From contig CAVYCN010000013.1 of assembly GCA_963767005.1 (NCBI GenBank), positions 1-41,397 on the forward strand: a DNA stretch of 41,397 bases. The letters run 5' to 3'. The position numbers and the translations under genes were made by a program. Source of the stretch: an uncultured Actinomycetes bacterium (GTDB taxonomy: Bacteria > Actinomycetota > Thermoleophilia > UBA2241). Positions 1 through 41,397 of this stretch are shown here, piece after piece; within the stretch, counting starts at the first letter, position 1; every line of letters begins with the position of its first letter. The notes under the pieces were generated by a model that was not told the origin of the DNA, searched no databases, and saw only the letters and a list, made by a program, of their open reading frames with translations.

Positions 1-33
1 CCCGAAGAGGAGAGCTTCGGGCCACCGTCTTCG

Positions 34-102
34 AAGGGGGTGGTGCGGAGGTGGGTTCCCGGGGCCGAAGCCGGGAGCCCGGCGGGGCCGCACCGCCCCC
101 TT
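34..102 (+). other. Long GC-rich stem-loop (possible terminator or structured RNA end)
   Basis: AAGGGGGTGGTGCGG (34-48) pairs with CCGCACCGCCCCCTT (88-102); inner GGGTTCCCGG (53-62) pairs with CCGGGAGCCC (71-80); both mismatches are G-U on the + strand. Confidence 0.45.
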
Positions 103-116
103 GCTGTTCTCGCCTT

Positions 117-1538
117 TCAGCCGATCAGGCCCTCGTGGACGAGGGCGCGCACGGGATCGGCATCGACCGGCGGGGCGGCGCCCGCCCGCATGAAGGGCAC
201 GACCAGCCGCACCCGTTCGTAGGCCGTGCGCGTGCCGGCGCCGAGCGCCGGCGTGCCGCGCAGGTCGATGGCCTGGGCCGAGACCATGAGCTCGACGGCG
301 ACGATGCCCTCGCCGCGGTCGACCACCTCGGTGAGCCGCCGCGCCGAGAGCGGCAGGTGGGTGGCGCGATCCTCGACGCCCTCGGCGCCGGCGGAGCTCG
401 TCACCGTGAGCGAGACGGGCTGGGCCAGCAGGCAGGCTTCGGCGGCGAGCGACTGCGCCGTGATGGCCAGGATGCTGAGGCCGAGGTCGGGGTCGCCCTC
501 GGCGAGCAGGCCGGTGGGCAACCCCGACCACGGCGTGTCGAGCAGCTTCACCGCGCGCTCCGACGCCGCGACGAGCATCGAGGCGAGGGCGATCCGTACG
601 TAATCGAGCGCGGCCGACAGGGCGACGACCTCGTAGACCGACGTAGAGAGGATCAAGCCCTCGTCGAGCGCCACCAGCGGGTTGCCCTGGGCCGCGTTCA
701 GCTCCACCTGCAGGAGCGTCTGTGCGTGCTCGAGCGCCGTCCGCGCGGCCGCCTGCACGGGTGGCATGCTGCGGTAGGTGAGCGGGTCCTGGAGGTTGCG
801 GGCCGTGCCCTCCTGCCAGAGGTAGCTGCCGTCGAGCAGCACGCGCAGGCGGGCGAGCGTGCGCGCCAGCACGGGGTCGGGCCGGGCGCGCTCGACGGCG
901 GGGTGCAGCACGCTCGGGTTGGCGGCAAAGCCTTCGAACGCCAGGGCGCCGGCCGTGTCGGCGGCGTCGACCAGACGGGCGGCGTCGGCCAGGGCGAGCG
1001 CCGCCAGACCCGTGCCGTAGGCGCCCGAGTTGATCAGCGCGAGGCCCTCGCCGGGAGCCAGGTCGACGCCGGCAAAGACGGCGTCGGCGAGGTCGGCCAT
1101 GGCGGCGAGGTCGGACGCGCCGAGCGATCCGAGCGAGCGGACGGCGGGCCGCAGGTCGTCGTTCAGGGCCTGGGCGAGGCGCTCGGCGAAGAGCGGCCGC
1201 AGGCACGTGGCGCCGCGCGCCAGTTGTCCGGCGAGCACGAGCATGGTCGCGCGGACGGCCTCGGGTGCCGCCGTCGGGCCCTGCCCGGCGCGGCTCTCGG
1301 CGACCTGGCGCCAGCCGAAGCCGCCATCGCCCGGGTCGAGGGTCGCGCGCTTCTGCACGCCGAGCCCCGTCGTCAGGCCGTAGGTGCGCACGCCGCGCTC
1401 GCGGGTGGTGTCGGCCAGGGCGCGGGCGCGCGCCATGCGATCGAGCGCCGCGGGTGCGACCACGACCGGCTCGTGCCGGCGCGCCACCGCCACGACGTCG
1501 GCGAGCGTCAGTGCCGAGCCACTCACGATGACGGCCAC
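117..1538 (-). CDS. Aromatic amino acid lyase (HAL/PAL) family protein, MIO-less variant
   Basis: YGLTTGLG inner loop, GSLGASDL, GEGLALIN, QDPLTYRS, GNPL and GVED motifs; GTG start at 1538 with GAGG upstream. Confidence 0.88.
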   Translation of the reverse strand: MAVIVSGSALTLADVVAVARRHEPVVVAPAALDRMARARALADTTRERGVRTYGLTTGLGVQKRATLDPGDGGFGWRQVAESRAGQGPTAAPEAVRATMLVLAGQLARGATCLRPLFAERLAQALNDDLRPAVRSLGSLGASDLAAMADLADAVFAGVDLAPGEGLALINSGAYGTGLAALALADAARLVDAADTAGALAFEGFAANPSVLHPAVERARPDPVLARTLARLRVLLDGSYLWQEGTARNLQDPLTYRSMPPVQAAARTALEHAQTLLQVELNAAQGNPLVALDEGLILSTSVYEVVALSAALDYVRIALASMLVAASERAVKLLDTPWSGLPTGLLAEGDPDLGLSILAITAQSLAAEACLLAQPVSLTVTSSAGAEGVEDRATHLPLSARRLTEVVDRGEGIVAVELMVSAQAIDLRGTPALGAGTRTAYERVRLVVPFMRAGAAPPVDADPVRALVHEGLIG

Positions 1539-1744
1539 GCAAGCCTCGTCTTGAGCGGGAAGACCTCGGAGGCCACGGAGAGCCCGAAGACGATCGCGAG
1601 CACGATCATCGGCACGTACGACTCGAACGGCACGTTGGTGGCGATGCCGAGCGCGCCGATCGCGACGACGACGACGAGCAGGTGGCGCCGGGCGCAGAAC
1701 CGCCCGAGGCGCCCCAGCCGGCTCACATGCTCCGCGCCTTCCAT
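1523..1744 (-). pseudogene. Short membrane ORF resembling an internally deleted MMPL transporter remnant
   Basis: N-terminus RLGRFCARRHLLVVVV resembles an MMPL start; SYVPMIVLAIVFGLSVASEVF resembles the MMPL motif PxxxFAxxFGLSMDYEVF. Confidence 0.5.
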
Positions 1745-1998
1745 CAGACGGCGGGGACCGCCTCTGCGCCGGAGGCGAGTCTGGACCTTGCCGTGTCGCG
1801 TGGTGAAGGCACGCCAATCGGTTGCCCGATCGGCGACTGCACGATGCCCGTTGGCACGCCCGCCCGGATCTCGTGCGGCGCCCGGCTCGCGTCGGCCAGC
1901 CGGGCGTCACGGCAGCGGGACGCTGCGGGTGGGCGCGGCCGCGAGGGTGTGCTATAGGTTGTGCGGTCAGGATCGGACGAGGGCACAGAGGCAGACGG

Positions 1999-2568
1999 AT
2001 GACCGCACCATCGGTACCGGCAGGCGACGGGCGCGCGGCGCTCGACGCGCGGCGGCGCGCGCTCGAGCTCGGCGCAAGCGACGCGCTCGAGCTGTCCGGC
2101 GGCGCGGTCGTCACCGCCGAGTGGGTGAGCCTGAAGTGTCGCTACGGCGGCTGCTCGGTCGGCCGCTGCCTCACCTGTCCGCCGTTCTCGCCCGAGCCCG
2201 AACGGACGCGGCGCCTGCTCGACGAGTACGACCGGGTGCTGCTGCTGCGGCTCGACGTCGCGCCGCGCGATGCCGGCGGCTGGCTCGCTCACAGCCGGCG
2301 CCTGGCCGGCATCGCGCTCGACCTCGAGCGCGAGCTGTTCCTCGCTGGGTCGTACCGGGCTCTCGCCCTGGCCGGCGGCCGGCCCTGCGACCGCGACGAG
2401 CCCTGCGGCCGGCCCGACGAGTGCGAGGTGCGCGGCCTGGTGCGGCCCGGCCCGGCCGGCTGCGGCATCGACGTGTTCGCCACGGCGGCAAGCGGCGGCT
2501 GGCGCATCGACGTGGTGCGCGGCGCGTCCGACCCGTACCACCTCTTCGCCCTGGTCCTGATCGATTGA
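1999..2568 (+). CDS. DUF2284 family Cys-rich metal-binding protein
   Basis: WVSLKCRYGGC..CLTCPP, LERELFLAG and RPGPAGCGIDVFAT motifs. Confidence 0.8.
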   Translation: MTAPSVPAGDGRAALDARRRALELGASDALELSGGAVVTAEWVSLKCRYGGCSVGRCLTCPPFSPEPERTRRLLDEYDRVLLLRLDVAPRDAGGWLAHSRRLAGIALDLERELFLAGSYRALALAGGRPCDRDEPCGRPDECEVRGLVRPGPAGCGIDVFATAASGGWRIDVVRGASDPYHLFALVLID

Positions 2569-2700
2569 CGATCCACCCTCGCCCGGCGAGGTCCACGCCA
2601 CATTCCTCGACGTTGCGGCAATAACGCAAGCACGTACGACGGACGTTTCCGCAGATCGGCCGCCCGCCCCGGCGTCGCCCGGGGACGGGGGAGGTGGCAC

Positions 2701-3258
2701 ATGAGAGCCTTGATCATCATCGACATGCTCGACGACTTCGTCGACGGCGCCCTGGCCAACCCGCGCGCCCAGGCGATCGTGCCCGCGCTGCGGCGCCTGC
2801 TCGACCACGCCCGCAGCGAGGGCTGGGTCGTGGTCTTCTCCAACGACGCCCACGAGCCGGGAGATCCCGAGCTTGCCGTGTGGGGCGAGCACGCCATGGC
2901 CGGCAGCCCCGGCGCCAGGGTGATCGGCGCGCTCGAGCCCCGTCCCGGCGAGCGCGAGCTCGTGTCGGAGAAACGCGTCTACGGCGCATTCGACGGCACC
3001 GGTCTTGACGAGCGCCTGCGCGCGCTCGGCGTCGACGAGGTGGTGCTCACCGGCCAGCACACGCACATCTGCGTGCGCCACTCCGCCTACGGCGCGCTCA
3101 TCCGCGGCTACCGCATCGCCGTGCCCCGCGACGCCGTCTGCGGCTTCGAGGGCGTCGACGAGCAGGTCGCACTCGACTACCTGCGCGACACCTACGACGC
3201 GCGCATCACGACGGTTGACGAGCTCATCGACGCCGTCCGCGAGCACCGGGCGGCCTGA
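2701..3258 (+). CDS. Isochorismatase-family cysteine hydrolase (nicotinamidase-like)
   Basis: IIDMLDDF, D-H..H metal site, K-RVYGAF and THICV (Asp-Lys-Cys triad); GGAGG RBS. Confidence 0.9.
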   Translation: MRALIIIDMLDDFVDGALANPRAQAIVPALRRLLDHARSEGWVVVFSNDAHEPGDPELAVWGEHAMAGSPGARVIGALEPRPGERELVSEKRVYGAFDGTGLDERLRALGVDEVVLTGQHTHICVRHSAYGALIRGYRIAVPRDAVCGFEGVDEQVALDYLRDTYDARITTVDELIDAVREHRAA

Positions 3259-3314
3259 GGGTCGGACGGTAGAGCGCTGCGGCGCTCGAAGTCCTGGCCT
3301 CGGGAGGGGCCTGG

Positions 3315-3323
3315 TGCTAGCAT
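3315..3323 (+). promoter_or_regulatory. Extended -10 element (TGcTAGCAT), probable leaderless promoter
   Basis: TAGCAT (3318-3323) lies 6 nt before GTG 3330; no RBS. Confidence 0.5.
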
Positions 3324-3329
3324 CGGGCC

Positions 3330-4151
3330 GTGACCAACGAAGCCCATCGCACCTCCGGACCGGCGCTCGATACGGCTGCCGGCGACGACCTCCGGCGGCT
3401 CACGCGAGCGGTCGTGCCCGACGCCGTCGTCGAGCCGTTCGGCGCGTACCTGTTCGGGTCCGACGAGCCCGGCGCCGCGATCGCGCGAGCCCTCGAGGCG
3501 CGGGTCTTTCTCGAGACCTTCGGCGACAGCAGCGAGCTGCTCAGCGCCGAGTATGACCCCTACGACGCGAGCAGCTTCTTCATCTGCGTGGTCGACCACC
3601 TGCGAGCGGTGCCGGCCGGCGCCATGCGGGTGCTGCTGCCCTCGCCCGCCGGTTTCAAGAGCCTGAACGACATCGAACCAGTCTGGGGGGTCAGCGCCGA
3701 GGAGCTCTGCGAGCGCAGTGGCCTGTCGCTCGATCCGAGGCGGGTCTGGGACGTGGCGACGCTCGCGGTGGCGCCGGAGTACCGCGGCAGCGCGGCCCAG
3801 GGCCTCGTGAGCATGGGCCTGTTCCAGACACTCGGCCTCGCCGCCCGGCGCTGCGACGTCGAGTGGTTCGTCGCCATCCTCGACATGCCCGTGTTTCGTA
3901 TCGTGCGCTGGAAGCTGCGCATGGTCTTCGTTGGCTACGAGGGAGTGGGACCGCGGGCGTACCTGGGGTCGCCGGCAAGCATCCCGACCTGGTGCAACGT
4001 GGCGAACGCCCGGCACCATCTGGCCGAGACCGATCCCGACCTCTACGACGTCCTTGTGCACGGTGTCGGTCTCGAAACGGCCTTGCGCAGGGTCGACCTC
4101 GACAGCACCGAACGTCTGGCGGCGTGGGGTCTGGCGGGCGCCGGCGCGTAG
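3330..4151 (+). CDS. GNAT-fold protein, N-acyl amino acid synthase (FeeM)/LuxI-like
   Basis: EYDPYDASS, GAMRVL, WDVATLAVAPEYRG and WFVAILD pattern typical of acyl-transferase/acyl-synthase folds. Confidence 0.6.
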   Translation: MTNEAHRTSGPALDTAAGDDLRRLTRAVVPDAVVEPFGAYLFGSDEPGAAIARALEARVFLETFGDSSELLSAEYDPYDASSFFICVVDHLRAVPAGAMRVLLPSPAGFKSLNDIEPVWGVSAEELCERSGLSLDPRRVWDVATLAVAPEYRGSAAQGLVSMGLFQTLGLAARRCDVEWFVAILDMPVFRIVRWKLRMVFVGYEGVGPRAYLGSPASIPTWCNVANARHHLAETDPDLYDVLVHGVGLETALRRVDLDSTERLAAWGLAGAGA

Positions 4152-4167
4152 GCGCGCGCGCCAGGAC

Positions 4168-6528
4168 TTAGGACGTCACGACCTGCAGCCGCTGGGCGCC
4201 GAGCGAGGCGACGACCTCGGGCAGCCGGTCGGCACCGACCGGGCGCGAGAACAGGTACCCCTGCACGACGTCGCAGCCGAGCTCGCCCAGGCGCGTGGCC
4301 TGGACCGGTGTCTCGACCCCCTCGGCGATGGTGCCGATCCCGAGCGCCTGCGCCATGGCGACGATCGTGGCGATGAGGGTGGCGTCGGCGGCGTCGGCCT
4401 TCGACAGACTGTCGATGAACGCCTTGTCGATCTTGAGGATCGTGGTAGGGAACCGCTTGAGGTAGGCGAGCGACGAGTACTCCGAGCCGAAGTCGTCGAT
4501 CGCGATGCGCACGCCGAGCTCCCGCAGGCCGGTGAGGATCGTGGCCGCGGCGGCCGGGTCTTCCATGACGACCGACTCAGTGAGCTCGAGACACAGCGAC
4601 TCGCCGTCGAGCCGGTGGATCTGCAGCACCTCGGCCACGCGCCTGACGATGTCGTCGTCGTGGAGCTGGGCGCCCGAGAGGTTGACGGACATGTAGAGGT
4701 CGGCCATCTCGGGCATGTGGCGCCGCCAGGCGGCGAACTGGCCCACGGCCTCCTCGAGCACCCAGTCGCCGATCGCGCTGATCAGGCCACCCTCCTCGGC
4801 GAGCGGGATGAACTTCGCGGGCGGGATGACGCCCTGCGTCGGGTGGGACCAGCGCACCAGCGCCTCCATGCCCACGACCCGGCCCCGAGGCAGGCGCACG
4901 ATCGGCTGGTACACGAGGTGGAGTTGCTGGAGCTGCAGGGCGAAGTGCAGGTCGCGTTCGAGCTCGACACGCTCGGCCATGCGGTCGCGCATGGACTCGT
5001 CGAAGACGGCGACCGAGTCGCGGCCCGCGTCCTTGGCCTGGTACATGGCCGTGTCGGCGTCGCGTACCAGCACCTCGGCGGTGGCCGTCGGGTCGTCGCC
5101 CGAGGCGAAGGCGAGGCCGATGCTGGCCGAGACGTAAAAGGTCTTGCCGTGCACGAGGAACGGCACGCGCAGGCAGGAGCGCAGGCGATTGGCAAGCTCG
5201 AGGGCCCGCGAGACGCTGACCACGTCGCCGAGGATGATCATGAACTCGTCGCCGCCGATGCGCGTGACGAGGTCGGTGGGACGCACGTTGGCGCGCAGCC
5301 GTTCGGCGACCTCGACGAGCAGCTCGTCGCCGTGGCTGTGGCCGAGGGTGTCGTTGATCAGCTTGAAGCGGTCGAGGTCGAGGTAGAGGACGGCCACGTG
5401 GGTGTCGTCGATCGCGGACTGGTCGAGCAGGCGCGACAGGTGCTGCTCCATCATGCGACGGTTGGGCAGGCCGGTGAGGCTGTCGTGGTTGGCCTGGAAG
5501 ACCAGCCGGGCCTCTGAGCTCTCGGCGGTGCGCAGGGCCTGCACGATGCGCAGCACCGCGGTCGCGGTCATGGCGACCATCAGGGCACAGAGCACGGCGC
5601 GGTCGCCCGCGGTGGTCGCGTGGTCGGGGATGGTCAGCAAGGCGGGGATCAGCAGAGCCACGGCGACTACGGCGATGCGCAGGCGGGACGGCGGCCGGCG
5701 CCGCTGCTCGTCGTAATCGGTGAGCTTGCGCATCGAGACGTGCAGGGCGCCGGTGCCGGCGCCCAGGTACGCGAGGGCGTAGGGCAGGTCGATGATACGC
5801 TCCGGCACGTGCAGCAGGTTCAATTCCGCGAACATGTAGACGACGTCGCCCGCGAACATGCACGACATGCCGAACAGCAGGCACCAGAAGGTCGGCGCGG
5901 CCTCGCGCGACGGGTCGAAGACGATACGCATGGTGATGACGACCATGAAGATCGATAGCGACGGATAGATGACGAGCACGGCCGTGACCGGCAGCGGCAC
6001 GCCGTGGCGCTGCAGCAGCCCCTGGATGAGGAAGACCCAACCGATGGCGGCCAGGGCGAGCGCGGCGATGAGGCCGTCGAGGACGATGCCCGATAGCAGG
6101 GAGCGGCGGTGGCCGCCCAGTGTGAAGCCGAGCAGCCCCAGACCGAAGAGCACGTAACCGGGGATCACGATGAGGTCGGGTACCAGCGAGCGCGAAGCCG
6201 TGAGGTTGCCCATGGTGTGGAGCTGGGCGCGCGCGATGCCGCCCGCAAAGAACAGCGCGAGCGCCACCGCGACCGACGCCCACGGCCAGATGCGCGAGGG
6301 CCGGTAGACGATCGTCGCGCCGACGAGGGCGACGAAGGTCACCACGCCGATCGCCAGCATCACGAGCGGCTCGTAGTCGCCGAACGCGCCGGCGGCGGCC
6401 GCGGCGGCGACGCCGCCTCCGATGATCCCGAAGAACGCGCTGAGGGGGGGCAGGCGTTTGTGGCGGGACTTGGCCGCGCCCTGCCCGCCCGCGCGACCGC
6501 CCGCCTGGTCGGCTTTGCTTATCGCCAT
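4168..6528 (-). CDS. Membrane-bound diguanylate cyclase/phosphodiesterase (GGDEF-EAL)
   Basis: Multi-TM N-terminus; HDSLTGLPNR; RPTD I-site plus GGDEF; EALVRW; DDFGSEYSS; AEGVET. Confidence 0.95.
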   Translation of the reverse strand: MAISKADQAGGRAGGQGAAKSRHKRLPPLSAFFGIIGGGVAAAAAAGAFGDYEPLVMLAIGVVTFVALVGATIVYRPSRIWPWASVAVALALFFAGGIARAQLHTMGNLTASRSLVPDLIVIPGYVLFGLGLLGFTLGGHRRSLLSGIVLDGLIAALALAAIGWVFLIQGLLQRHGVPLPVTAVLVIYPSLSIFMVVITMRIVFDPSREAAPTFWCLLFGMSCMFAGDVVYMFAELNLLHVPERIIDLPYALAYLGAGTGALHVSMRKLTDYDEQRRRPPSRLRIAVVAVALLIPALLTIPDHATTAGDRAVLCALMVAMTATAVLRIVQALRTAESSEARLVFQANHDSLTGLPNRRMMEQHLSRLLDQSAIDDTHVAVLYLDLDRFKLINDTLGHSHGDELLVEVAERLRANVRPTDLVTRIGGDEFMIILGDVVSVSRALELANRLRSCLRVPFLVHGKTFYVSASIGLAFASGDDPTATAEVLVRDADTAMYQAKDAGRDSVAVFDESMRDRMAERVELERDLHFALQLQQLHLVYQPIVRLPRGRVVGMEALVRWSHPTQGVIPPAKFIPLAEEGGLISAIGDWVLEEAVGQFAAWRRHMPEMADLYMSVNLSGAQLHDDDIVRRVAEVLQIHRLDGESLCLELTESVVMEDPAAAATILTGLRELGVRIAIDDFGSEYSSLAYLKRFPTTILKIDKAFIDSLSKADAADATLIATIVAMAQALGIGTIAEGVETPVQATRLGELGCDVVQGYLFSRPVGADRLPEVVASLGAQRLQVVTS

Positions 6529-6715
6529 AGCAGAGAAGTTGTCGGCAGCTTCAGCCTCGCCCTCAAGGGGATTTGTGCGCCGCGGGCCGCAAAGCTTCAG
6601 GCTCGTGCCGGCACACCCTGACGTCGAGCGGCCCTAGGCCCTGACGCTTGTTGGCCGGCGGGCCGCTGTGTAGCCTGAGCAAGACGAGGGGGTCGTCCGG
6701 GGGGAGCGTGGGTCG

Positions 6716-7825
6716 GTGACGGTCGCGAGTGAGGTCCGGGAGATCGCGGTGCCGCCCGAGCGGCGGGTCGGGACCGAGCGCGTCCTGCGCTACCCGGACC
6801 TGGGCGCGACCATCTTTCCCTACCGCGTGCCGGATGGCCTCGTCGACGAGCTGCCCGAGCTGTACGGCACCGTCTTTTCGAGCATGGACTGGTTCCTCGC
6901 GTCGGACCTCGTCCTGCCCACGGGGGCGTGCGTGCTCGACGGCCCGCGTCACGTCGTGCTGTTCCGGCCTTGCGATGGCGGCACGATCGAGGTACTGAAC
7001 AAGGTCTTCGCGATCGCGTCGCCCGACGCCGCGCGCCTGTGCCGCGCGCTCTTTCGCGCGTTTCCGCTGGTCGGGCGCGTCAAGGTCGAAGTGATGTTCC
7101 CGCCGCACGAGCTCGGCCTCGCGCACCGGCGCCTGCTCAAGGCCGACCACTACGTCATCGACCTGCCCCACACGGTCGCGGCCTACCATGCCTCGCTCGG
7201 GCGCAGCACGCGGCGCACGATCCGTGGCTACACCAACCACTTGCGGCGCGACTGCCCCGACGTCTCCACACAGGTCGTCGCGGTCGGCGGACGCGCGGCA
7301 GAGCTCGTCGAGCAGGTCGTCGCCTGGAAGATCGAACGCTTCAGGCGCGCCGGCCGCACGACCTACTGGGAGACCGAGCGCGGCCGCCTCGACCAGTACC
7401 GACGTCTCGCCGCGCGCTGCTGCGAGGCGCACGTCACGACGATCGCCGGCCGGCCGGCGGCGATCCACCTGGTCGCCGTCACCGGCTGGGGAGCGGTGGC
7501 CTTCGAGGGCGCCTTCGACCCCGCCTACGAGCGCCAGCGGCTCGGCTTTCTGTCCAGCTACTGGGTCGTCTGCGACATGGTCGGGCGCGGCTTGCGGCGC
7601 CTCAACGCCTTCACCGGCTCGCCACAGGTCAAGGTGCTGCTCGGCGCGCGGCCCGAGCCGGCCTGGCGACTGTCGGTGTACCGCTCGCCGCTGGTGCGCG
7701 CACTCTCCGTACGCGACGCGGTCGGGCTCGCCTGGCGGCGCCGCCGCGACCTCTACTGGCGCGCCCGCGTCAGGATCGGGCGGCTGCTGCGGCTCTCAGC
7801 TAGGATCCGGCGACGGGGGGCTTGA
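6716..7825 (+). CDS. GNAT acetyltransferase, CelD/BcsL (Acetyltransf_6) type
   Basis: IDLPHTVAAYHASLGRSTRRTIR and AFDPAYERQRLG..KVLLGA pattern. Confidence 0.75.
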   Translation: MTVASEVREIAVPPERRVGTERVLRYPDLGATIFPYRVPDGLVDELPELYGTVFSSMDWFLASDLVLPTGACVLDGPRHVVLFRPCDGGTIEVLNKVFAIASPDAARLCRALFRAFPLVGRVKVEVMFPPHELGLAHRRLLKADHYVIDLPHTVAAYHASLGRSTRRTIRGYTNHLRRDCPDVSTQVVAVGGRAAELVEQVVAWKIERFRRAGRTTYWETERGRLDQYRRLAARCCEAHVTTIAGRPAAIHLVAVTGWGAVAFEGAFDPAYERQRLGFLSSYWVVCDMVGRGLRRLNAFTGSPQVKVLLGARPEPAWRLSVYRSPLVRALSVRDAVGLAWRRRRDLYWRARVRIGRLLRLSARIRRRGA

Positions 7826-9125
7826 GCGACGTCTCGAACGCGGGTCCGGGCGAGACGTCCGGACCCGTCGTCCGGCGCAGGTCGCTGTAGCCGGGGCGCG
7901 TCGCCAGCAGCAGAAAGCACGCGGCGCCGGCGAGACTGGCGCCGCCCGTCACGAGAAAGGCCACGTGCGCGCCGAGCGCGTCGATCGCGCGGCCGCCGCA
8001 CAAGGGCCCCAGCGCGTAGCCGCCGAGGTAGACGATGGTCCAGGCCCCCATGTAGCGGCCGCGCAGCTCGACCGGCGCGAAGGTGGCCACGACGGTGGAG
8101 CAGACCGGCACGAACACGACGACGCCGAGGCTCAAGAGGAGCACGAGCAGCACGCTCTCCCAGCCCCAGGGGAGCACCGGCGCCAGCCCCAGGCCGACGC
8201 CCATCAGGGCGCTCGCCGCGGCGAGCAGCGGGAGCGGGTGCCAGGTGCGGGTGAGACGCACCACCGGAAACTGCAGCAGGCTGAGGCCGAGCGCGTAGAC
8301 GATGACCAGCCGGCCCCACTGACCGGCCGAGATGCCGTGGGCCCGCTCCATGGCGATCGGGAATATCGAGACGATCTGGCCGAAGCCGTAGAAGGGCAGC
8401 ACGGTGACCGCGCAAAAGGCCAGGAAGCGCCCGTCGCGCACGACGCGTGTCCAGCCGCCGCCGCCGGCGCCGCTGCGCGCCGCCGCCGCCGCCGGCTTCG
8501 TCTCGCCGAGCAGGGCGACGACGAGGAGGAAGCCGAGGCAGATCCCGCCGCCGATCGCGAACAACAGCCGGTAGTCGGCGTGCCGTCCCAGGAACACGAG
8601 GGCGATCAGCGGCCCCAGGGCCATCGAGGCGTTGATGGCAGTGCGGATGATGCTGAAGGCCTCGGCGCGGCGCCGCTCGCCGACGAGGTCGGCGACCATG
8701 GCGTTGCTGCCGGTCAGGAACATCGCCCAGCCGAAGCAGGCCTCGAAGACGACGACGATGACCACCTGGAGGAGGGTGTGCGAGAGGGCGAGGCCCAGGT
8801 ACAGGACGGCGCTGCCGCACACGGATATGAGGAGCACGGCGCGCCGGCCGAGGCGGTCGGCGAGCGCGCCGCCGACGATCTGTAGGGGCAGGCCGGCGAG
8901 GCCGGCGAGGCCGAGCACCACGCCGACGACCGTCATCGACAGGTGCAGCCCGTTGTTCAGGTAGAACGTCTCGAACGGGAAACACATGTCGACGCCGACG
9001 ACGTAGACGAGGATACCGCAGGTGAGCAGCCAGAACTGGGGCGGGAACGCGGCGCCGCCGCGGCCCGCGGCGGCGAGACTGCGGCCTACCACGCCAGCCT
9101 TCCGCCTGCCCTCTGCCCGACCCAT
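7800..9125 (-). CDS. MFS transporter
   Basis: About 12 TM segments, motif A GGALADRLGRR; ATG 9125 lies 6 nt after a perfect TATACT. Confidence 0.92.
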   Translation of the reverse strand: MGRAEGRRKAGVVGRSLAAAGRGGAAFPPQFWLLTCGILVYVVGVDMCFPFETFYLNNGLHLSMTVVGVVLGLAGLAGLPLQIVGGALADRLGRRAVLLISVCGSAVLYLGLALSHTLLQVVIVVVFEACFGWAMFLTGSNAMVADLVGERRRAEAFSIIRTAINASMALGPLIALVFLGRHADYRLLFAIGGGICLGFLLVVALLGETKPAAAAARSGAGGGGWTRVVRDGRFLAFCAVTVLPFYGFGQIVSIFPIAMERAHGISAGQWGRLVIVYALGLSLLQFPVVRLTRTWHPLPLLAAASALMGVGLGLAPVLPWGWESVLLVLLLSLGVVVFVPVCSTVVATFAPVELRGRYMGAWTIVYLGGYALGPLCGGRAIDALGAHVAFLVTGGASLAGAACFLLLATRPGYSDLRRTTGPDVSPGPAFETSLKPPVAGS

Positions 9126-9131
9126 CGCCTG

Positions 9132-9137
9132 AGTATA
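9132..9137 (-). promoter_or_regulatory. -10 element TATACT, leaderless promoter of the MFS gene
   Basis: TATACT-caggcg-ATG on the minus strand. Confidence 0.55.
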
Positions 9138-9279
9138 CGTCGCCGCCCCGGCTCCGAGGCCTGCCGCAGCCCCGGCGTCCGGCACGACTCGCCGCGCGCG
9201 CGCCGTGCCGGCGGCGCTCCGGCACGAGCCGAGCGGCCGCCGGTTTGCCCGGAGTGCTCCGGCACGATAGAAAGCGATC

Positions 9280-10296
9280 ATGGCCGGTCGTGACAGCAGG
9301 ACCCTGACGTTCGTCGCCCTCGCCCTCACGATCGTCTCGTCGGCCGCGGTGTTCGCCGGCGTGCGGGCCGCGCTGCGCGGCTACGACCCCTACGAGCTCG
9401 TCGTCTTTCGCTTCATCCTGGCGTCGCTGCTGCTGCTCGCCCTGGCCCGGCCGCTGCACGTGGGGCTGCCCCGCCGGCGCGACCTGCCGGCGCTGCTCGC
9501 TCTCGGCTTCTGCGGCATCGGCGTGTATCAGATCACCATGGCGATCGGCGAGCAGCACGTGACGGCGAGCGTCACGAGCATGGTGGTCGCGAGCCAGACG
9601 GTCATCACCGCCGGCCTGGCGACCATGTTCCTGGGCGAGCGCCTCGCCCGCCTGGGCTGGGTCGGGGTCCTGATCGGCTTCGCCGGCGTGGCCCTGATCT
9701 CGCTCTCGGCCGGCGGCGGGCTGCACCTCGACCTCGAGGTGCTCTGGCCGCTCGGCACCGCCGTCTCGAGCAGCATCTACTTCGTCGGGCAGAAGCCGCT
9801 GTTCGGCCGCTACACCGCCTTCGAGGTGGCGACCTGGTGCATCTGGACGGGCACCCTCTTCGTGCTGCCCTTCGCCTGGCGGCTGCCGGCCCAGGTCGCC
9901 GCCGCGCCCTGGTCGGCGACGGCCGCCGTCGTGTTCCTGGCGATCGTGCCCGGCGTCGTGTCCTACCTGTCCTGGATCTATGCGCTGTCGCGGGCTCCGG
10001 CGGCGCGCGTGGTGCAGGCGCTGTGTCTGATCCCGCCGGTCGCCGTGCTGATCGCCTTCCTGTGGCTCGGCGAGCGGCCGACCGCGTTCGAGCTGGTCGG
10101 CGGCCTGGTGACCGTGACCGGCGTGGCGATCGTCGGCCTCAAGGGCGCGCCGCCTCGGGCCGCGCCCGCCCCGGCTGTCGCAGCCACCCCGGCCGCCGCC
10201 GCCGGGCCGGGCGCCGCGCTCGCCAGACCCGCCGTGCCCGACCCGGGCGCCGCGCTGCGACGGGCTGGCGGCGGCCCGGGCGAGCGATTACGATAG
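9280..10296 (+). CDS. DMT/EamA family transporter
   Basis: About 10 TM segments in two repeats, each ending FLGE/WLGE. Confidence 0.9.
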   Translation: MAGRDSRTLTFVALALTIVSSAAVFAGVRAALRGYDPYELVVFRFILASLLLLALARPLHVGLPRRRDLPALLALGFCGIGVYQITMAIGEQHVTASVTSMVVASQTVITAGLATMFLGERLARLGWVGVLIGFAGVALISLSAGGGLHLDLEVLWPLGTAVSSSIYFVGQKPLFGRYTAFEVATWCIWTGTLFVLPFAWRLPAQVAAAPWSATAAVVFLAIVPGVVSYLSWIYALSRAPAARVVQALCLIPPVAVLIAFLWLGERPTAFELVGGLVTVTGVAIVGLKGAPPRAAPAPAVAATPAAAAGPGAALARPAVPDPGAALRRAGGGPGERLR

Positions 10297-10393
10297 GCGC
10301 CAGGAGTGTCGGGGGACACGCGCCGGCGGTCGCGGCGATCGCCGCGACCGCCGGCGCGCTTCATCTGAGGTGGCGGCCCCAAAGGATGTCGGT

Positions 10394-11038
10394 GTGAAGA
10401 CCACGAGGTTTCGCAGGGCGGTCCTCAACCTGGGACGGAGCGGCGGCACGCCGCTCACCACGATCCTCGATCGCCAGCTCGCCGAGACGATCACCGCCTG
10501 TCGTCTGGCCCGCAGCGTCGCCGAGGGCAAGACCGACCCGGCCGCGGCCCACGACCGCATGGCCGACATCGAACAGCGCGGCGACGAGCTGCGCAACGAG
10601 CTCGTCGTGAAGCTCGCCGGCGTGACCGACGCGGCGATCGACCGCGAGGACCTCTTCCGCCTGTCGCGCTCGATCGACGACGTGCTCGACAACCTGCGCG
10701 ACTTCGTGCGCGAGTGGGACCTGTACGGCATCACCGGCACCGACATCTACCTCGGCCTGCTCGACGCCACCGCGAGCGGCGTGACCGACCTGCGCGCCGC
10801 CGTGGGCACGATCGGCAAGGACCCGAAGGAGATCAGCCGCACCGCCCTCGTCTGCAAGAAGTCGGCCAACGAGATCCGGCGGCTCTACGACGTCGAGCTC
10901 GGCCGCCTGTTCCACGGCGAGCTCACCATGGACGTGATCAAGGTGCGGGAGCTGCTGCGCCGGCTCGACGTGGTCGGCCTGCGCCTGAACGAGGCGGCCG
11001 ATGTGCTGTCCGACGCCGCCGTCAAGCGGCGCGTGTGA
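10394..11038 (+). CDS. DUF47/PhoU-like phosphate transport regulator
   Basis: IEQRGDELR, DREDLFRLSRSIDDVLD motifs; GTG after AAAGGA (alternative start 10370). Confidence 0.85.
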   Translation: MKTTRFRRAVLNLGRSGGTPLTTILDRQLAETITACRLARSVAEGKTDPAAAHDRMADIEQRGDELRNELVVKLAGVTDAAIDREDLFRLSRSIDDVLDNLRDFVREWDLYGITGTDIYLGLLDATASGVTDLRAAVGTIGKDPKEISRTALVCKKSANEIRRLYDVELGRLFHGELTMDVIKVRELLRRLDVVGLRLNEAADVLSDAAVKRRV

Positions 11039-11057
11039 GGCCGTTCGAGAACGGCCT
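11038..11057 (+). terminator. Hairpin after DUF47
   Basis: AGGCCGTT / AACGGCCT inverted repeat at the stop codon; no U-tract. Confidence 0.4.
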
Positions 11058-11236
11058 GCCGCGCTCTGCCGAGCGTCGCGTAACCTTGCGAGTCGTCTGA
11101 CGACGTGATAAGAACCCGAGGGGGGCCTCACGGATACCCAACCGGATCCTCACCCGAGCACAACAAAGGCCCGTCAGTATCCGTGGACGGTCCAAAGCCG
11201 GCAGAGTCGTCTGTTATTGGCGCAGGGAGGAATGAC

Positions 11237-12442
11237 ATGAGCGAAGGGCACGATCCAGGCTCCGAGAAGTCGGGCATCACACGACGCCAGTTCGTGCAGC
11301 GTGCCGGCATCGGCGCCGTCGGCCTGGCGAGCATCGGCTCGTTGCCGGCGCTGCTCGCCGCCTGCGGCAGCAAGTCGAGCTCGGGCGGCGCGTCCGCGAG
11401 CCCGGTGGCCGCAGGGACGGCGCTGCCGAGCGGCGGCCTGTCGGCCCTCGCCGCCGCGGCCAAGTCCGAGGGCAAGATCAACACGATCGCCCTGCCGCCC
11501 GACTGGGCCAACTACGGCGCGATCATGAGCGGGTTCCAGTCCAAGTACGGCATCACCGTCAACAACGCCAACCCGAACGGCACGTCGGCCCAGGAGAACC
11601 AGGCGATCCAGACCCTCAAGGGTCAGTCGCGCGCGCCCGACGTCGTCGACGTCGGTCCGTCCTTTGCCGCCGCCGGCAAGACCAGCGGCCTCTACACGCC
11701 GTACTTCGTGCAGACCTGGGCCACTATCCCCGACAGCATGAAGGATCCCGCCGGCTACTGGTACGGCGACTACTACGGCGTGATCTCCTTCGGCACCAAC
11801 ACCACCGTGCAGAAGAACCCGCCCGAGGACTGGTCCGACCTGCTGAACCCGCGCTACAAGGGACAGGTCGCGATCGACGGTGACCCGCGTTCGGCCAACG
11901 ACGCATTCTCGGCCGTCATGGCCGCCTCGCTTGCCAACGGCGGCTCGCTCGACGACATCGAGCCCGGCATCAACTTCTTCGCCAAGCTCAAGAAGAACGG
12001 CAACTACATCCCGGCCGACGCCCTGCCGGCCAACATCGCCAAGGGCTCCACGCCGATCGCCATCATCTGGGACTACCTGAACCTGGCGAACAAGAAGAGC
12101 TTCGCCGGCAACCCGCCCTACACGGTGTCCATCCCCAAGAGCGGCGTCTACGGCGGCTTCTACTGCCAGGCGATCAACGCCAACGCTCCCGACCCGCAGG
12201 CGGCGCGCCTCTGGCAGGAGTACATCTACTCCGACGAAGGCCAGCTGCTCTACCTGGCCGGCTTCACGCACCCGGCGCGCTACGCCGACCTGGCCAAGCG
12301 CAACGCGATTCCCGCTGCGCTGGCCGCCACGCTGCCGCCGGCGAGCGAGTACGCCGGCATCCAGTTCGCCACGCAGGACCAGCTCACGGCCGCGACCAAG
12401 ACCCTCACCGACCAGTGGGGCCCGAAGGTCGCCGGCAAGTAA
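11237..12442 (+). CDS. ABC transporter substrate-binding lipoprotein (putative polyamine/PotD-like class), Tat-exported
   Basis: TRRQFV twin-arginine motif, LLAAC lipobox, ALPPDWANYG, APDVVDVG; GGGAGG RBS. Confidence 0.9.
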   Translation: MSEGHDPGSEKSGITRRQFVQRAGIGAVGLASIGSLPALLAACGSKSSSGGASASPVAAGTALPSGGLSALAAAAKSEGKINTIALPPDWANYGAIMSGFQSKYGITVNNANPNGTSAQENQAIQTLKGQSRAPDVVDVGPSFAAAGKTSGLYTPYFVQTWATIPDSMKDPAGYWYGDYYGVISFGTNTTVQKNPPEDWSDLLNPRYKGQVAIDGDPRSANDAFSAVMAASLANGGSLDDIEPGINFFAKLKKNGNYIPADALPANIAKGSTPIAIIWDYLNLANKKSFAGNPPYTVSIPKSGVYGGFYCQAINANAPDPQAARLWQEYIYSDEGQLLYLAGFTHPARYADLAKRNAIPAALAATLPPASEYAGIQFATQDQLTAATKTLTDQWGPKVAGK

Positions 12443-12488
12443 CTGAGGAGAACGTGCGGCACCAGCTCGAGCAGACGGTAACGAGCGC

Positions 12489-13448
12489 ATGACCGACGAG
12501 GTCATTGCGGAGCAACAGGACGACGCTCTGAACGCACTCGAGACCAACGCTCCGGCGGCGTCGCGCAAGCGCGCGAGGCGCCCGCGCCGGGCCGGCAAGG
12601 CCCGGCGCGGGCTCCTCACTTGGCTCGTCGTCTTGCCATTCTTCGCTTACGCGGCCTTCTTCATGGCCGTGCCGGTCGTCGTCCTCATCGTCAAGACCTT
12701 CCAGTCGCCGAGCGGCACGATCACGCTGAGCCAGGTACACGACCTGTTCTCGGGTCAGTACCGCGCCGCTTTCGTGGCCAGCATCCAGGTCAGTCTGACC
12801 AGTGCCGCCATCGGCACCCTCTTTGGGCTCTTCGTCGCCTACGCGGCGGTCCACGGGCACGGCCCGCGCTGGATCCAGCCCGTGCTGACCACGTTCTCGG
12901 GCGTGGCCTCGAACTTCGCCGGCATCCCGCTGGCTTTCGCCTTCGTCGCCACCCTCGGCTCGACCGGTGTCGTGACCCTGTTGCTCAAGCACGCCGGCCT
13001 CGATATCTACGGCCACGGGTTCACGCTCTACAGCCTGCTCGGCCTGTCGCTCGTGTACGTCTACTTCCAGCTCCCGCTCATGATCCTCATGATCGCACCG
13101 TCGCTGGAAGGCCTGCGCAAGGAGTGGCGCGAGGCGGCCGAGAACCTTGGCGCGACGCAATGGCAGTACTGGTGGCACGTGGGCCTGCCCGTGCTGCTGC
13201 CAAGCCTGGCCGGCGCCCTCGTGCTGCTCTTCGGCAACGCCTTCAGCGCCTACGCCACGCCCTACGCCCTGACGGGCGGCGGCATCTCGCTGGTGCCGAT
13301 CCTCATCGGCTCGGTGCTGTCGGGCAACGTCGTGATCAGCAACCCGCGTCTGGGCGACTCGCTCGCCTTCGGCATGATCGTGATCGTCGGCATCACGGTG
13401 TTCCTGTACTCCCTGCTGCAACGGAGAGCGGCCAAGTGGCTGAGGTAG
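12489..13448 (+). CDS. ABC permease (PotB-like)
   Basis: TM segments and EAA motif REAAENLGA. Confidence 0.92.
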   Translation: MTDEVIAEQQDDALNALETNAPAASRKRARRPRRAGKARRGLLTWLVVLPFFAYAAFFMAVPVVVLIVKTFQSPSGTITLSQVHDLFSGQYRAAFVASIQVSLTSAAIGTLFGLFVAYAAVHGHGPRWIQPVLTTFSGVASNFAGIPLAFAFVATLGSTGVVTLLLKHAGLDIYGHGFTLYSLLGLSLVYVYFQLPLMILMIAPSLEGLRKEWREAAENLGATQWQYWWHVGLPVLLPSLAGALVLLFGNAFSAYATPYALTGGGISLVPILIGSVLSGNVVISNPRLGDSLAFGMIVIVGITVFLYSLLQRRAAKWLR

Positions 13449-13452
13449 GGCG

Positions 13453-14328
13453 ATGAGCATGGCAGCGCCGGGCACGCGGCCCGTCATGACGCCGCCGTCG
13501 ATGCTTGAGCACAAACCGAGGCGTCGGTCCAAGCGCGGCCACATGTCCTTCTGGACGTGGTTCTGGCTCGTCGCGGCGGCGCTCTACTTTCTCGTGCCGC
13601 TCTTCTCGACGGCGCTGTTCAGCATCGATACCGGCGTGCACAAGCACGGCCTCCATTGGTACGCCAAGACGTTCAGCGACCCCCAGTTCCGTTCGACCCT
13701 CGAGCTGTCGCTCAAGATCGCCATCGAGACGGTGATCATCAGCCTCGCGCTCATGGTGCCGACCGTCTACTGGATCCACCTCAAGCTGCCGCGGCTGCGT
13801 CCGATCATGGACGTCATCTCGATCCTGCCGTTCGTGGTGCCGCCGGTGGCCCTGGTGGTAGGTCTCTCGGGCGCTTTCACCGTCATGCCCTGGCTGCTGA
13901 GCAACTGGTGGCTGATCCTGCCGCTCGTGTACGTGATCCTGGCGCTGCCCTTCACCTACCGCTCGCTCGACGCGGGCATGCGGGCGATCGACGTGCGCAC
14001 GCTGACCGAGGCGGCCCAGAGCTGCGGCGCACCCGCCTGGAAGACCCTCTTGTTCGTGATCCTGCCGAACATCCGCACGGCCATGCTCGGCGGCGCGTTC
14101 CTCACCCTGGCGATCGTGATGGGCGAATACACCATCTCGAGCCTGCTGCTCTTCAACACGTTCGCAGTCTATGTCTACTATATCGGCAACACACAGGCGT
14201 ACCAGGCATCGGCCCTCGCGATCATCAGCTTCGGGCTGACGTGGGGCGCCATGATGGCGCTGTTCCTCTTCTCACGCGGGCGCGGCCGGGCCGGCGTCGT
14301 GGGTCAAGGCGCGCCGATCGGCCGGTGA
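13453..14328 (+). CDS. ABC permease (PotC-like)
   Basis: TM segments and EAA motif TEAAQSCGA. Confidence 0.92.
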   Translation: MSMAAPGTRPVMTPPSMLEHKPRRRSKRGHMSFWTWFWLVAAALYFLVPLFSTALFSIDTGVHKHGLHWYAKTFSDPQFRSTLELSLKIAIETVIISLALMVPTVYWIHLKLPRLRPIMDVISILPFVVPPVALVVGLSGAFTVMPWLLSNWWLILPLVYVILALPFTYRSLDAGMRAIDVRTLTEAAQSCGAPAWKTLLFVILPNIRTAMLGGAFLTLAIVMGEYTISSLLLFNTFAVYVYYIGNTQAYQASALAIISFGLTWGAMMALFLFSRGRGRAGVVGQGAPIGR

Positions 14329-14337
14329 GGAGCGAGC

Positions 14338-15405
14338 ATGTCCACACTTGATCTTCAGGGTATCCGCAAGGTGTTTGGCGCGACGGTGGCGCTCGAGGAG
14401 CTGTCGATGTCGATCGCGTCGGGCGAGCTCGTATCGCTGCTCGGACCGAGTGGGTGCGGCAAGACCACCGCTTTGCGGATCGTCGCCGGGTTCGAGGCGC
14501 CGAGCAGCGGCGAGCTGCTGGTAGATGGCGAGGATTTCGTCGCGGTGCCGGCCGCCAAGCGCAACATGGGCATGGTCTTCCAAGCCTACAGCCTGTTCCC
14601 CAACATGACGGCTCGCCAGAACGTGGAGTTCGGCATGCGCATGCGCCACAAGCCGCGCGCCGACTGTCGCAAGCGAGCCGAGGAGCTGCTTGGCCTGGTC
14701 GGTCTGGCCGAGCGCGTCGCCAACTACCCGCACGAGCTGTCGGGCGGCCAGCAGCAGCGCGTCGCCTTGGCCCGCGCCCTTGCCATCGAGCCCGCCATCC
14801 TGCTGCTCGACGAGCCGCTGTCGGCGCTCGACGCCAAGGTGCGCGTCGAGCTGCGCCAGCAGATCCGCGGGGTGCAGACGCGCCTCGGCATCACCACGCT
14901 CTACGTCACCCACGACCAGGAAGAGGCGTTGTCGATCTCCGACCGCATCGCCGTGATGTCGCAGGGCAACCTCGAGCAGGTCGGCGCGCCGGCCGACATC
15001 TACCGCAGCCCGCGCACTGAGTTCGTGGCGAACTTCGTGGGCCTGATGAACGGCTTCGAGGGTCGTTTGCAGTCCGCCGACACGGTGCTGGTCGGCGCCG
15101 GCGAGCGGCCCGTACCGGTCACCGAGCCCAACGGCTGCGCCGCCGGCGACCACGTGATGGTCCTCATCCGGCCAGAGTCGATCGAGCTGCACGAACTCGC
15201 CGACGGCGCTGCCCCGCCTGAGGGCACGTTCGAGGGCAAGGTCGCCATGCATACGTTCCTCGGCTCGGTCACGCGCGTCACCCTGTCGTCGGACCTCGGC
15301 GACCTGGTCGCCGACGAGCCCAGCCTGCGCGCCCTCACCATGCCGCCCGGCACGCGCGTCTCCGTGCGCATCGACCCGGTCGGCGTGCGCATGCTCAAGC
15401 GCTAG
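14338..15405 (+). CDS. ABC ATPase (PotA-like, C-terminal TOBE domain)
   Basis: GPSGCGKT, LSGGQQQRVALARAL, LLLDEP, YVTHDQEEA. Confidence 0.95.
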   Translation: MSTLDLQGIRKVFGATVALEELSMSIASGELVSLLGPSGCGKTTALRIVAGFEAPSSGELLVDGEDFVAVPAAKRNMGMVFQAYSLFPNMTARQNVEFGMRMRHKPRADCRKRAEELLGLVGLAERVANYPHELSGGQQQRVALARALAIEPAILLLDEPLSALDAKVRVELRQQIRGVQTRLGITTLYVTHDQEEALSISDRIAVMSQGNLEQVGAPADIYRSPRTEFVANFVGLMNGFEGRLQSADTVLVGAGERPVPVTEPNGCAAGDHVMVLIRPESIELHELADGAAPPEGTFEGKVAMHTFLGSVTRVTLSSDLGDLVADEPSLRALTMPPGTRVSVRIDPVGVRMLKR

Positions 15406-15406
15406 C

Positions 15407-15826
15407 TCAGGCCGCGGCCCGGCCCTCGACGATCTCCTTGAAGGCGTCGAGGCCCTCGGTCACGCGACGCTCCATCCACTCCGAAATGACCGCGGGGTCG
15501 CCCGCCCAGGCCTCGGGATCGTACTCGAGCTGGTAGGTGACGCTGGTGCGCCCCGCGCCGAGCTTCTCGAAGCGCACCTCGCCGACCTCGCGTCCGTCGG
15601 CGGCGCGCCACTCGATCTTCTGCTCGTCGACGTGGTCTACGAGGTCGGTGTCCCACTCGTGGGTCACGCCCTCGATCTCGGCCACCCACAGCAGCCGGTC
15701 GTCGGGGACGAGCGTCACCGACTCGATGGCGATCATGAAGTCGGGATAGTCCTCGAAGGCGACCCACTGCGCGTAGACGTCGCGCACGTCGGCTTCTACC
15801 TCGATGGTGCTGTCGATGAAGGCCAT
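15407..15826 (-). CDS. SRPBCC/polyketide cyclase family protein
   Basis: IEVEADVRDVYAQWVAFEDYPDFM..L..FKEIVE; AAGGAG RBS. Confidence 0.88.
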   Translation of the reverse strand: MAFIDSTIEVEADVRDVYAQWVAFEDYPDFMIAIESVTLVPDDRLLWVAEIEGVTHEWDTDLVDHVDEQKIEWRAADGREVGEVRFEKLGAGRTSVTYQLEYDPEAWAGDPAVISEWMERRVTEGLDAFKEIVEGRAAA

Positions 15827-16264
15827 GCCGCTCCTTTCGTCGCACCGCTCGCCGGGAACGTCGTCAGCTCGCGATGCAGCCGCGCCACTCGCCCGTGGCT
15901 CTCGCCACGGCTCTCGCTGAGGTGCTCGAAGTTCTCGAGCTTCTGGGGCCCTTGCCCGTGCCGGCTGCACCGTTAACCGATGCCGGCCGGGCGTCGGGTG
16001 CGGCCGCGGTCTCGGCGCGCACGTGCAGGAGTACGGCGAGGGCGCACCAGGTCGGCGCGGAGGTGACGACGCGCATGACCAAGGCCCAGGTCGCCGGGGC
16101 CGTCGACCGCAAGCAGTAGCGCCCGCAAGACGGGTGCGGGCAGCGGGCCGCCGCCGCCCGCGCCGCCGCCCGACGGACTGTCGGCGAGGTCATCCGGGAA
16201 CAGGACGTTTGTGGCCTTTGCCACCTTCGGTAGGACCAGACGGACACGAAAGGAAGGTGCCACG

Positions 16265-16420
16265 TTGCTGGCTCTGCTTCTTCTTCTCCTTCTCGTCGCC
16301 GTGTTCTTCGGCCTCGGCTTCGTCGTGAAGTGGCTGTTCATCATCGCGGCCGTCCTGGCGATCGTCTGGATCGTCGGCTTCTTCGCGAGGGGCGCCTCGA
16401 CGCGCTGGTATCGCTGGTGA
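16265..16420 (+). CDS. Small actinobacterial hydrophobic membrane protein (51 aa)
   Basis: Two TM segments ending RWYRW; TTG start after AAGGAAGG. Confidence 0.8.
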   Translation: MLALLLLLLLVAVFFGLGFVVKWLFIIAAVLAIVWIVGFFARGASTRWYRW

Positions 16421-16450
16421 AGCGCTGGGCGACGGGGTCCTGACACAGTG

Positions 16451-16479
16451 AGGGCGGGCGGCCGCGGGCCGCCCGCCCT
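16451..16479 (+). terminator. Intrinsic terminator-like hairpin
   Basis: AGGGCGGGCGGCC-gcg-GGCCGCCCGCCCT perfect 13-bp stem 30 nt after a stop codon. Confidence 0.7.
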
Positions 16480-16574
16480 TCGTCTGTCGGTGCTCTCCCG
16501 GGCTCGTGCCGGCGTGTCCGGGGCCGCCGTGCGGCACGTGGCGGGCCGGCCTCAGGCGGCGCGGGCCTGAACGC

Positions 16575-16645
16575 GCGTCGGCGATGAAGCTCAGGAGCTC
16601 CCGGTTGACGACGTCGGGGTGGGTCCAGGGGATGCCGTTGCGGGG
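16575..16645 (-). pseudogene. C-terminal remnant of a non-heme haloperoxidase-type alpha/beta hydrolase
   Basis: Minus-strand translation GIPWTHPDVVNRELLSFI matches the PHG..WTH..VN..LL.F C-terminal pattern; the rest of the gene is absent. Confidence 0.55.
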
Positions 16646-16699
16646 ACTAGGGAGGCGTCGAGCCGGCTACGGCGGGGGTGATGAGCGTGCTGGGGCGAG

Positions 16700-17059
16700 T
16701 CGTAGTCGGCGGCGGTTTGCGCAAGATGGGGTCGAGAAAGCTGTGGGCGGCAAGCTCGGCGAGACTGACTGCGAAGAGCGGGTAGGCGATCAGGTACGAG
16801 GCGCGCACGTAGGCGTCGAGGCGCTCGGTACGGCGGGAGCGGCAGATGCGCTCGACGAGGGCTCAGGGCTAGATCTGCAGGCGGTCCGAGACCGCGTGCA
16901 GCAGCCGGCTTGCTCGTGAACAGGCGGCGCACCGTGGCCGGGGCCGTGTGGGCTGAGGGCGACGTTCTCGATCGTGACGGCGTCGAAACCCTCGTCGATC
17001 AGCAGCTGGCGGGCCACTGTGATGATGTGCCGCGCGGTCGGCGAGAGCTCGTCAGCCAC
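16700..17059 (-). pseudogene. TetR-family regulator, multiply frameshifted
   Basis: TARHIITVARQLLIDEGFDAVTIENVA followed, in other frames, by ATVRRLFTSK and further helical segments. Confidence 0.65.
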
Positions 17060-17138
17060 TCCGAGCTGGTGCGCGGATCGGGGTAGCGCCGCGGCCGGCC
17101 GCGGCGTGGCCTCTGCTCGCCCTCGTCATTTCATGTCC

Positions 17139-17166
17139 TTGACAGATGAGAACGGCACCGTAGCGT
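17139..17166 (+). promoter_or_regulatory. Sigma70-like promoter of the binding-protein gene
   Basis: TTGACA-N16-TAGCGT; -35 overlaps a TGTC-ctt-GACA palindrome. Confidence 0.45.
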
Positions 17167-17230
17167 CGCCAGTGTAGCGCACGGGGCCGCGATGCGGCGC
17201 CGGCGCCGGGTCGTCGCGGGAGGGGTGGAC

Positions 17231-19066
17231 ATGCAGCAGAGGTCACGTCGGTAGCGGAACGGACTGGCGCTCGCTGTGGCCGCGGTGCTGGCCGCCGGCG
17301 TCACGTGGGGAGTGGTGGGCGCCCTGGCCGCCGCGAGCCCGACCCCGTCGGCGTCGTCGGGCGCCCTGATCCTCCACGTCGGCTGGACGACCGAGCCCGA
17401 CAACCTGAACCCGTTCATCGGCTACGAGTCGTCGGCCCTCGAGATCTTCCACCTGAACTACGACTTCCTGGTGGGCTTCCGGGCGGGCGACCTGCAGCCG
17501 CAGCCCGAGCTCGCGACGAGCTGGTCGCACTCGCCCGACGGCAAGACCTGGATCTTCCACCTGCGCCGCGGCGTGACCTGGCAGGACGGCGCGCCGTTCA
17601 CGGCGCGCGACGTCGTCTTCACGTACGAGACGATCATCAAGGACCAGGCGAGCAACTTCACGACCTACACGGGCTTCATCAAGGACGTCGTCGCGCTCGA
17701 CGACCACACCGTGCGGTTCGACTGCACGAGCCCCAAGGCGAACATGCTCGGCATGGTCGTCTACATCCTGCCGGCTCACGTCTGGTCCAAGGTCTCGGCC
17801 AAGACCCTCGCCAGCAGCTACCCGAACGACCCGCCACTCGTGGGGACCGGGCCGTTCCAGACCGTCCAGTGGGTCAAGGGCAACTACGTCCGCCTGGTCG
17901 CCAACAAGCACTACTGGCGCGGCGCCCCCAAGATCGACGAGATCATCTTCCAGTACTACACGAACTCCGACACCATGGCCTCCGACCTCAAGGCTGGCCG
18001 GCTGCAGCTCGCCTGGGACATCCCCCAGGCGCAGGTCGCCAGCACGAACGGCCGTGACGGCCTGACGGCCTACGGCGGCGTGCTCAACGGCTTCGACGAG
18101 CTCGGCTTCAACTGCTACACGGGGGCGTCGTAGCTCGGCGCCGGCGTGCTGCGCGACTGGCGGTTCCGGCAGGCGCTGCAGTGCGCGGTCGACAAGCAGA
18201 AGATCGTGCAGATCGGCTACGAGGGTCACGCGGTGCCGGCGACCACCATCATCCGCGCCGGCTATTACAGGCAGCCGCTCGACTGGCACTGGCAGCCGCC
18301 GGCCGACCAGACGTACACGTTCGACCTCGCCAAGGCCGGCCAGATGCTGACGGCGGCCGGCTATCCGCTGCGCAACGGGGTGCGGGTCGACAGGAGCGGC
18401 AAGCCGATCGTGCTGCGACTGTTCGCCCGCAGCGAGTCGGTGACCGACCAGCAGGTCGCCAAGCTCATCGTGGGCTGGTTCGGGGAGCTCGGCCTGAAGG
18501 TCAAGCTCACGATCATGGACGAGGGCACGCTGACGTCGCACATCTTCAACACGACGGGCGCCGGGGTCTACGCGCCCGACTACGACATGTTCCTGTGGTA
18601 CTGGTACAGCGACCCCGACCCCGACTTCATCCTGTCGGTGCTCACCAAGAGCCAGATCAATGGCTGGGGCGACACCGGCTTCGACGACCCCGCCTACGAC
18701 GCTCTCTACGCTCGCCAGGAGGTGACGGTCGACCCCCAGGCCCGCAAGCAGATCGTCTGGCAGATGCAGCAGCTCATCTACCGGGAATCGCCCTACATCC
18801 CGCTCGTCTATCCGGAGTGGCTCGAGGCCTACAACAGCAAGGACTGGAGCGGCTGGGTGCGCTCGCCGGCCGGCAACGGACCGGTGTTCTACTCCGAGTA
18901 CAACATCGACACGTTCCTCGACGTCCACCCCATCGCCACGGCGAGCGGCGGCGGCAGCCCGGTCGGCCTGTGGGCCGGTGCCGGCGCGGCGGCGATCGTC
19001 GTCGTGATCGTCGTCGCCGTGGTGCTGGGCCGGCGCGGACGGCAACAGGCGGTGGAGGAGGCGTGA
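17231..19066 (+). CDS. Family 5 (Opp/Dpp) ABC solute-binding protein with C-terminal TM anchor, interrupted by two in-frame TAG codons
   Basis: LATSWSHSPDGKTWIFHLRRGVTWQDGAPFTARDV signature, GTGPF, FRQAL; ATG 17231 after GGAGGGG; TAG at 17252 and 18131 in the same frame. Confidence 0.8.
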
Positions 19067-19115
19067 TGCCGCGGACACGGAGGCGCATGAACGACTGTGA
19101 CCAAAGGAGGGTCGG

Positions 19116-20360
19116 ATGCGCACGCTGAGCTGGGCAGATGTCGAGGACATCCTGCTGGGCGCGAGCATCTGCGGCTGCGGCGGCGGCGGCGAGCTCGACG
19201 AAGGCCGCGAGCTGCTGCATGCTGCCTACGTCGGCGGCCTGGCGGTGACGCTGGCGGCGCCCGACGAGCTCGCCGCCGACGTCCTCGTGGCCACGGTGTA
19301 TGGAGTCGGCGGCCTCGTCGTCGGGGCGCCCGAGGCCTACGCGGGCTACGAGCTCGTGTCTGAGCACCCCGGCACGCTGGCCGCCCGGGCGCTCGCCCGT
19401 CACCTCGGTCGGCCGCTCGGCGCGCTGCTCACCGGCGAGCTCGGCGGCACGAGCATCGCCGACGCCTTCGTGCCGGCCGCGCAGCTCGGCGTGCCGGTGG
19501 TCGACGCCGACCCGGTGGGTCGCGCCGTGCCCGAGATCGAGCACTCCCTGTTCAACGTGCACGGCCTGCCGATCGCGCCGCAGGCTGTGGTCAACGAGAT
19601 CGGCGACACGGTGATCGTGACCGAGCCGGTCGACGATCACCGCGCCGAGGCCCTGGTCCGGGCACTCGTCCTCGCCAGCCGCAACGTGGTGTGGGTGGCC
19701 GACCACGGCCTCGCGTGGGGCGAGCTGCGGCGCGCCACGATCGAGGGCGCCATCGGCGGCGCGCAGCGTCTGGGCGCGGCCTGCCGCGCGGCTCGCGCCG
19801 GCGCTGGCGACGTGATCGCCGCCGTGGCTGGGGCCGGCGGCGGCGCCGTGCTCGCGCGCGGGCGGGTCGAGGCCTGTGACTGGGAGGAGCGCGAGGGTTT
19901 CACCTGGGGTGAGACCACGCTTGCCTGCTCGGGAGCGCGCGCAGACGAGACCTGGCGCGTCTGGTTCAAGAACGAGAATCTGATGGCCTTTCGCGACGGC
20001 GAGCCCTGTGTCATGGCGCCCGACCTGATCACGCTGCTGCGGGCCGACGGTACGCCGGTCGGCAACCCCAACCTTCAGGTCGGCGACGAACTCGCCCTGG
20101 TGGCCTTGCCGGCGCCGGCGGCCTGGCGCGAACCGGCTGCCTACGCTGTGCTCGGGCCGCGTGCCCTGGGCTTCGACGTCGACTGCGGCGTCTTCGAGGA
20201 CCGGCTACGGGCGCGCCCGGCGCGGGGCGCTCGACGAGCTCGCGAAAGGCGGCGCTCGCGCCGCCGCGCAGCGGCCGGCCGTGGGCGAACAGTGCGGTGT
20301 CGAAGTCGAGTCGGGCGAGCTTGGCGAGGCTCGCGCCGCTGGCGACCATGTCCTCGTTGA
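19116..20360 (+). CDS. DUF917 family protein (thiohydantoin desulfurase-like)
   Basis: GASICGCGGGG, ELGG, VVDADPVGRAVPE, WFKNENL and APDLI motifs; AAGGAGG RBS; recognisable homology ends near 20200. Confidence 0.85.
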   Translation: MRTLSWADVEDILLGASICGCGGGGELDEGRELLHAAYVGGLAVTLAAPDELAADVLVATVYGVGGLVVGAPEAYAGYELVSEHPGTLAARALARHLGRPLGALLTGELGGTSIADAFVPAAQLGVPVVDADPVGRAVPEIEHSLFNVHGLPIAPQAVVNEIGDTVIVTEPVDDHRAEALVRALVLASRNVVWVADHGLAWGELRRATIEGAIGGAQRLGAACRAARAGAGDVIAAVAGAGGGAVLARGRVEACDWEEREGFTWGETTLACSGARADETWRVWFKNENLMAFRDGEPCVMAPDLITLLRADGTPVGNPNLQVGDELALVALPAPAAWREPAAYAVLGPRALGFDVDCGVFEDRLRARPARGARRARERRRSRRRAAAGRGRTVRCRSRVGRAWRGSRRWRPCPR

Positions 20361-20919
20361 GCGGGCTCAGCCCGACGTGGAGGGCCCTCGCCGCGGCGTC
20401 GCCGACGAACAGCACGCCGCCGGCGCGCGGCAGCAGCAGCGCGAGGTGGCCGGCCGTGTGACCTGGCGTGTGCACGGCGCGCAGCCCGTCGAAGGGCAGC
20501 TCGTCGCCGTCGCCGACCTCGTGGGCGACCGCCACCGGCTCGCCCTTGGCCACGGGCCTGAGATTCATCGCGCGGCGCACGACGTCGCGGGCGGCGCTGG
20601 GGGAGGGCCCGAACCGACGCCCGTAGATGCCCTGGCGCACGAGCGCCGCGTCGGCCGGGTGCATCCATACCTCGGCGTCGGTGCGTCGCGCCATCTCGGC
20701 CAGGCCGCCGACGTGGTCGGGGTGGGCGTGCGTGGCGATGATGGCCGTCACGTCCTGCGGCCGTCGGCCGGTCGCGTAGATCGCCTCGGTGATGCGCGGC
20801 GGGCTCCAGGACATGCCGGCGTCGACCAGCACGAGTCCGTCGTCGGCCTCGATCAGGAAGACGTTGACGCCGCGCAGGCCGACCTGCCAGACGCCGGCCG
20901 CGACGGGGCGCGCCTTCAT
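20029..20919 (-). CDS. Metallo-beta-lactamase fold hydrolase
   Basis: LVDAG, THAHPDHVG, HTPGHTAGH, GDA and HG motifs; ATGA overlap with upstream gene; C-terminal extension doubtful. Confidence 0.88.
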   Translation of the reverse strand: MKARPVAAGVWQVGLRGVNVFLIEADDGLVLVDAGMSWSPPRITEAIYATGRRPQDVTAIIATHAHPDHVGGLAEMARRTDAEVWMHPADAALVRQGIYGRRFGPSPSAARDVVRRAMNLRPVAKGEPVAVAHEVGDGDELPFDGLRAVHTPGHTAGHLALLLPRAGGVLFVGDAAARALHVGLSPLNEDMVASGASLAKLARLDFDTALFAHGRPLRGGASAAFRELVERPAPGAPVAGPRRRRSRRRSPGHAARAQRRQPVRARPPAPARPPGRVRRRPEGWGCRPAYRRPAAA

Positions 20920-21569
20920 CGGGTCGCCGCCTTGGCTGTGGCCTCGGCAAACTCGCGCACGGCCGATTCGGTCAGCGGGTGGGCCGCGAGGCCGGTGAGC
21001 ACGTCGAGCGGCGCCGTTATGTCGTGGGCGCCGTGCAGGATGGAGTCGACGACCTGCTGGCTGCTCTTCAGGCTGGCCGCCAGGATGCGCGTGTCGCTGT
21101 GCAGAGCGTTGAGCACGGCGGCCAGGGCGTCGAGCACGGCGTAGCCGCCGACGGCCAGGCGCGAGGCGCGGTCGACGTAGGGGATGATCCACTGGCAACC
21201 GACCTCGTCGGCCAGCAGGGCCTGGGCGGCCGTATAGACGGCGGTCAGGGCGCAGTGGCAGCCTTCGGCGCGCAGCACGGTCGCCGCCTTCAGCGCCTCG
21301 AGCGTGGCCGGCAGCTTGACGACGATGCGCTGCGGCGCGATGGCCACTACCGCACGCGCCTCGTCGGTCATCTCCGACGCGGTCGCGCCGGTCGGCTGGT
21401 AGCAGAGCGGGCCGCTCGGAAAGGTCGAGAGCAGGCGCTCGATGTGGGGCAGGGGGTCACTGGTCTCGCGCGCCATGAGCGCCGGGTTGGTCGTGATGCC
21501 ACCGACGAAGCCGAGGCCGGCAGCCGCCGCCGCGTCGGTGAGCGATGCCGAGTCGAGCAGGATGGTCAC
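20916..21569 (-). CDS. Transaldolase-family protein, fructose-6-phosphate aldolase-like
   Basis: LDSA, GITTNP, VVKLP (Schiff-base Lys), PYVDR, ILAAS; GGAAAGGA RBS. Confidence 0.88.
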   Translation of the reverse strand: MTILLDSASLTDAAAAAGLGFVGGITTNPALMARETSDPLPHIERLLSTFPSGPLCYQPTGATASEMTDEARAVVAIAPQRIVVKLPATLEALKAATVLRAEGCHCALTAVYTAAQALLADEVGCQWIIPYVDRASRLAVGGYAVLDALAAVLNALHSDTRILAASLKSSQQVVDSILHGAHDITAPLDVLTGLAAHPLTESAVREFAEATAKAATR

Positions 21570-21674
21570 TGGTGTTCCTTTCCGGGTCTTGCGCGTACGC
21601 CGTCCGCGCCGGGCCTGCCGGCTCCGGGCGGCCCAACACTGCCACCATCGCGGCGCCGCTTCAAGCTCGGACCG

Positions 21675-22049
21675 TCAGGCCGCCCGCCTTGTCAGCTCCT
21701 GCACCGACCACTGGTTGCCGTCGGGGTCGCTGAAGAACACGAAGCGGCCCCAGTCGAACGTCTGGACCTCGCTCACCTCGAGGCCCCGCGCGGCGAGCTC
21801 CGCGCGTGCGGCGTCGGCGTCGGGCACGACCATCTGCAGGCCCTTGACCGAGCCGGGCTGGGCGTCGGTCAATCCCTGGCCGATGGCGATCGAGCAGGCC
21901 GAGCCGGGTGGCGTGAGCTGCACGAAGCGCAGCGTGTCGCTCACGCGCTGGTCGTGGTCGGCGTGAAAGCCGGCCTTCTCGGTGTAGAAGTCCTTGGCGC
22001 GGTCGACGTCGGAGACGGGCAGGATCACGAGCTCGAGCTTCCAGTCCAT
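21675..22049 (-). CDS. VOC/glyoxalase family protein
   Basis: PVSDVDRAKDFY, QLTPPGSACSI, FSDPDGNQW. Confidence 0.92.
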   Translation of the reverse strand: MDWKLELVILPVSDVDRAKDFYTEKAGFHADHDQRVSDTLRFVQLTPPGSACSIAIGQGLTDAQPGSVKGLQMVVPDADAARAELAARGLEVSEVQTFDWGRFVFFSDPDGNQWSVQELTRRAA

Positions 22050-22222
22050 CAGTCACCTTCCCTCGGGTCGCTTGACGCCGGCGCCGGTGCCGGCGTGCCG
22101 GCATGTTCCCGGCAAGAAGGGAGCGGATAACCGCTGAGACGGGATGAGGATGGCCACTGAGACCACACGCTAACAGTGGCCGGGGCGGGGAGTGGACGAC
22201 CGCTAGCGACGCGGCCGGCGCG

Positions 22223-22993
22223 TCAGACGCGCTTGCGGCCGGCGCTCTCGCCGCGCGCCGGCGCCGAGCGGGCGGGAGCCCGCCCGCGTCGGCGCGCGGC
22301 GCCCCCGCGCCGGCCGCCGACGCGCAGCAGGTCGCGGATGGCGTCGACGATCGCTGGGCGCAGCTCGTCGGCCGGCGTGTTGATGAAGGCCTCGCCGGCG
22401 GCGAAGCCGAGGACGCCCATCGCCAGGCCGACGGCGCCCGCCATGCGCACGCGGTCGGCCAGCGGCACCGACTCGTCGGTCAGGACGGCGTTCGTGCGGA
22501 CGTGCATGGCCTCGTGGACCGATTCGAAGTCGGTCTCGCGGATGAGCTTCTCGGCCATATCGCGAACGGCGTTCTGGTTGTGCTCGAAGAGCTCGAACAT
22601 GCGGCGGCGTGGCAGCACCCAGTCGACGAGGGTCGTCAGGCTGTCGGCCCACTGTTCGAGGGACGGCTTCTGCTGTAGCAGGCCCATGACCTCGTTCTGC
22701 AGGTCGAGGATCGGCTGCAGGAGCGTCTGGAAGATCTCTTCCTTGCTCGTGAAGTGGTAGTAGAGCGCCGCCTTGGTGACGCCGACCCGTTCGGCGATCT
22801 CGCGCAGCGAGGTCTTGTCGTAGCCGAGCTCGATGAAGAGATCGGTCGCCACGTCCAGGATCTGCTCGCGCGTGTCGCGCGGCCGGCGGCGCTCCCGGGG
22901 CAGACGCTCGCGCGGCTCCCGCGGCTCACGCGGCCGGCGTTCGCGCGCGGGCCGTTCGCGCGCGGGCTGCGCGTCGCGCTCGCTCGCGCCCAT
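22223..22993 (-). CDS. TetR-family transcriptional regulator
   Basis: GYDKTSLREIAERVGVTKAALYYHFTSKEEI helix-turn-helix. Confidence 0.93.
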   Translation of the reverse strand: MGASERDAQPARERPARERRPREPREPRERLPRERRRPRDTREQILDVATDLFIELGYDKTSLREIAERVGVTKAALYYHFTSKEEIFQTLLQPILDLQNEVMGLLQQKPSLEQWADSLTTLVDWVLPRRRMFELFEHNQNAVRDMAEKLIRETDFESVHEAMHVRTNAVLTDESVPLADRVRMAGAVGLAMGVLGFAAGEAFINTPADELRPAIVDAIRDLLRVGGRRGGAARRRGRAPARSAPARGESAGRKRV

Positions 22994-23137
22994 CGGTCTG
23001 CCTTCTCTCTGTCCGTCCACCTTCGCCTGCCATGCCCTGGAGCGGAGCGCGGCGGCTCCCTCGACGCCGGCCCGCGATCGCCGCCGCCGTCGCCACTCTA
23101 CGTCGAAAGCCCCACTGTGGCCACGACGACAACTCTC

Positions 23138-23166
23138 TTGACACTTACCGGCCGGTAGGTTAATTT
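23138..23166 (+). promoter_or_regulatory. Sigma70 promoter of the ABC exporter operon
   Basis: TTGACA (23138-23143)-N17-TAATTT (23161-23166). Confidence 0.8.
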
Positions 23167-23184
23167 ACTTACCGACCGGTAGGT
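23143..23184. promoter_or_regulatory. Two near-palindromic operators, probably bound by the divergent TetR
   Basis: ACTTACCGGCCGGTAGGT (23143-23160) and ACTTACCGACCGGTAGGT (23167-23184) flank the -10. Confidence 0.8.
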
Positions 23185-23245
23185 GACACCGACAGTGTAC
23201 CCCGCCGGCGCTGGATCGACAACACACGATCGAAGGCAGAGGCGT

Positions 23246-24271
23246 ATGAGCGACGATCTGATGATAGAGGCGAGGGGGCTCTCGAAGCGCTACGGCGACA
23301 CGCAGGCGCTCGATAGGGTCGACCTCGAGGTGGCGGCCGGCTCCATTCTGGGCGTGCTCGGCCCGAACGGCGCCGGCAAGACGACCGGCGTGCGTATCCT
23401 GACTACCCTGACCCAGCCCGACGCCGGCCAGGCCCGCGTGGCCGGCCACGATGTCGTGCACGAGGCCGCCGCCGTGCGCCGCAGGATCGGCGTGACCGGC
23501 CAGGACGCCACGCTCGACGAGGCGCTCAGCGGTCGCCAGAACCTGGTGATGATCGGCGAGCTCAGCCGTCTGGGGCGGAGCGCCGCCAAGCGCCGCGCCG
23601 CCGAGCTGCTCGAGACCTTCGAGCTCGCCGACGCCGCCGACCGCGTGGTGCGCGGCTACTCGGGTGGCATGCGGCGCCGCCTCGACCTGGCGGCGAGCCT
23701 CGTCATGCGGCCGCCGGTGCTGTTCCTGGACGAGCCGACCACCGGTCTCGACCCCAACAGCCGGCAGCGCATGTGGAACCTCATCCGGGGCCTGGTCGCC
23801 GACGGCGTGACGCTGTGGCTGACCACCCAGTACCTGGACGAGGCCGACGCCCTGGCCGACCGCATCGCCGTGATCGACCACGGTCACGTGATCGCCGAGG
23901 GCACTCCCGCGGAGCTCAAGGCGGCCACCGGTTCGCAGCTCCTCGAGGTGACCCTGACGACGCCCCAGCCGCAGGCGGCGGCGGCCGTCGGCGCCTTCGC
24001 CGTGGGCAAGGTCATCGTCACCGACGACGGCCGCCGCCTGCGCTCGGCGGTGCCCAGCGAGGCCGGTCTTGCGACCGCCGTGCTGCGCGCCCTCGACGCG
24101 GCCGGCATCGCCGTCGACGACATCGCCGTCCACAAGCCCTCGCTCGACGACGTCTTCGCCACGCTCACCGGCGCGGCGCCGGCGTTGAACGGCAACGGCG
24201 CCGCACTCTCGATCGACGGCGACGTCGCGGCGTCGCAGAACACCGCTACCCAGGAAGGAGCCCCGGCATGA
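23246..24271 (+). CDS. ABC exporter ATPase (DrrA-like)
   Basis: GPNGAGKTT, YSGGMRRRLDLA, LFLDEPTTGLDP, TTQYLDEAD. Confidence 0.93.
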   Translation: MSDDLMIEARGLSKRYGDTQALDRVDLEVAAGSILGVLGPNGAGKTTGVRILTTLTQPDAGQARVAGHDVVHEAAAVRRRIGVTGQDATLDEALSGRQNLVMIGELSRLGRSAAKRRAAELLETFELADAADRVVRGYSGGMRRRLDLAASLVMRPPVLFLDEPTTGLDPNSRQRMWNLIRGLVADGVTLWLTTQYLDEADALADRIAVIDHGHVIAEGTPAELKAATGSQLLEVTLTTPQPQAAAAVGAFAVGKVIVTDDGRRLRSAVPSEAGLATAVLRALDAAGIAVDDIAVHKPSLDDVFATLTGAAPALNGNGAALSIDGDVAASQNTATQEGAPA

Positions 24272-25116
24272 GCGTCATCGCCGCGACCCCCGCCGGCCTC
24301 GCACCGCACGGCTTCGGCCGCGTGCGCGCCTGGCTGTCCGACGTGTGGGTCATGACCCGCCGCAACCTCATCCACATCCGGCGCGAGCCCATGCAGCTCT
24401 CCGACGTGACCATCCAGCCGGTGCTGTTCACGCTGCTGTTCCTCTACCTGTTCGGCAGCGCCCTGGTGATGCGCAGCGGCGGCAACTACAAGGAATTCCT
24501 GATGGCCGGGCTGCTCACGATGAACCTGACGACCTCGACCGTGGGCACGGCGATCGGCCTCTCGATGGACATGAGCACCGGCGTCATCGACCGCCTGCGC
24601 ACCCTGCCCATGTCGCCGACGTCGATCCTCGTCGGCCGCTCGATCTCCGACCTGCTGGCCGCGGCGCTCTGCGCCACCATCGTGATGGTCACCGGGTTCG
24701 TCGCCGGCTGGCGTCCGGAGCACGCCTTCGTGAGCGTGCTCGCCGCCGTGGGCATCGGCCTGCTGTTCAGCTACGCGCTGAGCTGGATGAACGCCTGTCT
24801 GGGCCTCGCCGTCTCCGGCGTCGAGTCGGCCCAGGGCGTCGTCTTCATCGTCGTGTTCCCGCTGGCCTTCGTGTCGAACGCCTTCGCGCCGACGCAGGGC
24901 CTGCCGGTGTGGCTGCGCACGGTCGCCACCTGGAACCCGGTGAGCGCGGTCACGGCCGCGCTGCGCACGCTGTTCGGCAACCCCAACCCGTCGGCCGCCG
25001 TGCAGGCCTGGCCCATGCAGCACCCGGTGTGGGCGGCCATCCTGTGGTCGCTCGCCCTGCTCGCGGTCTGCGTGCCGCTGGCCGGGCGCCTGTACCGGCG
25101 CCGCACGCAACACTAG
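24268..25116 (+). CDS. ABC-2 type permease (DrrB-like)
   Basis: IQPVLFTLLF, GVIDRLRTLP, WNPVS; ATGA coupling. Confidence 0.92.
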   Translation: MSVIAATPAGLAPHGFGRVRAWLSDVWVMTRRNLIHIRREPMQLSDVTIQPVLFTLLFLYLFGSALVMRSGGNYKEFLMAGLLTMNLTTSTVGTAIGLSMDMSTGVIDRLRTLPMSPTSILVGRSISDLLAAALCATIVMVTGFVAGWRPEHAFVSVLAAVGIGLLFSYALSWMNACLGLAVSGVESAQGVVFIVVFPLAFVSNAFAPTQGLPVWLRTVATWNPVSAVTAALRTLFGNPNPSAAVQAWPMQHPVWAAILWSLALLAVCVPLAGRLYRRRTQH

Positions 25117-25416
25117 GGTCACGCGCCCGCCCCACGATTCTCAGGAAATGCTCACCTGATCCTCATCGTCCGCTCAAGATGACCGGGCAGACTGTCATCG
25201 GCACCTCATAGGGACGTTCCCCCCGACGCCCCCCTGCCACAGGTCCCTCCGACCCGGGGACCGCCTGCAAGGGCCCGCCGCCACGCGATCAAGGCGCGTC
25301 GCGGCGGGCCCGCCCCCCTTCTGGCGCGATCGCCGCCGGCGCCCGGCCGCTCACGTTCTTCCGCGCCGCGGCGCCGCGCCCCGGCGCCGCGCCTCGTCAT
25401 CGCGCCGGCGGTTCGC

Positions 25417-27423
25417 TCAGCCTTTGAGGTGACGGTCGAACCACTCGAGCACGACCTCGAAGCGCTGCACGCGGTGGCGCGGGTTGCCCGAGCGGGTGAG
25501 CTCGTGCGACTCGGCCGGAAAGCGCACCATCTCGACGGGGCGCTTGAGCAGGCGCAGCGTCACGAAGAGCTGCTCGCCCTGCTCGACGGGGCAGCGCAGG
25601 TCGTTCTCGGAGTGCAGGATCAGCAGCGGTGTCGTGATGTTCTCGGCGTAGGTGAGCGGCGAGACCCTGAGCCAGGTGGCGACGTCCTGATACAGGAAGC
25701 TGCCGAGGTAGCCGCCCATGTCCCAGCCGGCGTCGCTCGAGCCCCACATCGACACGAAGCTGTTGACGGCGCGCTCGGACACCGCCGCCTTGAAGCGGTC
25801 GCTGTGACCCACGATCCACGAGGTCATGTAGCCGCCGTAGGAGCCGCCGATCACGCCGAGGCGCTCGGGGTCGACGAAGTCGAAGCGCGCGACCGCCGCG
25901 TCGACGACCGCCAGGCAGTCCTCGTAGTCGATGCTGCCCCAGCCGGGGCCGAGCTCGCCGGGGCCGCGGATGGCGCGGCCCCACTCCTCGGAGTAGCCCG
26001 ACGAGCCGCGCGGGTTGCAGTAGAGCACGGCGTAGCCGGCGCCGGCCTCGACCTGGAACTCGTCGAAGAGCTTGTTGCCGTACTGCGTGAACGGACCGCC
26101 GTGGATGTTGAGCAGCGTCGGGTAGCGCACGCCCGGCTCGGCGCCGGCGGGCTTCATGATCCAGGCCTCGACCTCGGTGCCGTCGGCCGAGACGGCGGTG
26201 AAGCGCTCGGGGGCGACGAGCTCGACGCGGGCGGCGAGCTCGTCGCCGACGTGGGTGAGCCGGCAGGGCACGCGGCGCGCCGGCGCGTTGGGATGGGCGG
26301 CGGCCGTGAGCGTGACAGCGTCGGCGGGGCCGGACAGCACCCAGACCTCGGACGCCATCGTCGGTTCGGTCGCGCTGAACGCAAGCTGCCCGGCGACCAC
26401 GTCGTAGCCGCTCACCTCGCGCTCGCCGCCCACCACGAGCTGGGGCGCCGTGGCGCCGTCGGCCGGCGCGCGGTAGAGGTGCACGTTGCCCTGGTCCTCG
26501 ACCAGAAAGACGACCCCGTCGCCGTCCCACAGCGGCTCGCGCGGGTTGGGGTAGGTGCCGCAGTTGCGGTCGAGGTCGGCGCTGACCAGGGTGATCGCGC
26601 CGGTCACGGCGTCGACCACGCCGACCTGGGTGTGGCGCGGGTCGTCGAACACGCCCGGGTAGCGCAGCACGGCGAGCCGGTCGCCGGCGGGGGACCACGC
26701 CGGCAGCTCGACCTGGCCGCCGCCCAGGGTGAGGCGCCGGGGCTCGCCGCCGCGGGCGTCGACGAGGTAGAGGTCGGTGACCGGTTCGACGTCCCAGTCG
26801 GGGTGGCGGGCCGAAACGAAGGCGATCGTGCGGCCGTCGGGCGACCAGGCCGGGCCCGAGTCCTGCGCCTCGCCGAAGGTGAGCTGGCGCGGCGCCGCCG
26901 AGCCGTCGGCCGGCACGGTGAACAGGTGGGCCGGCCGGTCGGCGATCCAGCCGACGTGCTCGAGCTTGTACTGCAGGCGGGTGAGGCGCCGCGGCAGGCG
27001 GGCCTTGTCGTCGTCTTCGTCGTAGGCCGCGTCGCGCACCCGCGAGACGAAGACGATCGTCGCGCCATCGGGCGACCAGGCGGCCTGACTGACGTCCTCG
27101 GGCAGGTCGGTCAGGCGCAGCGGCTCGCCGCCGTCGAGGGGCATGACGTAGAGCTGCATCGTGTCACCGGCGCGGTTCGAAGTGAAGGCCAGGTGCTTGC
27201 CGTCGGGCGACGGGCGCGGGTCGCGATCGCGGCGCGTGCCGGCGGTGAGCCGGCGCGGCGGCGACGCCCCGTCGAGGCGCGCCAGCCAGATCGCGTCGCG
27301 GTACTCGTTGGCCTCACCGTCGAGGGCGGTGACCACGTAGGCGACCGTGGCGCCGTCTGGCGAGACGCGCGGGTCGCTCGCGGCGGTGAGCGAAAGAACG
27401 TCGTGCGGAAGCATGCCGGGCAT
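25417..27423 (-). CDS. S9 family peptidase (acylaminoacyl/dipeptidyl peptidase) with beta-propeller
   Basis: WSPDG repeats, IHGGP, GGSYGG, ENDLRC, ESHEL catalytic triad. Confidence 0.95.
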   Translation of the reverse strand: MPGMLPHDVLSLTAASDPRVSPDGATVAYVVTALDGEANEYRDAIWLARLDGASPPRRLTAGTRRDRDPRPSPDGKHLAFTSNRAGDTMQLYVMPLDGGEPLRLTDLPEDVSQAAWSPDGATIVFVSRVRDAAYDEDDDKARLPRRLTRLQYKLEHVGWIADRPAHLFTVPADGSAAPRQLTFGEAQDSGPAWSPDGRTIAFVSARHPDWDVEPVTDLYLVDARGGEPRRLTLGGGQVELPAWSPAGDRLAVLRYPGVFDDPRHTQVGVVDAVTGAITLVSADLDRNCGTYPNPREPLWDGDGVVFLVEDQGNVHLYRAPADGATAPQLVVGGEREVSGYDVVAGQLAFSATEPTMASEVWVLSGPADAVTLTAAAHPNAPARRVPCRLTHVGDELAARVELVAPERFTAVSADGTEVEAWIMKPAGAEPGVRYPTLLNIHGGPFTQYGNKLFDEFQVEAGAGYAVLYCNPRGSSGYSEEWGRAIRGPGELGPGWGSIDYEDCLAVVDAAVARFDFVDPERLGVIGGSYGGYMTSWIVGHSDRFKAAVSERAVNSFVSMWGSSDAGWDMGGYLGSFLYQDVATWLRVSPLTYAENITTPLLILHSENDLRCPVEQGEQLFVTLRLLKRPVEMVRFPAESHELTRSGNPRHRVQRFEVVLEWFDRHLKG

Positions 27424-27620
27424 GTGTGACCTCGGTGTTCGTGTCTCCCGAGCCCGCGCCGGGGCTCGGCTCGTCGACGGCGCCCCGCCTGCGGGGGACG
27501 CTTGCATACCCGGTAAGCCTACCCTTTTGGCGGCGCCCGCCGTTGTGCTCGGGCGTCGCCCCGGGCGGCCGGTCGGGGAAGCGCCGAGGACCTCGACGTC
27601 TGCGAAGTTCGCGGTCCGCG

Positions 27621-28019
27621 CTAGTCGCGGCGGCGGGGCGGATGCATCCGCCGCCGTTCCTCGCGCCGCTCATCCTCCTGGCGCACGCGCGCCTCGACGA
27701 TGCGGCGGATGAGGTCGAGCGGCAGCGGCTCGTCGAGCGGGAACTGCACCGCGCCCTTCGAGCTCTTGTAGGCGGCGAGCTCGGCGGCGAAGGCGGCGAC
27801 GCCGGCTGCCGTGGGGTAGAGGCCGAGGTGGCTCTTGAAGGCGGCGAAGTGCACGAGGTGTCGGCCGTGCAGGTCGAAGGTCGGGATCGCGTAGCTGATC
27901 GTCTCGACCGCGCCGGGCGCCGCCGCGGCGATCACCGCCCGGACCTCGCGCAGCAGCTCCTGCGTCGCGGGCGTGAAGCCGGCGACGTACTCGTCGATCG
28001 ATCCGGCCGCCTCTCTCAC
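27621..28019 (-). CDS. DUF1801 (YdhG-like) protein
   Basis: SIDEY, ETISYAIPTF, HFAAFKSHLGLYP, KGAVQFPLDEPLP. Confidence 0.88.
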   Translation of the reverse strand: MREAAGSIDEYVAGFTPATQELLREVRAVIAAAAPGAVETISYAIPTFDLHGRHLVHFAAFKSHLGLYPTAAGVAAFAAELAAYKSSKGAVQFPLDEPLPLDLIRRIVEARVRQEDERREERRRMHPPRRRD

Positions 28020-28261
28020 GTGGCGCTGCGCCTCATGGGCGCGGGCCCAGGTCACCGAGCCACAGCGGCGCGAGCAGCACAACGGCCGCGAGTGCCGCCG
28101 CCGTCCACAGGATGAACCGTCGCTTCGTCATGGCGCCCCTCGTCTGCGAGGTCGTCCGGACACGTGACGCCGCTCGAGGCTACCCCCTTCGCCGTCGCCT
28201 GTCACCGTCCCCTGCGGTGGCGCGTGGCGTCAGCCGCGGCCCATGTCAGTCGGAGCCCAGG

Positions 28262-28471
28262 TCAGCCGGAGGCCCGCTCGCAGCGCGGCAGGGCGCCCTT
28301 GCGCGCGTGGTAGGCGACACAGAGCTCGCAGCTACCGTGCAGCGAGCAGTGCTTGGGACAGGGGCAGTCGGCGTAGCCGCGTGCGACGGGTGTGGCCGGC
28401 GTGCCGGCCGGCACGAGGCCGAGGTTCGCGCGAGCGATCTCGCGTCGCTTGTCGGGCCGATCTCTGCTCAC
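28262..28471 (-). CDS. Small Cys/His-rich metal-binding protein (DUF6485-like)
   Basis: CPCPKHCSLHGSCELCVAYH..LPRC motif. Confidence 0.7.
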   Translation of the reverse strand: MSRDRPDKRREIARANLGLVPAGTPATPVARGYADCPCPKHCSLHGSCELCVAYHARKGALPRCERASG

Positions 28472-28512
28472 CCCGCGGATTCAGACGGCTCGGGGTCCGT
28501 CCGTCAAGGGCG

Positions 28513-28887
28513 TCACTCGACCTGCATGAAGTACTCGACGAACTCGCGGGCGCGGTCGCCGCTCAGCGTGACCAGCCAGAGATTGTGGAACTCGAGCGGT
28601 CCGGGCTCGCCGTCGGTGCCCTCGGGGTAGCGCGTCACGGCCCGCACCACGTACAGGTCCTCGTTGCGTGCGATCACCTGGCAGTCGAAGCTCCAGGGCA
28701 GGCGCGACTCGCCCATGGCGCGCCACCAGTCGCTGACGGCTGGGGCGCCCACGATCGGCTCGCGCCACGGCGCGCTGTGGTAGCGCGCCTTGTCGGTGAA
28801 CAGGGCGGCGACCCGGCCGGGGTCGTCGGTACGCCAGGCCTCCTGGTAGCGGGTGAGCCAGCGGTCGATGTCGGCTGTGTCGATCAT
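28513..28887 (-). CDS. SnoaL/NTF2-like protein
   Basis: WLTRYQEAW..ALFTDKARY..G..FHNLW..AREFVEY. Confidence 0.85.
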   Translation of the reverse strand: MIDTADIDRWLTRYQEAWRTDDPGRVAALFTDKARYHSAPWREPIVGAPAVSDWWRAMGESRLPWSFDCQVIARNEDLYVVRAVTRYPEGTDGEPGPLEFHNLWLVTLSGDRAREFVEYFMQVE

Positions 28888-28988
28888 GATCGGTCCGATC
28901 GTCGGTGTCGTGGGTCGGGCGTGCCGACTGCGTGGCGCGCCCCACGGTGGTTCCCGCATACGCCGGTCGCGTCGCCGTCAGAATGTAG

Positions 28989-29258
28989 TTGACAAAGAGC
29001 GCCCGCAGCCGCCACCGCCGCTCGCGCGCGGCCACGGCCTTCGTGCTCCTCGACCGCTCCCGCTGCAAGGCCTGCTGGCGCTGCGTCAAGGTCTGCCCCG
29101 AGCAGGCCATCGGCAAGATCGACATGTGGCTGCACCGGCACGCCGTCATCGTGGCGGCCGACGCCTGCAGCGGCTGTCTGCGCTGCGTGAAGACCTGCCC
29201 GTCCGGCGCGCTCAGTGAGCGCGAGGGCGCGGCCGGCGAGGCGCGCTTGCTTCGGTAG
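28989..29258 (+). CDS. 2[4Fe-4S] ferredoxin
   Basis: CKACWRCVKVCP and CSGCLRCVKTCP. Confidence 0.85.
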   Translation: MTKSARSRHRRSRAATAFVLLDRSRCKACWRCVKVCPEQAIGKIDMWLHRHAVIVAADACSGCLRCVKTCPSGALSEREGAAGEARLLR

Positions 29259-30321
29259 GAGCGGGCTCGCGCGCTGCCGCGACGTGCGCGAGCCACTCGC
29301 TCACGTCGGTCGCGACCTGCTCGTGCCCCACGTCGTTGTGGGGCTCGTGGCGCACGCCGGGGTAGACGTGCAGCGTCGTGTCGGTGCTCCCCACGGCGTC
29401 GAGCAGCTCCCGGGCGCCGGCCGGCCGGTTCAGGGGGTCGTCGCCGCCGTGCAGCACGAGCAGCGGCAGCCCGATGCCTGACAGGCCCGCCCTGACGCTG
29501 CGCAGGGCCGCCATGCTCTCGGCGCCCCAGCGCATCGTCGCCTTCGAGGTGAGCAGCGGGTCGCCGATCGCCGCCATGAAACCCTCCGGGTCGCGTGTGA
29601 GCGCGTCCGGTTTGATGTCGAGGTCGACCACCAGGCGCGGCGCGACCTTCGACAGCGCCTTGGCCATCACGACCTGGTACGGCCTGCCGACGCCGGCCGG
29701 CTGGAGCGCGACGCCGCTCACGACGGCGCCGGCGAGCGGGGGCTGCGTGCCGGCGGCCTTGCCGGTCGCCACGGCAGGCTCCTCCAGGTAGTCCAACACC
29801 ACGAGCGAGCCCATGCTGTGACCGTAGAGCACGAGCGGCACGCCGGGCTCGCGCGCGGCGACCTCGGCCAGGAAGGCCGCGAGGTCGTCGCGGTACTGGG
29901 CCCAGCGCTCGATGTGCACGCGCGGCCCCGGCGAGCGGCCGTGGCCGCGGTGGTCGTAGGCGTAGATCGCAAAGCCGTCGGCGACGAGCGGCCGCACCAG
30001 GTTCAGGTACCGGCCGCTGTGCTCGCCGACGCCGTGGACCAGGACGACGACGGCGCGCGGGGCGTCGCTTGCCGGCGCAACCGCGCCGCCCAGCGGCGCG
30101 CCGGTGTCGCCCGCCGCGCCGGACGCTCCCGCGGACCGCCCCGGCTCGCCCTGCGGCCGCCAGCATTGCCAGAACAGCCGCAGGCCGTCGCTCGCCGTGA
30201 AGTGACCCTCATCGTGGAGGCCAGGCTCCACAGCGAGCCGATGCCGCTTGCCAGCCGCGCCGCCCTCGCCAGCCGCGCGGCTCCCGCCGACCGCGCCGCT
30301 CTCGCCGACCGCGCCGCTCAC
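29212..30321 (-). CDS. Alpha/beta hydrolase (monoacylglycerol lipase/lysophospholipase type)
   Basis: HGVGEHSGRY, DHRGHGRS, GHSMG, HGGDD, RHEPHN; GTGA coupling at 30321 (alternative start 30231). Confidence 0.9.
   Translation of the reverse strand: MSGAVGESGAVGGSRAAGEGGAAGKRHRLAVEPGLHDEGHFTASDGLRLFWQCWRPQGEPGRSAGASGAAGDTGAPLGGAVAPASDAPRAVVVLVHGVGEHSGRYLNLVRPLVADGFAIYAYDHRGHGRSPGPRVHIERWAQYRDDLAAFLAEVAAREPGVPLVLYGHSMGSLVVLDYLEEPAVATGKAAGTQPPLAGAVVSGVALQPAGVGRPYQVVMAKALSKVAPRLVVDLDIKPDALTRDPEGFMAAIGDPLLTSKATMRWGAESMAALRSVRAGLSGIGLPLLVLHGGDDPLNRPAGARELLDAVGSTDTTLHVYPGVRHEPHNDVGHEQVATDVSEWLAHVAAAREPAPTEASAPRRPRPRAH
30250..30321. repeat. 4 x 18-bp imperfect tandem repeat
   Basis: gccagccgcgccgccctc / gccagccgcgcggctccc / gccgaccgcgccgctctc / gccgaccgcgccgctcac. 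Confidence 0.75.
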
Positions 30322-30866
30322 GAGCGTCGCCGCAAGGAGAACTCGTTGCGCACCTGCCACGAGGCGCCGTCGTCGCTCGACTCGCGCGCGACCCAGCGGA
30401 ACGCGTCGGGCGTGATGTCGGTGAAGAGCCACTGCCAGAGCGTGCCGTCGGCCTCGCGGTACTCCTGCACGATGTCGTCGCCGCGCGGGCCGCCGGTCAT
30501 GTGCCGGCAGGACTGCGAGCCCGGCTCGATCCAGGTGATGTGCCAGACGTCGTGCTCGGGGTCATAGACGCGGATCGTGGTGCCGTAGGTGTCGAGCCTG
30601 GCGTCGCGGGACGGGTCATCCCGGTCGCCACGTGCCGGGCCGATCCAGACGTCCTGCACAGCACGCCCCTCGAGCACCCAGCCAAAGAACACCTCGCAGC
30701 TCTCCTCGCGCCGGCCGCCGTCGCGGCGCGTCACGACGACCCGGCCCTCCCAGGCGCCCACGAACCGTCCGTAGAGCATGAGCGTGTCGGCGTGGTCGGG
30801 GTGCGGACCGTCGGCCCCCAGCACGTCGAGCATGCGTTCGGCGGTCCTGCTTGCCTCGGTCGTCAT
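30318..30866 (-). CDS. Conserved hypothetical beta-barrel protein (DUF1579-like)
   Basis: GRFVGAW, FGWVLEGRAVQDVW, YGTTIRVYDP..W; GGAGGGAGG RBS. Confidence 0.75.
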   Translation of the reverse strand: MTTEASRTAERMLDVLGADGPHPDHADTLMLYGRFVGAWEGRVVVTRRDGGRREESCEVFFGWVLEGRAVQDVWIGPARGDRDDPSRDARLDTYGTTIRVYDPEHDVWHITWIEPGSQSCRHMTGGPRGDDIVQEYREADGTLWQWLFTDITPDAFRWVARESSDDGASWQVRNEFSLRRRS

Positions 30867-30936
30867 GTGAGCCTCCCTCCGTGACGTCGTCCCGCCCTTC
30901 ATACACCCGCGGGGCGCGGGAGGGGAACCGCCGCGT

Positions 30937-32306
30937 CTACCGCGGCATGCCGAGGTCTTTGACCACGACCTCGTAGGCGGGCGGCGGCGGGGTCGGACGG
31001 TGCGGCGGTCCCGCCGCACCGTCCGACCCCGCCGCACCGTCGAGCCCTGTCGTGCCGTCGGTCGTCGCCGCGCTCCTGCGCCACATGCTCGCCTGAAAGA
31101 GGACGACGACGGCGACACCGACCATCGCCCAGGTGTAGACCTTCTCGCCCATGATGCCGCGGTCGCTCACCGCGCGGGGCCACCAGGCGAAGACGGAGAA
31201 GGCGACCGAGGCGGTCGCGAGCAGCACCGCGCTGGGCAGCAAGCTGCCCCGCGAGAGCTGGCGCAGCCTGACGGCGAGCACGGCCAGGGCGACATCGCCG
31301 ATGAGCGCGAGCCCGATACCGATCCCGCCGGCTGCCGAGATGCCGTAGTGGCCGTAGATGACCTCGGTGACGGCGAGGCTCGGCAGGGCGGTCGCCGCGC
31401 CGATCACGACACCGACGTAGAGCGGCGACAGCCGTCGCTCGAGGCGTTCGGCCGCGTAGCCGTACCAGGCAAAGACGAGCGGCAGCGCGATGACGAAGAC
31501 ACACGCGAGGCTCACGATCGCGTATGGCAGCGGACTCCCGATAGCCGAGCTGCCGAGCGGCTCGCCGATGCCCACGAGCGGCGTGCCCGACGTGACGCCC
31601 GAAGTAGAGGCCGTCGGCAGGGCCCGCACGAAGACGACGGCCCCCAGGGTGAGCGCGAGCGGCACGATCAGCGCGACAGCGGTGAGCACCTGGACGCGAC
31701 GTTGCCGGACCGCGACCAGCGAGCGGGCGAGGCGGCGGGCCGTGCCGGTCGGCGCCGCGACCGCCGCAAGCACCAGGCCGGCGGCCAGAGCCGTGGCCCA
31801 CTTCGTGGGGTCGGTCAGCACGGCGCGGATCGCAGCCCCGAGCGTGACGGTGGGGTCGTTGAGGTAGTGCGCCAGCAGCATGCGCTGGACGCACAGCAGC
31901 GCCAGCACCGCTGCCGTGAGGACGAGGGCCACGACGAGGCGGCGGACCGCGCCCTCGGCGAAGGCCTCCGGCCCGTCGGCGGTCTGATCCAGCGCGCGGC
32001 AGCAGAACAGTGCCGCGAGGCCGGCGACCGCGGCGGCGAGCCTGCCGACGCCGGCGCTCCACAGGTTGAAGGCGCTGGGCGAGGCCGGCACGAGAACGAC
32101 GATCATCACGTAGAGCGCGAGCGCGGCGAGCACGAGCGCGACGAAGGCGCCGAGCGGGTAGCGCCCGGTCTCGTACGTCAGCCGCTCAGCCAGCGTCGCG
32201 CCGTGGCGTCGCCGGCGAAGGTCGCCCTGCCGGAGCGCACGCCGACGGGAGCCGCGCCGTCGATACCGCCGCTCTGCGCAGTCTCTGTGCCGAACGTGTC
32301 CGCCAT
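30937..32306 (-). CDS. Multi-pass membrane protein, degenerate CPBP/Abi-like; frameshift near 32200
   Basis: Many TM segments; FAWYGYAAERLERRLSP and RGSLLPSAVL resemble CPBP motifs; ATG 32306 with GAGG is out of frame with the gene body. Confidence 0.6.
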
Positions 32307-32440
32307 GTGACCTCTGTCGTGCGACCGCCCTGAGCCGGCGCGCCGCGCCGGCACTCACGAGGTATCGGACGGTTCGGCGCTTTCCTTCAGGGCCGGGCCG
32401 CAGGCCGGGCGCGGCCGTCCTCGCGTGCGCGAAGTAACAG

Positions 32441-32494
32441 GAGAGCGGCCGGGAACGGGGGAGCGGCCGGGAACGGGGGAGTGGCCGGGAGAAG
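32441..32494. repeat. 3 x 18-bp tandem repeat
   Basis: gagagcggccgggaacgg / gggagcggccgggaacgg / gggagtggccgggagaag. Confidence 0.7.
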
Positions 32495-32657
32495 GAGACG
32501 GGCGGGAGCCGGTCCCGGTCGACCAGCCGAAGATCGACAGCAGGAACGGGTTCCAGGTGGTGATGATGGGCAGGCTGGTCGTCGGTGTCGGCATGGGGTC
32601 GGGACGCTCGCCAGGTCGCGTCGGCACGGGGCCGCTCCGTTCGCCGCGTCGCTTCGG

Positions 32658-33149
32658 CTAGGTCGCCTGCCCGATACACGCGCGGGCGGTGGCGAGCAGG
32701 GCGACACGGTCGGCGCCGATCGTCGCCAGGGCGCGCGGCACGGTGCCGAGCTCGGGCGTGAGGATGCCGATGAGCAGGTGCAGGGAGCGGAGCTGGTGGC
32801 GGGCGCGGCCCCGGCCGGCCTTCGCCCTCATGGCGCGCTGGATGGCGAGCTGCGCCGAGCGGCCCAGCAGGCGCGACTCGCGGACGAGGGTCGTGCGTAC
32901 GTCGGGCAGATCGAAGGCCTCGAGCCGGACGCCCACGGCCGAGAGGCTCTTCTGAAACTCCAGGTCGAGGGCGCGTCGCAGGGTCTCGTGGCCGAGCCGC
33001 TGGTCGATGAGCAGGCCGCCGGCTTCGGTGTCGAGTCGCGCCGACAGGGCGAGCAGCAGGTGCTCGGCCTCGATCCGCGCGCTGCCCATGGCCGAGGCCT
33101 CGACCCGGGCCTCGCGCACGATCCGGCGAAGGTCGAGACGGTCGCTCAC
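32658..33149 (-). CDS. Stand-alone Clp N-terminal (Clp repeat) domain protein
   Basis: AR.EA..G..I.AEHLLLAL and LRSLHLLIGIL repeats; GTGA coupling. Confidence 0.82.
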   Translation of the reverse strand: MSDRLDLRRIVREARVEASAMGSARIEAEHLLLALSARLDTEAGGLLIDQRLGHETLRRALDLEFQKSLSAVGVRLEAFDLPDVRTTLVRESRLLGRSAQLAIQRAMRAKAGRGRARHQLRSLHLLIGILTPELGTVPRALATIGADRVALLATARACIGQAT

Positions 33150-33430
33150 AGCTCCTCCTCGCAGGCATCGTCGTCGGGTCCGCCGGCGGTCGCGTCGGTC
33201 AGGGGCGCGAGGCGCTCGAGGCCGGCGACGGCGACGCGCCTGGCGTGCTTCTTGTGGACGGCCTGGCGTGTGACGCCGAGGGCCTCGGCGATCTCGGTCC
33301 AGCTCCAGCCCTCGCGCAGGGCGCGATCGACCTGGGCCGACTCGAGCAGGTCGGCGAGGCGGCGCAGGGCCACGACCGCGGCCAGGCCGTCGGTCGCCGT
33401 CTGGGGCTCTCTGTTCTCGAGATCCGACAT
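33146..33430 (-). CDS. Small helix-turn-helix protein
   Basis: GLAAVVALRRLADLLE..GWSWTEIAEALGVTRQAVHKKH. Confidence 0.88.
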   Translation of the reverse strand: MSDLENREPQTATDGLAAVVALRRLADLLESAQVDRALREGWSWTEIAEALGVTRQAVHKKHARRVAVAGLERLAPLTDATAGGPDDDACEEEL

Positions 33431-33436
33431 GGCGCA

Positions 33437-33468
33437 ACCATAGTTGACAGACCAAGCAGTTGTCAACT
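33437..33468 (-). promoter_or_regulatory. Leaderless promoter with inverted-repeat operator
   Basis: Minus strand TTGACA-N18-TATGGT-N6-ATG; AGTTGACA (33442-33449)-N11-TGTCAACT (33461-33468) perfect inverted repeat. Confidence 0.72.
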
Positions 33469-33502
33469 TGTGTTGCGAACCGACACCCTCGCCGGGCCGG
33501 TA

Positions 33503-33532
33503 TTGACTCGAAGTATACACTCAGAGTATAGT
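33503..33532 (+). promoter_or_regulatory. Leaderless padR promoter with palindromic operator
   Basis: TTGACT-N18-TATAGT-N7-ATG; near-palindrome TATACACTCAGAGTATA (33514-33530). Confidence 0.72.
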
Positions 33533-33539
33533 GGCCGCC

Positions 33540-34121
33540 ATGAGCGTGAGCTACGCACTTCTGGGTCTTCTCGATCAGCGACCGAGCCACGGCTACGACC
33601 TCAAGCGCCAGTACGACGAGTACTTCGGCCGCGACAAGCCGCTGCCGTTCGGGCAGGTCTACGCCACGCTCTCGCGCCTGGCGCGCGACGGCAGGGTGCT
33701 GGCCGAAGGTAACGCACCCGGCGAAGGGCCCGAGCGCAAGCTCTACGCGATCACGCCAGAGGGCGAGGTCGCCCTCGCGGCCTGGCTCGCCCGGCCCGAG
33801 CCGCCCGAGCCCCACCTGCAGACCATCCTCGCCGTCAAGACGATCCTCGCCATCCTGCTCGGGCGCCCCGCCGACACCTACCTGGACGCGCAACGCCACG
33901 CTCACCTCGAGCGCATGCGCGAGCTCACCGCCGTGCGCCGCGAGGGACCGCTGCTCGACGGGCTGCTCGCCGACCACGCGATCTTCCACCTCGAAGCCGA
34001 CCTGCGCTGGATCGAGCTCACTGCGGCGCGCCTCGACCAGCTCACAACCGAGCTGGGCCGCGGCGGCCGGCCGGACCAGACCGGCCCGACCGACCGACTC
34101 GCCGGGGAGCCGCAGCGGTGA
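33540..34121 (+). CDS. PadR-family transcriptional regulator
   Basis: LLGLL..HGYDLK, GQVYATLSRL, RKLYAITPEG, HLEADLRW. Confidence 0.93.
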   Translation: MSVSYALLGLLDQRPSHGYDLKRQYDEYFGRDKPLPFGQVYATLSRLARDGRVLAEGNAPGEGPERKLYAITPEGEVALAAWLARPEPPEPHLQTILAVKTILAILLGRPADTYLDAQRHAHLERMRELTAVRREGPLLDGLLADHAIFHLEADLRWIELTAARLDQLTTELGRGGRPDQTGPTDRLAGEPQR

Positions 34122-35001
34122 ACCTCGTCCCGACGCCGGGACAGACCGGCCGCCCGCGGGGGGCCGGCGGCGACCCGACGGGCGGCGCCCCGACGAGCGG
34201 CGAGGAGGGGCGACGACGAGCGGCGACCAGACGATCGCCGGCCCCAACGGCTTCCTGCTGACCTGCCGCGGCCTGCAGAAGTGCTTCGGCCCCACGCCGG
34301 CGCTGCGCGGCGCCGACTTCGGCGTGCGGGCCGGCGAGATCGTCGCCGTCATGGGGCCGAGCGGCTCGGGCAAGTCGACGCTGCTGCACTGCCTGGCCGG
34401 TATCCTCACGCCCGACGAGGGTCAGGTCACCTTCGACGGCCGCCGCCTCGACACGTTGAACGAGGCGCGGCGCAGCGAGCTGCGCCGCGCCTCGTTCGGC
34501 TTCGTCTTTCAGTTCGGTCAGCTCGTGCCCGAGCTCAGCGCGCTCGAGAACATCGCCCTGCCGCTGCTGCTCGCCGGGCGGCGGCGCGCGCAGGCGTTCG
34601 CCGCCGCGCAGCGCTGGTTCGAGCCGCTCGGCCTCGACGGCCTCCAAGGGCGCCGCTCCGGCGAGCTCTCGGGCGGCGAGTCGCAGCGCGTTGCCCTGGC
34701 GCGCGGCCTGGTCGCCGAGCCGCGTGTGCTGTTCGCCGACGAGCCGACCGGCGCCCTCGACTCGCTCACCGGCGAGCAGGTCATGGACCTGCTGGTCGAC
34801 GGTGCCCGCGAGCTCGGCACGACCGTCGTCATGGTCACCCACGAGCCGCGCGTGGCCGCCTACGCCGACCGCGAGGTGATGGTGCGCGACGGCCGCGTGT
34901 CCGACCCGAGCGACGGAGCGCCGCCGGCAAGCGCCGGCGGCGCTCCGTCGGCAAGCGGCGCGAACCGCCGGCCACACGGCGCCGAGCCCACGGCCTCATG
35001 A
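34118..35001 (+). CDS. ABC ATPase (LolD/MacB-like); start uncertain (frameshift or ACG start near 34210)
   Basis: GPSGSGKS, LSGGESQRVALAR, FADEPTGALD, VTHE; homology extends upstream of the called start at 34324. Confidence 0.85.
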
Positions 35002-37208
35002 TCTCGCTGGGTCTGCGGCTCTCGCTGCGGGGCGGGCGCGAGTCGGGCGTCCGCCTTGCGCTGACCGCCTTTGGGGTCGCCGTCGGCGTGGCCCTGCTGC
35101 TGTTTACCCTGAGCGGCTTCCACGGCCTGAAGCAGCGCGACGCGCGTGAGGGCTGGGTGAACACGTCCCCCCACAACACGCGCCCGAGCGTGAACGAGAA
35201 GACGTCGGACCCGCTGCTCTGGCGCCCGACCTACGACACCTACGGCAGCCGCTCGCTGACGATCGTCGAGGTGGCCGCGACCGGTCCGCGCAGCCCGCTG
35301 CCGCCGGGGCTCTCGCGGGTGCCGCGCGCCGGCGAGGTCTTCGTGTCGCCCGCCCTCGCCCGGCTGCTCGCGACTACGCCGGCCGACGCTCTCGGCGACC
35401 GGCTTCCCGGCCGGTGTGCCGGCACCGTCGGCCGCGCGGCGCTCGCGTCGCCCGATTCTCTGGTGGCCTTCGTGGGCCGTTCGGCCGCCGAGCTGCGTCA
35501 CGAGTCCGGGACCTACCAGGTGCGCAGCATCGAGACGCTGCCCTACCCGCATTCCTACACGAGCTTCTTCAGGACGGTGCTGGCGCTGGGCGCGGCCGGC
35601 CTGCTCGTGCCCGTGCTCATGTTCGTCGCCACGTCGACGCGCCTGGCCGCCGCTCGCCGTGAGGAGCGGTTCGCCGCCCTGCGCCTGGTCGGGGCCACGC
35701 CACGTCAGGTGAACCAGATCGCCGCCGTCGAGGCGGCGCTGTCGGCGGTCGCCGGGGTGGGCCTGGGCTTCGCCGGCTTCTATCTGTCGCGGCCGCTCGT
35801 CGCGCGCATCCCGTTCACCGGCGACCCGTTCTTCACGAGCGACCTCAGCCCGAGCTGGCGGGTCAGCGCCGCGGTCGCCGTTGGCGTGCCGCTTGCCGCA
35901 ATGCTCGCCGCCCTGTGGTCTCTGCGGCGCGTGCGCATCTCGCCGCTGGGCGTGAGCCGTCGCGTCACGCACAAGCCGCCGCGCGTCTGGCGCCTGCTGC
36001 CGGCCGCGCTCGGTCTCGGGGTGCTCGCCGCAGCCCCGGTGCTGCCGCTGCCCGAGGGCAGCGTCGGCATCTGGTTCATCCTCGCGGGCTTCGTCGAGAT
36101 CGTCGTCGGTCTCACCATCGCCGGGCCCTGGTTTACCATGGTCGGGGCCAGGCTGCTGGCACGGCTCGCCCGGGGCGACTCGACGCTCATCGCCGCGCGG
36201 CGCCTGAGCGAGCAGCCGGGCCAGGCCTTTCGCACCATCGGCGGCCTCGTGCTGGCCGTGTTCGTCGGTACCGTCTTCGTCGGTGTGGTCGGCACGGCGA
36301 TCGCCCATGGCAGCTTCCTGTCGACCATGACGCTGCCGAAGGGCACGGTCGTGGAGTCCTACTTCACGCAGGACAAGGGAGCGCTTGCTCCGGCGCAGGC
36401 GCAGCCGCTGCTCGCGCGCCTGCGCGGCCTGCGCGGCGTGCAGACGGTCGTCCCCGTCTACGCGCAGCGCGCCCACAGCGGCCCGAACGTGACCGACTCG
36501 ACCGGCCTGGTGGCGGCCGCCGTGTGGGACCGCCTCGCGGTCTTCGGGCCGGTCGCGGGCGGGGCGGGCCGGTCGGTCGCGGTCGACCCGGGCTCGATCC
36601 TGTACGGCGGCCTCGGGCGACGGGCGTCGTGGCCGGCCAGCCGCGTGGCCGCCGCGGCGCTGCCCTCACACCGCATGATCGCCCTGCTCGTGACCACCGA
36701 CGGGAGCGTCGTCTCGACCGAGCGCGTGCGGACCACACTCGAGACCGCCCTTCCGCAGTACCCGCCACCGAGCACCGAGAGCCAGCTCTCGAGCTCGTCC
36801 ACCGCGCTCATCGACCTGCTTCAGCGCATGGTCGACGTGGGCATCATCCTCACCCTCGTGATCGCCGGCTGCAGCCTCGCTGTGGCTTCGGCCGGCGGGC
36901 TGATCGAGCGTAAGCGGCCGTTCACGCTGCTGCGCCTGAGCGGCATGCCGATCGGTCACCTGCGGCGGGTCGTCGTGCTCGAGGCGGCGGTGCCCCTCGT
37001 GGTCGCCGCGCTTGTCGCGGCCGGCGCCGGCTTTCTGGCCGCCGACTTCATCCTGCTGGCGACGGCTCACAGTTACGGGGTGGCCCCGCCGGGTCTGGGC
37101 TACTTCGAGCTCATGGGCCTCGGCCTGCTCGCGGCGCTCGGCGTGGTGTGTGTCGTCATGCCGCTGCTCGACCGCCTCACGCAGCCGCAGACGGCGCGGG
37201 CGGAGTAG
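34998..37208 (+). CDS. FtsX-like ABC permease
   Basis: Two FtsX domains (RREERFAALRLVGAT and ERKRPFTLLRLSG); ATGA coupling. Confidence 0.9.
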   Translation: MISLGLRLSLRGGRESGVRLALTAFGVAVGVALLLFTLSGFHGLKQRDAREGWVNTSPHNTRPSVNEKTSDPLLWRPTYDTYGSRSLTIVEVAATGPRSPLPPGLSRVPRAGEVFVSPALARLLATTPADALGDRLPGRCAGTVGRAALASPDSLVAFVGRSAAELRHESGTYQVRSIETLPYPHSYTSFFRTVLALGAAGLLVPVLMFVATSTRLAAARREERFAALRLVGATPRQVNQIAAVEAALSAVAGVGLGFAGFYLSRPLVARIPFTGDPFFTSDLSPSWRVSAAVAVGVPLAAMLAALWSLRRVRISPLGVSRRVTHKPPRVWRLLPAALGLGVLAAAPVLPLPEGSVGIWFILAGFVEIVVGLTIAGPWFTMVGARLLARLARGDSTLIAARRLSEQPGQAFRTIGGLVLAVFVGTVFVGVVGTAIAHGSFLSTMTLPKGTVVESYFTQDKGALAPAQAQPLLARLRGLRGVQTVVPVYAQRAHSGPNVTDSTGLVAAAVWDRLAVFGPVAGGAGRSVAVDPGSILYGGLGRRASWPASRVAAAALPSHRMIALLVTTDGSVVSTERVRTTLETALPQYPPPSTESQLSSSSTALIDLLQRMVDVGIILTLVIAGCSLAVASAGGLIERKRPFTLLRLSGMPIGHLRRVVVLEAAVPLVVAALVAAGAGFLAADFILLATAHSYGVAPPGLGYFELMGLGLLAALGVVCVVMPLLDRLTQPQTARAE

Positions 37209-37246
37209 GAGTCTCGCCGGTCAGGAGGCCGCGGAGTCGCCGCCGG

Positions 37247-37828
37247 TCAGACGGCCGCGTGCTGCCCGTGCGGCGAGCGGTGGCTGAGCGCCAGCCCCAG
37301 CGGCATGACGCCGGCGCTGATGAAGGCGCCGAGCATGATGCCGCGACGCCAGTCGCGCCGCGGGACCGCGCGCTGCGAGCGCCGCAGGGCGACGAGACCG
37401 AGCGGCGCCCACAGGCAGGCCCCCGACACGGCACCCGGCGAGTAGCTCCGCGTGACCACGCTGCCGGCGAGGTGGCCAAGGCCATTCGCCGTGCCGATGA
37501 GGCCGAGCGCGGGCGCGACCCAGGCGCCGGCGCCGCCGTCGGCCGGTGCGCCCGCCGGTGGCGCCGGCCGCGTCGCGCCGCGCACCGCCGCGACCATGGC
37601 GGCCTCGAACACGAGGTTGACCGCGACAAACGTGCCCGGGCCGATCTCGCGGCCGGTGGCGCGGCGGATCCAGCGATAGAAGCGTGCGCCGGCCAGGCTC
37701 TCCTCGGCGATGTGGATGGCAAAGACAGCGGGGAAGAGCCAGAGCCAGCGGCCGGCCGCCGGGCCGAGCGCTGGACCGGACGCGGCGAGGGGGTCGCGCC
37801 GGCCCACGTGCCGCCTCGGCTCAGGCAC
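37247..37828 (-). CDS. HXXEE-domain membrane protein
   Basis: FAIHIAEE, NGLGH, YSPG motifs. Confidence 0.85.
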   Translation of the reverse strand: MPEPRRHVGRRDPLAASGPALGPAAGRWLWLFPAVFAIHIAEESLAGARFYRWIRRATGREIGPGTFVAVNLVFEAAMVAAVRGATRPAPPAGAPADGGAGAWVAPALGLIGTANGLGHLAGSVVTRSYSPGAVSGACLWAPLGLVALRRSQRAVPRRDWRRGIMLGAFISAGVMPLGLALSHRSPHGQHAAV

Positions 37829-38219
37829 GCTCGGTCACAACGGGCAGCAGCAGCAGGAGCTCGTTGGAGCTGCGGTAGGACTCGATGCAGGGTCGCGACC
37901 AGTCGGGCTCGGTGGCGGCCGCCATGGCGTCGAAGGTCGGGCCGATCTCGTCGACGTGCTGCTGCCAGTCGGCGAGCCTGGTGCGCTCGTAGTCGCCGCC
38001 CGGGATGCGCCCGGCGGCGAGGCCGAGCAGGTCGGGGTCGTCGCCGTCCTGGACGGCGACGCAGGCGCGGTACTCGTCGCCGTCGTAGATGCCGAAGAAG
38101 CGCCGGCCGCGCAGGCTGCCGAGCGTCGCCTCGATCGCCGCGAACGCGGCCGGCGCACCGCTCGAGCCGCCCGCGGCGGCCACGTACATGACGTCGATGT
38201 CGTCGATCGTGACCCTCAT
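37821..38219 (-). CDS. GyrI-like small-molecule-binding protein
   Basis: AF..IE, YRACV, IPGGDY, RPCIESY pattern. Confidence 0.75.
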   Translation of the reverse strand: MRVTIDDIDVMYVAAAGGSSGAPAAFAAIEATLGSLRGRRFFGIYDGDEYRACVAVQDGDDPDLLGLAAGRIPGGDYERTRLADWQQHVDEIGPTFDAMAAATEPDWSRPCIESYRSSNELLLLLPVVTERA

Positions 38220-38277
38220 GGGCGGCCCCCCGTCGCCTCGTTCGCCGAACCGGCGCGACCCCGCGGTCGCTGCGACG

Positions 38278-38529
38278 CTAGCGCTTCTTCCAGTAGTCGA
38301 ACTCGGGCTCGTAGCGCACGCCCGAGAGGTCGAGCACGGCGATCTGCAGCGTCTCTTGTGCGTCGGCGATGGCTCGATTGTAAACGCTGGGGCAGATCTC
38401 GCGCACGCAGAATTCGAGCACGGAGCGCGCCTTGAGGTCGCCGATGTCGTCGTCGAGCTCGTCGGCGAAGAACTGGCGGATCGACTTGAGGAGGTACTCC
38501 TCGGTCTGCTGGTCGAGCTGGATGGTCAT
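38278..38529 (-). CDS. DUF2164 family protein
   Basis: SIRQFFADELDDDIGDLKA..PSVYNRAIADAQ. Confidence 0.85.
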   Translation of the reverse strand: MTIQLDQQTEEYLLKSIRQFFADELDDDIGDLKARSVLEFCVREICPSVYNRAIADAQETLQIAVLDLSGVRYEPEFDYWKKR

Positions 38530-38754
38530 GGCCCGGTCCCTTCTGCCGCTTGCGGCGGCTGCCCGTTCGGCGCTCGGCCGCACCCCACAAGACAAAGCCT
38601 ACGACACTTCTCGACGGTGACGATGCACGTGCGCGACGCGGGCGCGACCCGGCCGTGTTTCAGAGGGCGACTGGCATCCCCATCGCCGGCGTTCGCCCGG
38701 CATAGGGTAGGGACGGCGATAAGCAGGACCGGCAGAATCGAAGGGAGGGGCCGC

Positions 38755-39760
38755 ATGAAGGCGATCGTCCAGGACAGATACGGTCCGCCCGAGGTACTGC
38801 GGCTGGCCGAGGTCGAGCCGCCGCAGGTCGGCGACGACGAGGTGCTGGTGCGCGTGGTGGCGGCCGGCGTCGACGCCGGCGTGTGGCACATGGTGGCCGG
38901 CCTGCCGTACCTGGTGCGCGCCATAGGCCTGGGGCTGCGCGCGCCCAAGTCGCGGTTCCGCGGCACCGATCTCGCCGGCGTCGTCGAGGCGGTGGGCGCG
39001 TACGTGACGACGGTCAAGCCGGGCGACGAGGTCTACGGCTCGTGCGACCCGGTGGCCGGCGGCGCCTTCGCCGAGTCGCGCGGGTGCAGGCGGGCCGCCT
39101 CGCGGCCAAGCCGGCCAACCTGAGCTTCGAGCAGGCGGCGGCGGTGCCGGTCTCGGGCGTCACCGCGTTGCAGGCGCTGCGCGACGCGGGCGCGCTGCAG
39201 CCCGGCCAGACGGTGCTCGTCACCGGCGCCGGCGGCGGCGTGGGCAGCTTCGCCGTGCAGATCGCCAAGGCGCTCGGCGCCGCCGAGGTGACCGGCGTGT
39301 GCGGCGGGGCCAAGGTCGAGCTGGTGCGCTCGCTCGGCGCCGACCACGTGATCAACTACGCCGACGAGGACATCACGAGCGGCGCGCGGCAGTACGACCT
39401 GATCCTCGACACCGCCGGCCGGCGGCCCCTCACGCTGCTGCGCCGCGGCTGGCGCCGCGGGCAGTCGCCGTCATCGGCGGTGAGGGCGGCGACCGCTGGC
39501 TGGGCGGTTCGACCGCCAGATGGTCCGGCGCCGGCCGTGTCCCTCGTCAGCGATCAGCTGCCGGCGCTCAACGCGAAGGTGACCAGCGCGACCTCGAGGT
39601 CCTGCGCCGGCTGATCGAGGCCGGCAAGGTCACACCGGTCGTCGATCGCAGCTGCCGCTCGCGGAGGCGCCAAGGCGGTTCGATACGTGCACGAAGGGCG
39701 CGCGAACGGAAAGGTCGTCGTCACGGTCGCGCAGGCCGCGGTCGCGCCCCTACGCCAAGC
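38755..39760 (+). pseudogene. NAD(P)-dependent MDR oxidoreductase (quinone reductase-like), frameshifted; 3' end approximate
   Basis: MKAIVQDRYGPPEVL, GTDLAGVV, TALQAL, GAGGGVGSFAVQIAK, GKVTPVVD and GKVVVTV spread over several frames. Confidence 0.8.
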
Positions 39761-40241
39761 GAAGCTCCATGAAGACGGTGACTCGCCGCACGTCGGCCGG
39801 CACCTCGAGTACGGGCTTCGCTCGGCGAAGCCGAGCGAGGCGTACAGCCGGCGCGAAGCGTCGAGGAAGGTGCCCGTGTTGAGGCGCATGAGGCGGTAGC
39901 CCAGGGCGCGCGCCTCGCCGATCGCCTGTCTGGTCAGCGCCCTGCCGATGCCCTCGCCGCGGTGCGCCGGCCTGACATAGAGCCGCTTCAGTTCACAGAC
40001 GTCCTCGTCTGACATGGGCCGCAGGGCGACGCAGCCCACCGCGGCGCCGGCGTCGTCGTAGGCAAGCCAGCACGCCCCCCGGGCGGCCCGTAGGAGCCCG
40101 GCAGGCCCTCGATCTCGGCCTCGATCGACTGGTAGCCCATGTCGATGCCGCGTCGTTTACCAGGTAGTCGAACCACTCGCGCAGCAGGCCGCGGAACGCC
40201 CCGAGCTGCTCGGGGGTGGAGGGCTGGACGATGCGGATCAC
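39750..40241 (-). pseudogene. GNAT acetyltransferase, frameshifted
   Basis: YQSIEAEIEGLPGSY, GCVALRP, CELKRLYVRPAHRGEGIG, LYASLGF and VFMELRL across frames. Confidence 0.8.
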
Positions 40242-40262
40242 AGGGGGTCGGAGCGTCGGTCT

Positions 40263-40294
40263 CCCCCCCCCCCCCCCCCCCCCCCTCCCCCCCC
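40263..40294. repeat. Poly-C homopolymer tract
   Basis: 23 consecutive C, a T, then 8 more C. Confidence 0.9.
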
Positions 40295-40299
40295 TCTCC

Positions 40300-41397
40300 C
40301 AGGGTAGTCGGTCAGGGTCTCGCTGCCCTCGTCGGTCACCAGCAGGAGGTCCTCGAGGCGCACCTCTCCGATGCCGGATTGCCGCAGTCCTGGCTCGATG
40401 GCCACGACGTCGCCGGCAACCAGCTCGTCGCGCCCCGTCTGACCGATCGCCGGCGCTCGTGGACCGCCAGGCCGACGCCGTGACCGAGCCGGAGACGTCG
40501 AAGCCTTCGTCGGGGTCGTCGCCCGGGCCGGTACGCTGGGTGCGGGGGGTGGCCGATAGCCCTCGAACACCTCGCAAGCAAGCTCGTGCAGCTCGCGTCC
40601 GGTGATCCCCGGCCGCACCGCCGCGCGCACCCGCTCGAGCGCCGTGCGGACCAGGCTTTCCAGGGCCCGCACGTCGGTTCGGAGATCTCTCCGACCACGA
40701 ACGTGCGGGTCATGTAAACACAGCACCCCGAGGCTTCGTCCTGGGGCCAGAGGTCGATCACCGCGGATCGGCAGATTGGCGGGCGACGGGCCCGAACCTG
40801 GGTCGTGGCCGGGGTACCTGCCAGACGGAGGCCACGATCACGTCGGGGTTCGCCGGCGCCCCGTGGCGCCGGCAGGCGTCGCGGAGCGCATCGCGGACCA
40901 CCTCGGCGGTCACGACCTCTCCCGCTCGCACGAGGCCGTCGCCCTGGGGCACCGAGTAGCGCAGCAGCTCGGCGGCGGCGCGCATGCCGGCGTGCGCCGC
41001 CACCTGGGCGCGGCGGATGCCGGCCAGCTCGGCCGGCGACTTGCACCGGCGCCGCGCCGCCACCGCCTGCTTGTCGGGCTGCAGCACGACGCCGTCGGCG
41101 CGCAGCCGGTCGGCGATCCCGACCGGCATGTCCGGGTCGACCGTCGCCTCGCGCAGGCCCATCGCCGCGACGGCGCGCGAGACCAGCTCACGCTCGATCT
41201 CGTAGGCGGTCATGCCGCTGCCGATCAGCTCGTAGAAGCCCAGGTCGGCGATGTCGTGGATGACGGCGTCGGGCGCGGCCGCCACCACCCGGTCGCGTTC
41301 GAGGTTGCTGGCCGTCACGTGCAGCCGGTCGCCCACGACGGCGAGCAGGAACGGGTCCATGATCGCGACGGGCAGCTCGTGGCGCATGGCGGCCGAG
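40300..41397 (-). pseudogene. M24 Xaa-Pro aminopeptidase family, frameshifted and 5'-truncated by the window edge
   Basis: RRCKSPAEL, IDLWP, YMTRTFV, GHGVGLAVHE, AIEPGL and VRLEDLLLVT across frames. Confidence 0.82.

Follow-up and report, generated by a model that had tools for sequence, protein, structure and literature searches.

Within the histidine ammonia-lyase (HAL) fold, trimethylammonia-lyases that lack the MIO cofactor have been published, as has their principle, namely no MIO and a good leaving group. Their substrates, from which they strip trimethylamine, are ergothioneine, histidine betaine and N-pi-methyl histidine betaine (10.1101/2025.08.13.670108 and, in the part accessible, 10.64898/2026.04.22.720169), and the available text of PMC13405746 restates that ergothionase is without MIO. 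In the characterised enzymes a Tyr acts as base, Gln, Arg and Asn bind the carboxylate, His binds N-tau and Glu binds N-pi, while Lys384 binds the thiolate of ergothioneine (10.1101/2025.08.13.670108; accessible part of 10.64898/2026.04.22.720169). A neutral residue in place of Lys384 predicted a sulfur-free betaine in two of these enzymes (same two sources, the second again in its accessible part). Moreover, MIO-less paralogues can be specific to a ring-methylated betaine, with no activity towards hercynine, as described for SO_3299 in the accessible part of 10.64898/2026.04.22.720169. MIO-less members are also numerous and varied, with 91 of the 116 rows of our FastTree phylogeny lying outside the MIO clade, and an uncharacterised branch is therefore expected, not surprising. 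What such a branch could offer is a new specificity and not a new mechanism.

The window analysed here is the whole of one contig (C13, 41,397 nucleotides) of an uncultured Thermoleophilia bacterium, whose genome assembly (G000) is 3.44 Mb in size and 100% complete. The lyase gene starts with GTG and lies near one edge of the window, which stops 116 bases past it, so the earlier note on this DNA was right that the downstream side is cut off. In a Pfam scan the protein scored 305.5 bits on PF00221 (cut-off 27.3), which places it in the aromatic amino acid lyase fold. An Rfam scan gave no match, no sigma-70-type site was seen in positions 1-2100, and one terminator-like hairpin was found on the forward strand at 84-99, against 0.2 expected. 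A protein search returned 1435 matches among 7991 scored candidates; the best 120 were listed, query included, leaving 119 homologues of 54–88% identity that carry Thermoleophilia or Actinomycetota names. Searches elsewhere yielded two distant plasmid records, PF00221 clusters only in the Atlas, and at least one locus, a distant one, in a metagenome scan.

Table 1. Features of the lyase gene and its surroundings, in window coordinates.
Feature	Position	Strand	Basis
MIO-less lyase of HAL/PAL fold (473 aa) without N-terminal leader	117..1538	-	PF00221 E 8e-91; model pLDDT 87.8; alignment to ergothionase starts at residue 3
Glu389, predicted ligand of imidazole N-pi	372..374	-	118/119 listed homologues; role from 10.1101/2025.08.13.670108
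Ile359, where ergothionase has Lys384 (thiolate ligand)	462..464	-	Alignment; role from 10.1101/2025.08.13.670108 and accessible part of 10.64898/2026.04.22.720169
TSVYE, ergothionase-like (SANFE), not histidase-like (GGNFH)	630..644	-	Sequence and profile alignment
Asn286, predicted carboxylate ligand	681..683	-	119/119 listed homologues; role from 10.1101/2025.08.13.670108
QDPLTYR with Gln250 and Arg256, predicted carboxylate ligands	771..791	-	Each in 119/119 listed homologues; roles from 10.1101/2025.08.13.670108
Site of deletion of about 24 residues, common to the subfamily	1065..1073	-	Alignments
GSLGASDL, cofactor loop (residues 137-144) without Ala-Ser-Gly and as long as SSIGEGDI of ergothionase	1107..1130	-	Sequence and alignments
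Glu81-Ser82-Arg83, specificity site; Ser-His at first two columns in histidases and ergothionase	1290..1298	-	Alignments
Lys63, aligned with a Lys of T. denticola ergothionase	1350..1352	-	114/119 listed homologues (5 without that part)
Tyr53, predicted base for the beta proton	1380..1382	-	114/119 listed homologues (other 5 without this part); role from 10.1101/2025.08.13.670108
67-aa MMPL-family gene remnant, overlaps lyase start	1523..1726	-	66% identity over 41 aa to MMPL ORF upstream of 88% orthologue
GAGG, likely ribosome-binding site, 5 bases ahead of GTG start	1544..1547	-	Sequence
S-Me-THD-like (DUF917) gene, behind split solute-binding protein	19116..20360	+	Pfam scan

The gene is under purifying selection, with a dN/dS of 0.22 against its 88%-identical orthologue (L054). 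This copy is displaced from the usual neighbours of its relatives, the upstream reading frame being an MMPL remnant that gives no sign of a role as pathway partner. Such a setting could speak for a non-catalytic or decaying paralogue; however, the frame is open, its GC3 is 0.945 and the catalytic columns are near-invariant in the 119 listed homologues, and we regard either state as highly improbable.

As the earlier note had read it, the cofactor loop is one residue short; the corresponding loop of the host's canonical histidase (L001) reads GSLGASGDL. The note had judged an indel error unlikely and had asked whether close orthologues restore the Ala-Ser-Gly (ASG) tripeptide. None of the 119 listed homologues has it and all carry the eight-residue loop, and a 151-base contig from public run X1, which may be the source sample, covers positions 1086-1234 across the loop with no difference and no gap; the missing Gly is therefore real and not an assembly error. 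Contigs of three further runs (X2, X3 and X5) span the gene in fragments only. The deletion that follows the loop is a feature absent from the earlier note: this segment has 20 residues in the lyase compared to 44 and 43 in the host's two MIO-type lyases, and the shortening is shared by 119/119 listed homologues.

Although the homologues bear the database name 'histidine ammonia-lyase', their sequences argue against that name. On the hutH model TIGR01225 the lyase reaches 240.6 bits, far under the cut-off of 539. It shares with HutH of P. putida (1gkm) the fold and the columns of Tyr53, Gln, Arg, Asn and Glu, but it has no ASG (GASD instead), Glu81-Ser82 in place of Ser-His, QDPLT (777-791) in place of QDAYS, and TSVYE in place of GGNFH. 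The catalytic-loop Tyr is retained (YGLTTG, 1365-1382), as the note had also said. The host possesses three PF00221 genes, the other two being a canonical hutH on contig C19 (673.4 bits on TIGR01225) and a lyase on C15. In the latter (L002:1378-2901, reverse strand), Ala-Cys-Gly replaces Ala-Ser-Gly; its orthologues have ACG or ASG and adjoin genes of a family-3 amino acid ABC transporter. The FastTree phylogeny was built from 108 of the 150 rows of a representative alignment plus eight locus proteins (42 rows with short coverage or a loop that could not be aligned were left out, and the root is for drawing only). In it, the 25 MIO-type rows form one clade with a support of 100 and the query falls outside. 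A histidase that builds MIO from Ala-Ser-Asp, or that appears MIO-less through a sequence error, is thus barely credible: Ala141-Ser142 is still there, but Ser142 is replaced by Ala or Gly in 7/119 listed homologues, and the MIO-less Swoo_3913 gave no histidine deamination (10.1101/2025.08.13.670108). No other hut gene was found by Pfam scans of 61, then 16 reading frames of the window, in line with the note, and tblastn places hutU, hutI and ftcD of the host on C2.

At the specificity site, the earlier note's reading of a Ser-His to Ser-Arg change did not stand. Pairwise alignments do give it, through a slip of register, whereas profile and multiple alignments put Ser82 in the His column, Glu81 in the Ser column and Arg83 one column on. 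Sisters of 59% identity read D-H-R-A-G against E-S-R-A-G, which together with these alignments settles the His column on Ser82. Among the 119 listed homologues, the column equivalent to His83 holds Ser in 74, His in 32, Thr in nine and a gap in four. Ten of the 119 (L055, L062, L063, L083, L117) read E-S-H, with a His one column past the lost one. Apart from this His, all residues listed for histidine betaine lyase by Bertsova et al. (10.1101/2025.08.13.670108) are retained. Glu389 is shared with the MIO-type lyases of the host and is for that reason no proof of an imidazole ring in the substrate. Compared to the characterised hercynine lyase, the protein differs in one imidazole ligand, next to which it has gained an acid, Glu81.

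The best PDB sequence match of the lyase is the ergothionase of Treponema denticola (6s7j, E 2.6e-41; profile E 8.6e-82 compared to 1.4e-71 for the next). An AlphaFold model (pLDDT as in Table 1) gave Z scores of 40.6 for ergothionase, 40.1–40.3 for aminomutases and 39.0–39.8 for histidases, within a range of 30–41 for all family structures listed. Because these scores tie, the fold alone is undecisive. The Tyr loop (53-64) and residues 381-390 fall under a pLDDT of 50 in the model, and we therefore took no active-site geometry from it. Unlike the fold, the motifs do decide, and as aligned they would place the lyase with the ergothionase type: SSIGEGDI, QDPLSFR, SANFE and IEDH of ergothionase pair with GSLGASDL, QDPLTYR, TSVYE and VEDR, and both proteins have a Lys ten residues past the catalytic Tyr. 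Lys64 and Glu412 of ergothionase are reportedly catalytic, a finding attributed to Maurer et al. in 2019. The two enzymes (6s7j/6s7q for ergothionase) thus have in common the fold (rmsd 2.3, 462 residues aligned), the eight-residue loop, QDPL, the F/Y-E pair, Tyr53, Lys63 and Glu389. They differ in that identity is about 25%, His is changed to Ser and the loop Glu-Gly to Ala-Ser, about 24 residues are deleted from the lyase, and its host genome has no thiourocanate hydratase.

These differences bear on whether the enzyme could be an ergothionase or an S-methyl-ergothioneine lyase, which we consider very unlikely. Ergothionase is the best solved relative, and Ile359, being hydrophobic, could lie opposite an S-methyl group. 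However, the Lys384 column holds Ile in 106, Val in 12, Leu in one and Lys in none of the 119 listed homologues, and ergothioneine itself is for this reason an unlikely substrate. An ergothionase homologue (P0245, E 3e-177 to 6s7j), 29% identical to the query, falls in a Lys-bearing clade apart from it in the FastTree phylogeny. Furthermore, the single urocanase of the host is canonical; it is 85% identical to a hutU accepted by TIGR01228 and by neither of the two thiourocanate models. The distant S-Me-THD-like gene of the window would suit an S-methyl substrate, but it lies 17 kb off and its product reaches 81 and 74 bits where the desulfurase cut-offs stand at 440 and 450; we rejected it as a partner of the lyase.

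Two lyases from Shewanella are also among the closest known enzymes. Swoo_3913 of S. woodyi, a histidine betaine trimethylammonia-lyase that we compared by its published description (10.1101/2025.08.13.670108), likewise lacks Ala-Ser-Gly, has the Tyr/Gln/Arg/Asn/Glu set and bears a neutral residue at the Lys384 column. It differs in keeping His117, which is Ser here, and in being periplasmic and coupled to urocanate reductase, whereas the lyase lacks a leader and no flavocytochrome gene was seen beside it. SO_3299, the N(pi)-methyl histidine betaine lyase of S. oneidensis, is also MIO-less and without Lys384 but periplasmic and tied to a flavocytochrome, a comparison by description and not residue by residue (accessible part of 10.64898/2026.04.22.720169).

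Of 61 related genomes, 21 have a close relative of the lyase (E < 1e-100), and at E 1e-95 relatives were found in 6 of 401 genomes drawn across the phylum. In a quick IQ-TREE analysis of 84 locus proteins (root for drawing only; without duplicates or rows that cover fewer than 330 query positions), the query sits in a 15-row clade with Ser82 (support 100), sister to six rows with Asp/Glu-His. For the gene neighbourhoods, genes were called by our own script and clustered, and representatives were annotated; 56 loci were grouped and seven further clade loci remained ungrouped. The loci are kin and many are cut short, so the neighbour counts are not independent. MttB-family methyltransferase genes lie nearby in 8/15 Ser82 loci and in 14/15 loci of the group that retains His (N-His); an Fe-S protein is encoded in 11/15 loci of the latter group. 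Canonical hutU is found near four of the 15 Ser82 lyases, one of which (L036) begins 48 bases past it. The more distant His-retaining relatives have a cysteine-dioxygenase-like gene in 16/20 loci and an amidohydrolase in 15/20. The best PDB matches of this cysteine-dioxygenase-like protein are 8qfl-8qfr, which we take to be ergothioneine dioxygenase, acting before a desulfinase in a hercynine-producing pathway. A passing mention of ergothioneine dioxygenase is made in the accessible part of 10.64898/2026.05.19.726356. A single-sequence model of the neighbour had a pLDDT of 35.6. The one cysteine-dioxygenase-family gene of the host gave no match to the relatives' gene at E 1e-10.

The Ser82 clade is set apart by an opine-dehydrogenase-like gene 4–28 bases upstream of the lyase in 10 of 15 loci, found in 0 of the 41 other grouped loci. 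Its product best matches 1bg6 in the PDB (E 1.4e-27). In one representative (L055:6874-7980) and its cluster-9 homologues, the His and Asp columns of 1bg6 are kept, a Gln stands for the Arg of the CRS motif and the Arg before the ED motif is missing. The protein may act on N-methyl amino acids and not on opines. Such a neighbour would be in line with a lyase that removes a secondary or tertiary amine from an N-substituted histidine, be it one with an opine-type N-carboxyalkyl group or the mono- or dimethylamine that MttB leaves behind, and none of the 16 neighbouring MttBs tested has an amber codon at the pyrrolysine column. We think this quite unlikely. Three genomes with the lyase (G000, G011, G024) gave no match to the dehydrogenase gene and a fourth (G033) has the dehydrogenase cluster and no lyase, so the two are separable. 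(A PF02317 family search of G000 was blank, but its control was equally blank.) The ten linked loci, being kin, may also go back to one event, and related MIO-deficient lyases depend strongly on the trimethylamino group (Bertsova et al., accessible part of 10.64898/2026.04.22.720169).

An unlikely alternative keeps the same cofactor-free elimination but takes as substrate the betaine of tryptophan, tyrosine or phenylalanine, giving an aryl-acrylate and trimethylamine. Ser82 and Ile359 would widen the pocket and cut its polarity, and IorA and PaaK-like genes accompany 4/15 Ser82 lyases; in the host itself, however, iorAB-paaK also occurs apart from the lyase. Glu81 stands at a column that we take to be that of TAL His89. 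That column belongs to a substrate-switch motif in the accessible part of PMC11432326. On the other side are the hutU-linked loci, the fact that all three characterised MIO-less substrates are histidine betaines (10.1101/2025.08.13.670108; 10.64898/2026.04.22.720169, accessible part), and a literature search that found no paper on a lyase of this kind for a non-histidine aromatic betaine. Literature searches, with most subscription journals outside them, found no paper on the Thermoleophilia clade or on a His-less member. More broadly, it is possible but doubtful that lyases of the Glu81-Ser82 clade act without cofactor on a class of substrate not handled by the characterised enzymes that we found, either a non-histidine aromatic betaine (e.g. 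tryptophan or tyrosine) or an N-alkylated histidine with a leaving group other than trimethylamine. With pyrrolysine-free MttBs and the opine-dehydrogenase-like enzyme it would then form an anaerobic module supplying methylamines to pyrrolysine-using Thermoleophilia.

Our preferred reading, to which we give a probability of roughly 0.55, is that the lyase is cofactor-free and takes trimethylamine off a histidine betaine without sulfur, either hercynine itself or hercynine methylated on the ring. The earlier note's proposal of a MIO-independent lyase for a betaine is in this sense supported, given the ergothionase match, the ergothionase-type motifs and the methylamine-methyltransferase neighbours. 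The likeliest single substrate is plain histidine betaine, which is already in the literature as such, though we name it tentatively; a ring-methylated hercynine is on the unlikely side. In the proposed cofactor-free 1,2-elimination, by analogy with the characterised enzymes, Gln250, Arg256 and Asn286 would hold the carboxylate, Glu389 would bind a ring nitrogen and Tyr53 would take the beta proton. Trimethylamine, a good leaving group, could then depart without an electrophilic cofactor, leaving trans-urocanate or methyl-urocanate.

The gene content of the host supports the preferred reading. G000 has PylS and 39 MttB matches, seven of which exceed the cut-off and each contain a single in-frame TAG, and, like G011, one urocanase. 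With amber-codon MttBs, PylS and a urocanase present, the host therefore likely has a use for both products: trimethylamine would feed the amber-codon MttB methyltransferases, and urocanate would enter the single canonical hutU-hutI-ftcD route on C2. Support also comes from the MttB neighbours, the hutU-linked L036 and the distant relatives' gene matching 8qfl-8qfr, although MttB proximity is weak evidence because MttB is very abundant in these genomes. Counting against it, His83, the N-tau ligand of the characterised enzymes and essential at this place in Geobacillus histidase, where H82L is inactive (accessible part of PMC11432326), is Ser here. The low identity to ergothionase and the separate position of P0245 also tell against it, and the opine-dehydrogenase-like neighbour has no explanation in hercynine cleavage.

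The co-occurrence of paralogues bears on the substrate as well. Ser82 and His-retaining forms are found together in two genomes (L055 with L069; L083 with L077), which counts against the preferred reading and suggests that they have different substrates. The N-His form is present in 9 of 11 genus mates of the host, in eight of them behind MttB and the Fe-S gene; at the matching locus on C4 of G000, MttB is kept while the Fe-S and lyase genes are absent. The Ser82 form may therefore have replaced the N-His form in G000 and hence act on the same substrate. Loss of the equivalents of both Lys384 and His83 would nevertheless fit a new substrate. The pocket of the Ser82 clade is unlike those of the three characterised MIO-less lyases, so that the clade could provide a new reaction releasing trimethylamine. 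As its host has PylS and so many MttB-family genes, the lyase would tie the cleavage of betaines to the metabolism of methyl groups in uncultured Thermoleophilia.

Two other kinds of locus were noted among the lyases of this fold. In L107:879-7094 and L124:6641-12787, His-less lyases (N-S-R, MIO-less, and S-C-C, with ASG, respectively) adjoin hutI and a divergent urocanase that scores 605 bits on hutU and 590 and 583 on the thiourocanate models; these loci are candidates for ring-methylated histidine pathways. Several MIO-less lyases (P0176, P0182, P0185, P0180, P0149, P0150, P0123, P0191) are fused to cNMP-binding, cysteine-dioxygenase, EAL/GGDEF, GNAT or arginase domains, and some of these fusions may be artefacts of assembly or gene calling.

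Finally, four features lie elsewhere in the window. A family-5 solute-binding-protein gene (17276-19066, forward strand) is split by one TAG in frame, codon 286 at 18131-18133, which falls in a variable loop; in a genome with PylS this could be either a nonsense change or a site of pyrrolysine read-through. A zinc alcohol dehydrogenase at 38755-39614 (forward strand) is in two frames (38755-39123 and 39084-39614), owing to a frameshift or an assembly error. At the contig end, 598 bases (40800-41397) align with C5:42997-43593 at 96.5% identity; this repeat or mobile element drew no Pfam match. Divergent from the lyase, positions 1999-2568 (forward strand) encode a DUF2284 metal-binding protein that resembles the C-terminal domain of ArsM/MbdU selenoproteins.
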